IMG/VR virus record: IMGVR_UViG_3300019776_000564
Location: 44,019 to 108,018 of that record
Reading direction: 5' to 3' (one strand)
From: a virus
DNA: 64,000 nt
Positions 1 to 64,000 of the stretch are shown piece after piece; position 1 is the stretch's first letter; each line of letters starts with the position of its first letter. A program made the position numbers and the translations under genes. The notes below the pieces were generated by a model. It ran no database searches, was not told the DNA's origin, and saw nothing but the letters and a program-made list of their open reading frames with translations.

Positions 1-372
1 AAGACCGTAAATCAGTGAGTTTGAAACTATCTCCCACTGTCTCTCTGACAAAGGAAGCATCAGAAAGCCCGGGTTTATTGAGCGAGCAAAGGTGGCATCA
101 CCACTCGACGGAGAAGTATCCGAAGGTATGGCCCAGGGAGAGTACGACTTTACAATCGCATCATCCCGGTCAAGCGATTCGTCTATGAATCCACACGGCA
201 CAAACGAATGAAACATGCCCATAGAACCACTGATGAACGCTTTGTCTGCGTTATTCTGCTCGCTGCATCGAAGCATGATGCCTTTACCTCGCATCACTTT
301 AGCCATTCGAGTCATAAGGCTGAGAACGTCAGAAGGAGTGTTGCTTGAACCACCTGCTGCATAAGCTCTCAT
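1..372 (-). CDS. DprA/Smf-like (SLOG superfamily) protein, partial (runs off window start), degenerate
   Basis: Manual translation from ATG at 372: MRAYAAGGSSNTPSDVLSLMTRMAKVMRGKGIMLRCSEQNNADKAF..., resembling phage SLOG 'YAGIGSRxTP...LRSGGAxGADxAF'; open to position 1; absent from the ORF track because it has no stop in the window. Confidence 0.55.
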   Translation of the reverse strand, partial: MRAYAAGGSSNTPSDVLSLMTRMAKVMRGKGIMLRCSEQNNADKAFISGSMGMFHSFVPCGFIDESLDRDDAIVKSYSPWAIPSDTSPSSGDATFARSINPGFLMLPLSERQWEIVSNSLIYGL

Positions 373-407
373 CTTTATTTCTCTTGTCGCTGCGTTTCGA
401 TGAGTGA

Positions 408-436
408 ACTTTATAGACGCTGTGTAAGGTTAGCAA
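408..436 (-). promoter_or_regulatory. sigma70-like promoter for the leftward gene
   Basis: Minus strand TTGCTA-17 nt-TAAAGT upstream of ATG 372. Confidence 0.55.
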
Positions 437-492
437 GCGCTTTGTGTAAGTTTTTTATTGAAGCCCACTTAAGATGATTGGATAAAAATCTC

Positions 493-522
493 TTGCAAAC
501 CTTTCAGACGCTCGGATAGTAT
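493..522 (+). promoter_or_regulatory. sigma70-like promoter of the tRNA cluster
   Basis: TTGCAA-18 nt-TAGTAT, ending 12 nt before the first tRNA. Confidence 0.5.
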
Positions 523-534
523 CCACTTCGTTGA

Positions 535-611
535 TGCGGGTTAGCTCAGACGGTCAGAGCGGCGGACTCATAATCCACAGGTCACTGGTTCAAATCCAGT
601 ACCCGCATCCA
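535..611 (+). tRNA. tRNA-Met/Ile2 (anticodon CAT)
   Basis: Cloverleaf: TGCGGGT/ACCCGCA acceptor, GCTC/GAGC D-stem, CTCATAA loop, TTCAAAT T-loop, encoded CCA; C:A mismatch in anticodon stem, U73. Confidence 0.9.
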
Positions 612-617
612 GTTTCT

Positions 618-693
618 TGGGGTATAGCTCAGTTGGTAGAGCAAACGGCTGTTAACCGTTAGGTCACTGGTTCGAGTCCAGTTTCCCCAGCCA
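618..693 (+). tRNA. tRNA-Asn (GTT)
   Basis: Cloverleaf with AACGG-CTGTTAA-CCGTT anticodon arm, G73, encoded CCA. Confidence 0.93.
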
Positions 694-696
694 AAA

Positions 697-790
697 GCGA
701 GAATCTCGGTGTAATCCTCAGAAAGGTCTGTTGATTCACAGCGAGAGTCGAGAAATCAACCGGCGTGGTGCCGCCGTTCTCGCAGCACCA
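697..790 (+). ncRNA. tRNA-like structured RNA of unknown function
   Basis: 7-bp terminal stem GCGAGAA/TTCTCGC stacked on a CGGCG/CGCCG hairpin, ends in ...GCACCA, lies between two tRNAs, has no canonical D or anticodon arm. Confidence 0.6.
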
Positions 791-797
791 AGATTTC

Positions 798-882
798 GTC
801 GTTTGATTCCACTCTGGGAAGTGGTAGGGGCTGTAACCCCCGAGTCGTTGACTGCGTGGTTCGATTCCATCAAACGGCACCA
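798..882 (+). tRNA. tRNA-Tyr (GTA), non-canonical fold
   Basis: GTCGTTTG/CAAACGGC acceptor, CCACT/AGTGG D-stem, GGGG-CTGTAAC-CCCC anticodon arm, AGTC/GACT variable arm, GTGG-TTCGATT-CCAT T-arm, A73, CCA. Confidence 0.8.
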
Positions 883-887
883 AATAT

Positions 888-964
888 TGGTGATTAGCTC
901 AGTCGGATAGAGCATCCGCCTTCTAAGCGGATGGTCACAGGTTCAAGTCCTGTATCACCAACCA
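888..964 (+). tRNA. tRNA-Arg (TCT)
   Basis: TGGTGAT/ATCACCA acceptor, TCCGC-CTTCTAA-GCGGA anticodon arm, CCA. Confidence 0.93.
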
Positions 965-967
965 GAC

Positions 968-994
968 AAAAGCCCCTTAAGTAAGGGGCTTTTT
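968..994. terminator. bidirectional intrinsic terminator
   Basis: AAAAGCCCCTT-AAGT-AAGGGGCTTTTT between the convergent tRNA cluster and helicase. Confidence 0.85.
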
Positions 995-1013
995 GTTGTC
1001 TGAAAATCACTGC

Positions 1014-2708
1014 TTATATAGAGAGCTTTTTCAGACCAAAGGATTCAAAGTCGAACGACTTTACGATGTTCTCCCCAAATCCCGGCGTCTCCTGAATGAT
1101 TCTCAGGCACTCTCTGCTGTGACTGTTAGTGTGGTTGTTCCAGTTGTCGTTGAACATGACGACAAAGCACACGTTCGGGCCTGATTTTTTAGAGCGAAGA
1201 CCTCGACCGATTCTCTGGCGAACAGCCACTTCCGCTTTGCCGCCTCCAGCGAGAATAACCATCCCAACGGATGGAACGTCAACGCCGACATCAAGAATGG
1301 TTGTACCGATCAGAACATCAAGCTTGCCGGCTCCGAGCATATCCAGAGCTTTCTGACGTTCCTCCTGCGAGTCCTCACCTCTAATGAACTCAGCACGAAG
1401 ACCTGCCGCTTTGAGAAGATTCTTGAGGATGTCGCCGTGATCAGTGCGCTGGACAAGAATCATGGTGGTCAAACCATATTTCTTGGCCTCAATTGCGTGC
1501 TTCAGGATCTGGGTATTCCGACCCGGGTTCTTAACGATCCCGCGCTCGTAAGCTACAGGGAAAGCAGAGCCTCTGTTTACGCCCGCGCATGGAGTGCTAT
1601 CAACGAACTTGAAGTATGGCGTGGCGAGAATGCCCTTATCGATAAGCTCCTTCTCCGAGACTCGAATGCCGATCGTACCTGCGACGGCTGCCAATCTCAT
1701 GTTCGCTTCCTGCGAATCCTTCATGTTTGGGGTCGCAGTAAGTGCCAGGCGATAGTTGGCGTTCGTCATGGCATTACAGAGGTCGAAGAACCCGGTGCCG
1801 GATACTTCATGAGCCTCTTCGAGGGTCAGAAAGCCTATGCACTCAAGGAACTTAACCGTTTCGGCTCTTACCTTGGCTTTCTTGTCTGCCGTCGCTTGAG
1901 CCTTCGTTCTTACCTCGCGCTCATCAATGGCATACTTCTCGTTTACCTTTTTCTTGAGATATTCGATCTTGTCCAGAACGGATTTATCGGCTTTTCTCAG
2001 AAGGGCCGGGTTGACTGGAAGGTTTGCCTTTTTCAGAACCTCTTCGATCTTCTTATCCAGCATAGAAACATGCTTGTCCAAGAGTCGGTTTAGCTCGATC
2101 TCAAACGAGGACTCTTCCATTCTTGATACGAGGGTATCAACGATGGCGAAGTTCACGCCATTTGGTTGAGGGTTCCAGTGACCATCACCTAGAAAACCGA
2201 TCGGTCTAGATGATTTGACCGATTTGTACCCTTTAGCCATCTGGTACATAAGCGATTTTCGAGTGGTGATGAACAGTGTGGGTAGATTCAAGCGCTCACA
2301 GCACAATTTAAAGATCTCAGACTTACCCCCACCCGTTGCCACTTGCGCTGTCATGCGCTGTAGCTGCACCAGACGCTGCATCGTCTTCGTTTGATAGTCG
2401 TATCGCGGGTCAGCAGGGAAGTCGCTCACAACGGGCTGTAGAGGGCCGGCAGGGTCTGGAACGACTTTGCCTTTTACGATCACTCTGTAGCCATGTTTCT
2501 CCAGAGTATTTCTTACCAGTCTAACGAAGCCGGTAGGGAAGAAGTCTTTGCTCATATCGAACATTGAGCCATGAGCTACGCCCATGCCTTTGATACCACT
2601 CTCAATCTTGTAGGAGAGCAGTTCGTTCACGATAAGCCTTGCATTGCGATCTGGCTCGATCAGTCTCGCCCGCACAGCGTTGTGGACGATTTTCAAAGTT
2701 TTGGACAT
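1014..2708 (-). CDS. superfamily 2 DNA/RNA helicase
   Basis: Q motif DYQ, Walker A ATGGGKS, motif II EEAH, motif III TATP, motif V GVDVP, motif VI QRIGRGLR. Confidence 0.9.
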   Translation of the reverse strand: MSKTLKIVHNAVRARLIEPDRNARLIVNELLSYKIESGIKGMGVAHGSMFDMSKDFFPTGFVRLVRNTLEKHGYRVIVKGKVVPDPAGPLQPVVSDFPADPRYDYQTKTMQRLVQLQRMTAQVATGGGKSEIFKLCCERLNLPTLFITTRKSLMYQMAKGYKSVKSSRPIGFLGDGHWNPQPNGVNFAIVDTLVSRMEESSFEIELNRLLDKHVSMLDKKIEEVLKKANLPVNPALLRKADKSVLDKIEYLKKKVNEKYAIDEREVRTKAQATADKKAKVRAETVKFLECIGFLTLEEAHEVSGTGFFDLCNAMTNANYRLALTATPNMKDSQEANMRLAAVAGTIGIRVSEKELIDKGILATPYFKFVDSTPCAGVNRGSAFPVAYERGIVKNPGRNTQILKHAIEAKKYGLTTMILVQRTDHGDILKNLLKAAGLRAEFIRGEDSQEERQKALDMLGAGKLDVLIGTTILDVGVDVPSVGMVILAGGGKAEVAVRQRIGRGLRSKKSGPNVCFVVMFNDNWNNHTNSHSRECLRIIQETPGFGENIVKSFDFESFGLKKLSI

Positions 2709-2788
2709 AGATCACTTCCACTATTAGGTGTCAACCGCTATTGTACAACCACTGTAAGGTTATCAACCAACACTAACAAGGCAAACCA

Positions 2789-3574
2789 ATGATTGACGAC
2801 GATTTCTCCGATCTTGACGACCTGGAAATGAACCTCAACGACCTCGCCGCTGTAAATGAGGCAATCGAAAAGGCCAAGATCGTACCTACAACAGAGATGG
2901 ACGTTGAGTATGCAAACCCTCACGACCTTCTACCGAACCCCTGGAATCCAAACTCTGTAGACCCGGTAAACCAAGCAAAGCTTGAGAACTCCATCAAGCG
3001 TGATGGCATCAAGCGCCCTATCGTTGTTCGTCAGCTTGATAACGGCGATTTCCAGATCATCGGCGGTCAGCACCGAACAGAAGCAGCTATTGAGCTTGGC
3101 ATGAAGAAAGTGCCAATCATCAACAGAGGCAAGATCAGCGATGCAGAGGCGAAGAAAGAAACGCTTCTGGACAACTATCGATACGGCTCAGACAACCTTG
3201 ATCGACTGTCCGCCCTTCTGAGTGACCCTGAGATTGGCGACGCCGCTACCCTGCTCGACACTATGCCTATCGATGAAGAGGAACTGGCCGAATACTTCAG
3301 CCACGTAACCTCTGAAAACATAGATATGGAGATCGAAGACGCTTTGGATGACGGCACAAAATCGGACGATGAAGACGACGATGTTGTAGATTTGAGTACC
3401 GGCAAGCCTCTGAGAACTCACCAGATTATTCGGTTCCGCGTTTCAATCGAAGATCAGACAAAACTGGCTGAACTGCTGAAGAAGGTAAAGATTGACGAGG
3501 GCTATGTGACCTCAGACGACCTTACCAATGATGGTGACGCTTTGATTCACATGCTGAGAGATCAGTTTGAATGA
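2789..3574 (+). CDS. ParB/Srx N-terminal-domain protein
   Basis: PNPWNPN, SIKRDG..PIVV, IIGGQHR motifs; acidic linker. Confidence 0.85.
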   Translation: MIDDDFSDLDDLEMNLNDLAAVNEAIEKAKIVPTTEMDVEYANPHDLLPNPWNPNSVDPVNQAKLENSIKRDGIKRPIVVRQLDNGDFQIIGGQHRTEAAIELGMKKVPIINRGKISDAEAKKETLLDNYRYGSDNLDRLSALLSDPEIGDAATLLDTMPIDEEELAEYFSHVTSENIDMEIEDALDDGTKSDDEDDDVVDLSTGKPLRTHQIIRFRVSIEDQTKLAELLKKVKIDEGYVTSDDLTNDGDALIHMLRDQFE

Positions 3575-3738
3575 CCAATCAAAGCGAAAAGAACTCGGTA
3601 GAAGAAAGAATACGCCGGCGAGAAATTATCGAAAAGGCGGCTCAGAAAGCCAGAGAAAAAGAAGAACGAAGACCGATGAACCCGGACTACGACTTCTCCT
3701 GGGAAAACACCAATTTCGAGAGAAACGACTATGACTGA
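3571..3738 (+). CDS. small hypothetical protein (55 aa)
   Basis: ATGA overlap with the upstream stop; fills the gap to the next gene; MTNQSEKNSVEERIRRREII...RNDYD; below the ORF-track size cutoff. Confidence 0.6.
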   Translation: MTNQSEKNSVEERIRRREIIEKAAQKAREKEERRPMNPDYDFSWENTNFERNDYD

Positions 3739-4423
3739 AGCCTACCAAAAGAAAGACGAGATCTGGTCTATTGACCGCCTTGTCCCTTATGCAATGAACA
3801 GCAAGAAGCACGACCCTAAACAGGTCGCTAAAATTGCTGCGTCCATCAGCAAGCACGGGTGGACTACAAGGATCATCGTTGAGCCGGATGGGACGATCAT
3901 TGCGGGCCATGGTCGACGACTAGCGGCAATCGATCTGATGCAGGAGAAGGTTCCAGTTACAGTCCTTCACGGTATCAGCAAGGAGCAAGCAAAAGCTCTG
4001 CGGATCATCGACAACAAGACGAACGAAGGTGGTCACGACACTGCGATCCTCAGTCAGGAGCTTAAAGAGCTTATTCTGGAAGATGGCATTGATATGAGTG
4101 ACTTCTTCGATGTCCGGGATCTGAGCTTCGCCATTGAAGATCTTGGCGAACTGGATATGGAAAGTCTCAGTCCTGATATCACACCAGAAGTTGCTGAGCA
4201 AACCACCAGAACCGAGCAGCAAATCGAAGAGACTGATGAGAACGAGGTTAGCCTTACAAAGGCAATCGGCATCAGCAGAATCAGTGGTTCGCAGGCGAGA
4301 GAAATGAAGCGCTATGTCGGCTTTGCTCAGGACTACTACAACTGCGACCCAGCAGAAGCGATGCTGAGAGCGTTGGAAGACTGGTATAGCGGCAATAAGC
4401 TGGATGAGGATGACTGCAAATGA
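3731..4423 (+). CDS. ParB/Srx N-terminal-domain protein
   Basis: LVPYAMNSKKH, IAASISKHGW, IIAGHGRRLAA, RIIDNK motifs typical of phage ParB-like domains often linked to DNA modification. Confidence 0.85.
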   Translation: MTEAYQKKDEIWSIDRLVPYAMNSKKHDPKQVAKIAASISKHGWTTRIIVEPDGTIIAGHGRRLAAIDLMQEKVPVTVLHGISKEQAKALRIIDNKTNEGGHDTAILSQELKELILEDGIDMSDFFDVRDLSFAIEDLGELDMESLSPDITPEVAEQTTRTEQQIEETDENEVSLTKAIGISRISGSQAREMKRYVGFAQDYYNCDPAEAMLRALEDWYSGNKLDEDDCK

Positions 4424-5055
4424 CCACATATACAGTAAACAAGTCCTTTTCCAGCAACGTTGTTCGTAGCCGGCGTGTCCTTGAGGTTGCAGAAGGCTTT
4501 GGTCTTGGCCTTGAGGACAAGGACTTTACCGTATACAAGGACTTCAAGATCGATGTCAGTCAGGGTGATGTTGTGTATATCACAGGGCAGTCTGGTTCGG
4601 GTAAGTCTCTCCTGCTTAAGGAGCTTGCAAAGCAGATCTCCGAAGAGCAGTCGGTAGCAGATATCGACCTCGTTAAGTACCAAGAGATCCCTTTGATTGA
4701 CCAAATCGGTTCGAGCACCGATGAAGCCATTCAAATCCTCAGCCTAGCCGGCCTGAACGACGCATACCTGCTTGTTCGTAAGCCAAGCGAGTTGTCTGAC
4801 GGGCAGCGCTATCGCTTCCGTATCGCGCTCCTGATGCAGTCAGGTTGCAAGGTCTGGATTGCAGATGAATTTGGCGCTGTTCTCGACCGTGTAACCGCTA
4901 AGGTTGTGGCTTTTAACCTTCGCAAGCAGGCTGCAAAGGTTGGGGCTACAGTGATCGTTGCTACCACACACAAAGACCTCAGAGACGAGCTTGCGCCCAC
5001 TATCTATGTGGACAAACGTTTCAAGGACAAAATCAACGTTGAGGTGGCGGAATGA
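4420..5055 (+). CDS. soluble ABC-family ATPase (no permease partner)
   Basis: Walker A GQSGSGKS, signature LSDGQRYR, Walker B VWIADEF, H-loop ATTH. Confidence 0.88.
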   Translation: MTTYTVNKSFSSNVVRSRRVLEVAEGFGLGLEDKDFTVYKDFKIDVSQGDVVYITGQSGSGKSLLLKELAKQISEEQSVADIDLVKYQEIPLIDQIGSSTDEAIQILSLAGLNDAYLLVRKPSELSDGQRYRFRIALLMQSGCKVWIADEFGAVLDRVTAKVVAFNLRKQAAKVGATVIVATTHKDLRDELAPTIYVDKRFKDKINVEVAE

Positions 5056-5405
5056 AATTTCGCAAAAAGCCTGTTGTGATTGAAGCAACTCAGTGGTTCA
5101 AGAACGGCGATCACCCGCTTGATCATGACCCTATCGGAATCGCCAACCCGTCAAGCGTGGACTTGGCTAAGTACGACGAATACAAGCAGTTTGAAGGCAA
5201 GGTTGTTCGCTATTTCAGAGATCCATATACCGCTGGCAGCAGCATTTGTAAGCACTGCGGTGAAACCATGCACAATCATGGTTGGATCGATACTTTGGAA
5301 GGCGGTCACATCGTCTGCCCGGGTGACTGGATCATCACCGGAGTAGCGAACGAAAAATACCCGTGCAAACCTGACATTTTTGAAGCCACATACGAGAAGG
5401 TATGA
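5052..5405 (+). CDS. conserved phage protein (KKPVVIEA...TLEG...PGDWII...YPCKPDIF family)
   Basis: Recognisable family motifs; ATGA-coupled to neighbours. Confidence 0.75.
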   Translation: MKFRKKPVVIEATQWFKNGDHPLDHDPIGIANPSSVDLAKYDEYKQFEGKVVRYFRDPYTAGSSICKHCGETMHNHGWIDTLEGGHIVCPGDWIITGVANEKYPCKPDIFEATYEKV

Positions 5406-5686
5406 TCATGAAGCACGAAAAATTCGCAATCTGGCTGTCCGGGTTTACCGATCTGAACATGGGCAATGTGCCAACAAAAGAACAGTGGGATCTGATCACT
5501 GAAAGGCTGGCGGAATGCTTTGACGAAGTTCAGGAGCTTTCCGTAAAGCAGCAGTACCGTTCTCCAACCTATGGGTTATTTGCAGGTCAACCTTCTGACG
5601 CTCTCTTGAGAGCTACCTCAGTGGCTGATGCGATTTCACTGGCTGCATCAACTGCCTCTGCTGTCACAAATACTGCCAAACGATAG
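5402..5686 (+). CDS. hypothetical protein
   Basis: ATGA-coupled ORF; FAIWLSGF...PTKEQWDLI motif seen in small phage proteins. Confidence 0.65.
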   Translation: MIMKHEKFAIWLSGFTDLNMGNVPTKEQWDLITERLAECFDEVQELSVKQQYRSPTYGLFAGQPSDALLRATSVADAISLAASTASAVTNTAKR

Positions 5687-5759
5687 GCAAAACTTACACA
5701 AAGCCTAATCAAAAAGGTACTCTTTACAGAGTACCTTTTCCGTATCTGGAGCAGAGCAA

Positions 5760-6098
5760 ATGTCAGAACTAATCAAAGTGGATTTCAAGGAACGCAAGGT
5801 TGTCAATCGAGTAGACCTTGAAGCTCCGGTGCCGGAGTGGTCTGCTAAGAAAGATCCATACTTCAAGGGTTTCATTGAAGGCATCATCCTTAGCGCAGAA
5901 GAAATGCACAAAAGCGGTGGTGATTGGCGTCGAATGGTCATCGTGCTTCAGGATGAAACGTCTTTAGAGGGCGATGTGTGCATTACTCTTTGGGACAAGA
6001 ACGTTGTTACGGATGAGCAGGCTTCGGATATTCTGATGATTGCCTGTAACAAGATCGACATCAGAGCGGAGGAGAAAGCCTCATATGAAGAATCCTGA
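5760..6098 (+). CDS. hypothetical protein
   Basis: ORF with RBS in operon; N-terminal LIKVDF motif. Confidence 0.65.
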   Translation: MSELIKVDFKERKVVNRVDLEAPVPEWSAKKDPYFKGFIEGIILSAEEMHKSGGDWRRMVIVLQDETSLEGDVCITLWDKNVVTDEQASDILMIACNKIDIRAEEKASYEES

Positions 6099-6966
6099 AT
6101 TTGAAACGGTAATCGAGCTTAACCCGTCCGCTAAACCAAGATTTTCCTTGCTTGATGGGATGCGAGTAGAGAGAGGAACAAAAGATGATTGGGCGATGCT
6201 TCATGACCTTCATTACAAGGCTGAGAACCTACCTGCCGGCCCTCGTTTTTGGCGCTGCGTCACTGCTGATGGCGACCTCGTTGGTATCGTTGTGCTTAGC
6301 ACCGTCAGCCTACTACTCGCCCCGCGTCATCAGGTATTCCCGAAGCTCAAACCTGGCAAAGACAGCCATTTTACTAACGTCCACCGGGCCACGTTTCTAA
6401 ACGCGAACTTTAAGCGAGCAGCAAGGATCGTTACGGACACGATGTACCGCGGTATTGGTGTTGCATACAGAATGGTAAACCTTGCCATGAGGATGGAAGG
6501 GATGAGGTTCATCGAGATTCAATCCTCGATGTCCAAGTTCAACCCATTCGATGTAAAGGCCGGGTTCAAGCACGCTCACCTGAAACCAGCGGCAGCTTAT
6601 GAGCAGGGTCTGAAATTCATGCGATCCCAGTTCAAAGCTCACCCTGCGGATCATCAAGCGATCATGACCGAGCTTAATAGCTTCAGTCCTGCTCACCAGA
6701 AGCGTGTGATGACAGCCATGCAAGAGTTCTATTACCGCCACAGCGCGCGTGAGAAGACAGGGAGCAACCTCAATGCGGGTACGAGTAAAGTACAAGCGAT
6801 GGCCGCCCCACACCTTCTCAGGGAGCTTCAGCAGCTTGTGTTCGCGAGTCCAGTTTATGGGATCTGGGAGAACCCGGATCTAGGTAAAGAAATTCCACAA
6901 TCGCTTCCACTCCGGGCTTTTGATTTGCAAGGCCCGAATCAACCACTGAGGTTAGATCTGCTATGA
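6085..6966 (+). CDS. GNAT-fold acyltransferase, Mom-like/ABC-associated type
   Basis: LHY motif, RIVTDTMYRGIGVA acyl-CoA-binding motif, NPF..KAGF; start moved to ATG 6085 (GGAGGAG upstream). Confidence 0.75.
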   Translation: MKNPEFETVIELNPSAKPRFSLLDGMRVERGTKDDWAMLHDLHYKAENLPAGPRFWRCVTADGDLVGIVVLSTVSLLLAPRHQVFPKLKPGKDSHFTNVHRATFLNANFKRAARIVTDTMYRGIGVAYRMVNLAMRMEGMRFIEIQSSMSKFNPFDVKAGFKHAHLKPAAAYEQGLKFMRSQFKAHPADHQAIMTELNSFSPAHQKRVMTAMQEFYYRHSAREKTGSNLNAGTSKVQAMAAPHLLRELQQLVFASPVYGIWENPDLGKEIPQSLPLRAFDLQGPNQPLRLDLL

Positions 6967-7304
6967 AACCGTTGACCACAAAACAGCGTCACCTGATTAA
7001 AGTGATCGTCATGGGGAACCTTGATGTATCGGGGAACCGGATCTCGAATGTGGATATCTATCAGATCCAATCGAGGGTTCCGTATCAGACAACCCGGGAG
7101 TCACTGATGTGCAGCCTACCTATCCTTGAGAAGCAGGGATGGATAGTGAAGGCAGGTAAAGATAACCGGGACGGTAGAATGAAGCAGACCTGGGAACCAA
7201 CAGCTTTAGCTATCCGGGTTGTTAATCCATCTCCAGTTTCTAAGGAACCGGAGTATGTAGAGATCGATGGGGATGATGATGTGGTTTTGTTGGAACTGAC
7301 TTGA
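6963..7304 (+). CDS. winged-helix DNA-binding protein (putative)
   Basis: Helix-wing pattern TTRESLMCSLPILEKQGWIVK...RDGRMKQTWEPT. Confidence 0.6.
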   Translation: MKPLTTKQRHLIKVIVMGNLDVSGNRISNVDIYQIQSRVPYQTTRESLMCSLPILEKQGWIVKAGKDNRDGRMKQTWEPTALAIRVVNPSPVSKEPEYVEIDGDDDVVLLELT

Positions 7305-7313
7305 TCCGGGTGC

Positions 7314-7381
7314 CTGCTTTCCCTTTATTAAGCTTGTTCTTTTAAGCTTGTATCTTACAAGTTGTTAAAAGGGACAAGCAG
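7314..7381. repeat. long imperfect AT-rich inverted repeat, copy 1
   Basis: CTGCTTTCCCTTT...AAAAGGGACAAGCAG arms, internal TTAAGCTTGT x2 and CTTACAAG; similar to 35896-35959. Confidence 0.65.
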
Positions 7382-7557
7382 TATAATCTTACAGAGCAAG
7401 GGCTAAAGCAATAGGTACTTGAAATAAAGTCTGAATCCCGACGAAATACCTGCAAATGGCTCTCATTTGACAATTCCGGGATCGGCTGATCCAATGATGG
7501 CCATTACTTAAGTGATCCATTAGGCAGAGAGCCATACCCTCTGCCTACCTTTTTGCG

Positions 7558-8280
7558 ATGGATACCATGACAGAAAACACAGAAAAACCTGCATCCGGCG
7601 TTGATGATGACGAAAAGTCCAAACGCCTGACGCCTCGCGAATACGCCAGAGCCAAGCAAATGTGGCAGTCCGGCGATTACAGCCTCAAGGAAATCTCCGA
7701 CACCGTTGGCGTAAGTGCCACTGCTCTCAGTCGCCGGTTTAAGCGAGACAGCGTTTCCAAAGGCTCTGATGCCAAAAAGGTTTCGGCCGCAGTCAAGCGC
7801 GCCATCGAAAAGACCAGTGCGGCTCAGGCTGAAGAACTGGCTTCTACGGCGCACGACATCAAAATGTTGGCTCTGAAATCAATCGAGCTATTCAACAAGA
7901 AGAACTATGCGGACGTAGTTGCCTGTATTAAGGCGAATCGACCATTGGCCGAAATTCAGGGCGACTTGAAAGCTTTGAAAATCGCCTCTGAAATCGTCAG
8001 CATGAACTACGGCACCGGTGCCAGGATTCTGGGTCTCGACCAAGACCTCAATTCTGACGACCAACTGCCGGAACTCGTCATTAACCTGATGACCGAGAAT
8101 GATGTCGCCGAGCTTCGTGAGCAGCAGCGCCGTGAAGAGTTGGAGGCAAACGGTGAAATTGATGACGATGACCTGCTCGGTACAGAGCTAAGCTCGGACG
8201 ATCTTGATGCACTTGATGCGGCGCTTGACGAGGACGATGACGACATTGTTGTCGAAGGCGACGACCCGGCGGTGACCTAA
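7558..8280 (+). CDS. terS: terminase small subunit
   Basis: N-terminal HTH, helical middle, acidic tail; directly upstream of and coupled to terL. Confidence 0.75.
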   Translation: MDTMTENTEKPASGVDDDEKSKRLTPREYARAKQMWQSGDYSLKEISDTVGVSATALSRRFKRDSVSKGSDAKKVSAAVKRAIEKTSAAQAEELASTAHDIKMLALKSIELFNKKNYADVVACIKANRPLAEIQGDLKALKIASEIVSMNYGTGARILGLDQDLNSDDQLPELVINLMTENDVAELREQQRREELEANGEIDDDDLLGTELSSDDLDALDAALDEDDDDIVVEGDDPAVT

Positions 8281-9548
8281 TGAAGATCACTAACGCCTCG
8301 CCTCAGTTAACACCTCTTGCGCTGAAGATCGGTCTTCATCCAAAGCAAGCAGAGGTGTTCCTTGATACGACTCGATTTCGAGTCGTAGTTGCCGGCCGTC
8401 GTTGGGGTAAAACTGCCCTAGCTAAGACGGAGATGATTCAACGAGCCAAGATACCCGGTCAAAAGATTTGGTACATCGCCCCGACATACCGGATGGCGAA
8501 GCAAATCATGTGGAACGACCTTAAAGCCTCTATCCCTCGAAAGTGGATTATTCGAGAGCATGAGACTGAAATGTCCATTACGCTCCGAAATGGCTCGATC
8601 ATCGAATGCAAGGGCGCAGATAACCCTGACACTCTTCGAGGCGTTGGTCTTAACTTCGTGGTAATGGACGAGTTCCAGGACATCCGTCCTGACACTTGGA
8701 CTACGATTATCCGTCCTACTTTGGCTAAAGACCGCGGTGAAGCTCTATTCATCGGTACGCCAAAGGCTTACAACCAGTTGTATGAGGTTTATCAGTTCGG
8801 ACAAGACCCTGCTCGCAAGGCATGGTCTAGCTATCAGTTCCCAACCATCACCTCACCTTTCATCCCTGAGACGGAGATCATCGAAGCTCGCAGGGATATG
8901 GACCCTCGGACATTCAGACAGGAGTTTGAGGCGTCCTTTGAAACTATGAGTGGTCGAGTCTACTACCCGTTCGATCGTCGCGAGCATTGCAGCACAGACA
9001 TCAAGTTCAACCCGGGTCGACCTATCTATGTTGGCGTGGACTTTAACATTGACCCAATGTCCGCTTGCATTATGCAGCCCCAAACAAACGGCGAACTCTG
9101 GGTGGTTGATGAGATCTTCCTTCATAACTCCAACACCCTTGAGGTTTGTGAGGAACTGGAGAGAAGGTATTGGCGATATATGAGCCAGATCACAATCTTC
9201 CCTGACCCGGCCGGCGCTGCACGTCAGCACGCTCGCGGTGAATCTGACCTTGAGATCTTCAGGCAGAAAGGATTCAATCGGATTAAGTTCCGCAGAAAGC
9301 ACCCGCTTATTGCAGACCGTGTTAACAGCGTTAACCGTTTATTAAAGGACGCATCCGGCAAAATCACCCTTAAGGTGAATACTGGATGTACAAACGTAGT
9401 CCAGTCTCTTGAGCAAACCCTGTACAAGGCAGGCAGTCGAGATATCGATAAGGCCGCAAGTATGGAGCACATCACTGACGCTATGGGCTACTGCATTGAA
9501 CTGGAACATCCGGTCAAAAAAGTTGTTATCGTCGGACACTCTCTATAA
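8280..9548 (+). CDS. terL: terminase large subunit
   Basis: Walker A AGRRWGKT, LRG..VVMDE, GTP, nuclease motifs GVDFN, DPAG, HITDA. Confidence 0.95.
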   Translation: MKITNASPQLTPLALKIGLHPKQAEVFLDTTRFRVVVAGRRWGKTALAKTEMIQRAKIPGQKIWYIAPTYRMAKQIMWNDLKASIPRKWIIREHETEMSITLRNGSIIECKGADNPDTLRGVGLNFVVMDEFQDIRPDTWTTIIRPTLAKDRGEALFIGTPKAYNQLYEVYQFGQDPARKAWSSYQFPTITSPFIPETEIIEARRDMDPRTFRQEFEASFETMSGRVYYPFDRREHCSTDIKFNPGRPIYVGVDFNIDPMSACIMQPQTNGELWVVDEIFLHNSNTLEVCEELERRYWRYMSQITIFPDPAGAARQHARGESDLEIFRQKGFNRIKFRRKHPLIADRVNSVNRLLKDASGKITLKVNTGCTNVVQSLEQTLYKAGSRDIDKAASMEHITDAMGYCIELEHPVKKVVIVGHSL

Positions 9549-9554
9549 ACGCTT

Positions 9555-9587
9555 GCACTATGGTAAATAAGTCATTTACCATAGTGC
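9555..9587. repeat. perfect 14-bp inverted repeat between terL and portal
   Basis: GCACTATGGTAAAT-AAGTC-ATTTACCATAGTGC, no U-tract. Confidence 0.8.
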
Positions 9588-9596
9588 CATTCAAAT

Positions 9597-11198
9597 GTGG
9601 ATACGCCCATGCCAGTTGACAGTAAGACCGCCAAGGCGATAGTTGAGAGAAAGCACCCTCTTTACGAAGAGCTTGTGCCTCACTGGGATTTCCTTGAGGC
9701 CAGTTACAGGGGTGGGCGTGGGTGGTTCAAGAACAACATCTTCCGCTACATCAAGGAAGGTGATCGCGAGTACAAGGATCGCGTAGAGCGAGCCTATCGA
9801 TTCAACCATACTCGCGAAACAGTTGATCTGGTCAATAAATATCTTTTCCGAGCACCTATTGCCCGAAACTTTGATGATGCTCCCGAGAGCGTCAGAGAGT
9901 TCTGGAATGATGTGGACGAAACCGGCCTCAGCATTGACGAGTTCATGCGGATCGTTTCGCTCAAGCAATCCATTTTCGGCAGACCTTGGATCGTAATCGA
10001 TAACAGAGTTACCGATATCCCTGAGAACGCCAGCAAAGCTGACACCAAAGGTGTTGATCTTTACGCCTATATGGTTCCGCCTCAGCAGGTTCCAGACTAC
10101 GCTTTCGATGAGTGTGGTGAACTGTTGTGGGTATTGATCGAGGAGCACATCCGAGACGACCAAGACCCTATTAACGGCACAGGTGACGTTTTCAAGAGAT
10201 ATCGCTTGTGGACTCGCACTGACTGGATGCTGTTTGAGTTCAAGAAGGGTTCCGGCAAGTCTGGCGGTAGATGGGAACAGGTCGACGAAGGTCGCCATGA
10301 TCTCGGTCTTGTTCCAGCCATTCCCGCAAACAACAGCGTAATCAACGATAAGTGGGACTGCCCGGCTCTGATTGCTGAGGTTGCCTACCTAGATCGCGCA
10401 GTCTCCAACTACGCGAGTAACCTTGATGCCATCATTCAAGACCAGTCGTTCTCACAGCTTGCGATGCCGGCTCAGGGCGTATTACCTGGCGATGACGCTT
10501 ACAACAAGGTTCTCGAAATGGGGACTAAACGAGTGTTTCTGTATGACGGAGAAGCTGGAGCCGCTCCACAGTTCCTCTCTCCTGATCCGAGTCAGGCATC
10601 GCTTATCCTTTCTGCCATTGGTCAATTGATCAACGAGATCTACCATTCGGTTGGTCTTGCAGGTGAAAGAACAAAGCAGGACAACAGCAAGGGTATCGAT
10701 AACAGTTCCGGCGTTGCTAAGGCTGTGGACTTTGAAAGGGTAGTTGCATTACTCTCGTCCAAAGCAGATGCTTTGGAAGTTATCGAAGCCAAGATGCTGA
10801 AAATTATTTGTGCGTGGTCTGGTGAAGAACTGCCAGATGATGTAGAACTTGTTACCTACCCAGTAGAGAGCCAGTTTGACGTTCGCACTCTGTACGACGA
10901 GATCGATATTGGCATGAAGCTTCGTCTTATGGGCTTGCCGCCAATGATCCTCGAAGAGCAAGTAAATCGCCTTGTAACTAAACTCTTCCCGGGTCTAGGT
11001 GAAAAGGTGATTGAATCGATCAAAGCAGAAGTTAAGCAATGGGCAAATGAGCCACCACCGGGAGAGACTCCGGCTGGCAACAAACCCGGAAGCGACGCTG
11101 CCGCTAAGGTCGTAGAGGAAGCAAAGCGCAATCGCGCAGCGGCCTCTGAAAAGAAAACCGCCACACAAAGCCGAGAGACTGGCAAAACCAACGGCTAA
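9597..11198 (+). CDS. portal protein
   Basis: Position after terL, 533 aa, HPLY...YxGG N-terminus, H.LG.VP and SGVAKAVDF motifs (alternative start ATG 9609). Confidence 0.85.
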   Translation: MDTPMPVDSKTAKAIVERKHPLYEELVPHWDFLEASYRGGRGWFKNNIFRYIKEGDREYKDRVERAYRFNHTRETVDLVNKYLFRAPIARNFDDAPESVREFWNDVDETGLSIDEFMRIVSLKQSIFGRPWIVIDNRVTDIPENASKADTKGVDLYAYMVPPQQVPDYAFDECGELLWVLIEEHIRDDQDPINGTGDVFKRYRLWTRTDWMLFEFKKGSGKSGGRWEQVDEGRHDLGLVPAIPANNSVINDKWDCPALIAEVAYLDRAVSNYASNLDAIIQDQSFSQLAMPAQGVLPGDDAYNKVLEMGTKRVFLYDGEAGAAPQFLSPDPSQASLILSAIGQLINEIYHSVGLAGERTKQDNSKGIDNSSGVAKAVDFERVVALLSSKADALEVIEAKMLKIICAWSGEELPDDVELVTYPVESQFDVRTLYDEIDIGMKLRLMGLPPMILEEQVNRLVTKLFPGLGEKVIESIKAEVKQWANEPPPGETPAGNKPGSDAAAKVVEEAKRNRAAASEKKTATQSRETGKTNG

Positions 11199-11221
11199 GA
11201 GAACAGCCAAAGGAGTAATAA

Positions 11222-12121
11222 ATGCACCGCTATATGATCAAGCTCTTGGGTCGCGCAGGCGTCTATCTGGACGATAACGATGGTAACGGCAACGATCTTC
11301 CAGGCGGTTTGACCGCAGAAGAAATCGCCGCTGCCGCAGCAGCGAAGGCTAAAGCCGATGCAGATGCAGCAGCCGCTGCCGCTGAGGAAGAAGCCAAACG
11401 CATCGCAGCAGATAAGGCAAATAAAGACCAAGACGGTAACAAGCCATCCGATACAGAAGCCAAGCTTCTGAAGGAACTGATGGCTCTGAAGGCCAAGCAG
11501 AAAGAAGCTGATGCTGAACTGAAGGCGTACAAAGACGCTGCCGGGGAAAGCAAGCCTGATGAGTTGAAGGCGTTGATCGATGCCAAGAAAGAAGCCGACC
11601 GGCAGGCACTCGAAAAGCGCGGCGAGTACGACCGTATCCTTGAGCAAGTGAAGACCGAGCATACGAAGGAGATCGAAGCTCTGAAGGCAGAACTGGAGGC
11701 TACAAAGCTTCTGGTGTCTCAGAAGGACGATAACCTTGTGGAACTGACCGTCGGCCGAGCTTTCAGTGAAAGCGCGTTCATTCGCGAGAAGTCCGTAATC
11801 CCGGCATCGATTGCCCGGAAAGAGTTTGGCTCTTACGTTGACATCGTTGATGGCGCAGCCGTTGTGTACGACAAGCCTCGCGGCGCAGCCGAACGCACCC
11901 CGATTGTTGGTGCAGACGGCAAGCCTAAAAGCTTTGAGGATGGTATTGCGGCACTGTATGCTGCACATCCTGAAGGCGCGGGTCTGATCAAAGCACAGGG
12001 CAAGCCCGGTGCAGGTTCGCAGAACGTTGATTTGGGCAACAAGAAGCCTGATGACAAGTCGAAAGATTCCGTCTCCGGTGTTGGCCGAATCGCTCTGGGT
12101 CTGAACAAGAAGAATCAGTAA
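11222..12121 (+). CDS. capsid scaffolding protein
   Basis: Ala/Lys/Glu coiled coil, KRGEYD motif, located between portal and capsid. Confidence 0.75.
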   Translation: MHRYMIKLLGRAGVYLDDNDGNGNDLPGGLTAEEIAAAAAAKAKADADAAAAAAEEEAKRIAADKANKDQDGNKPSDTEAKLLKELMALKAKQKEADAELKAYKDAAGESKPDELKALIDAKKEADRQALEKRGEYDRILEQVKTEHTKEIEALKAELEATKLLVSQKDDNLVELTVGRAFSESAFIREKSVIPASIARKEFGSYVDIVDGAAVVYDKPRGAAERTPIVGADGKPKSFEDGIAALYAAHPEGAGLIKAQGKPGAGSQNVDLGNKKPDDKSKDSVSGVGRIALGLNKKNQ

Positions 12122-12196
12122 GAGCCTGACAAGGGCGGTGCTTTACTGGTACTGTGAAGAACTCATGTTTTAAAAGCTAACTAAGGAGTTAGTAGA

Positions 12197-13102
12197 ATGC
12201 CACTGTTGCGCGAAGTTGCAGAAACGCTGTCCCAAGAGGACATGCTCCGCGGCGTAATCGAAGAGATCATCCATCGTGACGATCTGCTCGGCTTGCTGCC
12301 ATTCAGCCGCACCGACGGTAAAGCGTTGGTGTATATCCGTGAACTGACCAACAGCGAAGGCACCTTCCTGGAAGTCAACGATGTTGTGCCAGAAGGCACC
12401 AGCACCGTGGAAGAAGTCGTCACCAAGCTGCGAATCATCGCCGGCGACGTGGACGTTGACAAATTCCTGGACGAAACCATGAGCGACAAGAACAGCCAAC
12501 TGGCTCTTCAAATCGCCATGAAAGCGAAGGGTATGGCTACCACCTTCCGTCGCGCTCTGGTTCTGGGCAACAACACCGTCAATCCGAAAGAGTTCGATGG
12601 TATCCAGAAGCTGGTTGCTGACACCGGCAACTTCTTCGAGGCAGGTGTAAATGGCGCGGCTATTTCCCTGTCGATGCTGGACGAACTGATCGACAAGCTG
12701 CAAGGTCGTCGCCCTGACGCTCTGATGATGCGTACCGGCACCCTGCGTGCTCTGAAGGCTCTGTGGCGCGCAGCCGGTGGTAACACTGGTGGCATGATGC
12801 AGATCGACAACTTCGGTCTGTCGGTTCCTGCTCATGACGGCGTACCGATCATCCTGAACGACTTCATCCCTGTTGTCGCTCATGGCACCGCGCCTTCGAC
12901 CTGCTCGATCTACGCTCTGCGTCTGAACGAAGTTGATGGTCTGCACGGCCTGTACGGCGGTGAGTCTGCCGGTATCCGTATCGAAGATATCGGTACTGTG
13001 CAGAACAAAGACGCCACCCGTACCCGCCTGAAGTGGTACTGCGGTCTGGCTCTGAAGTCCACTGTATCGCTGGCCGCCGTTGTTGGCGTAACCAACGTGT
13101 AA
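12197..13102 (+). CDS. major capsid protein
   Basis: HK97-like motifs (GDVDVDKF, EFDGI, LDELID, KWYCG); strongest codon bias in the window; strong RBS TAAGGAG. Confidence 0.9.
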   Translation: MPLLREVAETLSQEDMLRGVIEEIIHRDDLLGLLPFSRTDGKALVYIRELTNSEGTFLEVNDVVPEGTSTVEEVVTKLRIIAGDVDVDKFLDETMSDKNSQLALQIAMKAKGMATTFRRALVLGNNTVNPKEFDGIQKLVADTGNFFEAGVNGAAISLSMLDELIDKLQGRRPDALMMRTGTLRALKALWRAAGGNTGGMMQIDNFGLSVPAHDGVPIILNDFIPVVAHGTAPSTCSIYALRLNEVDGLHGLYGGESAGIRIEDIGTVQNKDATRTRLKWYCGLALKSTVSLAAVVGVTNV

Positions 13103-13130
13103 GTGGAAGATTGCCTCGGCAATCTGCTAT

Positions 13131-13161
13131 AAAGGGGCTTGGGAAACCAAGCCCCTTTTTT
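13131..13161 (+). terminator. intrinsic terminator after capsid gene
   Basis: AAAGGGGCTTGG-GAAA-CCAAGCCCCTTTTTT. Confidence 0.85.
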
Positions 13162-13184
13162 AATACCTCAATTAAGGTAATCAA

Positions 13185-13880
13185 ATGAAAATTCGCATTC
13201 TGGACAAAGGCTTCGCAAACCTCACCGGCCCATTCGGCACTGTCGAATTTGTTGACGGCGTTTCCGTTGACGAAGTTTCTGCCGCCGAAGCTGCGCGTCT
13301 GGGTACTATTCTCAGCGTCGAGTGTGTCGATAGCGGCAAGAACCCTTCGACCACTCAACTGATGGTTGATATCCACGCCAAGAACACAGAAGAGCTTGGT
13401 ATCAAGGCTGCCGGTCTGCGCAAAGCCACCACCGTTCAGCCACAAGTTGCTGACAACCAACCTGAGAGCGTTCCTCAGGCGAGTCATGAAACGGTAAAAG
13501 CTGTTCTCGAAGGCACTCCGGCGCTCAAGTATGACTATGACGTTGAGCAGCTTGACGCTCTGGTCAAACGTGAAGGCATTGCTGGTCTGCGAGCGTTTGC
13601 AAGCGCGTATGCAGTTAACGGTCAGAGCGTTGCAACCATCATCAAGAAGCTGATGGAGCTTAAAGCCGAGAACGTTAAGCCTGAACAGGAAGAGCCAAAG
13701 AAAGAAGAGCCTACCGCTGAAGAAGTGGAAGAAGCTCGCAAGGCTGAGATCCTGGCTGAACTGGAAGCTCTCGGCAAACGAGCAATCGCTATCGCCAGCA
13801 ATTCTGAACTGACCGAAGAAGAGAAGTTGGCTCAGTTGGCTGAAGTAGATGCGGCTATCGCTGCTTTCGAGCAGGAGTAA
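13185..13880 (+). CDS. hypothetical head-associated protein
   Basis: ORF with RBS between capsid and neck genes. Confidence 0.7.
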   Translation: MKIRILDKGFANLTGPFGTVEFVDGVSVDEVSAAEAARLGTILSVECVDSGKNPSTTQLMVDIHAKNTEELGIKAAGLRKATTVQPQVADNQPESVPQASHETVKAVLEGTPALKYDYDVEQLDALVKREGIAGLRAFASAYAVNGQSVATIIKKLMELKAENVKPEQEEPKKEEPTAEEVEEARKAEILAELEALGKRAIAIASNSELTEEEKLAQLAEVDAAIAAFEQE

Positions 13881-13886
13881 TAGGTA

Positions 13887-14711
13887 ATGGCGAGTGTCAT
13901 CAATAGTGGCGCCGCCATCACTTTCCCTGTAACTCCGGGACAGAACTCGTTTCCAGCTTCAGCGGGTTCTGTATCCCTTCAGGTTACAATCGGTGATGTC
14001 GTTGTCTGGGAAGACCATACTAAAGTCCTGTGGGCTGATGCGCTGGTAAGCGGCGTAACATTCCCCTCAGCCTCTTCCGTAATTGCAGAGCCGCAAGCCT
14101 TTGCAAAGTATTCGATCCTTCTTTGGGACGATCTCGATCAACCTCTAAACCCGGGCAGCGTCTCGTTTGAGGTTATCATCGAGTCGACCGATCTTCTTCG
14201 CGTTCTCGAAAACAGCTTTGGTCAGTGGGGAGAGTTATCGCTGCTGGCAAGAAACATGGTCAGTCTTAAGTCGTATCAGTTCGCCCAACCTGACGAACAG
14301 AAAGCGGCGTTGATTAACGCGTTCCATAATATCGCTGACGTGCATGTAAACTTCTGCCCGCCTCACAGCAGAGCGCGATGGCATAACCAGTCTCAAATGT
14401 GGGACGGCGAGGGCGTATTCGAGGATGCTCTTGAGGGAATCTACTCAACCCGGCAGCTTACCGATGTGATTTGGGCAAAGCTCAAACCTGAAGTAAAAGA
14501 CAAGCTGATGCGGGCACAGTTGATTGAGGCTAACTACCTTCTTTCGGATCAGACTCCTGAGAAGCAAAGACTTGCCGGCCTTCTGTCTCACTCTGCTGGC
14601 GAATCTGCGCATTTCTACCGAACCGTAAAACCGCTCGAACTGCCTGTCAGTAGAGCTACAGCATTGGCTTTGAAAGGAATTATCAGCTATGTCGTTCGTA
14701 TCGGCGGATAA
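13887..14711 (+). CDS. head-tail adaptor (putative)
   Basis: C-terminal AQLIEA...GLLSHSAGES pattern typical of adaptors; synteny. Confidence 0.55.
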   Translation: MASVINSGAAITFPVTPGQNSFPASAGSVSLQVTIGDVVVWEDHTKVLWADALVSGVTFPSASSVIAEPQAFAKYSILLWDDLDQPLNPGSVSFEVIIESTDLLRVLENSFGQWGELSLLARNMVSLKSYQFAQPDEQKAALINAFHNIADVHVNFCPPHSRARWHNQSQMWDGEGVFEDALEGIYSTRQLTDVIWAKLKPEVKDKLMRAQLIEANYLLSDQTPEKQRLAGLLSHSAGESAHFYRTVKPLELPVSRATALALKGIISYVVRIGG

Positions 14712-15393
14712 CAAAGAGATCACGGACTCTGTATCCCGGATCAGTTCGGGCTATGCAGCTTTTGAGACGACTCTTCGCGGAGCAGTTGCAGAGGTTCTCA
14801 ATGGACTCGGTAACGGCCTGTACAGTCTCTCCAATATGATTCAGCCAATTGAGTCTGTAGCTCAGCGATATCTAAGCTCAGTGAGAGAGCAGACGCTTGA
14901 AGACCTCGGGAACGTGTCTGAGAGAGCGCTGAAGACCTCCGGGGCAGAACTAGACCCAAGTGTAGCGAGTAAAGCTATAACAGTCGCTGATGCGCTTTAT
15001 AAGGGCTTTGGCGTAGAGGTTGAAAACTCTATCGAGAGAGCGGTTGCCAAAGACGTTAAAACCGCTTTGGACTTCATCCGACTACAGGTTGCTCAGGGAA
15101 GGTTTCTAGCAACTACAGATCAGCTAACCCACGACCTCGAATTTACAGTTACAGGTAAAACCAGAATTGGATCAGTTGATTTCGTTACCAGAGAAGTTAA
15201 TTGGGCTTATCGTCAACAGTACAACACAATCATGGTTCACGTTCTTAGCGAGCGGGGCATCGACAATGCCGTTGTTAATGGGGGTAGTTCTGACGGCATG
15301 GTTGTAAGATTGGATATTTATGACCAAATTCAGGCAAAAATATTCCATCACAACTCGAAAAGCCTTCTACAACCCCTTGACGTAGGAATATAA
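14689..15393 (+). CDS. hypothetical head morphogenesis protein
   Basis: Overlapping ORF in the head-neck operon. Confidence 0.6.
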   Translation: MSFVSADNKEITDSVSRISSGYAAFETTLRGAVAEVLNGLGNGLYSLSNMIQPIESVAQRYLSSVREQTLEDLGNVSERALKTSGAELDPSVASKAITVADALYKGFGVEVENSIERAVAKDVKTALDFIRLQVAQGRFLATTDQLTHDLEFTVTGKTRIGSVDFVTREVNWAYRQQYNTIMVHVLSERGIDNAVVNGGSSDGMVVRLDIYDQIQAKIFHHNSKSLLQPLDVGI

Positions 15394-15400
15394 TGTTGTC

Positions 15401-15751
15401 ATGAGCGCATTTATTCCAACTACCGTAGGTTACATTCGCCGCGCATCCGATACGTTTTCGGTTACTGGCGATAAGACCTACGGAGATCCGATAAAAGTAG
15501 GGCTGTCCGTCGTCAGAATGGTTGACGGCTCACAGCCTACTTCCGTTCGCGCTGACACATCCGGCTCAAAGTCGTTTGCCAACGAAAACGTTGAACAGGG
15601 AAGAGCGCTTATTCACCCTAGAGTGACCCCTAAAATTGGGGACATTCTTATTGTTGGTCAACAGCAGCTTGAGATCCAAGCTGTTAGACCGCTGTTCGAT
15701 ATGTACGGCGGCGTAGATCACTATCAGGTTGAGTTAACAACGTGGGTCTAA
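15401..15751 (+). CDS. head closure / head-tail joining protein
   Basis: Size, beta-rich, PKIGDIL and DHYQVEL motifs; synteny. Confidence 0.6.
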   Translation: MSAFIPTTVGYIRRASDTFSVTGDKTYGDPIKVGLSVVRMVDGSQPTSVRADTSGSKSFANENVEQGRALIHPRVTPKIGDILIVGQQQLEIQAVRPLFDMYGGVDHYQVELTTWV

Positions 15752-16194
15752 CAGTCAAAGGGCTGCCGGCCGTTCAAGCTAGAATCTCCCGAACGGAGAC
15801 GAAGGTTATGGAAGGCTCTCTAAGCGCTTTGCGAGCAATGGCTAAGCTGGTTGTAGCAGAAGCTGTTCGTAACGCACCAGTAGATACTGGAGAGCTTGAG
15901 AACGCTATTGTTGCGATAGAAGAGCGAAGCAGAACAGACCTTGGTCAATTCGGTCAGATCACGATCAGAGTTGGTGTTGACGTAACCAAGCTTGACCTTG
16001 AAGCTCATGGCGGTTACGACTACTCGATCAGGATGCACGAAGACCCAAATTACAACCTTGGCCCCAAGTCAGAAGCGAAACAGGCTGGTCAAGGCAATAC
16101 CGTTGGCTACAAGTATCTTGAGCGCGCACTGAAGGACACTCAGGAAGAAATTCGCAGACGCGTAGAAAAAGCGATTAAAGAGGGTATCCAATAA
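15742..16194 (+). CDS. HK97 gp10-like tail completion protein
   Basis: APVDTGELENAI, YS..MHE, KYLERAL motifs. Confidence 0.8.
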   Translation: MGLTVKGLPAVQARISRTETKVMEGSLSALRAMAKLVVAEAVRNAPVDTGELENAIVAIEERSRTDLGQFGQITIRVGVDVTKLDLEAHGGYDYSIRMHEDPNYNLGPKSEAKQAGQGNTVGYKYLERALKDTQEEIRRRVEKAIKEGIQ

Positions 16195-16574
16195 TGAAAC
16201 TGGAAGACGCTCTGATCAGCCATATTTCAGCAAACGCACCCGGCTTAGTACAGGGCGTTTCGCTGTTTCACTCTCACATGCCAGCGGGCATCGCATCTGG
16301 AGTTCTTGTGATGACCCGTGTACCGATCGAAGTTGGTCTATACACTGGTATGCGAAATGGCACCTTCCAGGTAGTATGTCGCGACGTGAGTATTCCATTG
16401 GCTCATGATAAAGCCAGTGAAATAATCAAGGCGATATCTTCCGAAGGGGTAAGGGTAGGTACGGTGAACTTCCGGTTCATCAAACCTCAACATGAACCAC
16501 TGGTGTTTCCACGCACCGAAGGCGCTCAATTTGAGGCAGCCGTGAATTACATTTTTGCAGCTAACTGGGAGTAA
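16194..16574 (+). CDS. tail terminator protein (putative)
   Basis: Synteny; FQVVCR motif. Confidence 0.6.
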   Translation: MKLEDALISHISANAPGLVQGVSLFHSHMPAGIASGVLVMTRVPIEVGLYTGMRNGTFQVVCRDVSIPLAHDKASEIIKAISSEGVRVGTVNFRFIKPQHEPLVFPRTEGAQFEAAVNYIFAANWE

Positions 16575-16580
16575 ACCAGA

Positions 16581-17120
16581 ATGACGAGTTCTACCGAAAA
16601 CATCCGAATGGGCACCTGCCGTATTCTTTATGACGGCGTTGACCTGGGCTTCACCACTGGCGGTGTCGAAGTTACTGTCGCGACTACTACCAAAGAGATC
16701 AAGGTTGACCAGTACGGTGACACCTTGGCAAACGAGTACATCATGGGTCGAACCATCAGCGTAAAAGCGCCGTTGGTGGAAACTACCATCGATAACATGG
16801 CTAAGATAATGCCCGGTGCAGATCTGGTTGTGGACAACACCGACCCTCTGAAGCCTAAGAAAAAGGTTGTTGCAAAATCGGGCACCGGCATCTCTTTGCT
16901 GTCGATGGCTAAAGAGCTGGTACTGCACCCAATCGCAAATGCCGAGAATGACAAGTCGGAAGACCTGACCATCCCTCTGGCTTCTACTGCGGGTGCAATG
17001 AACTTCGCCTACAAATACGATGCAGAGCGCGTGTTTGACTGCGAGTTCAAAGGCTACGCTGACGCAGAAACCGGCGTCCTGTTCATCTATGGCGACAAGG
17101 CTGTTACTGCCCTGCCATAA
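16581..17120 (+). CDS. major tail (tube) protein
   Basis: DLGFTTGGVEV...VDQYG motif; synteny before chaperones. Confidence 0.8.
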   Translation: MTSSTENIRMGTCRILYDGVDLGFTTGGVEVTVATTTKEIKVDQYGDTLANEYIMGRTISVKAPLVETTIDNMAKIMPGADLVVDNTDPLKPKKKVVAKSGTGISLLSMAKELVLHPIANAENDKSEDLTIPLASTAGAMNFAYKYDAERVFDCEFKGYADAETGVLFIYGDKAVTALP

Positions 17121-17191
17121 TCTGGTACATTCACCGCAGTAGATCACAAATAAGCGTCCTCACTTGAGGACGCTGCACTGGAGCTTTAAAA

Positions 17192-17584
17192 ATGAACCTG
17201 CTTAATATTGACGAGTTATCCGGCCCAGAACGTTTTGTAACTATCCGCGGTATCCAATATCCGGTTGTTGATCGCAGCGTTGGTTTGATGCTCGATAGCA
17301 TTCAGGCTGTAAAACAGCAGTCGAAGCTGAACGGTAAGGGCAAGGGCGCCCATGTCGATGAAGAAGTTTTCTTCTCCAACATCATCAAGACCCTGAGAAC
17401 AATTCTGCCAGAGTGCCCGGAAGAAATTGTTCGAGGTTTGAGCATGGTTCAGATGATGGCTATTCTGGACTTCTGCAACCAAGACCCGAACAAGATGGCT
17501 GAAGACGCAATCAACGAAGCCAAGAAGTCTGGTAACGAAGGCGATGTTAACGACAGCAAGGTAGTAGAAGAGGGAAAAGTCTAA
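17192..17584 (+). CDS. tail assembly chaperone (gpG-like)
   Basis: Lies between tail tube and tape measure; ends at slippery site G GGA AAA. Confidence 0.8.
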   Translation: MNLLNIDELSGPERFVTIRGIQYPVVDRSVGLMLDSIQAVKQQSKLNGKGKGAHVDEEVFFSNIIKTLRTILPECPEEIVRGLSMVQMMAILDFCNQDPNKMAEDAINEAKKSGNEGDVNDSKVVEEGKV

Positions 17585-17913
17585 CCGTCGAAGCGATAGA
17601 CTTTTCATACGTCTTCTCACGTTTCTGCTGGTTCTACGGTTGGACTGATACTCATGTGCTGGCAATGCCAGCACGTAGGTTTTGGATGATGGAGCGCCAG
17701 ATAGATCGAATCCAAGCGGAACAAGAAATCCGCAAAATTCAGTTCTCCACACTCATCTGTCCACCTAAAACCAAAGACGCATTCAAGGCAATCACCGAGC
17801 ACATCGGCCGGTTGACTCTTGAGATAGGCGAGAAAGTTACGGTTCGACGGAACATCATTGTCGCCCCCGAGCCTGGCGCCGCCGCAAAATTCGCAAAACT
17901 GTCCGGGGGTTAA
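17572..17913 (+). CDS. gpT-like extension of the tail chaperone, via -1 frameshift
   Basis: GGGAAAA at 17572-17578; the -1 frame is open (SLTVEAIDFSYVFSRFCWFYGWTDTHVLAMP...) to TAA at 17913. Confidence 0.8.
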   Translation, partial: GKSLTVEAIDFSYVFSRFCWFYGWTDTHVLAMPARRFWMMERQIDRIQAEQEIRKIQFSTLICPPKTKDAFKAITEHIGRLTLEIGEKVTVRRNIIVAPEPGAAAKFAKLSGG

Positions 17914-17917
17914 AGAA

Positions 17918-20900
17918 ATGAGTTTGGGCCAACTGGTTCTGGATCTGAAGCTCAACGGCAACGAATTTACCGTGGGGCTGAAATCAGCTTCAGGTCAATT
18001 GGGTCAATTCGTTGCTGGCGCTCAGCGCGCTAACAGTGTCATCAAGAGCGCTGAGCGCTCCACTTATTCGTGGGGCAATGTCATTAGAGATACGGTTATT
18101 GGGCTTGCTCTTGCCCGTGACGCTGTACGTACTCTAAGCGCAGTTACATTTGGTTGGCAGAAGGCTATCGTCGGTGTAAACAGCGATATGGAGAGATCCA
18201 TCGCTCTGATGAAAAACTTCTCGAAAGAGACCAACTCCGTAAAAGCTACATCCGAAGCCGTCTCTGACGTTAACAAGCTTCTGGAAAGAGCATCAACATC
18301 CCCATTCTCTCTCACCGCTATTACCGACGCCTTTGTTAAGCTGCGCGTTGGTGGCGTTGAGCCTGTATTTAAGTCGATGGACACCCTTGTGGACTCAGTG
18401 TCTGCATTTGGTGGTAGCGGCGAAAACCTTAAGCGTGCCGGCGTTGCTATTCAGCAGATGGCAGGTAAGGGCGTTGTCTCTATGGAAGAGCTTCGTCAGC
18501 AACTTGGTGAAGCTGTCCCGACTGCAATTAACGCAATGGCTGCCGGCCTTGGTACAACTTACTCGAAACTGGTTAAAGAGATTAGCCAGGGTAAAGTTCT
18601 ATCTAAGCCAGCGATCATCGCAATGATGCAACAGATGGAACTCCAATTTAAGGGTTCCGCCGCAAACATGATGAACACATGGGGCGGCGCTGTTGCTCAG
18701 TTTGAAACTGATGCCAAGAAACTAGCCGTAGCATTCGGTGGTCTTGGTAAAGATGGCTACGAAGAAGGCGGCTATCTAAAGACGATCACGAAGGAACTCA
18801 AAGGCCTTAACGAGGTTCTTTCAGACCCGGAGATCATCAACAGCGCCAGAGATATCGGTAAGGCTGTTGGTGAGATGATCACAAGCCTTGCAAACGGTAC
18901 AAAATGGGTTATTGCTCACCGTGAGGCGATCTATGAGTGGGGTAAGGCTCTTCTTTATCTCTGGGCTGCGTACAAAGGCGCATCGATTGTAAGTGGGGTT
19001 CTGAAGACTGCTGGCGCAGCAACAGAAACTCTTGCAATGAAACTCATTCAGATGAGGATGCAAGGTCAGAGCGTAACGACCGCGATGGGCGGTATGGTTA
19101 GCTCTATGAGTGGCTGGAACAGCACAGCGGCTATTGCAGCGGGTGGCGCTACAAGAATCGCAACCGGGTCTAACGCTGCCGGCGTAGCCGTTCGGGCGCT
19201 TGGTGGCGCCATTGGCATACTCGCAGGCCCAATCGGTCTTGCCGCAACGCTCGCTGTCAGCCTTGGTATGGCTTACTTTGAGTCAAAAAGAGGCGCGGAT
19301 GCAGCTAGAGATGCCGTTCTGGGCCTCAATGGCGCTCTGACTGATTACAACCAGCTTTCGATTCTTGGTCAGGCCAGAAACGATAAGAGAAAGTCTTATG
19401 AAGAGCTGTACGGCCCGGAAGCTGAAAAGAACCTTGCTTACCAAAGTAAGGAATACGTAGAGCAGTACAAGAAGGAAAAAGCGGCAGCGAAAGCTGACCT
19501 TGATAAGACCGATAGCGATCTGCTTAAGGCTCGCCTGAACGTTGCTCGGACTTATGCAAATACTGAGGCTCAAGGTGTTATCTCGGCAAACTCTGCCGCA
19601 ATCGCTGAGATCTCCAAGTCATACAAAATTGACTCTGCTGCCATCTATGAGCAGTTCGAGGAAGAGGCCAAGAAGAGCGGCAAGGCTTTCGACGAGGCCG
19701 GTTACAAGAATGCCTTGAAGCAACGAGGCAGCATCAAGTACCAAGAAGAGATTGATACCTACGTAGAGGCAAGAAACCAAGCTATCGAGGCTAAAAACAA
19801 GCTTGTAGCGGAGAACACGGATTCAAAAGGAAGGCTGATTGTTGATGATGAAAAACTCAAGCAGCTTGAAACCGCAAAGACTCTGATCTCCAGCTTCGAT
19901 GAGAAAATCGCAGATACCAAACTCTCAATGCAGGAGCTTGGTAAATATGATCTCGCCTCTACTCTTGTAAATGGCCCAGGCGGTAAGCCAGCAAAAGCTC
20001 AGTTCGATGCAATGACCATGTACGTAGATGGTCTGAGAAAGTCTGTAGCTGGTCTTGGCGCAAAGATTGAGGAAGAGAACCCCTACCTTGCTCAGCTTGA
20101 TGCAACCGTTGAAAGTCTTGGCGGCAAGAAGCTTCCAAACTTCGATGCAGTTTACGCATCCGGCGTTAAGCTTGCGGAACAGCGTTGGGCGCAAGAGAAG
20201 GCTCAAAAGGCTCTTACCTCTGCCAACAATGAATATAAGGATTCGATGGAGCGAATCGGACAGATTCAGAGGCTTATGAGCGGTAAGCTCAACAAGGCTG
20301 AAAATCTCAATCCATGGGAAAAGGCTTCTGCTGACGCAATCAGGTACGAAGACGAGCTTAATGATCTCGTCAAGAAGATGGATGACGCAAGAAAGCAGGC
20401 TGAATCCGCTGCTGGTAGCATGGGTCAAGGTCAGCTTGAAAAGCTTGCTGAGAAGGCAAGACTTGCTGAGAAGGCTGTAGATGACACCAGAGAAACACTT
20501 GAGAAGCTAAAGGTCACTGATACAGGCAAGGCTATGAAAAGCACTGCCGACGCCATCAATGACGCTCTTCTCAGTACCTCTGATAGAGCAAAGGCCGAGT
20601 ACGACCGCCAAACTGAGTGGGCTGATCAGTTTTACGCAAACCATAAAGATCAGTTGGAAAAAGACTCTGAGGCGTATGCTCAGTATTCCGAGTTTAGAAG
20701 GTCGCTTGACGCTCAGTATGCTCGGGAAAGCGAATCCGGGTTAGACCAATGGATTCGTCAAAACAGAGATGCAACCGAGCAGTATAAGAGCCTTTGGGGC
20801 TCTGCAATGAACAAGTTCACCGACACTCTTACCGATGCTCTGGTTGAGGGTAAGATGCAGTTTGGTGATTTTGTTAAGTACGTCCTCAAAGAGATCGTAA

Positions 20901-21478
20901 GGATTCAGGTAGCTAAGTCCATTGCTCTTGCTTCCGAACAAGCTCAGGGTGGCATTGGTAGCCTGCTCGGCCCTCTCCTGTCTATCGGCGCAAGCTTCTT
21001 TGGTGGAGGTAGCGCAGGTGCTCTTGGTAGCGCAAGTACAAGTGGCGCTGCAGCCGGTGCATCTGGCGTAGCTAACGGTATTGGTGCTGATCTCGGCAAC
21101 GTAGGCGTTCAGTTCCCGACTGAGTTCGCTAACGGCGGCATCATGACGAGATACGGTCAGCTTGCTCTGAAGAAGTACGCAAACGGTGGCATCGCGAATA
21201 GACCGCAAATCGCTCTATATGGTGAAGGTAAAACGCCAGAAGCTTATGTACCCCTGCCGGACGGCAGAACAATCCCGGTAACTATGAGTGGCGGTGATGG
21301 AAGCTCCTCTGGTGGCGACATCCAGATCAATATCAACGTTGCAACTGATGGCTCTACTTCCTCTGAAAGCAAAGGTAACGGCGCTGATCAATGGAAGTCG
21401 ATGGCAGAGAAAGTTAAAAACGTGGTTAGAGAGGAAATCGGTACTCAGAAACGCCCGGGTGGTATGCTTTATAGCTAA
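17918..21478 (+). CDS. tape measure protein
   Basis: 1186 aa from ATG 17918; tape-measure domain (QQMAGKGVVSMEELRQQLGE), lambda-like C-terminus (FANGGI, GEGKTPEAYVPL). Confidence 0.92.
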   Translation: MSLGQLVLDLKLNGNEFTVGLKSASGQLGQFVAGAQRANSVIKSAERSTYSWGNVIRDTVIGLALARDAVRTLSAVTFGWQKAIVGVNSDMERSIALMKNFSKETNSVKATSEAVSDVNKLLERASTSPFSLTAITDAFVKLRVGGVEPVFKSMDTLVDSVSAFGGSGENLKRAGVAIQQMAGKGVVSMEELRQQLGEAVPTAINAMAAGLGTTYSKLVKEISQGKVLSKPAIIAMMQQMELQFKGSAANMMNTWGGAVAQFETDAKKLAVAFGGLGKDGYEEGGYLKTITKELKGLNEVLSDPEIINSARDIGKAVGEMITSLANGTKWVIAHREAIYEWGKALLYLWAAYKGASIVSGVLKTAGAATETLAMKLIQMRMQGQSVTTAMGGMVSSMSGWNSTAAIAAGGATRIATGSNAAGVAVRALGGAIGILAGPIGLAATLAVSLGMAYFESKRGADAARDAVLGLNGALTDYNQLSILGQARNDKRKSYEELYGPEAEKNLAYQSKEYVEQYKKEKAAAKADLDKTDSDLLKARLNVARTYANTEAQGVISANSAAIAEISKSYKIDSAAIYEQFEEEAKKSGKAFDEAGYKNALKQRGSIKYQEEIDTYVEARNQAIEAKNKLVAENTDSKGRLIVDDEKLKQLETAKTLISSFDEKIADTKLSMQELGKYDLASTLVNGPGGKPAKAQFDAMTMYVDGLRKSVAGLGAKIEEENPYLAQLDATVESLGGKKLPNFDAVYASGVKLAEQRWAQEKAQKALTSANNEYKDSMERIGQIQRLMSGKLNKAENLNPWEKASADAIRYEDELNDLVKKMDDARKQAESAAGSMGQGQLEKLAEKARLAEKAVDDTRETLEKLKVTDTGKAMKSTADAINDALLSTSDRAKAEYDRQTEWADQFYANHKDQLEKDSEAYAQYSEFRRSLDAQYARESESGLDQWIRQNRDATEQYKSLWGSAMNKFTDTLTDALVEGKMQFGDFVKYVLKEIVRIQVAKSIALASEQAQGGIGSLLGPLLSIGASFFGGGSAGALGSASTSGAAAGASGVANGIGADLGNVGVQFPTEFANGGIMTRYGQLALKKYANGGIANRPQIALYGEGKTPEAYVPLPDGRTIPVTMSGGDGSSSGGDIQININVATDGSTSSESKGNGADQWKSMAEKVKNVVREEIGTQKRPGGMLYS

Positions 21479-21502
21479 TTGATCCGATAGATAGGCGATA
21501 AA

Positions 21503-21844
21503 ATGGCAAAAGATACTTTTGGGGAGGGGTGGCTACCTACTATCGGCCACTCCGTCGCGTACAAGCCTAATGTCAACCCGATTAAATTTGGGGACAATTA
21601 CGAAGTCAGAGTTCCATCCGGCATTAATAACAGGCCGGAGATCTGGTCTGTTTCATTCACATACAACTACGCAACGACCGCAGAAATACTGGCGTTTCTT
21701 GCTAGCCAGAACGCATACAAGTCCTTCTTCTGGAGAAGTCCTCACAATCAAACCATTACTGTGGTTTGCAGAGATTGGTCTGTATCTACAGATGAGGGCG
21801 TGAAGACCATCACCGCCAAATTTGAACAGGTGTTTGAGAACTGA
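21503..21844 (+). CDS. minor tail protein M (distal tail)
   Basis: FGDNYE..GIN, SFFWRSP, TAKFEQVF lambda gpM motifs. Confidence 0.88.
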   Translation: MAKDTFGEGWLPTIGHSVAYKPNVNPIKFGDNYEVRVPSGINNRPEIWSVSFTYNYATTAEILAFLASQNAYKSFFWRSPHNQTITVVCRDWSVSTDEGVKTITAKFEQVFEN

Positions 21845-21845
21845 T

Positions 21846-22583
21846 ATGACAATTCAGGAAGAAATTCAAAAGCTTGAACCATCTGCGGTAATCGAACTGT
21901 TTGAGCTGGATATGTCGAAGCATGGCTTGGTAAGCCAATACTTCCATGCAGGTACAAATAACCTCAACTCTGGCGTAGTGTGGAAAGGCATTACCTATAT
22001 GCCTTTGCCAATTGAAGCAGACGGGTTTGAGGTGAGTGCGGCCGGCAAAGTCTTGCCTAGACCTAGACTGAGGCTTGCCAACGTACAAGGCTTATTTTCG
22101 GCAGAGGTCGACGCATACGACGATCTAATTGGCTGCAAGATTATCCGTAGAAGAACTTTTACCAGATTTCTTGACGCTGTTAACTTTGAAGGCGGCGTAA
22201 ACCCTAGCGCAGATCCTGGACAGCAATACCCGGAAGAGATCTGGTTTGTTGAACAGAAAATATCGGAGAACAAGTATCTCATTGAGTGGGAACTTGCATC
22301 CGTATTTGACCTTCAGGGTGTAATGCTGCCTCGCAGACAGATGGTTCGTAACGGCTGCCCTTTCGGCTATCGAATCTGGAACCCTCTAACGGGTTCATTT
22401 GACTATTCTGGTGCTGGTGATTGTGGATATTCAGGTAGCGCCTATTTCGACATCAACGACAACCCGGTAGCAGATCCTTCTAAAGATCGGTGCAGTAAGC
22501 ATTACGGCGCCTGCGAGAAGAGACATCCTGCTCCAGAAAACGTGCCATTCGGAGGATTCCCAGGTGCAGTCAATCTCCAGTAA
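21846..22583 (+). CDS. minor tail protein L
   Basis: IELFELD, PIEADGFE, RRRTF..FLDAVNF, Fe-S cysteines, PFGGFPG. Confidence 0.92.
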   Translation: MTIQEEIQKLEPSAVIELFELDMSKHGLVSQYFHAGTNNLNSGVVWKGITYMPLPIEADGFEVSAAGKVLPRPRLRLANVQGLFSAEVDAYDDLIGCKIIRRRTFTRFLDAVNFEGGVNPSADPGQQYPEEIWFVEQKISENKYLIEWELASVFDLQGVMLPRRQMVRNGCPFGYRIWNPLTGSFDYSGAGDCGYSGSAYFDINDNPVADPSKDRCSKHYGACEKRHPAPENVPFGGFPGAVNLQ

Positions 22584-23319
22584 GCTTTACGATTTCATCT
22601 GCCAAGAGGCCAAAAAGAATTTTCCCAACGAGTCATGCGGATTAATTCTGAAGAAGGGCAAGAAGCAGAGAATTGTGGCTGTACCAAACGTTTCTTTGCA
22701 GCCAAATAATCAGTTCCTCATGGCAAGATCTGACGTTGAGGCTGCGGCCAACGGCGAAGAAATTCTTTGCGTATGGCATACACACTGCAACATTCCACCT
22801 AAACCCTCTGAAGCTGATGTAGCGGGCTGTGAAGCGACTTCTGTCCCCTGGGTTATCGTATCAGTCTATAAAGACGAGGACGGCCCATACAGCTTCTCAG
22901 ATATGTTCACGCTCGAACCTTCGGGTGAGTTGATCGACTATATCGGGCGCCCTTATGTGTTCGGGTCGCTAGACTGTTGGACGCTGATTCGTGACTACTA
23001 CAAGCGAGAGTACGGAGTAAGTCTTGGCGAGTACCCAAGAATCCATGAGTTCTGGAAAAGCCCAACGAGCAATTTCTTTGGTGATAAGAGCAACTGGGAA
23101 TCTGAAGGTCTTTACTCTATTCAAGAGTCCGAGCTTAAAGAAGGCGACTTGATCTTTTTCTCAACTGACGGCTCTGGTAATCCAAACCATGCCGCAGTCT
23201 ATATAGGTGGCGACCTGATCCTTCATCACGTAACGGACAGGCTTTCAAAGCGTGACGTTTACTACGGGTATTGGGAAAAGAACGCTGTAGCATTTCTGAG
23301 GTGTAAGCATGTCAGTTGA
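22564..23319 (+). CDS. tail assembly protein K (JAB/MPN + NlpC/P60)
   Basis: PNESCG, intact JAMM motif HTH..PSEAD; DCW...H...H NlpC/P60. Confidence 0.92.
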   Translation: MQSISSKLYDFICQEAKKNFPNESCGLILKKGKKQRIVAVPNVSLQPNNQFLMARSDVEAAANGEEILCVWHTHCNIPPKPSEADVAGCEATSVPWVIVSVYKDEDGPYSFSDMFTLEPSGELIDYIGRPYVFGSLDCWTLIRDYYKREYGVSLGEYPRIHEFWKSPTSNFFGDKSNWESEGLYSIQESELKEGDLIFFSTDGSGNPNHAAVYIGGDLILHHVTDRLSKRDVYYGYWEKNAVAFLRCKHVS

Positions 23320-23923
23320 GATCGCACTGGAAGGCATTCTTGGTAAGAAATTTGGCAAGCTTTGGAATCTGCATGTTGATTCGCCGTCTGAAGCTCTTAG
23401 CCTCATCGATGCAAACCAACCCGGCATCATTTCTTGGATTAGAAAAAACGAGGATATTTACAGTAAGTACCGCGTCACCTGCGTATACGAAAATGGTGTG
23501 TCGGAGGATCTATCCGAAGACAACTACCTACTTGAAAGAGGAAGCCTGAAGAGAATTGTCTTCGAGGTAGTAATCGAAGGTGCCGGTGGTAACGGCGTAT
23601 TGCAGACGGTCATTGGCGTTGCACTTATCGTGGCCGGCGTAATTATCAACGCAGGAACTGGCGGAGCAGGCTCTCCGCTTGGTACAGCGATGATCTCTGC
23701 CGGTATCGGTATGATGATCGGCGGCGTTATTCAGATGCTCACGCCTCAGCCGAAAATTGACCGAGATGAGTCCAGTAGCGGTGGTGGTAAGAAAGCATCC
23801 AGTTATTTTGATGGCGCATCGAATACTACCAATCAGGGCAATCCAGTGCCTCTCTGTTATGGTAATGTTCTCGCAGGCTCGCAAGCCGTATCCGTAAACC
23901 TCGTTATCAACCAGGTGCTTTAA
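23309..23923 (+). CDS. tail assembly protein I (ubiquitin-like N-domain)
   Basis: LGKKFG..., IEGAGG, Gly-rich hydrophobic segment, QGNPVPLCYG. Confidence 0.9.
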   Translation: MSVEIALEGILGKKFGKLWNLHVDSPSEALSLIDANQPGIISWIRKNEDIYSKYRVTCVYENGVSEDLSEDNYLLERGSLKRIVFEVVIEGAGGNGVLQTVIGVALIVAGVIINAGTGGAGSPLGTAMISAGIGMMIGGVIQMLTPQPKIDRDESSSGGGKKASSYFDGASNTTNQGNPVPLCYGNVLAGSQAVSVNLVINQVL

Positions 23924-23925
23924 AT

Positions 23926-26900
23926 ATGAGCGAAGAATTATCAACCATCGCCGGTGCTGGCGGTGGCGGTGGGTGTTTCAGAAAGGGCACTCAAGTACAG
24001 CTTGAGAATGGCAAAACTATTGCCATTGAGCTTCTCAAGGTTGGTGATGAGGTTCTTGCTTTCGACGAGCAGGGCAAGATTCACGTATCTAAGGTAACGA
24101 AGGTTCACTTCCATGAGAAGCCAGAGCCTATCCTTCGCGTGAAGTTCTGGAAAGGTGAGACGCACATCACGCCAAACCATTGGGTTCTGAACCAATACGA
24201 CGCCTTTGCGGAGATCAGTCGGCTCACATACCACGATGCTCTGGTTGACGGTATGGGTCATCTTAGACCAATCACACTTGCCGAGTACGTGGGTAATGAG
24301 CCTGTATGGAACCTTACCGTTGAGCCTCACCATACCTTTATTGCTGACGGCATCCGCGTTCACAACGGCGGTCATAGAGACAGATTTCCAACCGTAGCGG
24401 GCGCTGGTGGTGGCGGTGGCGGCAAAAGTGAAGGTCGCCAAGCAATCGAAGACCCGGATAGTCTTCAATCAAAGGCTCTTATCAGCATTGTTGACGTTAT
24501 CGGCGAAGGTGAGATTGGCGGTCTTGAGGATTCTGCAAAGAGCATTCTTCTCAACGGCACGCCATTGATGAACGCAAACGGAACGATGAACTTCAAGAAC
24601 GTTTCTTGGACGTTCCGTAACGGCACACAAAATCAGTTGCCGATGAAGAACTACGTGGATGCAGCTACGCCTAGATCCATTGGCGTTCAGGTTAAATACG
24701 GCGCACCGTCGGTATTCTCCGTTACGAACCCGGATGTTGATGAAGTTAACGTAGTAGTCACCATGCCATCCCTGTTTAAGCAGGACAAATCTACAGGCGA
24801 CATTCACGGGACAAGCGTTCAGTATCAGTTTGCTGTAAAGGCTGATAACGGAGCATTCGTTAACTACGGCCCTCCCGTAACTGTTACCGGCAAAACATCC
24901 GGTAAGTATCAGCGCGCCACAAAAATCGTTCTGCCAAAACCAGCAGGTCGCTGGGATATCAGAATGACAAGGATTACGCCAGACGCTCCCGATTCGTCTA
25001 TCGCGAACGTCACTCACCTCGACAGCATTGTTGAGGTCGTAAAGTCTCGCCTCAATTACCCAAACACCGCTATCGTTGGCCTGACAATTGACTCGTCTCA
25101 GTTCTCTCAGGTTCCAACCAGATCGTACAAGATCAAAGGGATCAAGATTAAGGTTCCAAGCAACTACGATCCTGTTACTCGGGTGTACAGCGGTATCTGG
25201 GATGGCAGCTTTAAGAACGCCGTTTCCAGCAACCCGGCGTGGATCATGTATGACCTGCTAACGTCGAAACGCTACGGTCTTGGTGAATACATTTCCCAAA
25301 ATCAGGTAAGCAAGGCTTCTCTGTACTCCATCGGCAGATACTGTGATGAGATGGTGCCTGGCGAAGACGGTGTTGATGAGCCTCGTTTTCAGATCAACAC
25401 TCAGATCCAATCTCAGCAAGAGGCTTACAAGCTCCTTTCTGACATCAGCTCCGCATTCAGAGGTATGTCCTACTGGAGCGGCGGCGTAGTAGGTTTTACT
25501 CAGGACTGCCCTCAAGATCCTTCGATGGTCTTCAGCCCATCTAACGTCATCGATGGCCTTTTCAACTATGTTGGTGCATCCAGAAAGGATCGTCACAGTG
25601 TTGTGATGGTTACTTGGAATGATCCAAAACAGGACTATAAACAGGCTGTAGAGTACGTCGAAAGCCCAGAACTTATCTCTCAGCTTGGCGTTAGATCGGT
25701 CGAGACCGTTGCGTTTGGATGCACAAGCAGAACGCAAGCGCGAAGAGTCGGTCTTTGGATTCTTTACACCGAAAGGTACGAGTCCAGCGTCGTAAACTTC
25801 AGCGTCGGCCCAGAAGCATCCATGTTGATGCCGGGTGAAGTCGCTCAGATTAACGACCCAAGCAAAGCCGGTCGTAGAATGGCTGGCAGACTTGCTTCCT
25901 GCACCTTGAACTCTGCCACTTTGGATTCTGAGGTAGAGATCAAAGACGCGGAAGCGAATATCTCCATTCGTATGCCAGATGGCTCTTTTGAGGATAGAAC
26001 TGTACTTGAAGGGCCGGGTAAATACACGTCGCTCACTTGGACTTCGCCGCTACCATCTGAGCCGGTTGCAAATGCGATCTTTATCGTTTCTGAGGCAAAC
26101 CTTAAACCGCTTTTGGTGAGAATCGTCAGCGTCGCTGAAAACTACGGCGAAGGTAAAGGCACTTACTCCATCACTGCGATTGAGCACAACCCCGGAAAGT
26201 ATGCTGAGATCGAGCGTGACGCCCCTCACGAAATTCGGTACGTCTCTGATATGCAACTTGTGCCAGAGCCACCAACTGGACTTGTTACGGTTGATTCGAT
26301 CTTCAAATCTGGCGCGTCAATCCTCTCAAGACTGTCTGTTTCGTGGGATAGCGACGACAAGTCCATTGCATCATGGACGGTTCGCATTCGCTCTCAAAAT
26401 GATAGTAACTGGGAGGCGCGCGATAACATCACCATCCCATCGGTCGACTTCGACAATGTTACAGATGGTGAGAGCTACATCGTTGAGGTTTACAGCGTTA
26501 ACCCTCTTGGTAACAGGTCTTCTACGCCGGCTGTTACCACTCATACAGTGCTTGGCAAAAAACTGCCTCCGTCTGACGTGACTGGATTCGAGTCGCGAGC
26601 AGCCGGCAACCGTATGCTGTTTACCTGGGATAACGCAAAGGACGTTGACCTTAAAGAGTATGAGGTTCGCAGAGATGATATCGGCTGGGGAGACGAAGAC
26701 CCTGCTGTTCTGGTATATCGAGGCGCCGCAAACTCCTTCTCCGTTGAAGAGACTGATGGCGCGGCAACAGACAGCACCCTGTACATCAAGGCTGTGGATA
26801 CAAGCGGAAACTTCTCTGAGAACGCCAGCTTGGTCAACGTCACGTTCGTTAGACCTACGACGCCAGTTATTCGTCTGAAAATCTCCGATACATCCACTGT

Positions 26901-29900
26901 ATCGGCAACAGCATCTCTTGAGTGGAACCCATCCACTTCTGACTTCGCCGTTTCTCAGTACGAAGTGACCGTGAGCAAGCCGGGTGTTGCGTCTGAGGTT
27001 TTCACTCAATCCAATACCTCTTTCCAGCTTGATATGGATTTTGTAGGTAGCGCGACGATTTCGGTTGTAGCAGTTGATGCTCACGGCAAGAGATCCAATA
27101 GCGGTTTCAAGACTGTAGAGTCGTTAATGCCGGCCGCACCTACGTCCTTCCAGTTTCTGCCAGCAGAGGTGGGCACGCTGAAGCTCGTATGGGCTGAAGC
27201 GAACAGAACTACGCTAGCAGTAGCGGGCTATGAAGTTCGTGACGTAGACGCTAATTGGGGAGCTTTTGGGGCTATTCATAAGGGCTCTGTGCCCATGTGT
27301 ACCCTCAACAACATCAGTGTTGGAGATAACACCTTCTATGTCAGATCTTTTGACACCGAAGGCAGATACTCCTCGTCGATGGTCGCCACCTACACCTACA
27401 CAGGCCCTTCAATGGTTGGCGTGATTGGTCATTCGGTGAGTGACAGTGCCGTTACCTCAGCGAGCGTTCGTTTTAGCTGGTTTGAAGCAACCAGTCCATT
27501 TGGTGTGGATCGGTATGTCGCAACTCTGACAAAGCCGGATGTAATCGAGCCTGTTGTTTACACAACCAGATCCAATGAATGGGTAACGAACATTGACTGG
27601 ATCGGTGATGCGACGATAGAAATTGCCGCTTACGACAATGCGGGAAATATCACTTCTGCGCCTATCACCAAGGTTGTATCTCGCGCTCGACCAAACCCAA
27701 TTACAGCGGTCGACACGAACCTCGTTAGCTACGCGAACGGTAAGGTCACTCTTTCGTTTGAGTGGTCTGATGTTGGGCTTGAAACAACTCTGCCAATTGC
27801 AGGTTTTGAGATCAGAAAGACCGATTCTAATTTCGGTAAATCCGGTTTCGCTTACAGAGGTGCGAGCGCAGTAGCTCAGATCGCCGGCATCCCAACAAAT
27901 GCTGACGTTAACTACTACGTCAGACCATACGATACTGAGGGAACGTACTCGGATACCTCGTTTAACATTTTCGTAGGTAGAAACATTGGCCCTGAACCTG
28001 TTACCGACATCACTTCTGTGCCATACGGTCAACTGCTTCGCATCAAATGGAAAGCTCCATTGACTACTGGTGGTGAGGTTCGCTACGAGCTTCGCTGGAA
28101 TGACGCTAACTGGGGCGTTGATGACGCTAACCGAATCTACTACGGGTCTAACCTGTATGCAGACGTTCGTCTTGCGAATCTTGGCTCAAACAAGGTTTAC
28201 ATTCGCGTTCTGGATCAGTTCTTCCAGTGGTCTGTGACTACTAACCATGAGTACATTTACAGCATTGCCGATCCGGTTGGATTCACGTATCAGTTTGGTA
28301 CAGCCACTTCACCTCAGATCATTCTGAAGTGGAACGCGGCCGCTCCAGCTTTTGGCTTGTCAGAGTACGTTCTGACTAGCGACGTTGATTCGATCACCTT
28401 GAAGGCTACAACAAAGACTCTGCCTGCAACCTGGGACGGATCGAGAGCCTTTACGCTCAAGGTAAAAGACAACAATGGCAATCTGTCCAACCCGGTAACT
28501 ATTACTGCCGACATTGCGCCGCCTGTAAACTCTACCGTCATGCCGACGTACAAGTTGAGTGCGGTCAAAAACAACCTGGCTACTATCGTTATCAACTGGA
28601 CTGATGCCACAAAGGGCGCTTTACCTATCAAGGGTTATGAGGTAAGAGATACTGACAGCGGTTGGGGCACCGGTGGCGCTATTTATGATGGTGTTCAATC
28701 TGCCTGCACGATCACAAACGTCCCTATGAACACCACCAGTACGTGGTATCTGAGAGCGTATGACGTATCGAAAAACTACGCCGCAACATCCTACGTAATT
28801 GAGAACGACGGACTCACACCGCCAAGTCAATTGACCGGGCTTTACGGTATTGCAGAGGGCACTGGGTATCGTCTCAATTGGGATCAAGCTACAGACATCG
28901 ATGTCGTTGAATATGAGGTTAGAACCTCTGACTCGAATTGGGGTCTTGCTGGTCAGGTTTATCGCGGTATTCAAGCTACGTGCTTGATCGCCAAGCCGCC
29001 AGTTGCGGGCACAACCTACTACCTTCGCGCTAAAGACGCCTATGGTCAGAGAAGTATTGCGACGACGCTGGTGTTCACTTACCCAACTCCAGATCCGGTG
29101 AGTGATATTTTCTTCAACTTCGTTGATGCGGCAGGCACCATGTTGATTGACTGGCCGACTGCAACACCGGACTTCCGTCTGAAGAACTACAAGCTCAGCT
29201 ATATGGAAGACGCGACGCTTAAGACTGTGACTACCGCTGCAAGCTCCGTTACCATCAAGCCAAACTGGTTTGGTGACAGAGAGTACAAGGTTGTCGTTGT
29301 CGATACATATGGAGTTGAGTCCAGTGCCACCGCAAGAACTGTAACGGTTGCAAAACCTGGATCAGTAACCTCGCCGGCAGCAAGTGTTGTATCCATCAAG
29401 GCCGGCAACCAGACAATCAAAATTGACTGGCCTGATGCTGCAAAAGGCTCTTTCAACATTGCTGGTTATGAGATCAGAACTGCGGATTCTGGGTGGGGAA
29501 CTGCTGGCTATAAATACAAGGGCGCCGCTTCTCAAGCAACCTTGTCCAGCGTGAGCACTACTGCGGCAACAACTTGGTATCTCAAAGCGTATGACGGGTT
29601 GGGCAACTACAGCCAAACCGCAACCGCACTGACGTACAACCCTGTTCTGCCAAACGAAGTGACATCGGTTACAGTCAAGCGAGTAAAGGCTGTTCTTGAG
29701 ATCTCCAGCGTAACTACCGTCAAGCCTGCTGACTTTAGCTGCGTTCAGTACCGAATCGCCAAAGTCATGCCGGGGTCTACTTCTGGCGATGATACTGGGA
29801 TCGATGAGGGCGTAATCTCTACTGGTGATTTCTGGAACGACCCGGATTGCTTGATCTATAACGGAACGGAAACGTCAGATAAGATCAGGGTTAACATCAG

Positions 29901-30027
29901 CGACTTCCCTAAACCATTGTTCTCTAAGACAGGTATCACCTACCGAATCGCAGCGAGAGTGATGGACAAAGGAGGTAACTTTAGCCCTAACTCTGCGATG
30001 ACCTCGATCGTAGTAGCCGCTCTGTAA
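23926..30027 (+). CDS. tail tip / host-specificity protein J with N-terminal Hint domain and expanded FN3 array
   Basis: gpJ core (EDPDSLQS, GEGEIGGL, YSGIWDGSFK, SNPAW); Hint domain aa 17-147; repeated FN3-like units. Confidence 0.92.
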   Translation: MSEELSTIAGAGGGGGCFRKGTQVQLENGKTIAIELLKVGDEVLAFDEQGKIHVSKVTKVHFHEKPEPILRVKFWKGETHITPNHWVLNQYDAFAEISRLTYHDALVDGMGHLRPITLAEYVGNEPVWNLTVEPHHTFIADGIRVHNGGHRDRFPTVAGAGGGGGGKSEGRQAIEDPDSLQSKALISIVDVIGEGEIGGLEDSAKSILLNGTPLMNANGTMNFKNVSWTFRNGTQNQLPMKNYVDAATPRSIGVQVKYGAPSVFSVTNPDVDEVNVVVTMPSLFKQDKSTGDIHGTSVQYQFAVKADNGAFVNYGPPVTVTGKTSGKYQRATKIVLPKPAGRWDIRMTRITPDAPDSSIANVTHLDSIVEVVKSRLNYPNTAIVGLTIDSSQFSQVPTRSYKIKGIKIKVPSNYDPVTRVYSGIWDGSFKNAVSSNPAWIMYDLLTSKRYGLGEYISQNQVSKASLYSIGRYCDEMVPGEDGVDEPRFQINTQIQSQQEAYKLLSDISSAFRGMSYWSGGVVGFTQDCPQDPSMVFSPSNVIDGLFNYVGASRKDRHSVVMVTWNDPKQDYKQAVEYVESPELISQLGVRSVETVAFGCTSRTQARRVGLWILYTERYESSVVNFSVGPEASMLMPGEVAQINDPSKAGRRMAGRLASCTLNSATLDSEVEIKDAEANISIRMPDGSFEDRTVLEGPGKYTSLTWTSPLPSEPVANAIFIVSEANLKPLLVRIVSVAENYGEGKGTYSITAIEHNPGKYAEIERDAPHEIRYVSDMQLVPEPPTGLVTVDSIFKSGASILSRLSVSWDSDDKSIASWTVRIRSQNDSNWEARDNITIPSVDFDNVTDGESYIVEVYSVNPLGNRSSTPAVTTHTVLGKKLPPSDVTGFESRAAGNRMLFTWDNAKDVDLKEYEVRRDDIGWGDEDPAVLVYRGAANSFSVEETDGAATDSTLYIKAVDTSGNFSENASLVNVTFVRPTTPVIRLKISDTSTVSATASLEWNPSTSDFAVSQYEVTVSKPGVASEVFTQSNTSFQLDMDFVGSATISVVAVDAHGKRSNSGFKTVESLMPAAPTSFQFLPAEVGTLKLVWAEANRTTLAVAGYEVRDVDANWGAFGAIHKGSVPMCTLNNISVGDNTFYVRSFDTEGRYSSSMVATYTYTGPSMVGVIGHSVSDSAVTSASVRFSWFEATSPFGVDRYVATLTKPDVIEPVVYTTRSNEWVTNIDWIGDATIEIAAYDNAGNITSAPITKVVSRARPNPITAVDTNLVSYANGKVTLSFEWSDVGLETTLPIAGFEIRKTDSNFGKSGFAYRGASAVAQIAGIPTNADVNYYVRPYDTEGTYSDTSFNIFVGRNIGPEPVTDITSVPYGQLLRIKWKAPLTTGGEVRYELRWNDANWGVDDANRIYYGSNLYADVRLANLGSNKVYIRVLDQFFQWSVTTNHEYIYSIADPVGFTYQFGTATSPQIILKWNAAAPAFGLSEYVLTSDVDSITLKATTKTLPATWDGSRAFTLKVKDNNGNLSNPVTITADIAPPVNSTVMPTYKLSAVKNNLATIVINWTDATKGALPIKGYEVRDTDSGWGTGGAIYDGVQSACTITNVPMNTTSTWYLRAYDVSKNYAATSYVIENDGLTPPSQLTGLYGIAEGTGYRLNWDQATDIDVVEYEVRTSDSNWGLAGQVYRGIQATCLIAKPPVAGTTYYLRAKDAYGQRSIATTLVFTYPTPDPVSDIFFNFVDAAGTMLIDWPTATPDFRLKNYKLSYMEDATLKTVTTAASSVTIKPNWFGDREYKVVVVDTYGVESSATARTVTVAKPGSVTSPAASVVSIKAGNQTIKIDWPDAAKGSFNIAGYEIRTADSGWGTAGYKYKGAASQATLSSVSTTAATTWYLKAYDGLGNYSQTATALTYNPVLPNEVTSVTVKRVKAVLEISSVTTVKPADFSCVQYRIAKVMPGSTSGDDTGIDEGVISTGDFWNDPDCLIYNGTETSDKIRVNISDFPKPLFSKTGITYRIAARVMDKGGNFSPNSAMTSIVVAAL
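23974..24366 (+). other. Hint (intein-like/BIL) autoprocessing domain within gpJ
   Basis: Block A CFRKGTQV, block B TPNH, block F VWNLTVEPHHTF, block G VHN; +1 residue is Gly. Confidence 0.88.
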
Positions 30028-30037
30028 AGTAATCAAC

Positions 30038-30080
30038 CTATTCGCCTAACTCTGATACAGTTAGGCGAATAGTCTTTATT
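30038..30080 (+). terminator. 14-bp stem hairpin, probable terminator/processing site
   Basis: CTATTCGCCTAACT-CTGATAC-AGTTAGGCGAATAG followed by TCTTTATT. Confidence 0.6.
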
Positions 30081-30094
30081 CAAAGGATTAAAAG

Positions 30095-32875
30095 ATGCCA
30101 GCTATTGCTACACCGAGTGTTAAGTCGATCATTCTTACAATCGACCGTCCGTATGAAGCAGACGGTATCACTCTGCGCGATGACCTTATCGGGGTTAAAG
30201 TTTGGTACTCAACAGTCAGCGGGTTTACCCCTCTTGATGCGGGTGGGAACCAGATCGTTGCGCCGGCATATGATGGCCCAAGCCTTAACTGTGTGTTGGC
30301 CGGTCTTACAGCGGGCACCCAATATTACGTTCGCTATGCGCTCGTATCTGAAATCGATCCAACCTATATCAGTCTCTCTGACCAGATCGCATGCACCCCA
30401 TCATCTGAAGTGAGCGGTAAAGATGCTCTCGCTGTCATTCTTACGAATGACTCAAACAACGTCCCCGCAAGCAGCGCAGGCGTCGTTTCTTCTTACATTG
30501 GTACTGGCACTGATATTCTCGTATACGAAGGCTCTACTGCGCTCACAGCGTCTCTGAGTGGTGCTGCGGGAACATTCTCTATCGGTACGCCTACTGTGTC
30601 GCCAGCGGCATCGATTACAGTAGGTGCAAGAACGTACAGCGGCGCAGCAGCCACTGTTGCAGCGCACTCTGCAATGTCGAACTCGGTTGATGTTGTGACA
30701 ATCACCTATCCGGTGGTTATCAAGACGCTTGCCGGTAGCACGGTGACGATCAACAAAACACAAACTGTTACCAAGTCAAAGGTTGGTGCCACTGGTACAA
30801 GCGGTGATAGCGCTATTACAAGCGTCCTGTCGAACGAGAACTTTTCGTTTCCAGCAACATCTGCTGGCGCCGTTTCCAGCTACACAGGTTCTGGTACTGC
30901 GATCTACGTTTATGAGGGTGCAAACCAGCTTGCGTATGATGGTGTTGGCACAGCGAACGGCACCTGGAAGGTTGCTACTGCCGTAAGCAATATCGTGATC
31001 GGTACGCTTACTGACTCTGGAACATATCTAACGGTTGGCGACCACTCCGGTGTAGCAGCGGGTGTAGATACTTCGACCATCACTTACACCATCACAGGTA
31101 AGTCTTCGGCCGGCGTAGCCTTCTCGCTTACAAAGGTGCAGACGTTCAGCAAAGCTAAAGCGGGTTCTGCTGGAGCACAGGGCGCTCAGGGGCCATCCGT
31201 AGTAATCACTGCCTCTGGTGCAAAGCCTCTCGTATTTAACGCAACAGATGGCGTTCTGGATGCAGGGCAGTCTTTCATTCTTTCGGCATCTACAAGCGGA
31301 ATTACCTCCCCTACATATGTCTGGTCATTTGTAGGTCTTGAAGTAAACCCGACCGCATCCACAAATAGCGCGCAGAGCATCAGTGCTGCAAACTTTGGCA
31401 ACTCAAAGTCAGCAACCATCACCTGTACGGTAAGCGGCGTTTATGTTGGTCAAGTGACCATCGCTCGTCTGGAAAAGAGCACCGCTGCTGCTGGTGCAAA
31501 TAACACCAGCATTGATGCTAACGGTGCAATTCAGGGCGTTTCTAGCGGTGCAGGGACGGGCGTAGCAAACACTAAAATCGCCCTAAGTAAAAATGGTGTG
31601 CTTAGCGGAGCAGGCGCATCTGAGCAAGTTAACCTTACCTACATTCCTGGCGCTCTTACTGCCGATCGTCTTATTACTGGTACTCTTTCGGCAGATACTG
31701 AGATTGTGATTGGCGATAATGTGACTGGTATTAAGATCAGTGCGGTTGATCAGTCAATTGTTGTTAGAGGCGCAATCACATACAAGATTTGCATTTTCCT
31801 TAAGGGCGACTTGACTCCAGCGGCATACAAGCCATCTTCGTTTGATGAAACGTCTTCATGGAATACAATGAGCGCCGCCGGATGGACTGATTACCTCAGC
31901 CCTTCTCAAATTGTTAACGGCTACTTCTGGGTCGCTGTCGGTACAGTGACAAGAGCTGGCATGATCGACTGGTTAAATATTGGATTAAATAACGGTAACA
32001 ACAAGTGCTATGTTGATCTTGCAACAGCAACAGCTAACTCGGCATATCACGCTCTTTTCCGCAACAACTCTTCGCCAACCGTTGCACCCGCGACAGGCTC
32101 TTTTGTAAACACCCCAGTTGCCCCTAGTGCTGGTCAATATCAGTGGATTAGGCTCGGCTCATACAGCCCAGGAGGTTATTCGTACAGCAACATAATGGCC
32201 TCAAACGAGAACGACAAGAGAGTTTCTTATAGCCCAATCAGAATTGGCAAAATCAACGATAACTCAGAATACGGCTACGGTATTCAAGGCAAAGATTCTA
32301 TTGGTAATCAAATCTTTAGATTGGATGACCAGGGTCTGTACCTTAAACCAAACCTGCCCTCTTCTCACGCACTAGGTATTAGCTCATTTTGGACAACGGT
32401 AACAGAAGGTAGCGAGTATCAGCTTTTTTACGGTGCCACGTCTGCATCCACTGGCATTACTACCAGCTACTATCAGTTATGCACACTGAACGACGTAGAT
32501 AGCTCGGGAGGTGCGGCAGGAATGGTCTTTCGTCTAGAGGTTATTGGCGAATTTGACAGAGTTACTAACTCCAGCGGTTATAGAACGACCCAGTACAATA
32601 TGTTCAAAACTGCCGAGTTTGTAGTGAGGCCAAGAATTATAAGTGGCGTAACAACCTACTCGATAAACGAGGCGGCTGGGTCGTCGTACACGGATGGCGG
32701 TACTACGCTACCCATTACAAAAGCTGCAATTATTATCGATACAACTGGTAGCTTTACTGGCACACCGGGCGTACTTTTGAGATTGCAGTCGGTCACACAA
32801 TATGATTACTCCAACCCCACATATTCTGATTCCACAATCTGGAGATTCGCAGTGTGGAAATTCGAGGGGGCATAA
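30095..32875 (+). CDS. tail fibre / receptor-binding protein
   Basis: N-terminal FN3-like domain, two Ig-like repeats (L[TS]N[DE]...PA[ST]SAG.VSSY.G.GT.I.VYEG), LTADRLITGTLSA segment, Ser/Thr/Gly-rich. Confidence 0.8.
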   Translation: MPAIATPSVKSIILTIDRPYEADGITLRDDLIGVKVWYSTVSGFTPLDAGGNQIVAPAYDGPSLNCVLAGLTAGTQYYVRYALVSEIDPTYISLSDQIACTPSSEVSGKDALAVILTNDSNNVPASSAGVVSSYIGTGTDILVYEGSTALTASLSGAAGTFSIGTPTVSPAASITVGARTYSGAAATVAAHSAMSNSVDVVTITYPVVIKTLAGSTVTINKTQTVTKSKVGATGTSGDSAITSVLSNENFSFPATSAGAVSSYTGSGTAIYVYEGANQLAYDGVGTANGTWKVATAVSNIVIGTLTDSGTYLTVGDHSGVAAGVDTSTITYTITGKSSAGVAFSLTKVQTFSKAKAGSAGAQGAQGPSVVITASGAKPLVFNATDGVLDAGQSFILSASTSGITSPTYVWSFVGLEVNPTASTNSAQSISAANFGNSKSATITCTVSGVYVGQVTIARLEKSTAAAGANNTSIDANGAIQGVSSGAGTGVANTKIALSKNGVLSGAGASEQVNLTYIPGALTADRLITGTLSADTEIVIGDNVTGIKISAVDQSIVVRGAITYKICIFLKGDLTPAAYKPSSFDETSSWNTMSAAGWTDYLSPSQIVNGYFWVAVGTVTRAGMIDWLNIGLNNGNNKCYVDLATATANSAYHALFRNNSSPTVAPATGSFVNTPVAPSAGQYQWIRLGSYSPGGYSYSNIMASNENDKRVSYSPIRIGKINDNSEYGYGIQGKDSIGNQIFRLDDQGLYLKPNLPSSHALGISSFWTTVTEGSEYQLFYGATSASTGITTSYYQLCTLNDVDSSGGAAGMVFRLEVIGEFDRVTNSSGYRTTQYNMFKTAEFVVRPRIISGVTTYSINEAAGSSYTDGGTTLPITKAAIIIDTTGSFTGTPGVLLRLQSVTQYDYSNPTYSDSTIWRFAVWKFEGA

Positions 32876-32884
32876 GGGATTAAA

Positions 32885-33412
32885 ATGATGAAGCTATTTT
32901 TTAGAGGTAGACCTGAAGCTGAAAATTCAGAGGTTGTATTTTTAGTGGAAGAGTTTCTTCACAGCATTGGTATCGCAACTATCAACTTCTCCGAGAACGG
33001 GAATACGAATGTTGCGGAGTTCGACTACCCTGATCATGAGCCATTCCCCTCTAGCGGTCTTGCGGCGCATGCAAACCTTCTCTCTGTGAATAGAGGTAGC
33101 TCTAGCTCTGTCTCGTTCACAAATGAGGGCTTTAATAGATCAGACTGTATGGGTGTTATTGATGCCTTGATCGAGCAGAAGATCAAAGAGTATGGCTACG
33201 ACAACATCGTTAGCGCCTGCTCCTACTGGAACAGCACTGTACCAAAATTCAACAGAGAGGGGAGAGCGTTTATCAAGTGGAGAGATATGATCTGGCTGAA
33301 GTGCTTTGAGATACTGGAGTCACTTGACAGCGGAATGTCGAACCTGAATATGGAAGAGGCGGTCGCAAGCCTCCCGGTATTTGAAGATATTCTGGCGAGT
33401 ATCGATCAATGA
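32885..33412 (+). CDS. tail fibre assembly-like protein
   Basis: YGYDNIVSACSY..S..PKF..EG....WRD.IW motif typical of genes following tail fibres. Confidence 0.65.
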   Translation: MMKLFFRGRPEAENSEVVFLVEEFLHSIGIATINFSENGNTNVAEFDYPDHEPFPSSGLAAHANLLSVNRGSSSSVSFTNEGFNRSDCMGVIDALIEQKIKEYGYDNIVSACSYWNSTVPKFNREGRAFIKWRDMIWLKCFEILESLDSGMSNLNMEEAVASLPVFEDILASIDQ

Positions 33413-33648
33413 AGCAGACGCTGATTGCATTGGATCAAACGATAAACACTCTTGTATGGGCGGAAGGTGAAGGCTTCGGGATGGCAGATGAAACCATCTC
33501 AGCGAGGGCTTGGCGTCTAAGAGAGAAGAAGAGATGGTCAACTGTAAGGAAAGTGGTGGATAAAATCTTCTTCTGGGAGAAGAACCACTGCCAGGAATCC
33601 TATGATTTTGAAAGAGATCGAAGGCAGTTACCAAAAGACTACCAATAG
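33409..33648 (+). CDS. conserved small phage protein
   Basis: LIALDQ..N...ADETISARAWR...HC motif commonly found next to fibre genes. Confidence 0.7.
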   Translation: MKQTLIALDQTINTLVWAEGEGFGMADETISARAWRLREKKRWSTVRKVVDKIFFWEKNHCQESYDFERDRRQLPKDYQ

Positions 33649-33656
33649 ATAGATTA

Positions 33657-33683
33657 AAAGGCGACCTAATGGTCGCCTTTCTT
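33657..33683 (+). terminator. intrinsic terminator
   Basis: AAAGGCGACC-TAAT-GGTCGCCTTTCTT. Confidence 0.75.
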
Positions 33684-33813
33684 GTATATGAGCCATATTT
33701 TTATGCGGCACATCGCCATCAATTGACTTGGCTGATAGACTATTAGCCAAATTTACTCATCTGTCTGGAATGAAACGTCGAATGAAACTCAAATCATTTA
33801 GAGGTAAGGAATC

Positions 33814-34059
33814 TTGAGCGCATCAACCGACATCACGCTGGAGGGGGTAAGTTTGAAAATCGCCCCTCCAGCAGCAGTAAGTGGAGCTGTCCTAATGGGA
33901 ATGACGCCGGCTCAGTGGATCACAACACTGACAATCATCTACCTTCTGATGTCAATCGGCCTGCTGATCCCTAAATACATGGACAGGATTAAGCAGTTCT
34001 TCAACAAGGATAAGAACAACCGCAGTGATAAGGAGAGCAAGGAAGATGACTCCGACTAA
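33814..34059 (+). CDS. holin (T7 gp17.5-like class II)
   Basis: TTG start with RBS, hydrophobic segments, charged C-tail, upstream of endolysin. Confidence 0.7.
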   Translation: MSASTDITLEGVSLKIAPPAAVSGAVLMGMTPAQWITTLTIIYLLMSIGLLIPKYMDRIKQFFNKDKNNRSDKESKEDDSD

Positions 34060-34540
34060 AAAGATCATAGCTGCCGGCTTCGTGGGTGCAATTACTGCCG
34101 CGGCAGCATTCATTGCACCAGAAGAAGGCATCAGTCTGAAGGCGTATCAAGACTCCGTTAATGTATGGACTATCTGTAGAGGCCATACTGGCCCAGAAGT
34201 AAAGAAAGGAATGGTTCTTGATAAGGCTGCATGTGACGCTCTTTTCAAAACCGACATTTGGAAAGCAATGTCGGTTGTTCTCACCAACACCAATCGAGAA
34301 ATCCCTCAAGGTATGCTGGTCTCCATGACCAGCTTCACCTTTAACGTTGGTGAAGGTAAGTTCAAAAGCTCAACCATGCTGAAGAAAATCAACCGCGGTG
34401 ATCTAGCTGGAGCCTGTAAAGAGCTTCCGCGATGGAAGTACGCAGGCGGCATGGACTGTTCAATTCGTGGCAATAACTGCTACGGTGTATGGGAGCGCCG
34501 GCTTAGAGAGCAAACCCTTTGCGAGGACTCACTGTTATGA
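34046..34540 (+). CDS. SAR endolysin (GH24 lysozyme)
   Basis: Ala/Gly-rich N-terminal SAR segment; E-x8-D-x5-T catalytic triad (EG...YQD.VNVWTIC.GHT); FNVG. Confidence 0.9.
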   Translation: MTPTKKIIAAGFVGAITAAAAFIAPEEGISLKAYQDSVNVWTICRGHTGPEVKKGMVLDKAACDALFKTDIWKAMSVVLTNTNREIPQGMLVSMTSFTFNVGEGKFKSSTMLKKINRGDLAGACKELPRWKYAGGMDCSIRGNNCYGVWERRLREQTLCEDSLL

Positions 34541-34992
34541 TCACCAAGGTAATATCCGTTCTGCTCGCTATCACTCTGGCTGTAGCGGCTTGGCTGTACA
34601 TTGACCGTCAAAAGGTTGAGCTTGATGCTCAAAAGGCGACGATCGAACAGCAGGTTAGCCAGTTAAAAGATAGCGAGAGCGCCCTTAACGCTGAGCGAGA
34701 ATGGTCTAAAAATCGAGAGGACGTTCTGAAAGCTGTGCGAGATATCAGCATGGACGTAGAATCGATGAGGACTACCATAAACAATCAAGAAAGAGCCAAT
34801 CGAAAAGCCTTTCAGGAGCTTCTGAAAAATGACAAAGAAGTCCGCGATTATATTTCTCAGCCTGTTCCTCGCAGTCTCGGGGTGCTCTACGAGCGAACCG
34901 AAACAACAGATCCCGCGAACTACGGGCCAGGTAGAAGCGTGCCCACTGACACCGTGCGTACTGCCGGGTCGACCAGTTCCAGCAACAAATGA
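34537..34992 (+). CDS. i-spanin (Rz-like)
   Basis: N-terminal TM followed by coiled coil; follows endolysin. Confidence 0.8.
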   Translation: MITKVISVLLAITLAVAAWLYIDRQKVELDAQKATIEQQVSQLKDSESALNAEREWSKNREDVLKAVRDISMDVESMRTTINNQERANRKAFQELLKNDKEVRDYISQPVPRSLGVLYERTETTDPANYGPGRSVPTDTVRTAGSTSSSNK

Positions 34993-35095
34993 AGACTGGA
35001 AGAATGCAGTCGATGACCTTGAAAGCAAATTAACCACTTGCTCTATCAAGGTGATTGAGTGTATTCGTATCCAAGGTATCTCGCCAACGAAGTAA
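34829..35095 (+). CDS. o-spanin (Rz1-like lipoprotein)
   Basis: Signal peptide with lipobox VSGC, Pro-rich; overlaps Rz in another frame. Confidence 0.8.
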   Translation: MTKKSAIIFLSLFLAVSGCSTSEPKQQIPRTTGQVEACPLTPCVLPGRPVPATNEDWKNAVDDLESKLTTCSIKVIECIRIQGISPTK

Positions 35096-35105
35096 GGAAC
35101 GCGCC

Positions 35106-35882
35106 ATGTCCGGTAATCAAAGCCGTCAAAATCGTCAACAGCGCCGCGCCGACAAGCGTCGTGAGAATGACAAACGCCAAGGTAAGCAATTTCCTGAACT
35201 TGTACAGAAGCAAAACGAGATCGATGGTGAGCTTGAGCGTCAAGCCAACAAGATTCGATTCGGTCAGCTTGAACCTCGAAACGAATCACAATCCCGCTGC
35301 ATCAACATGCTTGAGAACAGTCGTCTGGCTGTAATCACCGGCCCAGCAGGTACAGGCAAGACGTTTATCTCGGTATCAATGGCGTGTGAAATGCTCGAAT
35401 CCGGCGAGATCGAGCGCATCGTTTTGACCCGACCTATGGTTGGTTGTGACGAAGATATGGGCTTCCTGCCTGGCACCGAGTGGGAGAAATTCAAGGCTTG
35501 GATCGGCCCGGGTCTTGAAGTTCTTGAAGGTAAGCTTGGCGCCAAGAAGGTTGAAAGCTACGTTGCTTACAAGAAGATCGTTGGCGCACCTCTGATGATG
35601 ATGCGTGGCGCAACCTTCCGTAACGCTCTCGTCATCCTTGATGAGGCTCAGAACAGCACCAAAGGCCAGATGCAGATGTTCCTGACTCGTCTTGGCGAAG
35701 GGTCGAAGGTTGTGGTCTGCGGAGACCTTCGTCAAAGCGACCGTGCCGGCGACGATAACGGTCTTGCTGATGTGGTTCAGAGATTCAAAGGTAGCCGAAT
35801 CATGGGTCGATTTGAGTTCGATGAGGACGATATCACCCGCGATCCTTTGGTTCGTGAAATCGTAAAAGGCTACCGGGATTAA
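35106..35882 (+). CDS. phoH: PhoH family ATPase
   Basis: GPAGTGKT, MGFLPG, MRGATF, ILDEAQN, FLTRLG, GDLRQSD; start at ATG 35106. Confidence 0.93.
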   Translation: MSGNQSRQNRQQRRADKRRENDKRQGKQFPELVQKQNEIDGELERQANKIRFGQLEPRNESQSRCINMLENSRLAVITGPAGTGKTFISVSMACEMLESGEIERIVLTRPMVGCDEDMGFLPGTEWEKFKAWIGPGLEVLEGKLGAKKVESYVAYKKIVGAPLMMMRGATFRNALVILDEAQNSTKGQMQMFLTRLGEGSKVVVCGDLRQSDRAGDDNGLADVVQRFKGSRIMGRFEFDEDDITRDPLVREIVKGYRD

Positions 35883-35895
35883 CGTTTAGCCTAAG

Positions 35896-35959
35896 CCTGC
35901 CCTTCCCTTATTAATACTACTGCTTACAAGATAGTAGTTATTAAATAGGGAAGAGCAGG
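35896..35959. repeat. long imperfect AT-rich inverted repeat, copy 2
   Basis: CCTGCCCTTCCCTTATTAATACTACT / AGTAGTTATTAAATAGGGAAGAGCAGG with CTTACAAG in the loop. Confidence 0.75.
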
Positions 35960-36042
35960 ACGCGGACATAGCTCACCTCCTCGTTGCAAAATCTGCATCC
36001 TCACTTCATCATCGCAAGCTCTAATCTACAGAGCGTTTCCAG

Positions 36043-36765
36043 ATGATCACCCATGCCGGTTCCGAATGGTCTTTGCTTGAGTGCGATGCTTTGGCTCTCA
36101 AGTTTATTCCTATCAACCTCCTTCAAGAGGAAGCTGAGTTGAATGAAACCAAATTCTGGGACTATCGGTTCATGCACCCTACTCAGGCTACTCAGCATTA
36201 CGCCGAGTGCTATGCAGCGGCTCTCAAGCGCGCTGTGAGCAGGAGAACCGATCTGTGGGTAGGTCTGATGATGAAGGGCTTGAAGAAGCCGGTCATCTTT
36301 GAGCTTCCTGCGCGCGCAATCACTGGATTCTGGAGAGGCCGTCAGATGGCTGATCGCATCGGCTGCCCTTACGACTTCTATTGTGAGCACGCAATGCAGT
36401 TTGCAGACAAAGCACGCATGACTTTTCTGCCCAGTAGCTCTCAGATGTACACTAGAACAGTCCCTGAGCGTCTTAAGGGGCTTCCGTCGCTTGTCGAATA
36501 CATCGTTGAGCGCTGGGTTGCTAGAACGTCTCATAGCTCATTCTACGCAACGGATGATGCTTATCTGGCTGAGAACTACGTCGAGGGTCAGGAGCAGATC
36601 CGATACCTCAATTACCTGTTCTCCAAGATAAAAGGCTCAAGCTACCCGGAAGGCGTCTTAGCTACCATTCTTGAAAAGGGCCAGGTGTCTCATGAGCAGA
36701 TCCTCTTCGCATTCCCGCAATCCGGCAAAGATCTACTTCGCCGTGCGGTATCTCTTTCCCAATAG
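36043..36765 (+). CDS. hypothetical replication-associated protein
   Basis: First ORF of the replication arm, upstream of the helicase; function inferred only from position. Confidence 0.6.
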   Translation: MITHAGSEWSLLECDALALKFIPINLLQEEAELNETKFWDYRFMHPTQATQHYAECYAAALKRAVSRRTDLWVGLMMKGLKKPVIFELPARAITGFWRGRQMADRIGCPYDFYCEHAMQFADKARMTFLPSSSQMYTRTVPERLKGLPSLVEYIVERWVARTSHSSFYATDDAYLAENYVEGQEQIRYLNYLFSKIKGSSYPEGVLATILEKGQVSHEQILFAFPQSGKDLLRRAVSLSQ

Positions 36766-36868
36766 TTTTTGCCGCTGAAGCAGTGCGTATACTGCAAACG
36801 CAACGCAAACGAACCCTTGCAAGGAATAACCATGCAGATTTACACCAACAATTTTATCGGAGCGCTCT

Positions 36869-38344
36869 ATGTCTGATGAGTCAGAGATCAAAGAGAGCTT
36901 GGCTCAGCAGATGGCTAGACAGATGGGCATGGTCGAAGAGCCTGACATTGACGATGATATGGATGACGAGATCGAAACCGTCATGCAGATGGGTCAAAAG
37001 ATCGCGCCTCTTCCAACTCTCAGCGTCGATCAAAAGGGTTTCGAGTTTGAGGGCGACTTTCAGCAGAAGATCGCCGCTCTGGTTGTTCGTGACGAAGCCT
37101 TCTACCGTCGCGTAGATGGTCTTGTTAAACCTGAGTATTTCGAGGATCGCAGCCTCTCTGCTCTGGTTCATATCGCTTCGACCTATCATGAGAAGTACAA
37201 GCGACTTCCAGAAAGATCGGAGTGGGCTGAGCTTATCAAGGATGCGAAAGCAGAGAAGGCAATCCGAGACGATGATGTCCCGGATATGGTCGTTGCTCTG
37301 AAGAAAATCCTGACCTCTGGTCTGCCGGCTCGCGATTACGCTGTAGATAAAGTCGCAGAGTTTGCGAAGAAGCAGGCTATCTCTGCCGCTTACATGATGA
37401 CAATCCCGCTTGTAGAGAAGGGTGAACATGCGAAAGCTGAAAAAATCATGCAAAAGGCGTTTGCTACAGGCGCGCAGGCTGTGGTTCAAGACAACGACTA
37501 CTGGAACAGTATCGAGTCCCGAACTCAGTATCGACGCGACGTAGAAGCCGGCCTTATCAAGAAAGACGGCGTGACCACGGGTTTGCCAAAACTGAACAAG
37601 ATGCTCTACCACGATGGATGGGGTCGAAAAGAGCTTTCCGTTGTGATGGGTGGCGCAAAGAAGGGTAAGTCTACTGGCTTGCTTCACTGGGCAATTGCAT
37701 CGTCTACAGCGGGCTTTAACGTTCTGTACGTCACGCTTGAGGTTGCTGCGAAGATCATCATGGAACGTATGGATGCAAACGTATCCGGCGTTGATATGGC
37801 CGATCTTGCATCAAAAGGTAACGAAGTAGAGAAGGGCGTAAAGGATCGGGCAAGCCTACGCAAGCCCGGTCATCTTAAGGTTGTAGAGTACCCATCTGGC
37901 ACAATGACCTGTGCAGATCTTCGTAAGGTTATCGAGTTCTACCGTGCAGAAGGGATCATCTTTGACCTGATCGTGGTCGACTACGCCGATATTATGGCCG
38001 CAGAGATCAAATCCGGTAACGACATCAACGAATCCAAACAGGTATGGCTTGGCCTTCGTGCAATCGCTCACGATGAAAACGCCGCAGTTCTTACCGCAAC
38101 ACAAACGAACCGTGCCGGCTTTACTGCTGACGTAGCAAAAGCAGAACACGCCGCAGAAGACTTCAACAAAATCCGTATTGCCGACTTGGTACTGACCATC
38201 AACCGTACTGATGAAGAGAAGGCCAAAGGCGAAGCTCGTCTGTACTTCGCAGCCTCTCGTAACCAAGCTGGCGAGTTCACCCTGAAAATCAGCCAAGACC
38301 TGAGCAAGATGCGCTTCATGACTGGCATTTTGGAGATTAGCTAA
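36869..38344 (+). CDS. dnaB: replicative DnaB-like (SF4) helicase
   Basis: GGAKKGKS, YVTLE, VVDYAD, TATQTNR motifs. Confidence 0.9.
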   Translation: MSDESEIKESLAQQMARQMGMVEEPDIDDDMDDEIETVMQMGQKIAPLPTLSVDQKGFEFEGDFQQKIAALVVRDEAFYRRVDGLVKPEYFEDRSLSALVHIASTYHEKYKRLPERSEWAELIKDAKAEKAIRDDDVPDMVVALKKILTSGLPARDYAVDKVAEFAKKQAISAAYMMTIPLVEKGEHAKAEKIMQKAFATGAQAVVQDNDYWNSIESRTQYRRDVEAGLIKKDGVTTGLPKLNKMLYHDGWGRKELSVVMGGAKKGKSTGLLHWAIASSTAGFNVLYVTLEVAAKIIMERMDANVSGVDMADLASKGNEVEKGVKDRASLRKPGHLKVVEYPSGTMTCADLRKVIEFYRAEGIIFDLIVVDYADIMAAEIKSGNDINESKQVWLGLRAIAHDENAAVLTATQTNRAGFTADVAKAEHAAEDFNKIRIADLVLTINRTDEEKAKGEARLYFAASRNQAGEFTLKISQDLSKMRFMTGILEIS

Positions 38345-38475
38345 TGCTAATGCGCGAGAAAGACCCAAATTACGTTAACCCTGACGAAATCTGGTCTTAG
38401 ATCTTATCCCGTAACATCCCAGACTCAAGCGCACATAATCGCTGCGCTTGAGTCTTTTCTTTTGAGGAAGCAAAA

Positions 38476-38778
38476 ATGAGCGACGAAAACGAGAAAGAAC
38501 CCGTAGTGAACAACTACCACACTCACACCGTTGAAAAGCATCCGTTCGTGATCGACTGGGATTGCATGGTACCAATCATGGCCTGTCTGTGCATTCTGGC
38601 AGCAACTGCTGCAATCGCCTGGGGTATCACCACCTACAACATTAACGCCAACGAGAAGATGGCCGAAGCTATCAAGAATGGCTCTCACCCAATGGACGCT
38701 TACTGCGCTTTTGATGGCAGCAGCGATAACAAGGTGTGTTTGGTTCGCGCAGCGGTAAGCGGTAAGGAGGCTAAATGA
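38476..38778 (+). CDS. hypothetical membrane protein
   Basis: Single TM segment; RBS GAGGA. Confidence 0.65.
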   Translation: MSDENEKEPVVNNYHTHTVEKHPFVIDWDCMVPIMACLCILAATAAIAWGITTYNINANEKMAEAIKNGSHPMDAYCAFDGSSDNKVCLVRAAVSGKEAK

Positions 38779-39059
38779 AAGATTTCGCCAAGCTGTTCAC
38801 GTTCAAAGATATCGGTCAGGTTCTGGTCACTCTGGATGAAACAGAGAGCGAGGCAAATATAGGCCCGGATATCCATATCTCGTTCAAGCCTAATAATCTG
38901 GGCGTGTGCTCTGTAATTCTTGGTAACTTCGGCAAGACCGCTGACGAAGCTTGGGATGCAGGCGAAGATGCCTTCGGTAAGATCGATGAGGAGTTCGCCT
39001 ACAAAACAGCGAAGAAGGTCATCGATGAATACTCCGGCCTCTTTGGCGGTGAGAAGTAA
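38775..39059 (+). CDS. hypothetical protein
   Basis: Strong RBS, ATGA coupling. Confidence 0.7.
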   Translation: MKDFAKLFTFKDIGQVLVTLDETESEANIGPDIHISFKPNNLGVCSVILGNFGKTADEAWDAGEDAFGKIDEEFAYKTAKKVIDEYSGLFGGEK

Positions 39060-39322
39060 TGACCCTGCCTGATTATGAGATTCAGGTTTCAGGCGATGGC
39101 GGAACCTGCTGGGTTCACTATAACGATGGGTCTACCATTGGCCGCTTCTCTAAAATATTTGGTGTCGATTGCCATAGCAGCATGACAGATCAAATGGCAG
39201 GCAAGTCTCAGTGCATGTGGTGTACGCACGAGCCACCCGGAAAGACCGAGTGGGACCGCTTTCGCGCTGTTATGCTTGAATCGTACAGCGTTGTAGTTCC
39301 CGAAAACCTGATGACCTTTTAA
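39059..39322 (+). CDS. hypothetical Cys/His-containing protein
   Basis: TAATG coupling; GRFS..GVD.H...CxxCTH. Confidence 0.65.
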   Translation: MTLPDYEIQVSGDGGTCWVHYNDGSTIGRFSKIFGVDCHSSMTDQMAGKSQCMWCTHEPPGKTEWDRFRAVMLESYSVVVPENLMTF

Positions 39323-39334
39323 GGATCAACTAAT

Positions 39335-39580
39335 ATGAGTCGCAAAACCAAGCGCAACGCAACGGTTAAGCCTGTGCGCAAAATGTCCAACGGTGAAGCC
39401 TACACGCTGAAGAACTGGCGTGAAGTAGCTCGACTGGCCTTCGGTGATAAGTCACCCGCAGTTGAGTATCTCGACAACGAAATCGAAATGTTTGGCGAGA
39501 AGTTCCACCCCGAACTGGACGAGCCGGCAATGAACCTGCTCCTGGCTACCATTGATGATCATGATATCCAGGTGAAGTAA
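39335..39580 (+). CDS. hypothetical protein
   Basis: ORF coupled to the primase gene. Confidence 0.65.
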   Translation: MSRKTKRNATVKPVRKMSNGEAYTLKNWREVARLAFGDKSPAVEYLDNEIEMFGEKFHPELDEPAMNLLLATIDDHDIQVK

Positions 39581-40686
39581 TGACCAAAGCTAAGGACAAC
39601 TCCGAGATTGAGGATCTTGTTGATCTGGTCGACATGGAGGACTTCTTGAGCTTTGAAAGCATCGACTACCGGGTCACTCGCGGGCGATCCGGTACTCAAC
39701 TAAACCTTAAAGAATGCCCCCGCTGCGGGGGCAGAGACTGGAAGGTCTACCTAAACGCTGAGACAGGTTTGGGTAGTTGCTTTCATGGTTCATGCTCTGA
39801 TCAACCCGGTTTCAACAAGTACAGCTTCATCCATCACCTGAACGATAAGAGCCACCGTGAGACGATTCAAGCCCTGAAGCGATACGCCAAGAGCTTAGGC
39901 TGGACATCGAAGCGTGTGCGCGCTCCTAGACCGCCTGATGAGAACCCCGATGAGATCATCATCCCAACAAGCACCCAACTCCCCGTTAACGGACGAACTC
40001 TCAAGTATCTTTCGGAGCGGGGATTCGGCCCTGAGCTTGCTGATTACTTTGGGTGGCGATACAGCAAGTCGGGAGCGTACAAGTACACCATCGGTGGTGA
40101 AGAGAAAGAGCAGGACTGGTCAAGCAGAGTCATCATTCCGGTATATGGAATCGATGGGCAGCTTGTTACCTTTCAAGGGCGAAGCATAGAGAAAGACCCT
40201 TTCAGGAAATATATCTTCCCGCCAGGATTAGCAGGTGCCGGCCGATTCATTTACAACGCACATAATGCCCTTGGTATGAAAGAGATCGTTCTTGGTGAGG
40301 GCGCCTTTGACGTTGCCGCAATCAAGAAGGCTTTTGACGAGGACATTACGTTCAGAGATATCGGTATCTGTGGAACGTTCGGTATGCACCTCTCTATCGC
40401 AGAGTCAGGCGGTGAGAAGGATCAGCTTAGCGACCTGAAGAAGCTGCAAGAGGCCGGTCTTCAAGAGATAACCATGATGTGGGATGGCTCATCTGATGCA
40501 ATCCTCAATGCGATAAAAACCGGCATCAAACTGCGGAGCTTCAGATTCAAGGTGAAGCTTGCAATCTTGCCTGTGGATAAAGACCCTAACGAAGTTGATA
40601 CAGAGGTTGTGCGTCAGGCTTTTGTTAATGCCAAAGAGATAACGCCTCTATATGCCGCTTCAATAATGTCAAAATTCAGTCTTTAG
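39580..40686 (+). CDS. DNA primase (Zn finger + TOPRIM)
   Basis: CPRC...CFHGSC zinc finger, YLSERG, FQGR, GEGAFD, WDG, KDPNE. Confidence 0.85.
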   Translation: MTKAKDNSEIEDLVDLVDMEDFLSFESIDYRVTRGRSGTQLNLKECPRCGGRDWKVYLNAETGLGSCFHGSCSDQPGFNKYSFIHHLNDKSHRETIQALKRYAKSLGWTSKRVRAPRPPDENPDEIIIPTSTQLPVNGRTLKYLSERGFGPELADYFGWRYSKSGAYKYTIGGEEKEQDWSSRVIIPVYGIDGQLVTFQGRSIEKDPFRKYIFPPGLAGAGRFIYNAHNALGMKEIVLGEGAFDVAAIKKAFDEDITFRDIGICGTFGMHLSIAESGGEKDQLSDLKKLQEAGLQEITMMWDGSSDAILNAIKTGIKLRSFRFKVKLAILPVDKDPNEVDTEVVRQAFVNAKEITPLYAASIMSKFSL

Positions 40687-40713
40687 ATAGAGACGCTTTC
40701 GAGAGCCATTCCC

Positions 40714-41490
40714 ATGCAATTCTTCACGCCATATAAAACAACAGACCTAAAGACCCTCGAAACCGTATATGTGAAGTGGCCCGACATATCCGGCAAATCT
40801 GGATATACGGAAGTTGCTCATTCCATATCACCAGTAGATTCAAAGGTTAATGTATTCCCGACATCGATGATTGTTTGCTCCCACCCTGAGGGCAAACAAT
40901 GGATGTCAATGTTCATACCGATGAACAAAAGCGGTTCATACGGTATTTCTTTAACTTGGTGGGGTAAGGATCTTATAGTAAAGGGTCAGTGCCAAGCCAA
41001 GTCCGTAAGCGAGTCCGAATGGTACTCAGTTGTAAAGAGCAAGGCTGTAGGTAAAGGTTACGAAGTAGAGCAGTATATTGGCAGAACAGTGCCTCTGAAT
41101 GTCGGCCAATCTTTCGTTAGCGATATCGCTAAAGATAATAAAGGTGGCAGACTTCACTTTATGGCCCTTACCTACGATCAGTATATTGCTGTGATTGCCG
41201 ACTCGTGCGGAATCGCCGGTATCGGTTCAATAATGGCTCAAGCGATAGATAATATTGTTCCAACTTCAAACTTTATCTCCTTTATTGGCAATAAGGGCGT
41301 TGATATCAACGCCCTTATTATGGGTGAGGTAGAAAAACTATCGCCTGGATCTACTGAGCGATTAGTTGGCGAAGCTTTTGTTAGTCACAAGTTTGGCTCA
41401 AGCCCACTTGTTAACTCTCAACCAAGAAAGCAAGAGCCTGTTATTGACCGAGAAGAGGTTTATGGCGGTAGCTGGGGAGGCTTCGCTTAA
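40714..41490 (+). CDS. hypothetical protein with WGR-like domain
   Basis: WWGK...GQ...KSKAVGKGYE resembles a WGR domain; AT-richer codons. Confidence 0.55.
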   Translation: MQFFTPYKTTDLKTLETVYVKWPDISGKSGYTEVAHSISPVDSKVNVFPTSMIVCSHPEGKQWMSMFIPMNKSGSYGISLTWWGKDLIVKGQCQAKSVSESEWYSVVKSKAVGKGYEVEQYIGRTVPLNVGQSFVSDIAKDNKGGRLHFMALTYDQYIAVIADSCGIAGIGSIMAQAIDNIVPTSNFISFIGNKGVDINALIMGEVEKLSPGSTERLVGEAFVSHKFGSSPLVNSQPRKQEPVIDREEVYGGSWGGFA

Positions 41491-41559
41491 CAGCTAATGC
41501 CATGTAAGCCCTGATAAGCGCTTGTACTATACAAGCGCGCTACTAACGAGATCATCTAT

Positions 41560-42219
41560 ATGACCGAACCTCAGAAAGACCCCGAACTCATTGCAATCGT
41601 GCCAGTTGAAATGAGTATGTCAGGGCGAAACTCTCATTACTTCTTCTGTCACCGTCGCCAACAGCAGGTTAGCTACGCCGTCTGTCTTCACACGGTGAAG
41701 GCTATTGAAGATGATCGCAAGTCCGGTCATACGTTCGATGACTGCCAGCGAGCCTACTGCCACAATGACTGCGAAGCGAAAGTCATGAAGGCTCAGGAAA
41801 TCTCGGCCGGACACGCTCTCTTCTATAAAGAGCGTGTGACGCCCGTCGCAGTAAAAGCCAAGTCCTCTGCTGCGGATGGTGCAGTCAGTAGCGGCAAATA
41901 CGATATGTCGAACCCGAGCTACGCGCGCGGTTGGGCAATCGGCGGTCGTGAAGGCTACAGCACTGACAAGCCTGTTCCGAAGCGTCAATCACCCAAACCT
42001 ACTCGCAACATCGGGCCGATCAAGAAATCCGGGTTCGTTGAAGAGGGCATGGCTGATGTTGTTAACGTGCTTATGAAAGAGCACGAAGAAAGCAAGTCTG
42101 TACCTAAACCAAAAGTCGCTGAAACTCCGGCTACTGACAAATCATCCACTCGCCCACTGCCAGGTGAATCCACTGCGGACTTCATCAAGCGTCGGGCCGC
42201 ACTGAAGGCAGGCAAATGA
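41560..42219 (+). CDS. hypothetical protein with putative Zn-binding N-terminus
   Basis: Cys/His cluster in the N-terminal 75 aa; C-terminal PLPGESTADFIKRR. Confidence 0.65.
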   Translation: MTEPQKDPELIAIVPVEMSMSGRNSHYFFCHRRQQQVSYAVCLHTVKAIEDDRKSGHTFDDCQRAYCHNDCEAKVMKAQEISAGHALFYKERVTPVAVKAKSSAADGAVSSGKYDMSNPSYARGWAIGGREGYSTDKPVPKRQSPKPTRNIGPIKKSGFVEEGMADVVNVLMKEHEESKSVPKPKVAETPATDKSSTRPLPGESTADFIKRRAALKAGK

Positions 42220-43625
42220 ACTCCAATCAGATCATGGATATGGTCAGCAAAATCGCTGACACATCCGGCAAGAACGACAAGCAAGCGCTACTGGCTATTG
42301 CGATGGAAGATCCGACTTTCGCTAAGGTGATGAACTACACCTACAATCCGTTCATCACTTACGGCATTCGGCCTAAGCGCCGTCAGCTTGAGTCCTTGAA
42401 TCGGTTGTTCAACGATCAGACCTGGACTCTTCTGGATAACCTTGCGAGTCGTCGTCTTACTGGTGATGCGGCAAAGTCCGCTGTAAGCAAGGAAATGAAC
42501 TCGCTCGATTCAATGAGCGCCGAACTTCTGTGGCGTATCATCAACAAGGATATGAAAGCCGGGTTCAGTGAGAACTCCATCAACAAGGTGTCGAAAGACT
42601 TCATCCCTTGTTCACCTTATCAGCGCTGCTCTCTACCGAAGGATGTAGACTTTGAAGGGTGGCCCTGGGCACAAGGTGTAATCAGCCAGATCAAGGCTGA
42701 CGGCATGTTCTTCAACGGCGACGTAGAGTCTGAACTGGTCAGCTTCACAAGTCGTCAGGGTCAGCCTTTCCCAGTTGAAGGCTTCGAGCAACTGATGAAG
42801 GACTTTGCCGATACTTTCAGCCCACTGCTGAACAACTCGGTGTATCCAGACTACGACGAAGGCATTCAGACTCACGGTGAGCTACTAGTCAAAGGTACAA
42901 ATGGTGAGTTCCTGCCACGCGAAGTTGGTAACGGCCTCATCAACAAGCTCTGCAAGGGCACGCCTCTTCCAGAAGGTCATAGTCTGTTCGCTGAACTGTG
43001 GAACATCATTCCTAAGAAGTGTGCAGTCAAGAAAGGCCATAACACTGCGCCGTATCTGCAAAACCTTCGCACATTGAACTCCGCGTTGGGCGTAGTTAAA
43101 GCTAGCCGCAAGGAAGTTTCGATCCAAGTTATCGAAACCAAAGTGGTGCGAACCTACGCTGATGCGATGGAGCATTACTACGCTGCTCGCCGCTGTGGGC
43201 TGGAAGGAACCATTGCAAAGAAAACCACTCTGGAATGGAAGGACGGCACTTCTAAAGATCAGGTTAAGCTGAAACAGGAAGTTCCGGTTGAACTTGAAGT
43301 TGAAGGCTTTGAAGAGGGTAAAGAGGGCGGGAAGACTGCCGACACCTTCGGCTCGCTGAAGTGCAAGTCCAAATGCGGAGCGCTGAAAGTCAACGTAGGC
43401 TCCGGCTTCTCTGATGAGCTTCGCGCAGAGATTAATGCCAATCGCGATGATTGGATGGGCGCAATCATCACCGTTAAGGCGAACGAAATCATGTACGCCA
43501 AGCGTGGCAAGCTGGTACACAGCCTGTTTCTGCCGATCTATGTTGAACGTCGCTTTGACAAGACCGAAGCCGATACCTTCGATCAGATCGTTACCCAATT
43601 CGAGAATGCGGTGAAAGGCGTATGA
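42216..43625 (+). CDS. ATP-dependent DNA ligase
   Basis: KADG adenylation motif, HGEL, EGTIAK, VKLK, VGSGFSD, SLFLP. Confidence 0.92.
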   Translation: MNSNQIMDMVSKIADTSGKNDKQALLAIAMEDPTFAKVMNYTYNPFITYGIRPKRRQLESLNRLFNDQTWTLLDNLASRRLTGDAAKSAVSKEMNSLDSMSAELLWRIINKDMKAGFSENSINKVSKDFIPCSPYQRCSLPKDVDFEGWPWAQGVISQIKADGMFFNGDVESELVSFTSRQGQPFPVEGFEQLMKDFADTFSPLLNNSVYPDYDEGIQTHGELLVKGTNGEFLPREVGNGLINKLCKGTPLPEGHSLFAELWNIIPKKCAVKKGHNTAPYLQNLRTLNSALGVVKASRKEVSIQVIETKVVRTYADAMEHYYAARRCGLEGTIAKKTTLEWKDGTSKDQVKLKQEVPVELEVEGFEEGKEGGKTADTFGSLKCKSKCGALKVNVGSGFSDELRAEINANRDDWMGAIITVKANEIMYAKRGKLVHSLFLPIYVERRFDKTEADTFDQIVTQFENAVKGV

Positions 43626-43816
43626 CGACGCTGCCTCGCTACAACTTCATGGTGGTAATTGGAGCCGAAGACCGCAGTGAACTTCGCCATATTACGGTGT
43701 ACGCCGAAGATGAGGTTCACGCCAGAAGTATGGGTGATGTCGCTGCCGAATCGATGCGCGAGGATTTCCATAATGGTCGAGAGTTCTACGTGGAGTTAGT
43801 GACAGCACTCGAATAA
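43622..43816 (+). CDS. small hypothetical protein
   Basis: ATGA-coupled; followed by a terminator. Confidence 0.6.
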   Translation: MTTLPRYNFMVVIGAEDRSELRHITVYAEDEVHARSMGDVAAESMREDFHNGREFYVELVTALE

Positions 43817-43822
43817 CTACCT

Positions 43823-43853
43823 AACTGGGAGCCGCAAGCTCCCAGTTTTGTTT
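43823..43853 (+). terminator. intrinsic terminator
   Basis: AACTGGGAGC-CGCAA-GCTCCCAGTTTTGTTT. Confidence 0.8.
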
Positions 43854-43910
43854 CTGCATAATAGACGCTGATTTGACGCAAACAACATCCATTCAAACAG
43901 GTTGGAAAAC

Positions 43911-45989
43911 ATGGATCGCATTCAACGCATTGCCATTATGAGAGAGGCGATTACCAAAATCGCCCAGATCCTCTCTGACGGCAAAGTTCTCGTAACTCAG
44001 TCAGGTGTTAAGGCGTTCGTTAAGTACGACGAGCGCACTATGAAAGCAACTCGCGTCAACTTGCCAATGATCCCGGATGACGCAAGTGACGAACTGATTG
44101 AAGCTGTTCAGGGCTTTCTTGACAGCGAGATCTCCAAAGTCCTCTATGCGGACGGCAAGTCCAACCTGCGTGCTGCGCACGAAAACATGGCCTCGCTGTA
44201 CAACCCGCTTGAGTCCTTCTTTTGCGAGAAGGAAATGGTCAAGAACTTCCAGGGTTCTCGCCATAACCTCGCAAACATGCACCAGACTTTCGTGGACAAG
44301 TTCATCACGCCACGACTGAAAGAAGCTCTCGCTAATGGCGCAGAAGAGCAAGAGCTTTTCCAAGTTCTCGCAGTTCCCGCATTGCGAGCGTGGGGCGGCC
44401 AAAAGTTCTTCCAAGACTACATGAGCGATAAGTGGTCTCTGATCGCCGGCATTCAGAAGCAGCTTGATCCGATTGCCAAGAAAATGCAGACCATGACCAA
44501 AGCGTCTGACTGCTATGACATGGCGAAGCAGATTCGCAATGTCGTAATGGGTGAGCCGCCTGAAGGTGATGGTGACAACCCGTTCGGTGATGAAGATCCG
44601 AGCAAGAAAGGTGGCGGTGGCGGTAAAGGTAGCAGCGGTAAAGGTGGCAAGGGTGGTAAAGGCGCCCCTCCACCAAAAGCTAACAAGGGCAAAGGTGCAG
44701 GTGAACTAGGCGACGAAGAAGAGTCTGAAGAAGACGAGGACGAAGAGTCTTCGGGTGGCCCGGGCGAGAAGTCTGAAGAAGACGCAGACGCAGAAGACGG
44801 CTCCGGCGTCGAAGATGATGACGACCTGGAAGAAGACGAGGAAGGTGAAGACGGCGAAAAGCCCGACCCTCGTAAAGAAGACGCCCAATCCGGTGCCGAC
44901 GGTCAGTCCAATCAGCAAGAGCGTGAGAAAGGTACTGAAGATACCGAGTCCGCTCAAGCCGATTACGGCGGCGCGAACTTCATGAAGGACTTCGACTGGG
45001 ACAAGGTTCAGGACATCGGCACTGAATTTGGTCAGTACGTTACCGATCTGTGCTCGACAGAAATGGATAACGAGGACTACACGGTCTTTACTCGCGAGTG
45101 GGATCAGCTTGAGCCTCCAAAAATCCCATCGAGCTACAGTCCGAAGTGGCTCGATGACCTCGAAAAGTCAATCGCTGGTATGGTTGGCCCTGTTGCGCGT
45201 CAGCTTGAGCGTGCTTTTGCCGCACGTAACAAGTCTCTGACTCAGCAAGGTCTTCGTAAAGGCAAGCTGTCTTCCAACAATCTGTATCGTCTGACCGCTG
45301 GTGACGATCACATTTACAAGAACAAGATTGAGCACAAGACCCGAGAAATTGCTGTGTCTCTGGTCATCGACTGCTCCGGCTCTATGGGTGGTTCCAAGAT
45401 CCATACTGCAATGTGCTCAGCGTGGGTGCTTGCTGATGTTCTCGGTCGACTCGGCGTCGATTGCGAGATCATGGGCTTCACTACTGGCGACCTGTACGCT
45501 CAGCGGTCTAAAGACCTGTACAAAGAAATGTGCGACGCAAGTAATGCCGGCCGTGAGTTCGACCGCTGTGAGCCGTTGCGACTTCCTCTCTTCAAGAGCT
45601 TCCAAGAGAAGTTCTCGATTGAGGTCAAGAAGCGAATGGCGAGTTACGCTCACGTTCAGTCTTCTATGGCGAGCAACATTGACGGCGAGTCCGTTCAATA
45701 CGCCTATGAGTCTCTGTGTCGCCATGCAAACAAGGGTAAGCGTAAAGGCAAGATGATGATCGTCTTCAGCGACGGTCAACCTGCAGGCGGCGTAGACAGT
45801 CGTAAGCTGAACGCCCACTTGAAGGCTGTGGTGAATCGAATCGAGAAGGACGGCACTAACATTGTTGGTGTAGGCATTATGTCCAACTCTGTCCAGCATT
45901 TTTACCGCAAGAACGTCAAGCTGGATAACGTTGCTGAGCTGCCGGGCATCGTCCTCAAGCAACTCCGGGACGCTCTGCTTTCCGCTTAA
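43911..45989 (+). CDS. cobT: CobT-like vWA-domain protein
   Basis: Gly/acidic low-complexity linker, MIDAS DCSGS, NIDGE, FSDGQP; paired with a CobS-like ATPase. Confidence 0.85.
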   Translation: MDRIQRIAIMREAITKIAQILSDGKVLVTQSGVKAFVKYDERTMKATRVNLPMIPDDASDELIEAVQGFLDSEISKVLYADGKSNLRAAHENMASLYNPLESFFCEKEMVKNFQGSRHNLANMHQTFVDKFITPRLKEALANGAEEQELFQVLAVPALRAWGGQKFFQDYMSDKWSLIAGIQKQLDPIAKKMQTMTKASDCYDMAKQIRNVVMGEPPEGDGDNPFGDEDPSKKGGGGGKGSSGKGGKGGKGAPPPKANKGKGAGELGDEEESEEDEDEESSGGPGEKSEEDADAEDGSGVEDDDDLEEDEEGEDGEKPDPRKEDAQSGADGQSNQQEREKGTEDTESAQADYGGANFMKDFDWDKVQDIGTEFGQYVTDLCSTEMDNEDYTVFTREWDQLEPPKIPSSYSPKWLDDLEKSIAGMVGPVARQLERAFAARNKSLTQQGLRKGKLSSNNLYRLTAGDDHIYKNKIEHKTREIAVSLVIDCSGSMGGSKIHTAMCSAWVLADVLGRLGVDCEIMGFTTGDLYAQRSKDLYKEMCDASNAGREFDRCEPLRLPLFKSFQEKFSIEVKKRMASYAHVQSSMASNIDGESVQYAYESLCRHANKGKRKGKMMIVFSDGQPAGGVDSRKLNAHLKAVVNRIEKDGTNIVGVGIMSNSVQHFYRKNVKLDNVAELPGIVLKQLRDALLSA

Positions 45990-46084
45990 TTCCCATTGAA
46001 CGCCCAGTTGTGAGCGTAGAAAATACGCTCACTTTCAAACGTTACATAGAAACACTTCAACCATTAGATAGAGAGGATTCACAA

Positions 46085-47314
46085 GTGAGCAACGACAAAA
46101 TCAAGTGCCAGATCTGCGGCGAAGAAGTACACAGCATCGCTAACCACCTCAAGACTGCGCACGGTGAAGACTCCGAAACCCCGATGGATCTGGAAGCGTA
46201 CCGTGCAGCATACCCTGGCGCTGATCTGCTCTCTGAAACCGCCAAGAAGAAAATGGCTGAAATGAAAGCCAAGCGTGAAGCTGAAGAAGCGAAAACCGCC
46301 TCTGCTGCTCCAGCGCCAGGTTCCAAACCTGCTCAATCGGGCGACCCGGATGTAGAGCAAGTGTTCTTCCACGAAGCCTTCCGCTTCCCGAAAAGCACGA
46401 AGTCTGCTCTGACCAAATCGGGCAACGGCATTCCTTGCACTGCTGACGCTCGTAAGGGTGGCGATGACGAGCACATGGTTCCAGCGTGGTCTGACAACTA
46501 CATCCTTAACCCCGATCTGACCAAGACCGTCATGATGGCAATGGAACTTCGCACGCCGATCTTCCTGTATGGTCACTCCGGCGTTGGTAAGTCTTCGATC
46601 TTCAAGCAAATGTGCGCTGGCTTGAACCGTCGTCTGTTCCGCTTTCAGCACACTGTCGATACCGAAGAGTCGCACATCGTTGGTCAGTGGGTCGTCAAGC
46701 CTCACATCAACCCTGATGGCTCCGCTGTATCGGTTACTGAGTTTGAACTCGGCCCGCTGCCTACTGCGATGCTGAAAGGCTGGACTTACCTCGCTGACGA
46801 AATCGACCGTTCGTCTCCGACCGTTCTGTCTGCGTATCAAGCGATCCTCGAAGGCGAGCCGCTGATCATCAAAAACGCCCCAGCGCATTTGCGAGTGATC
46901 CGCCCTCACCGTCTGTTTGCGTTCGCTGCAACTGGTAACACGAACGGTACTGGCGACCAATCCGGTCTGTACCAAGCAACTCTGACTCAAGACGCCGCAA
47001 CCATCGAGCGTTTTGGTGTAGTCGCTATGGTTGACTACCCACCAGAGAAGCAAGAGATTGCGATGATCGCCGCTGCTACTGGTCTGAACGAAGCGGACGC
47101 GAAGAAAATTCGCCAGTTCGCAGACGAGATCCGTAACAAGTCGTTCCCGAACATCGTGTCGCTGACCATCGGCCCTCGCGTTGCCATCAACATCGCTCGA
47201 ATCGGCATGATGAAAGCGGACTTCGTAGAAGGCGCAATGTACGCCTACTGCAACCGTCTGCCAGAAGCAGAGAAAGAAGCAGCGTTGGGTGTTGCGAAAC
47301 GTATCCTGAGCTGA
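46085..47314 (+). CDS. cobS: CobS-like MoxR-family AAA+ ATPase with N-terminal C2H2 finger
   Basis: CQIC...HLKTAH; GHSGVGKS; LADEIDR; ATGNT; ERF; GTG start at 46085 after GAGAGGA. Confidence 0.88.
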   Translation: MSNDKIKCQICGEEVHSIANHLKTAHGEDSETPMDLEAYRAAYPGADLLSETAKKKMAEMKAKREAEEAKTASAAPAPGSKPAQSGDPDVEQVFFHEAFRFPKSTKSALTKSGNGIPCTADARKGGDDEHMVPAWSDNYILNPDLTKTVMMAMELRTPIFLYGHSGVGKSSIFKQMCAGLNRRLFRFQHTVDTEESHIVGQWVVKPHINPDGSAVSVTEFELGPLPTAMLKGWTYLADEIDRSSPTVLSAYQAILEGEPLIIKNAPAHLRVIRPHRLFAFAATGNTNGTGDQSGLYQATLTQDAATIERFGVVAMVDYPPEKQEIAMIAAATGLNEADAKKIRQFADEIRNKSFPNIVSLTIGPRVAINIARIGMMKADFVEGAMYAYCNRLPEAEKEAALGVAKRILS

Positions 47315-47345
47315 GAGCATGACCTACGCGCTTAGCGCATAGTTG

Positions 47346-47373
47346 AAAAGCAGGTCTTCGGACCTGCTTTTTT
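47346..47373 (+). terminator. intrinsic terminator
   Basis: AAAAGCAGGTC-TTCG-GACCTGCTTTTTT. Confidence 0.88.
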
Positions 47374-47395
47374 GTTTCTGCTAATAGGAGTTGGT

Positions 47396-47941
47396 ATGAG
47401 CTACGACAAACCCGGATGTTTTGGGAATGCCATCACTTACAGCAATAGATCGTTGGTATGCGGAGAGTGCGAAGAAAGCCAGTCATGCGCTCTGGCTGCT
47501 CGTCAGAGGATCGAAGAGCTTCGATCCATGATAAGTGTAGAGCCGATCCTTAGAATGTCCCACAAGCAGCCACAGAAGCTTGAGAAGCATCCTGAGGTGT
47601 ATGAAGACTTACCCGCCGCAGCCCAGAAAATAATTGCTACGCTTCCTATTGAAGCGCAGAACTTAGCTGCTCAACTGGTTAGGATGAAAGTCAATTTCAG
47701 GAAGCAGCTACTGTCAGGTGTTAACCCGATAAGGCATCAGAAGCCGCTCGCTGTATCAGTCCTTTTTGATCTTCTTCTATCTGGTCAGGTTGACAGGTTG
47801 ACATACCTAAACTCCCTGAAGGAGAGACTGGGTTACACAGATACGGTATCGGCAACTCAAGCATCGATCAGCATAAAGGCTTTAACAGGATTGGGTATCG
47901 TGAAAGTCGAGGATGAAAAACTTGTTATCAGAGGCTTATAA
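47396..47941 (+). CDS. hypothetical protein, Cys4 motif plus putative winged helix
   Basis: PGCFG...CGEC....C; C-terminal helix-wing pattern. Confidence 0.6.
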   Translation: MSYDKPGCFGNAITYSNRSLVCGECEESQSCALAARQRIEELRSMISVEPILRMSHKQPQKLEKHPEVYEDLPAAAQKIIATLPIEAQNLAAQLVRMKVNFRKQLLSGVNPIRHQKPLAVSVLFDLLLSGQVDRLTYLNSLKERLGYTDTVSATQASISIKALTGLGIVKVEDEKLVIRGL

Positions 47942-50900
47942 ATGAAGAACCTATTGGGTGCAAAAACCCACTTCTCGCTTGGCGAATCAATCTACGACCC
48001 GGAAGCTCTAGTCAAAAAGGCAGAGCTTGCCGGGTATGAAGGCATTGTGGCGACGGATGTCGATTCAATCGACTCGATGCCTACTCTGTCCGGCAAGTCA
48101 AAAGGCTTGAAAGTGGGTCTTGGTGTACAGATCGCTGTAGTAGAAGACCTAAAATGGGAAGCTGCAAAGCGCGGTGAACCAAAACGAAAGCCCAACCCGG
48201 TTTTCGTTACGACCTTGTTCGTCAGAAACGAAGAAGGCTTTAAGGACATCTGCGAGCTTTTGACCCTCGCACAGTCAGAGTCCAACTACTGCTCCAAGCC
48301 TGCTCGTATGCAAATCGATATGCCGCAGCTTATCGATTTCGTATCTCGGGGCAACCTGACTATGACTCTGGGAAGCTCTTACAGCGCGCTACAGCTTAGA
48401 AAGCGCGAAGAGATCATAGACGCACTGTGCGATCATTTGGACGTCTCACAAGTCGTCTCAGAAGTCGTACCAGTTAACTCTATGTTCTATGACGCGCATA
48501 ATGCGCAGATGCTGAAGCTGAAGCTGGATCGGGGCATCGAAGGCATCATTACTCGCCCAACTCTCTATCAAAAAGGGGAGGCGAAGTTCCGAAACACAAT
48601 GAACTCCATTCTCTCCCACGACCGCGTTGATAGCGTGTTCAGACGAGAGCCTGCTGAGGATCTTCATGTTCTTGAATGCGCCGAGTTGGACTCTGAAGTA
48701 GAGCGCCTTTACGATCGTCTGGTTGCAGCCGGGTCAGATCCATTCAAGACTCAAGGCTTCTTGGAGAAAGCGTGTGAGAAGACGGAGAAGTATTTCACTG
48801 ACCATCCTTATCAGTGGAAGAAGATGGCTCCTTCTCTTCCCGTAATGTCGTCTAACCCGCGACTGGACATCATTGCGCTGTGCAAGAAAGGTTGGCGTGA
48901 GCGTCTCGGCAAAGAAGTATTTGGGTACAAGCCAGATGCTTCGATTCTTCCTGTCTATCAGGAGAGGCTTAAATACGAGCTTAGCGTTCTAAACAAGATG
49001 GGCTTTGAACCGTACTTTCAACTGGTTCACTTTATTGTGGATTGGTCTAAGAAGAACAAGATCATGGTTGGCCCGGGTCGTGGATCTGTTGGCGGTTCGT
49101 TGATCGCTTTTCTTATGGGTATCACCGACGTAGACCCGGTGAGATTCAACCTCATCTTTGAGCGATTCATTAACCCTGAGCGTATCGACTTGCCAGATAT
49201 CGACCTCGACTTTATGTCGAGCCGCCGTCAGGACATTGTTGATCACTTGGTTAGCGCCTTCAGTGAAGACTGCGTTGTCCAAATCGCCAACTACAACACC
49301 ATCGCTGGTGCCGGCGCTATTCAAGCGGTGAGCAAAGCCTATGGCCTTCATGAGAGCCAGTACGAGTGCTCCAAGCTCGTACCTAAGGAGTCTGGTGTTC
49401 CAGTTCCTCTTGAGAAGGCCGTTGCGTATGTACCCGAGCTTGAGAAGCTTGCTCTTAACCATCCTGAGGTTTGGGCAGCATCTGTAGGTCTTCAGGGCAC
49501 GTTCAAGAACTTCGCGAAGCACGCGGCAGGTGTAGTGGTTGCTGGTTGCGACATCGTTGAACGTGGCGTTGTTAACCGACGTAGCGGTGTTGGTATCGTT
49601 AACTGGGACAAGCGTGTCGTCGAAGACTTTGGTCTGATCAAGCTCGACGTACTCGGCCTGAGTAACTTGGACATTCTCAGATTGTGTCAAGATTACATTC
49701 GCGAGAGCGCCGGCATTGAGGTCGATTTCACATCGCTACCTCTTGATGACAAGAGGGTCTTGCAGTCATTCGCTGAGGGTAAAACCTACGGTGTATTCCA
49801 GTTTGAATCCGGCGGTATGCGTAAGCTACTAAAGGATCTTGGTTCTGGCGGCAACCTGACGTTCGATGACTGCGTTGCAGCAACAGCTTTGTTCCGACCC
49901 GGCCCTATCCAAGCTGGTCTGATGGATATGTATGTCGCGATCAAGAAGGAGTTTCAAGAACCCGAGTACCTTCACCCGAACATGAAAGCCGCTCTTGAGC
50001 CAACGATGTCAGTAATGGTCTATCAGGAGCAGGTAATGCAGATCTCGCGTGACCTTGCTGGGTATACATTCCCTGAGGCAGACGGTCTTCGTAAGATCAT
50101 GGGCAAGAAAGACCCTGTGAAAATGGCCGAGCAGCGAGACAAGTTCGTTGATGGCTGTATTGCAACGTCAGGTCTTGATCATGGTACGGCGACGTTCATC
50201 TTTGAGCAGATCGAAAAGTTCGCTGGTTACGGCTTCAACAAGTCCCATTCTGTGGCGTATACCCTGATCTCGTATATGACCATGTGGGTCAAGGTCTACT
50301 ATCCAGAAGCGTTCTATGCAGCCTGCTTGTCGATCTTGGACGAACAGAAACTCGCCGGTCTCGCCAAAGATGCTCAGGCTAACGATATCTACATCGTACC
50401 TCCTGATATCAACCACAGTTCCGGTCGATATGAAGTTGGCTTTGATGCTTCAAGAGGTCAAAAGATTCTGTATGCCCCATTCCAGTCAATCAAAGGCATG
50501 AGCGACAAGTCGGCATCCGCAATCGTAGAGGCTCGTAAGAAGCTAGGTAGGCCGTTCAAGAACAAAGCTGAGCTTATCCTTGAGGTAGACCGTCGCGCCT
50601 GTAATAAGCGTCACCAAGAGCTTCTGGATAAGGTTGGAGCGTTCAGTCTGATCGAACCCGGTCAGCTTCCTTCGAGACACCCGGATCGTCTTCGCGACCA
50701 AAAGGAACTGTTACCGGGTATCGTCGTTAGCAACGTAAAAGCCGAACGAGTGATCGAAATCACTGGCGCGGTAAGCGCTGAGCTTATTCAGATCGTTGAG
50801 GACTACCAGTCCAACAAGGGCTGTGACGGCTGTCCGTTTATTGGTCGAGCGCACCCACAGCCTGTCTTGGGTAAGAAACCTAAGGTGATGATCGTGTTGG

Positions 50901-51334
50901 ACGGCCCTTCCTACAAAGAGGAAGAGAAGGGTCAGATGATGGTCGGCGACACTGGCAATTTCATCAAGACGGCTTTGCAGAAAGCTGGACTCAAAATGTC
51001 CGATGTCTACGTGACCAGTTACATCAAGGCTAGAAAGCTCAAAGAGGAAGAGATTGAGAACACCACTGCCAACGGTTGTGGCAAGTTCTTGCAGCGGGAA
51101 ATTGAACTGCTGAAACCTCCGGTCATTGTAGCTTTGGGCAGCAAGTCTGTAAGACAGCTTGTGCCGGATATCAAAGGAGGCTGGGAAGAGAACTGCGGCA
51201 AGTCTTTCTTCGATCCTAAAACAGACTGCACCGTAGTTTCTGGCTTCAATCCGGCAATGATCTGCTTCGACGGAGCCAAGCAGTCACTTCTTGACGCGGT
51301 ATTCAAGCAAGTAGCCGACATATTCGACTTATAA
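47942..51334 (+). CDS. dnaE: DNA polymerase III alpha subunit (family C) with C-terminal UDG-like domain
   Basis: PHP-like N-terminus, GPGRGS, PDIDLDF, KHAAG, KLDVLGL, GYGFNKSH; family-4 UDG-like tail. Confidence 0.93.
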   Translation: MKNLLGAKTHFSLGESIYDPEALVKKAELAGYEGIVATDVDSIDSMPTLSGKSKGLKVGLGVQIAVVEDLKWEAAKRGEPKRKPNPVFVTTLFVRNEEGFKDICELLTLAQSESNYCSKPARMQIDMPQLIDFVSRGNLTMTLGSSYSALQLRKREEIIDALCDHLDVSQVVSEVVPVNSMFYDAHNAQMLKLKLDRGIEGIITRPTLYQKGEAKFRNTMNSILSHDRVDSVFRREPAEDLHVLECAELDSEVERLYDRLVAAGSDPFKTQGFLEKACEKTEKYFTDHPYQWKKMAPSLPVMSSNPRLDIIALCKKGWRERLGKEVFGYKPDASILPVYQERLKYELSVLNKMGFEPYFQLVHFIVDWSKKNKIMVGPGRGSVGGSLIAFLMGITDVDPVRFNLIFERFINPERIDLPDIDLDFMSSRRQDIVDHLVSAFSEDCVVQIANYNTIAGAGAIQAVSKAYGLHESQYECSKLVPKESGVPVPLEKAVAYVPELEKLALNHPEVWAASVGLQGTFKNFAKHAAGVVVAGCDIVERGVVNRRSGVGIVNWDKRVVEDFGLIKLDVLGLSNLDILRLCQDYIRESAGIEVDFTSLPLDDKRVLQSFAEGKTYGVFQFESGGMRKLLKDLGSGGNLTFDDCVAATALFRPGPIQAGLMDMYVAIKKEFQEPEYLHPNMKAALEPTMSVMVYQEQVMQISRDLAGYTFPEADGLRKIMGKKDPVKMAEQRDKFVDGCIATSGLDHGTATFIFEQIEKFAGYGFNKSHSVAYTLISYMTMWVKVYYPEAFYAACLSILDEQKLAGLAKDAQANDIYIVPPDINHSSGRYEVGFDASRGQKILYAPFQSIKGMSDKSASAIVEARKKLGRPFKNKAELILEVDRRACNKRHQELLDKVGAFSLIEPGQLPSRHPDRLRDQKELLPGIVVSNVKAERVIEITGAVSAELIQIVEDYQSNKGCDGCPFIGRAHPQPVLGKKPKVMIVLDGPSYKEEEKGQMMVGDTGNFIKTALQKAGLKMSDVYVTSYIKARKLKEEEIENTTANGCGKFLQREIELLKPPVIVALGSKSVRQLVPDIKGGWEENCGKSFFDPKTDCTVVSGFNPAMICFDGAKQSLLDAVFKQVADIFDL

Positions 51335-51402
51335 CCCGTGTAAACCCTGAGAAAGAGCGCTTAAATAGCGCTCGACTCACTCACATAAACAGCGAGATCC
51401 CC

Positions 51403-52572
51403 ATGCCCACAGAAGTAAACGATATTGACGAATTGGAAAGCCTTCTCTCTGGCTTGAGTCCCGATGAACTCGGCCAGTTGGATGAACTGGACGGTCTTGA
51501 TGACCTAAGCGGTCTGGAGGAGCTTGACGCGCCCCCTGCCGAACCAGTCGCAGCAAAGCCAACTCGCAAGCGTCGTCTCAAGCCTCTCAAAGAAGAACCC
51601 GAAGAGCCTGAACTGTCGGCTCTGAACGTTGACACCGCTACGGGCAAAGTCACCAGTGACGACCCGGAAGTAAACGGTGACGACGATCTCGCAGCTTTGG
51701 CTGATCTCGACGAGAAACCTGAAAGCAAGCCGGTGAGCGATCCGAACCTGCTCGCTGAGCAGGTAATCGAACTGATGGTAAAAATTCCAGAAGAGTTCGG
51801 CTGCTCGACGGAAGAAGACTACATGGAAGTCTTCGGCTCAGTGCTTTCTGATATCGACGCAAGTTCGACTATCGAAGGCATCGAAAAGAACATGCGCGCA
51901 GCATTCGAGGCGAAATTCGGCAAAGCAGTTGATCCTGCTGAAGTCGAAGTCGAGAAGGTTGCTGAGAGCACCGAAGAGGTCGAGAGCAAGGCTCTGGGTG
52001 ATCAGGAACAAGAACTCGATGAACTCCTGGCCGGCGTTGAAGCTGCACCGACTCCAAAACCTGTAGTGACTGCACCAGTTAAACCCGTTGCAGTAACCCC
52101 TACAAAGAAAGTTGGTCAACTCAACACGTTCATCGACGCCGACCAGCTTCAGCGCGACCTGCATTTCACTGAAGCTACCATCAATGACGGCATGACTCGT
52201 CAAGCGGCTCTGTTCGCTCACTACGCTCGCCTGTCGGCCGACGCCACTTTCCAGGCTGATCGGGCAAAACAACAGGTTGAGTTGTTGGAAGCAACGTTGA
52301 ACCAACGTTTCCGTGACTCGCTCGTAGCGTCCGGCACCAAGTTCACTGAAAAGTCCATCGATGCGATGGTTATTCAGGACAGCAGCTATCAGGCCGCTCA
52401 AGAGCGTGCCCATGAAGCGAAAGCCATCGCTTCTATGGTTGCATCTGCGGCGGACAGTTTCCGTCACCGCAAAGATATGTTGATCCAAGTGGGCGCAGAC
52501 CTGCGACTGGAAAAACAGGGTGAACTTCGCATGAAGGAGCACCCGGGCCAGCGTGCTGTTGAAAATATGTAA
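51403..52572 (+). CDS. UvsY-like recombination mediator with long acidic N-terminal extension
   Basis: C-terminal helical domain (KFTEKSIDAMV...FRHRKDML) near SSB/RecA. Confidence 0.55.
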   Translation: MPTEVNDIDELESLLSGLSPDELGQLDELDGLDDLSGLEELDAPPAEPVAAKPTRKRRLKPLKEEPEEPELSALNVDTATGKVTSDDPEVNGDDDLAALADLDEKPESKPVSDPNLLAEQVIELMVKIPEEFGCSTEEDYMEVFGSVLSDIDASSTIEGIEKNMRAAFEAKFGKAVDPAEVEVEKVAESTEEVESKALGDQEQELDELLAGVEAAPTPKPVVTAPVKPVAVTPTKKVGQLNTFIDADQLQRDLHFTEATINDGMTRQAALFAHYARLSADATFQADRAKQQVELLEATLNQRFRDSLVASGTKFTEKSIDAMVIQDSSYQAAQERAHEAKAIASMVASAADSFRHRKDMLIQVGADLRLEKQGELRMKEHPGQRAVENM

Positions 52573-52588
52573 AGACGATTCAAAACCT

Positions 52589-52622
52589 GCCAAGCTCGAT
52601 TAACAACCGAGCTTGGCTTTTT
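52589..52622 (+). terminator. intrinsic terminator
   Basis: GCCAAGCTCG...CGAGCTTGGCTTTTT. Confidence 0.75.
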
Positions 52623-52645
52623 CGTTAGCAAATCAGGAGTTTCAA

Positions 52646-53197
52646 ATGGATCTGATTACCGTTGGTTGTGTGGGAACTGTTGCTATTGCCGCAGCAGCAA
52701 CCGTCATTTACGTTGAACGTAAGGTGCGCAGCACGGTCAAGCCGCCCGCCAAAGCGGAACCTGTTAAAGCAGAGCCTGTTAAAGCAGAGCCTGCGGTCAA
52801 CAGTGAAGCCAAGCAAAGCTTTAACCGGCAAACGAGTTCGCCAGTAAGCAAGCAAAACCCCGTTCCCAAAAGCGGCGAGTCGACTCAAAGGCAGCGCATG
52901 GACGAGTTACGGCGCGAGCGTGAACGCGATGAGGAAGACCGTCGTCGCCGTGATGATGACTACTACGAGCAGCAACGGCGCCGTATGAATGACGAGGTTA
53001 CTCGCCAGCAAATGGTAGATACCTCACCGTCCCCGGCTTCTCACTCTACTCATCATCACTCTCACAACCGTCATGACGACAGTCCTTGCAATAGCTCTCG
53101 TCATGACGGCAGCAGTTCGTGGGGCGGTAGCTCGTCTGATTCGGGTAGCCCTTCTTGCAGTTCCGATTATGGTAGCAGCAACTACTCAAGCGACTGA
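52646..53197 (+). CDS. membrane-anchored low-complexity protein
   Basis: N-terminal TM, KAEPV repeats, R/D/E block, His/Ser-rich tail; AGGAG RBS before ATG 52646. Confidence 0.7.
   Translation: MDLITVGCVGTVAIAAAATVIYVERKVRSTVKPPAKAEPVKAEPVKAEPAVNSEAKQSFNRQTSSPVSKQNPVPKSGESTQRQRMDELRRERERDEEDRRRRDDDYYEQQRRRMNDEVTRQQMVDTSPSPASHSTHHHSHNRHDDSPCNSSRHDGSSSWGGSSSDSGSPSCSSDYGSSNYSSD
52751..52795 (+). repeat. 15-bp coding tandem repeat x3
   Basis: AAAGCGGAACCTGTT / AAAGCAGAGCCTGTT / AAAGCAGAGCCTGCG. Confidence 0.85.
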
Positions 53198-53354
53198 TAC
53201 AGCCTTAGCAGTACCTGTAGCGCAGTTCAAAGCAAGTAAGTAGAATCATCACATCAGACAGAGCAAGTGAAATGGAAACGGAGTAGCTTGCTCGACTTGA
53301 TAACTTTCGACAGTTCGCAATTTCGACATATCAACATATAAAGAGGTAACACTG

Positions 53355-54185
53355 ATGGCCGCTCCTTCGATTCAAGACCTGATTGCTGGCAAACAGAAAG
53401 AAATGGCCGCGAAGAAATCGCGCCAAAATACTCTGAAGCCTCAGCCAGGTAAGCATACTTACCGTGTTCTGCCTTCGTGGCGTGGCGGTGAAGAGAAGCA
53501 GTTCTGGCATGACTTTGCCATGCACTTCATCAAAACCCCTGAGAGCGCTGGTAAGCCCGCTGCTGTATACATTTGCAGCGACAAGACCTTCGGTAAGCCT
53601 TGCGAGATCTGCGAAGCTGCGAAGAAGCTGATGGCCGTGTCCACCAGCGACGACACAACCAAGCAGTTGAAAGAAGCCCTCTCCGCTCAGCGCTACCTGC
53701 TGAACGTTCTGCATATCACTGGCACCGAGCCAGAGAAAGTGCAGATCATGGAAGTTGGTCAAGGCGTGTTTGAACAGGTCTGCGGTCTGATCGGCGAGTA
53801 CGGTGATATCACCGACCTCAACGAAGGTACTGATCTGATCATCACTCGGACTGGTTCTGGTCTCGAAACCAAGTACACTGTCATGCCAGCTGCGAAGTCG
53901 AAGCCTGTCAGCAAAGCTGCCGTCGCAAACCTGCCAAACCTCGACGAGTTCGTAGCTCAAGAGAACCCAGCCGGTGAAACGAAAGCACTGACCGCTGTAG
54001 GCGCAATCGTTGGCCTGCTGCCAAGCGACACTGCTGCTCCAAAACGTGGCGGTCATCCAGCTTTGGCTGATCTGTCCTCGGACGATGCAGAGTTTGAAAC
54101 GGTTGGGGCCAGCGCCAAAGTCTCTGCGGTTGATGGAGACGACCTCGAAGGTCTGGACGAGCTTGACGACCTGCTTGAAGGCTAA
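53355..54185 (+). CDS. single-stranded DNA-binding protein (T4 gp32-like)
   Basis: R.LP, H...C....CEIC Zn ligands, RYLLNV, G.GL.TKY, acidic tail LDELDDLL. Confidence 0.8.
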   Translation: MAAPSIQDLIAGKQKEMAAKKSRQNTLKPQPGKHTYRVLPSWRGGEEKQFWHDFAMHFIKTPESAGKPAAVYICSDKTFGKPCEICEAAKKLMAVSTSDDTTKQLKEALSAQRYLLNVLHITGTEPEKVQIMEVGQGVFEQVCGLIGEYGDITDLNEGTDLIITRTGSGLETKYTVMPAAKSKPVSKAAVANLPNLDEFVAQENPAGETKALTAVGAIVGLLPSDTAAPKRGGHPALADLSSDDAEFETVGASAKVSAVDGDDLEGLDELDDLLEG

Positions 54186-54203
54186 GTAGTAGTCAACTCT
54201 CCA

Positions 54204-54229
54204 ACAAAGGGCACTTAGGTGCCCTTTGT
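54204..54229 (+). terminator. intrinsic terminator-like hairpin
   Basis: ACAAAGGGCAC-TTAG-GTGCCCTTTGT. Confidence 0.7.
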
Positions 54230-54247
54230 CACCTAAGAGGATTTCCC

Positions 54248-55210
54248 ATGTCAGCTAAAAAATCCTACGACCTTATTCTTATCGACGCCAACTCTCTTGG
54301 TCACGCCGCTCATAACGCTCGCGTTCTGAAGCATCGTACTGGTGAGATTCAAGCTGTGTTCTTTGGCTTGAAGATGATAAAGAAGGCCGTCGAACAGTTC
54401 GGCACTCCCGGTCGCACAGAAGTTAAAGTCTTGTGGGATAGCAAAGCGCAATGGCGCTACGACTTATTCCCGGACTACAAGAGCAAGCGCGACAACACCC
54501 CGGAGAAGGCAGCGTCACGTCGCGAATATAAGCGGCAAGTACCTATCCTTCGTCAGGCAATTTCTATGCTCGGCCTTGAGCAGACCTTCGCAGAAGGCGA
54601 AGAAGCTGATGATCTTGGCTCAGCACTTGTTCACAACCGCACACCGAACGCCAAGATTCTTGTAGTTTCAGGTGATCATGACTGGCTTCAGTTGGTTTGT
54701 GAGGACGTAGATTGGTACGACCCTCGCGTAGAAGGTCTGTTTGTAGACCTGTCCAGCTTTGAAGAAGTCACCGGCTTCAAAAACGTCGTTGAATTTGCCC
54801 AAGCTAAAGCGCTGATAGGCGACAGCAGCGACACAATCCCGGGCGTAGAAGGTATTGGCGAGAAAGCAGTACCGCTGATCTTCAAGAACTTCGGCAGCAT
54901 AGCGAAAATGTACGCATGGGCAGACGCTCTGCCCGCCAAAAAGATCGATAAGGCAGATCTGCCGGCCGAGTTGTCTTTCTGGCGCAAGAAGATCGAGAAC
55001 TTCCTCTTTGGTGGGGGTCGCGAAATCTTCAAGCGGAACATGCAGATGATGAGCCTGTTATCCAAGCGTCATCGCAGCAACGATATCCTGTCTAAGCAGG
55101 TTATCTTGAAGTCGAAGTGGGATGAAAACGCCTTTATCGACCTCTGTAACGAATACGCCTTTATGAGCATCATTGGCGATATGAAAAACTGGCGCAAAAC
55201 CTTCGCATAA
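54248..55210 (+). CDS. 5'-3' exonuclease / flap endonuclease
   Basis: LIDANS, YKSKR, EADD, SGDHDWLQL, GDSSDTIPGVEGIGEK. Confidence 0.92.
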   Translation: MSAKKSYDLILIDANSLGHAAHNARVLKHRTGEIQAVFFGLKMIKKAVEQFGTPGRTEVKVLWDSKAQWRYDLFPDYKSKRDNTPEKAASRREYKRQVPILRQAISMLGLEQTFAEGEEADDLGSALVHNRTPNAKILVVSGDHDWLQLVCEDVDWYDPRVEGLFVDLSSFEEVTGFKNVVEFAQAKALIGDSSDTIPGVEGIGEKAVPLIFKNFGSIAKMYAWADALPAKKIDKADLPAELSFWRKKIENFLFGGGREIFKRNMQMMSLLSKRHRSNDILSKQVILKSKWDENAFIDLCNEYAFMSIIGDMKNWRKTFA

Positions 55211-55219
55211 GGATTCAAA

Positions 55220-56347
55220 ATGGCTAAGTCTCCATTGGCAGCAGCACTCGAAGGCGTTATCGGCAAGAACGCAGCCCGAGTTGGTATTAAGAACTGGATG
55301 ACCACAGGCATCCCGGAGCTTGATGCAGCGCTTTCAGGCATGTTTGAGAGCGGTGGCGTCCCGGGCGGACGCATGATCGAGATCTTTGGGCCAGCGTCGT
55401 CAGGCAAAACCTTCCTCGCAACGATGATCATGAAGGCTGCCCAAGATATGGGTGGGATCGCCGGCTTCTCTGACCACGAACGTAGCTTCGAGCCTAAGCT
55501 GGCTGAATCGCTCGGTCTGTGCATCGATGAGGACGTTGGCAACTTCGTCTACAAGAAGCCTGAAACCTTTGAGGAGAGCATCCTGTTGGCGATGCACTTC
55601 TGTGAGCAGGTTCGCAAACTGAAGCTGATCCCGGACGATGCACCTTTGGTATGGGTGTTCGACTCTGTAGCTTCGATGGTTCCGTATGACAAGCTCTACG
55701 ACGATAAAGGCAAGCGTCGTGTCGACCGCATCAACATGAAGGACAAGCTCGCTCTGGCTACTGCAACTTCGCAGAACTACCCACAGCTTGCTCAGTTCGC
55801 GGAAGACTACAACATGACCGTGATTCTTCTGAACCAAGTTCGCATGAAACCCGGCGTGATGTACGGCGACCCAACAACTACACCGGGTGGTCAAGCGGCC
55901 GAGTTCTACGCTTCGATCCGTATCAGCCTGGGTCGCAAGATGATCACCAACGGTGAATCCGGCGACAAGAAAGAGACACTGGGTCAGGAAATCACCGCCA
56001 ACGTAATCAAGAACAAGGTCACTCGACCATTCCAGAAAGCGAAGTGGCGCGTGATGTATAACATGAGCGGCGCAGGTGCGAAGGTTGACGTAGTTGGTTC
56101 TACTATCGATTTCCTCGTTCGCAAGGATCTTCTGCCGCGAGACGGTAAATACATCGTCTGGGAAGGTAAGAAGTTGTACCAATCTCAGCTTGAGACTAAG
56201 CTGCAAGCCGAGCCTGAAGCTGACGCAATGAAGAAGTTGTGCGCCTTCCTGCCAGAAAAAGCTGAAGACGTTGCAAGAGTGGACCTTGAGTCCGAAACCC
56301 CGCCCACCGAAGGTGGCGACATCGAAGTAGGAGCAGTAGAAGAATGA
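55220..56347 (+). CDS. recA: RecA/UvsX recombinase
   Basis: EIFGPASSGKT, DSVA, NQVR...MYGDPTTTPGG, KNKV..PF. Confidence 0.93.
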   Translation: MAKSPLAAALEGVIGKNAARVGIKNWMTTGIPELDAALSGMFESGGVPGGRMIEIFGPASSGKTFLATMIMKAAQDMGGIAGFSDHERSFEPKLAESLGLCIDEDVGNFVYKKPETFEESILLAMHFCEQVRKLKLIPDDAPLVWVFDSVASMVPYDKLYDDKGKRRVDRINMKDKLALATATSQNYPQLAQFAEDYNMTVILLNQVRMKPGVMYGDPTTTPGGQAAEFYASIRISLGRKMITNGESGDKKETLGQEITANVIKNKVTRPFQKAKWRVMYNMSGAGAKVDVVGSTIDFLVRKDLLPRDGKYIVWEGKKLYQSQLETKLQAEPEADAMKKLCAFLPEKAEDVARVDLESETPPTEGGDIEVGAVEE

Positions 56348-56742
56348 AAGAGAAATTTGGCAAGTGGTTCGACAAGAAAATGACGAAGCTGATTGACGAG
56401 AAGGCTAAAGCTCGACTGAGCGGCGCTGGTTCGGTTATCAACTTCATCGGCCTTGCAGCGATCACTATCCTTCTGGCTGTTGGTGCGCTTGGTCTGGCTG
56501 CGGGGCTGTTCTGTCTCGTAGTGCTGCTACCCGGCATGGTGACAGGCGCGTTCGCTTGGTTTGTTTGGACTTATCTCGGTCTCGGTGCGATGTACTTCGC
56601 AACGCTAGATCCGGTATGGTTGAATATTCCATATTGGCACTTCGCGCTCAGCTTCTCGGCAGTCATCTTCGCAGTCAGGGTCTTTCGTAAGAAGGGCCGT
56701 CAGCAAAAGTTCAGAGAGGCGGTTAACAGCCTCGCTAAGTAG
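56344..56742 (+). CDS. hypothetical membrane protein
   Basis: 2-3 hydrophobic segments; ATGA-coupled. Confidence 0.65.
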   Translation: MKEKFGKWFDKKMTKLIDEKAKARLSGAGSVINFIGLAAITILLAVGALGLAAGLFCLVVLLPGMVTGAFAWFVWTYLGLGAMYFATLDPVWLNIPYWHFALSFSAVIFAVRVFRKKGRQQKFREAVNSLAK

Positions 56743-56758
56743 TAGCTGTCAGTAAAAC

Positions 56759-56787
56759 AAAACGGGCACAAGTTAGTGCCCGTTTTC
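56759..56787 (+). terminator. intrinsic terminator
   Basis: AAAACGGGCAC-AAGTTA-GTGCCCGTTTT. Confidence 0.8.
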
Positions 56788-56860
56788 TATTTCTGATTCC
56801 CATAACATCCCGAGCGTAAAGCTTTAAAATCACAGTTCAACAAACACAGAGACGCAACCA

Positions 56861-57943
56861 ATGATTCCTTATGGCGTAATTTCAGACCCTCATAATCACG
56901 ATTGGAGCCAGTTCTCTCGCATCCTGCCTACTGGACTGAACAGCCGGCTTGTGAACATTCTCGACGCTGAAAAGCAGGCCGCCGTTGAAACCAAGAAAGC
57001 TGGTGGCGAGCGTCTGTATATCGCGGGCGATCTGTTTCATGTTCGTGGCTCTGTAAGCCCGAAGGTTCTGAACCCTACCAAAGACCTGTTTGAGTACATC
57101 ACAGGCACTCTCGGTATCGAGATTCGCATCTTGACCGGCAACCACGATCTTGAATCGCGGAACAGCGAAGCTCTGAGCAATGCCTGCGAAGCTCTGAGTC
57201 CGATCGAAGGCGTTAAAGTTATCAGCACCATGACCATCTTCCATGATGACAACATGGTCATGGTTCCCTGGTACGACAATATCGATGATGTTCGCAAGTA
57301 CATCCGTGCGGCCATCGAAGAGATCGAAGATCTTGGCGATACCGCAAGCAACTACTCTCTGATGATCCATGCGCCTGTAAACGGCGTACTGATCGGCATC
57401 CCAGAGCACGGCTTCTATTCAAAAGAGCTTGAGCGCTTTGGCTTCAAGCGCGTGTTCTCCGGTCACTATCACAACCACAAGCGGTTTGATGGCGAAGTCT
57501 ACAGCGTAGGCGCTTTGACACATCAAACCTGGGGTGACGTAAACACCAAAGCTGGCTATCTGATTGTCAGCGACGCAGGCGTAAACCACTTCAAATCCGA
57601 AGCGCCAGAGTTCCGCGATTACGACATCACATGGGACGATGACACTGCTGCCGAGAACTGCAAAGGCAACTTCATTCGCGTTCGTCTCGGTGAGGCAGAC
57701 GACGACGAGATCCAGATGATTCGCGACCACATCGTTGGTCTCGGCGCAGAAGGTTGTCTCGTACAAGCCATCCCTGTTCCAAAAGGCACAGCTACCGCTC
57801 GCAGTGCAGCGGCTGCAAAAGCTCCAACCATAGACGAGTCCATCGGCGAATGGATCAAAAACAACGCCGCAGCTTCTACCTCCGCAGAAGTAGAAAAGCT
57901 GTGTGGTGAAATCATGAACGAAGTCCGGAGCGTTACCCTATGA
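56861..57943 (+). CDS. sbcD: SbcD/Mre11-like nuclease
   Basis: SDPH, GDLFH, GNHD, GHYH metallophosphoesterase motifs. Confidence 0.9.
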   Translation: MIPYGVISDPHNHDWSQFSRILPTGLNSRLVNILDAEKQAAVETKKAGGERLYIAGDLFHVRGSVSPKVLNPTKDLFEYITGTLGIEIRILTGNHDLESRNSEALSNACEALSPIEGVKVISTMTIFHDDNMVMVPWYDNIDDVRKYIRAAIEEIEDLGDTASNYSLMIHAPVNGVLIGIPEHGFYSKELERFGFKRVFSGHYHNHKRFDGEVYSVGALTHQTWGDVNTKAGYLIVSDAGVNHFKSEAPEFRDYDITWDDDTAAENCKGNFIRVRLGEADDDEIQMIRDHIVGLGAEGCLVQAIPVPKGTATARSAAAAKAPTIDESIGEWIKNNAAASTSAEVEKLCGEIMNEVRSVTL

Positions 57944-59880
57944 AGATTCTTAGCGCTGACATCAACAACTTCTCGGCGATTGGTCGCATCGAAGTTGCCC
58001 TTGATGACAAGGGACTCATTTTGATACAGGGAAAAAATGACGACGACACGTCGCAAGACTCCAACGGTTCGGGCAAGTCGTCTATCCCGGATGCGCTGTG
58101 CTGGTGTTTCTTCGGTGAAACAGCTAAGGGTCAGAGCGGTGACAAGCTTGTAAACCGTACAGCCAAGAAAGATACGGCTGTAGAGGTAACTATCGTCGAT
58201 GAAGAGACAGACGATATTTACAAGGTCAGTCGCTACCGCAAGCATAAGACCTACAAGAACATGCTCCGCGTGGAGATGATGGTCGGCACCTCAGGTTGGA
58301 AAGACCTGACAGCGGGCACTGACAAGCTGACTCAGGAGATCGTTAATCGCATTATCGGTTGCAACCTTGAAGTCTTCTCTGCGGCGATTTACGCAGGTCA
58401 AGAAGCTATGCCCGATCTGCCAGCAATGACTGACAAGCAGCTTAAGGTTCTGATCGAAGAAAGCGCCGGCATTTCTCAGCTTCAAGAGGCGTATGAGGTT
58501 GCAAACCGTCACGTCAAAGAACGCAAAGCGGTTGTGCAAGACTTCGCAGGCAAGATCGTAACCAAGCAGTCAAACATCGACCTGCTCGGTAGCAACCGAA
58601 TCAATCTGCAAACCAAGCAGGGTCAGTGGGAGATCGATCAGCAGGAAAAGATCGAGTTGGCCGAAGCAGAGTTGAAGGCTGGTGTAGAAGCCTTTGACGA
58701 GGATCTTGGCGACAAAATCGTCAAGAAAAAGACCGAGCTTGCTGAAAAGGCTAGCGAGATTCGCAGCAAGATCGCCGGCAGTGACGCAGAGCGTCTCCAA
58801 GAGCGCGTGCTGGCTGATGCAGAAGCGAAGGCTCGGACAATCGAAGCGAACAAGGCTAACGCGATTGGTCACGCAAAGAATGTCCTATTGTCGGGGCAGA
58901 ATCACCTCGATCATATGAATGAGTGTGGTCACTGCGAAACCTGCGGCCATGAACTTGACTCCGCCAAGATTGAAGAAGTTCGCCGTAGTGCTGAGTTGGA
59001 AGTAAAAGAAGCTCAGCGCGAACTAGATGAAGCGATCAAGGCACACGCTGTAAGCTCTCAAGACGCTGATGCAGCGACGAAAGCACTTGCTGCACATCGT
59101 GACAGCATGACAGACGTTAGCGCGCTCACAGCAGAGCTAACGAGCTTAGGCGATAACCAGCAACGACTCGAAACCGGGTTGAACAACTGGAACCGTCAGA
59201 AGAATGCCGTAGAGTGTTCTCGTAAGCGTCTGGCCGATGCGACCGCTGAGGTTAACCCATACATCGCTCACATCGATGATCTGGATACCCAAGTTGAGGG
59301 TATTAAATCTGAGATCGAGGATCTGGAAGACAAGCGTAAGACAGCGGCGAAGGCTCTGTTCATCGCAGAAGAGGCTTTCCGAGTGTTCAGCCCAGCCGGT
59401 GTTCGTGCTCATGTGCTGGACACTGTAACGCCTCACCTCAATGCTCGAACCAGCCACTACCTCTCTACGCTCACTGACGGCAACATCAGCGCGATCTGGT
59501 CGACCGTAAGTAAGACGGCAAAGGGTGAGCTTCGCGAGAAGTTCGTCATTGATGTCGAGTCCAAGACAGGCGGTGAAACATTCAAGGATCTATCTGGTGG
59601 CGAGAAGCGTAAGGTTCGTCTTGCGTGCGCTATGGCTCTGCAAGATTTGGTTGCAAGTCGAGCCAGTAAGCCGATCAAGCTTTTCATTGCGGACGAGATC
59701 GATCATGCTCTCGACGCTGCCGGCTTGGAACGACTGATGTCGATCCTCGACGCCAAGTCTCGCGACAAAGGCACTGTACTGGTTATTTCTCACAGTGACC
59801 TCCGGGACTCGATTCGTAACTCGGTTACTGTCGTCAAGAAGGGCGGTAAAGCTACTATCGAACCTAACAGCGTGTTGTGA
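57940..59880 (+). CDS. sbcC: SbcC/Rad50-like ATPase
   Basis: SNGSGKS, coiled coil with CETC hook, LSGGE, IADE, ISH. Confidence 0.92.
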   Translation: MKILSADINNFSAIGRIEVALDDKGLILIQGKNDDDTSQDSNGSGKSSIPDALCWCFFGETAKGQSGDKLVNRTAKKDTAVEVTIVDEETDDIYKVSRYRKHKTYKNMLRVEMMVGTSGWKDLTAGTDKLTQEIVNRIIGCNLEVFSAAIYAGQEAMPDLPAMTDKQLKVLIEESAGISQLQEAYEVANRHVKERKAVVQDFAGKIVTKQSNIDLLGSNRINLQTKQGQWEIDQQEKIELAEAELKAGVEAFDEDLGDKIVKKKTELAEKASEIRSKIAGSDAERLQERVLADAEAKARTIEANKANAIGHAKNVLLSGQNHLDHMNECGHCETCGHELDSAKIEEVRRSAELEVKEAQRELDEAIKAHAVSSQDADAATKALAAHRDSMTDVSALTAELTSLGDNQQRLETGLNNWNRQKNAVECSRKRLADATAEVNPYIAHIDDLDTQVEGIKSEIEDLEDKRKTAAKALFIAEEAFRVFSPAGVRAHVLDTVTPHLNARTSHYLSTLTDGNISAIWSTVSKTAKGELREKFVIDVESKTGGETFKDLSGGEKRKVRLACAMALQDLVASRASKPIKLFIADEIDHALDAAGLERLMSILDAKSRDKGTVLVISHSDLRDSIRNSVTVVKKGGKATIEPNSVL

Positions 59881-59887
59881 GGGCAAG

Positions 59888-60595
59888 ATGCCTCTTATCA
59901 AGAACCTCAATGTGGATAGCGATCTTTGCGCCGACTCATATCGGCGTAGAGAGTTCGCACTTCAGAAAGATTTCATCCGGCGCTATGAGCTAGGTAAGGA
60001 TGTTTCTATCCGTACCAGCACAATGAAAGGCGCCGCTGTAATCCAAGCTCTTCGTGAAATCAGCGAAGAGGAAGTAGTTATCGATCAAGAGGCTCTCCAA
60101 GCATACGCTGACGCTGAAGACTGGCTTTGCAGAAAGATGCAAAGCCTGTTCTTCACAGTTAGGCATCTTGGTATGAACCCCAGAAAGATGACCAAGAAAG
60201 TTGCTGCGATGATTGAGAATGCATCAGGCGGCGACATAATTTTAGAGAAAGGCTGTGATCTGATCTGGATTCCGGTTTCAGCATTCTATGTAGACGACGA
60301 GCGCGTCTACCTGTTCCGGGTTGTTGGTATTGATTATCAGCACAACACCCATGTAATGCTCACAATGAGAAACACCGGAGTTATAGGTTACACAAGAGAG
60401 TGCCTTAACACCGTGAGTTCTGAGCTTGCTGCCTACATCAGCAAACTTGAAAGCAAGGCTATGGAAGACGAGCATGTTAAGGCTTCGTTTACGAGACTTG
60501 GTTCAATCCTGAGACCTGAGGCTTACAAGCAGGAAATGTTGGAGGAGAGAGCAAAGATGTACGGCGAAGTTAAGAACTTTGGGGGATGGGCATAA
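59888..60595 (+). CDS. hypothetical protein
   Basis: ATG 59888 after GAGGG; C-terminal YG..FGGWA motif. Confidence 0.7.
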   Translation: MPLIKNLNVDSDLCADSYRRREFALQKDFIRRYELGKDVSIRTSTMKGAAVIQALREISEEEVVIDQEALQAYADAEDWLCRKMQSLFFTVRHLGMNPRKMTKKVAAMIENASGGDIILEKGCDLIWIPVSAFYVDDERVYLFRVVGIDYQHNTHVMLTMRNTGVIGYTRECLNTVSSELAAYISKLESKAMEDEHVKASFTRLGSILRPEAYKQEMLEERAKMYGEVKNFGGWA

Positions 60596-61458
60596 TGAGA
60601 CCTCTTCTCGACTCAATCTATGGCTCGGAGTCTGAATCGACTCTGGTCGACTTCATAGCAGACCTCGCATTACCTCCAGATCATCAAAGCCCGTTTTCTG
60701 AAAACAGAGGCTACGACGTAAGAGGGGTAACTCTACCCTTCTTAAAAAGTCGTCACGATGTATACGATCTAACTGGCTATCTGTTTAACTTTATCGCCAG
60801 TGAGCCATTAAGGCTTTCGAGTGCAATATCGGAGTTCATCGATAGAAACATTGGCGATGATCGCATTGATGTCGCCGAAAAGATCCGAATTGTTAGTGGC
60901 GTAAAAGAAATGGGCGCCGCATTGGATGCCTATGTAAAGGTATTTGCTAGGGATAGACCCTGGCTGATCATGGGGTCAAGCATTAATGTAACCAGAATAT
61001 GGAGAGAAAAAGGTACAGATGAGGTAGTTTGCGAACCACTATCGAGGAACATTCTTAGCGGCGAGGTGAAAAACAGGCTTTGCAGTTTTGTAATGGCTGA
61101 AACAGATAGAGGCGATATCAACGTCAGCAGAGAGGCTATGGTTTCTCTCTCTGATGGCGTGTATTCGTATGATCAGGTGTCTGGCAGGGAAGTAAGGCAG
61201 GACTACCTGATAAGCATAGCGAATATGTTCGCCTATAACCATGAAATTTCCCCAATAAAATCCAGCGTAGTTTTGGATCGTCTGATCGCCTCATCTGGAG
61301 AGTTGCTGGCAAAGGTATACGATGTAGCCGTATTGATGAACGAACTGGGCATTCTAGAAGACCCGGACGGCATCTATATCCAAAAGATTATCGTAAGAAA
61401 AGGTGTTAACGCTGAGGATTCACCAAACGCTCTAATAAAAATCGGAGAATGGTCGTGA
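60586..61458 (+). CDS. hypothetical protein
   Basis: Overlapping 290-aa ORF; AT-richer codons. Confidence 0.65.
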   Translation: MGIMRPLLDSIYGSESESTLVDFIADLALPPDHQSPFSENRGYDVRGVTLPFLKSRHDVYDLTGYLFNFIASEPLRLSSAISEFIDRNIGDDRIDVAEKIRIVSGVKEMGAALDAYVKVFARDRPWLIMGSSINVTRIWREKGTDEVVCEPLSRNILSGEVKNRLCSFVMAETDRGDINVSREAMVSLSDGVYSYDQVSGREVRQDYLISIANMFAYNHEISPIKSSVVLDRLIASSGELLAKVYDVAVLMNELGILEDPDGIYIQKIIVRKGVNAEDSPNALIKIGEWS

Positions 61459-61979
61459 TAGAGATCTGGAAAAGCATCGATGGGTTCCCGGGTTACGAAG
61501 TTTCCAATATCGGTCGAGTGAAGTCCTTCAGAAGAGATCCAAAAGGTGAACTTCTTAAGCCTTATCTCAAAGGTGAGAAGGGTAAAAAGACAGACTACCT
61601 CAGAGTAAGGCTTACCAATGATGCAGGTGTTCAGAAGAACGTAAGGGTAAACCGAATCGTTCTGATCACGTTCTCAGGCCCGCCACCATCAGAAAAGCAC
61701 GTCTCCTGCCACATTGATGGCAACAGCATGAATAACTGGCTTCTCAACCTCAAATGGGCAACCCAATTGGAGAACGAGAAGCACAAAGAGATTCATGGTA
61801 CAAAACCAATCGGCACAAAGGTTCATAACTCAAAGCTAACTCCGGCTGGCGTTAGAAGAATCCGCAGGGTAAACCCAAAATGCGCTGCCGATTTTAAAAT
61901 GCTGATGGCTGCCCTTGGGGTTAGCCGATCTGCAATCTGTGATGTAATCAAAGGTCGGACGTGGAGCCACATAGTATGA
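61449..61979 (+). mobile_element. free-standing NUMOD4-HNH homing endonuclease
   Basis: EIWKSIDGFPGYEVSNIGRVKS (NUMOD4), CHIDGN..NN...NLKWAT (HNH), C-terminal HTH. Confidence 0.88.
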
Positions 61980-62518
61980 GCAGAGTAAAGATTATCGGTA
62001 TCGATCCGAGCTTGAGAAATTTTGGCATCGCCAAAGGTTGGTTTGATCTCAACACTCTGAAGTGGGAGGTTGAAGAGGTCGAACTGATCAAGACCGAAAA
62101 GAGCAAGATCAAGGCTATGCGCAAGAGCGCAGACGACTACAGCCGAGCCAGAATCCTTTATGAGGGTCTGAAAGAGGCTGAGAAGGGCGCTGAGCTTGCG
62201 TTCATCGAAATGCCAATTGGATCTCAGAGCGCTTCGGCAATGCTCTCTTACGGGGCTTGTGTAGCCTTGGCAGCCTGCATCGACATCCCTCTCATTCAGG
62301 TTACTCCTTCTCAGGTTAAGATCGAGGCTGTCGGTGACAGAAACGCGACCAAAGAGGAGATGATCGCATGGGCAACAACGTTGTTCCCAAATGCTAACTG
62401 GCTAAGGCAAGGCAAGCGAATCATTGGTGCAAACGAGCACCTTGCAGATGCTTGTGGAGCTATCAATGCCGGGATGCAGGAAAGTGATTTCAAAGCTTGG
62501 GTAGAAATGCAGCGCTAG
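61976..62518 (+). CDS. ruvC: RuvC-like Holliday junction resolvase
   Basis: IIGIDPS..NFG, FIE, P.QVK, ATKEEM, HLADA. Confidence 0.88.
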   Translation: MSRVKIIGIDPSLRNFGIAKGWFDLNTLKWEVEEVELIKTEKSKIKAMRKSADDYSRARILYEGLKEAEKGAELAFIEMPIGSQSASAMLSYGACVALAACIDIPLIQVTPSQVKIEAVGDRNATKEEMIAWATTLFPNANWLRQGKRIIGANEHLADACGAINAGMQESDFKAWVEMQR

Positions 62519-62558
62519 CATTACCTCTCAAGCCCCGTCTATACTCGACGCCCTCGAC

Positions 62559-62606
62559 ATACAATGAGTTGTGTTCGCAGCTCATTGTGACCACTACATA
62601 TTCGAT
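62559..62606 (+). promoter_or_regulatory. putative tandem NrdR boxes upstream of nrdA
   Basis: ATACAATGAGTTGTGT (62559) and CCACTACATATTCGAT (62591), starts 32 bp apart. Confidence 0.5.
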
Positions 62607-62618
62607 CAAGGAATAAAA

Positions 62619-64000
62619 ATGCAGGTAAAGAAATCAGACGGTTCTATGCAGGAACTGGACATCAGCAAGATCATCGCCCACAGCAAATGGGCTTGCGAAG
62701 GTCTTGATGTCTCCCAATCAGAGCTTGATTCGAGCCTTCAGATTCAGTTCTACGATGGCATGCCTACAAGCGAGATCGCAGACGCTCAGATCCAAACCGC
62801 AAGCTCGCTGATCTCCATCGAACAGCCGGAGTTTGATCAGGTTGCTTCTCGCTTTGTTCGTCAGCGTATCTACAAGCAAGTGACTGGCGGTGGTATCGAC
62901 TACCCGCACATTCGCTCGATGCTGTCTCAGGGCGTACTGTTCCAACAGCTTGATCCTCGACTGATGAGCAACCTGTTTGACCTCGAAACGCTGAACGCGG
63001 CAATCGTTCCTGAACGCGATGACTACTTTGCCTATCTCGGCATTCAAACCATCGCAGACCGCTACCTTCTGACTCGACCCCTCGTTGTAGGTCAGAAGAA
63101 GACGATCTATGAAATGCCACAGCATTTCTGGATGCGAGTAGCGATGGGTCTGGCTCTTCTTGAAGACAACCCAACTCAGCGCGCCATCGAGTTCTATGAC
63201 GTGATGAGTCAGATGGAATACGTTCCATCTACCCCAACGCTGTTCAACTCCGGCACTCTGAAAGCTCAAATGTCGTCCTGCTACCTGTCCTATGTACCTG
63301 ACGATTTGGAAGGCATCTTTAATCTGGGTATTACTCAGACTGCGATGCTGTCCAAGTGGGCAGGCGGTGTTGGTACAAGCTGGACTTCTGTTCGCGGTAA
63401 CAGTTCGATCATCAAGTCGACCAACGGCAAGTCGAACGGCGTAGTCCCATTCCTGAAGGTTCTTGACTCTACGGCCGTAGCTGTCAATCAGGGTGGTAAG
63501 CGTAAGGGCGCTGTAGCTCCTTACCTCGAAAACTGGCACGTAGACTTCATGGACTTCTGTGATCTGCGTCTCCAGACTGGCGAAGAAAACCTTCGCACGC
63601 ACAACCTGCACCCGGCTTCTTTTATCTCTGACCTGTTCATGAAGCGTAAAGAGGCCGGCGAGAACTGGTCTTTCTTCTGCCCAAGCGATGTGCCTGAGCT
63701 TGAGAACCTTTATGGCGAAGAGTTTGAAAAAGCTTACATCGCCGCAGAAGAGAAAGGTCTGGCTCGTAAAACCATTCCAGCGTTGGATCTGTGGAAGTAC
63801 CAACTCGACAAGATCGTTCGTACTGGCTACCCCTGGGTCACTTGGAAAGATCCTATCAACCGTCGTAACCCTCAGAAGCACGTTGGTGTTGTTCACAACT
63901 CCAACCTTTGCACTGAGATCACCCTGATTAACAGCGAAGAAGAGGTTGCAGTATGCAATCTTGGCTCTATCGTTCTGCACAAGTTTATCCGTCATGACGG
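62619..64000 (+). CDS. nrdA: ribonucleoside-diphosphate reductase alpha subunit (class Ia), partial
   Basis: ATP-cone start MQVKKSDGS, TPTLFNSG, SSCYL, QGGKRKGA, SNLCTEI, CNLGS in one frame; runs off the window end. Confidence 0.95.
   Translation, partial: MQVKKSDGSMQELDISKIIAHSKWACEGLDVSQSELDSSLQIQFYDGMPTSEIADAQIQTASSLISIEQPEFDQVASRFVRQRIYKQVTGGGIDYPHIRSMLSQGVLFQQLDPRLMSNLFDLETLNAAIVPERDDYFAYLGIQTIADRYLLTRPLVVGQKKTIYEMPQHFWMRVAMGLALLEDNPTQRAIEFYDVMSQMEYVPSTPTLFNSGTLKAQMSSCYLSYVPDDLEGIFNLGITQTAMLSKWAGGVGTSWTSVRGNSSIIKSTNGKSNGVVPFLKVLDSTAVAVNQGGKRKGAVAPYLENWHVDFMDFCDLRLQTGEENLRTHNLHPASFISDLFMKRKEAGENWSFFCPSDVPELENLYGEEFEKAYIAAEEKGLARKTIPALDLWKYQLDKIVRTGYPWVTWKDPINRRNPQKHVGVVHNSNLCTEITLINSEEEVAVCNLGSIVLHKFIRHD

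Follow-up and report, generated by a model that had tools for sequence, protein, structure and literature searches.

The tail-tip protein gpJ encoded in the 64,000-nucleotide stretch of viral DNA analysed here (the window), which derives from a 108-kb phage, begins with a Hint domain that, judged from its sequence, most likely cuts itself out post-translationally. The explanation we favour, to which we assign a probability of roughly 60%, is that this domain would act as a self-excising cassette of the BIL type, lodged in the glycine run of the native J leader; it draws on the pattern of conservation among relatives and on analogy with solved Hint structures. In the searchable literature we found no description of Hint/BIL autoprocessing of siphophage tip proteins.

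The gene for gpJ, the central tail fibre or tip protein of 2033 amino acids, occupies positions 23926-30027 and lies, like all features described here, on the plus strand; its identity follows from a match to phrog_31 that starts at residue 155 (1.9e-275) and from the Pfam domains FNIII-A_GpJ and Phage-tail_3. A leader or N-extein of 16 residues (23926-23973), at the end of which stands a first copy of a glycine-rich motif, TIAGAGGGGG (23944-23973), is followed by the Hint/BIL domain, residues 17-147 (23974-24366), with Cys17 (codon at 23974-23976), block B in the form T82-P-N-H85 (24169-24180) and the terminal pair H146-N147 (24361-24366). Behind it come the linker GGHRDRFP (24367-24390), positions +1 to +8 with G148-G149 as +1/+2, and a second motif copy, TVAGAGGGGGG (24391-24423), which leads into the canonical J start KSEGRQAIEDPDSLQS. 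The 131-residue Hint domain is bracketed by the two copies of the T(I/V)AGAGGGGG motif, and on re-reading of the open reading frame and its translation the coordinates given for this layout in the initial annotation proved exact. Two alternatives were considered and rejected: no in-frame internal start codon precedes motif copy 2, and a -1 frameshift that would fuse gpI to gpJ, the Hint domain separating them, does not agree with a J frame that, at the loci read, is open for just 2-20 codons 5' of the ATG. No slippery site for such a frameshift was seen in the window sequence.

The same annotation had described a Hint domain of 131 residues with Cys1, TxxH and His-Asn and with no endonuclease, and sequence, Pfam, AF2 and Foldseek agree with this. 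The Pfam Hint model PF01079 scores 33.4 bits on residues 1-200 of gpJ, above its cut-off of 29.7, and 29.1 bits, slightly under that cut-off, on the full-length protein; Vint, Hint_2, PT-HINT and Intein_splicing are weaker on the same 200 residues, PT-HINT (PF07591) reaching 21.3 bits against a gathering cut-off of 27.7 that relatives of the domain pass. In the AF2 model of the gpJ N-terminus residues 17-147 have pLDDT > 90 and both flanks are disordered. A Foldseek search with this model returned the Tetrahymena thermophila BIL2/BUBL structure 6y75 as best match (E 3e-11), along with the Ssp DnaB intein and the Clostridium thermocellum BIL domain 2lwy (TM 0.87, rmsd 1.6 A); its matches at probability 1.00 number more than 40 and comprise inteins, BIL domains and Hedgehog Hint domains. 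In a profile search of the PDB, C. thermocellum BIL (2lwy) came first (5e-16) and Tetrahymena BIL2 second.

The fold, the N-terminal Cys and the TxxH of block B place the domain in the HINT superfamily. Of the features of a canonical intein the terminal His-Asn is present and a C/S/T at +1 is absent, and there is no homing endonuclease or evidence of homing, the domain being 131 residues long, free of any insert and equal in dS to its host gene. Intein-like N and C blocks, His-Asn and the lack of a C-flanking nucleophile are the sequence features of type-A BIL domains, and we classify the gpJ Hint as a type-A-BIL-like domain that is predicted to be catalytically intact. With the C. thermocellum type-A BIL (2lwy) it has in common Cys1, TxxH, His-Asn, the absence of C/S/T at +1 and the mini size; such domains self-cleave at either end (Amitai 2003 and Dassa 2004, as cited in PMC7765530). 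It differs from them in its place at the extreme N-terminus of a phage tip protein, within a Gly run and with strictly Gly flanks, in being inherited with J (at 72% identity), and in being known here from sequence. Mini-inteins (Ssp DnaB, Mtu RecA, gp41-1) share the fold and both the N- and C-terminal blocks, but the gpJ Hint has no +1 nucleophile, does not sit in a conserved active-site region of a replication protein and is flanked by low-complexity Gly sequence. For the wider clade, which includes tandem arrays and Hint domains attached to gpI, Pretoxin HINT (PF07591) is the best Pfam model; in polymorphic toxins this domain is thought to free the C-terminal part, whereas the payload of the gpJ Hint is the whole of J and no toxin.

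Conservation across relatives argues for an active domain. All of 30 diverse J proteins have G16, C17, T82, H85, H146, N147 and G149, the Hint catalytic residues are invariant in 83 close J relatives as well, and among 153 J-type N-termini with the NHW block not a single full-length protein lacks Cys1. The proposal of a BIL-type Hint that lacks a +1 nucleophile holds for the whole family: the +1 residue of 158 proteins is G in 147, K in 5, A in 4, Q in 1 and Y in 1, and never C/S/T. Gly, which the gpJ Hint has at -1, +1 and +2, is found at -1 in 154 and at +2 in 157 of these proteins, and the linker is conserved as GG[HYF]RxRxP in the main clade of Hint-bearing J. The leader ahead of the Hint domain ranges from 7 to 37 residues and varies in sequence apart from the motif. 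Conservation extends to 62 of the 131 Hint positions at 90% or more, and in a set chosen on the J hub alone identity is 72% in the Hint and 59% in the hub. A recent horizontal sweep as the cause of the high Hint identity is ruled out by a dS equal to that of the hub. The Hint dN/dS of about 0.08-0.12 demonstrates purifying selection; because the domain is under such selection, and with its catalytic residues invariant, we reject the view that it is a decayed intein.

The leader-Hint-J layout recurs in 612 database clusters, where the Herbaspirillum huttiense prophage protein P0073 and the Oxalobacter protein P0098 are leads towards a carrier that can be cultured. In a set of 120 close J proteins 83 have the Hint domain, so that most members of this large clade of environmental phages, with genomes of roughly 100 kb, carry a Hint on J. 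Parsimony places 18 gains or losses of the domain among these 120 proteins, at least 12 of which are forced by well-supported branches. We conclude from these sequence comparisons that the Hint domain is an inherited yet dispensable cassette, common to hundreds of uncultured phages. Among 50,697 deposited phage genomes we found no J with a related Hint, the nearest relatives being Vibrio phage helicase inteins at ~30% identity; there was no nucleotide match in GenBank phages, and a scan of species-representative genomes yielded just 7 loci, all in metagenome bins.

J proteins without the domain reveal what the cassette would have entered. They start as M-x(n)-hxGxGG-Gly run-KGG, and where P0074 carries two copies and the Hint, its sister P0395, which lacks the Hint, shows a single motif. 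Leader, hxGxGG and Gly run are, in the sequences compared, the native N-terminus of Hint-less J, a finding that is new here and that speaks against the special role assigned to the leader in the initial annotation. That annotation had also asked whether the duplicated motif and the +1 Gly go together; the Gly is the rule, as counted above, but the duplication is not universal, and distant Hint-bearing J proteins run from HN directly into J (leader|Hint|GGGGKGG) with no duplicated motif. Where two copies exist, they resemble each other more within a protein (2.05 non-Gly identities) than between proteins (1.31 +/- 0.06), a value that none of 300 shuffles reached, and rare variants are matched in both (GSK/GSK, GRK/GRK, GAK/GAK, GHG/GHG and, twice, GSGGSSSS). 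Since the two copies agree at the third position in only 65 of 133 codons, this similarity appears to be held at the peptide level; with this number, and with 6 of 30 bases differing between the copies in the window, homogenisation at the DNA level is unsupported. The copy-to-copy co-variation in J, at the level of peptide and not of DNA as far as the codons indicate, is likewise a new finding.

From the sequence and the solved relatives we infer how excision would proceed. After translation, Cys17 would undergo an N-S acyl shift at Gly16|Cys17, and cyclisation of Asn147 would cut the chain at Asn147|Gly148. The thioester could then meet one of two fates: attack by the freed alpha-amine of Gly148, which would amount to ligation without a side-chain nucleophile, or hydrolysis, upon which mature J would begin at Gly148. 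Ligation of this kind has reportedly been observed with the C. thermocellum BIL. In the case of hydrolysis, the linker and motif copy 2 would restore a native N-terminus of the form short peptide, hxGxGG, Gly run. Either way the 131-residue domain would be gone before the J trimer enters the narrow tip, the lumen of which is filled in lambda by gpI and the end of gpH (PMC10721106, PMC11101478). The cassette would persist in the manner of mini-inteins, because a copy unable to remove itself would spoil J, and the corresponding stretch of glycines in gpI would be open to it as well.

Simple excision leaves two observations unaccounted for: the retention of the leader motif, with its co-variation with copy 2 at the peptide level only, and a second co-variation, between the motifs of J and gpI. 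In the tip module, with the gene order tape measure, M, L, K, I, J, the genes K, I and J are named by Pfam and PHROG matches, M and L from position only. The gpK protein (22564-23319) combines a JAB/MPN+ metallopeptidase with an NlpC/P60 cysteine peptidase (Prok-JAB 3.5e-16 and NLPC_P60 1.3e-20 in Pfam). The tail assembly or plug protein gpI (23309-23923; phrog_32, 9e-54) consists of a beta-grasp-like part (residues 1-88), the motif, two hydrophobic helices and a C-terminal plug. In its AF2 model residues 1-88 exceed pLDDT 90, and helices span residues 96-116 and 123-144; the N-terminal part follows the beta-grasp order of strands and helix, its last strand spanning residues 80-88, and fold matches to the beta-grasp proteins SAMP1 and MoaD are weak (E above 0.01). 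Right behind this last strand lies the motif IEGAGG (23573-23590), the G91 of which is invariant in 41 gpI orthologues. The protein is homologous to lambda gpI, assigned to the beta-grasp fold by Iyer 2006 (PMC1779556), and the motif aligns with lambda RVAGAKSGG. The lambda set gpK/gpI/gpJ agrees with the window in gene order and domains and retains the gpI motif, while lambda J lacks a Hint and begins with just MGKGSSKG.

That J and the end of the gpI domain share this motif had been pointed out before, and the observation is strengthened by its co-variation across phages: the third motif residue in gpI and J is KK in 16 cases, KG in 8, GK in 2 and GG in 35 (odds ratio 35, p 4e-7, with phylogeny ignored). 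As seen in these sequences, the co-variation is a new finding; it is not described in the literature examined on the lambda tip. We tentatively consider that hxG[AS][GK]GG may be a site recognised or cut by the JAB domain of gpK, in gpI for release of the ubiquitin-like domain and in gpJ for removal of what lies upstream. On this supposition, possible but not one we would lean on, copy 2 may be kept so that J stays trimmable or recognisable, which is compatible with self-excision. Besides both co-variations, it is favoured by the occurrence of hxGxGG at the gpI domain end and at the J N-terminus even in Hint-less phages and by the JAMM/MPN+ metal site of gpK (E ... HxH ... S..D), reported intact in the initial annotation and found so again: all of 19 orthologues have E23, H72, H74, S82 and D85, as well as C138, H209 and H221. 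Iyer et al. 2006 (PMC1779556) predicted that JAB would cleave at the Gly that ends the ubiquitin-like domain of gpI, and lambda gpI in the closed state is resolved from residue 101 (Ge & Wang, PMC11101478), a residue that we place, counting along the lambda translation, at the second Gly of AGAKSGG. However, JAB enzymes normally bind a ubiquitin-like fold and J offers a short peptide only, cleavage of J by K was never reported, with lambda J starting MGKGSSKG, and several close J proteins (MNEAKDSLQS type) lack leader and motif while the gpI of their relatives retains the motif; old gene conversion, moreover, may be another source of the likeness between the copies. That the Hint stands in for the gpK JAB is a separate idea that we reject, as JAB is intact in Hint-J phages and in one gpI-Hint phage.

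The conservation of the whole domain, beyond the need of catalysis and above that of the hub, hints at a partner or an extra role, and an endonuclease-free cassette that has been lost at least a dozen times and is nevertheless present in the majority of the clade could have a selective benefit. It is conceivable, though we think it rather unlikely, that the domain is an adaptive pro-domain or timer which would keep the J N-terminus blocked until J trimerises or gpI, gpK and gpL dock, possibly with zinc or the redox state as trigger; a zinc switch is reported for BIL2 (PMC8616854). A precedent exists in the S74 self-cleaving chaperone domains on fibres (PMC7824862), which are, like the gpJ Hint as predicted, part of a fibre precursor and remove themselves in maturation, but which have another fold, use Ser-Lys chemistry and are C-terminal and not N-terminal. 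Against a timer stand the repeated loss of the Hint with no visible compensation, its absence from the deposited phage genomes searched and the fact that nothing links cleavage to assembly.

The likeness to Tetrahymena BUBL1 BIL2 (6y75/6tmm), first by structure and second by sequence, raises the question of transfer. BIL2 is reported to conjugate its ubiquitin-like N-flank to substrates by an isopeptide bond (PMC8616854), which gives the thioester chemistry proposed in the initial annotation a precedent. In BUBL1 a Gly-ended ubiquitin-like domain comes right before the BIL Cys, and we find the same order in phages: in ~27 protein clusters, a new finding here, the Hint directly follows the ubiquitin-like domain of gpI, reading Ubl-PV(I/L)EGAGGGG...|C-Hint-HN|GGGGK. 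It is thinkable, if improbable, that the Hint thioester hands its Gly-ended N-flank to some other tail protein, at a lysine or at the N-terminus, with no need of ATP, and we attach similarly little weight to the corollary that this N-flank would be the leader in the case of J and, in gpI-Hint phages, the entire ubiquitin-like domain. The strict conservation of the -1 Gly would suit such a transfer, but hydrolysis or ligation accounts for the same residues, and the strictly kept terminal HN implies that the C-flank is freed too. In J, moreover, the N-flank of 7-37 variable residues has no fold and its attachment seems pointless; the 16-residue leader, short and variable save for the motif, is unlikely to be the transferred tag it had been suggested to be. 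In the window this N-flank is not ubiquitin-like, the gpI-Hint form is absent, and identity to BIL2, a eukaryotic protein, is ~22%; no acceptor is known, nor is lysine transfer known from any phage. With equally low probability, and by analogy with BUBL, the Gly-run sites of gpI and gpJ might form one processing or activation site at which the Hint Gly thioester would be passed on alongside the gpK JAB.

Very improbable, finally, is that the Hint is never cleaved from J and serves as a structural part or an ejected one, or that it is a decoy for host Bil-type conjugation: Bil systems target the central tail fibre (bioRxiv 10.1101/2023.09.04.556158), but the text consulted names no site on the fibre, the invariant C1, TxxH and HN favour chemistry over a passive domain, and three domains of 131 residues are hard to fit in a lumen full of gpI and gpH (PMC10721106).

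The role of the ubiquitin-like gpI and the JAB protein gpK in tail assembly is a twenty-year-old question, which the hxGxGG co-variation of gpI and gpJ and the Ubl-Hint fusions of gpI make testable. A BUBL-like transfer, if true, would amount to ATP-independent, E1/E2-free ubiquitin-like conjugation in phage morphogenesis. Self-excision, our preferred reading, would offer protein ligation tools a compact, Gly-flanked, predicted self-removing domain with no side-chain nucleophile at +1. Some J proteins carry two Hint domains in tandem.

The gpJ open reading frame (23926-30027, plus strand; 2033 aa) matches the PHROG family "central tail fiber J" from residue 155 onwards as well as the Pfam families FNIII-A_GpJ and Phage-tail_3. 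Its first 168 residues comprise a leader of 16 residues ending in TIAGAGGGGG, a Hint domain of 131 aa that starts at Cys17 and contains T82-P-N-H85 and H146-N147, and then G148-G149, HRDRFP, TVAGAGGGGGG and the usual J start; the positions assigned to the domain and its motifs in the initial annotation were all exact. On residues 1-200, Pfam Hint scores 33.4 bits against a cut-off of 29.7 and thus passes, accompanied by weaker matches to Vint, Hint_2, PT-HINT and Intein_splicing. An AlphaFold model of the N-terminus, built with 19 orthologues, has pLDDT >90 over residues 17-147 and disordered flanks. A profile search of PDB sequences placed the bacterial intein-like (BIL) domain of C. thermocellum first (2lwy, 5e-16) and Tetrahymena BIL2 second, while Foldseek with the Hint model returned BIL2 (6y75) first, with 2lwy at a TM of 0.87 and an rmsd of 1.6 Å. 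In the C-terminal 1200 residues of gpJ (window 26300-30027, aa ~790-2033), many fibronectin-III-like repeats follow one another, marked by a recurring signature of the W..A......GYEVR type; they make the protein ~700 aa longer than most relatives.

A word-indexed search identified 612 clusters of J-sized proteins matching gpJ residues 1-200, the best 120 of which are 45-84% identical across the N-terminus and share the gpJ layout; when 1.84 billion representatives were searched exhaustively, 2857 proteins matched with E values of 0.001 or less. Herbaspirillum, Oxalobacter, Methylomicrobium and Betaproteobacteria bins are among the named sources, and many contigs with the cassette measure 100-110 kb, as for the source of the window. 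The cassette was absent from the deposited phage genomes searched, and a literature search found no paper on it. Of 158 long proteins that carry a Hint at the N-terminus, 112 have a domain length of 131 aa, 154 have Gly as the -1 residue and 157 have Gly as the +2 residue. At +1, where the initial annotation had noted the lack of a canonical nucleophile, Gly occurs in 147, K in 5, A in 4, Q in 1 and Y in 1, with Cys, Ser or Thr in none of the 158. Across 30 diverse J proteins, G16, C17, F18, T82, H85, N129, V145, H146, N147 and G149 are invariant. Two tandem N-terminal Hints, with a Gly run before each, are found in the J proteins P0102, P0124, P0138 and P0192, for example as IHGAGGGG/C ... 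HN/AGLGAGSIHGAGGGG/C (slashes mark Hint borders).

Judging from sequence, self-processing is the most likely activity of the gpJ Hint, because Cys1, TxxH and His-Asn are invariant, the flanks are Gly and the domain is close to type-A BIL domains. A thioester would form at Gly16-Cys17 and Asn147 would cyclise. Either the freed amine of G148 would then attack the thioester, so that ligation proceeds with no side-chain nucleophile involved, or both bonds would be cut, in which case the linker and the second motif copy would restore a native-looking J N-terminus. As gpI and the gpH end fill the tip lumen in lambda (PMC10721106), removal of the Hint from J seems necessary.

Hint-less J proteins, taken with their gene neighbours from IMG/VR, start with M and 2-20 variable residues; next come two hydrophobic residues and G-[AS]-[GK]-G-G, and after these a Gly run, K-G-G-G and R.P.E.PDSL.S. 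The leader plus GAGG is therefore the native J N-terminus, with the Hint lying within its Gly run. The proposed GAGG duplication around the Hint holds for the main clade, where a GG[HYF]RxRxP linker precedes the second copy, but not for distant members, in which HN/GGGGKGG leads directly into J and only a single motif is present. The two copies share 2.05 non-Gly identities within a protein versus 1.31 ± 0.06 between proteins (0 of 300 shuffles reach the observed value; phylogeny uncorrected), and rare variants (GSK, GRK, GAK, GGK, GHG, GSGGSSSS) are found in both together. Of 133 matched codons only 65 have the same third base, and the copies in the window differ at 6 of 30 bases, so the likeness is either held at the peptide level or derives from old conversion events. 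One well-supported clade of close relatives (P0380, P0387, P0392, P0396-P0398, P0401, P0404-P0406, P0408) starts at the hub, the region after the N-terminus, with MNEAKDSLQS and similar; leader, motif and Gly run are all missing from it, so some phages can do without the J leader motif. In locus L012 (2635-3929), two tandem gpI paralogues (207 and 229 aa) lie upstream of a Hint-bearing J with an unusually long post-Hint linker.

Selection and history were analyzed in 120 J proteins picked by the hub region alone and hence unbiased as to the Hint, which is present in 83. Among these 83, the Hint averages 72% identity and the first 520 residues of the hub 59%; in 99% of pairs the Hint is more conserved, and 62 of its 131 positions are at least 90% conserved. 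Where dS is unsaturated in a pair, Hint and hub have equal dS but dN is lower for the Hint (for example, dN/dS of 0.082/0.976 versus 0.118/1.046 and 0.098/1.162 versus 0.231/1.167). The Hint is therefore under purifying selection, as had been envisaged, and a recent sweep is ruled out as the source of its conservation. On a FastTree hub tree, Hint presence takes 18 changes by parsimony versus a shuffled mean of 31.7, with at least 12 forced by well-supported branches. Hint-less proteins are nested within Hint-bearing clades, and among the close ones some keep one motif and others lack any leader.

The neighbouring gpI (23309-23923; phrog_32) carries the motif IEGAGG (23573-23590), in the structural model located in a loop between the last N-terminal strand (residues 80-88) and two hydrophobic helices. 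Fold matches of the N-terminal domain to beta-grasp proteins are weak, and on these, the model and the literature it is a putative beta-grasp, ubiquitin-like (Ubl) domain. In ~27 gpI clusters of 434-455 aa (P0211, P0253-P0278; locus L097:5001-6317), the same Hint directly follows this domain in the order Ubl-Gly run-Cys (Ubl...PV(I/L)EGAGGGG.../C-Hint-HN/GGGGKGG...helices), and Hint-less sisters have PVIEGAGGGGGGGGGKGGGG at the site. Since the cassette is dispensable and able to occupy the equivalent Gly run of gpI, we rank first, at a probability of roughly 0.6, that the gpJ Hint is an intein-like resident of Gly-run linkers.

Residence of this kind does not explain why the domain is so highly conserved throughout, why the leader motif is kept and co-varies, or why gpI and gpJ co-vary, and these features give three further explanations some weight. 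The first, compatible with an intein-like resident and held tentatively, is a shared gpK site. The JAMM motif of gpK (22564-23319; JAB and NlpC/P60 domains) is intact as annotated, with E23, H72, H74, S82 and D85 invariant, likewise C138. The JAB domain of gpK proteins was predicted to cut gpI, which is sometimes fused to J, after the ubiquitin-like domain at its C-terminal Gly (Iyer et al., 2006; PMC1779556). The suggested link between the motifs is real and reaches beyond the Hint: the G-or-K residues, third in the gpI motif (P-h-h-x-G-[AS]-[GK]) and in that of the J leader, are KK in 16 loci, KG in 8, GK in 2 and GG in 35 (odds ratio 35, p 4e-7, phylogeny uncorrected). The lambda gpI counterpart is RVAGAKSGG, and closed-state lambda gpI is resolved from residue 101 (Ge & Wang; PMC11101478), by our count on the translation (L089) the second Gly of AGAKSGG (residues 94-101), which fits, without proving, Ubl removal there. 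Somewhat less probable is that the Hint acts as an adaptive timer. Transfer as in the ciliate BUBL loci, where BIL2 is reported to join its ubiquitin-like N-flank to substrates via an isopeptide bond without ATP (PMC8616854), shares its domain order with the gpI-Hint proteins but is improbable, and the leader transfer initially envisaged for gpJ is weakened by its short and variable leaders.

In a phage with a gpI-Hint protein the gpK JAMM site is likewise intact, and the gene next to gpI-Hint in L097 encodes at least 1665 aa with a start not recognisably J-like. Hints of the same clade occur internally or C-terminally in other proteins (P0189, P0195, P0162, P0202, P0179, P0205), whose PHROG matches cover the Hint part only (phrog_21587; faintly, intein-bearing helicase, terminase or tape-measure families) and several of which end the Hint in HN/GGGGK. 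We know of no description of Hint arrays like those of P0135 or P0165. The former and P0141, P0142, P0157, P0166, P0182, P0222, P0226 and P0237 are predicted secreted proteins with 3-5 tandem same-clade Hints linked only by HN/KGG(G)/C and followed by a Gly/Ser-rich stretch, a membrane segment and a Tim44-like domain, while P0165 has ~8-10 successive Hints.
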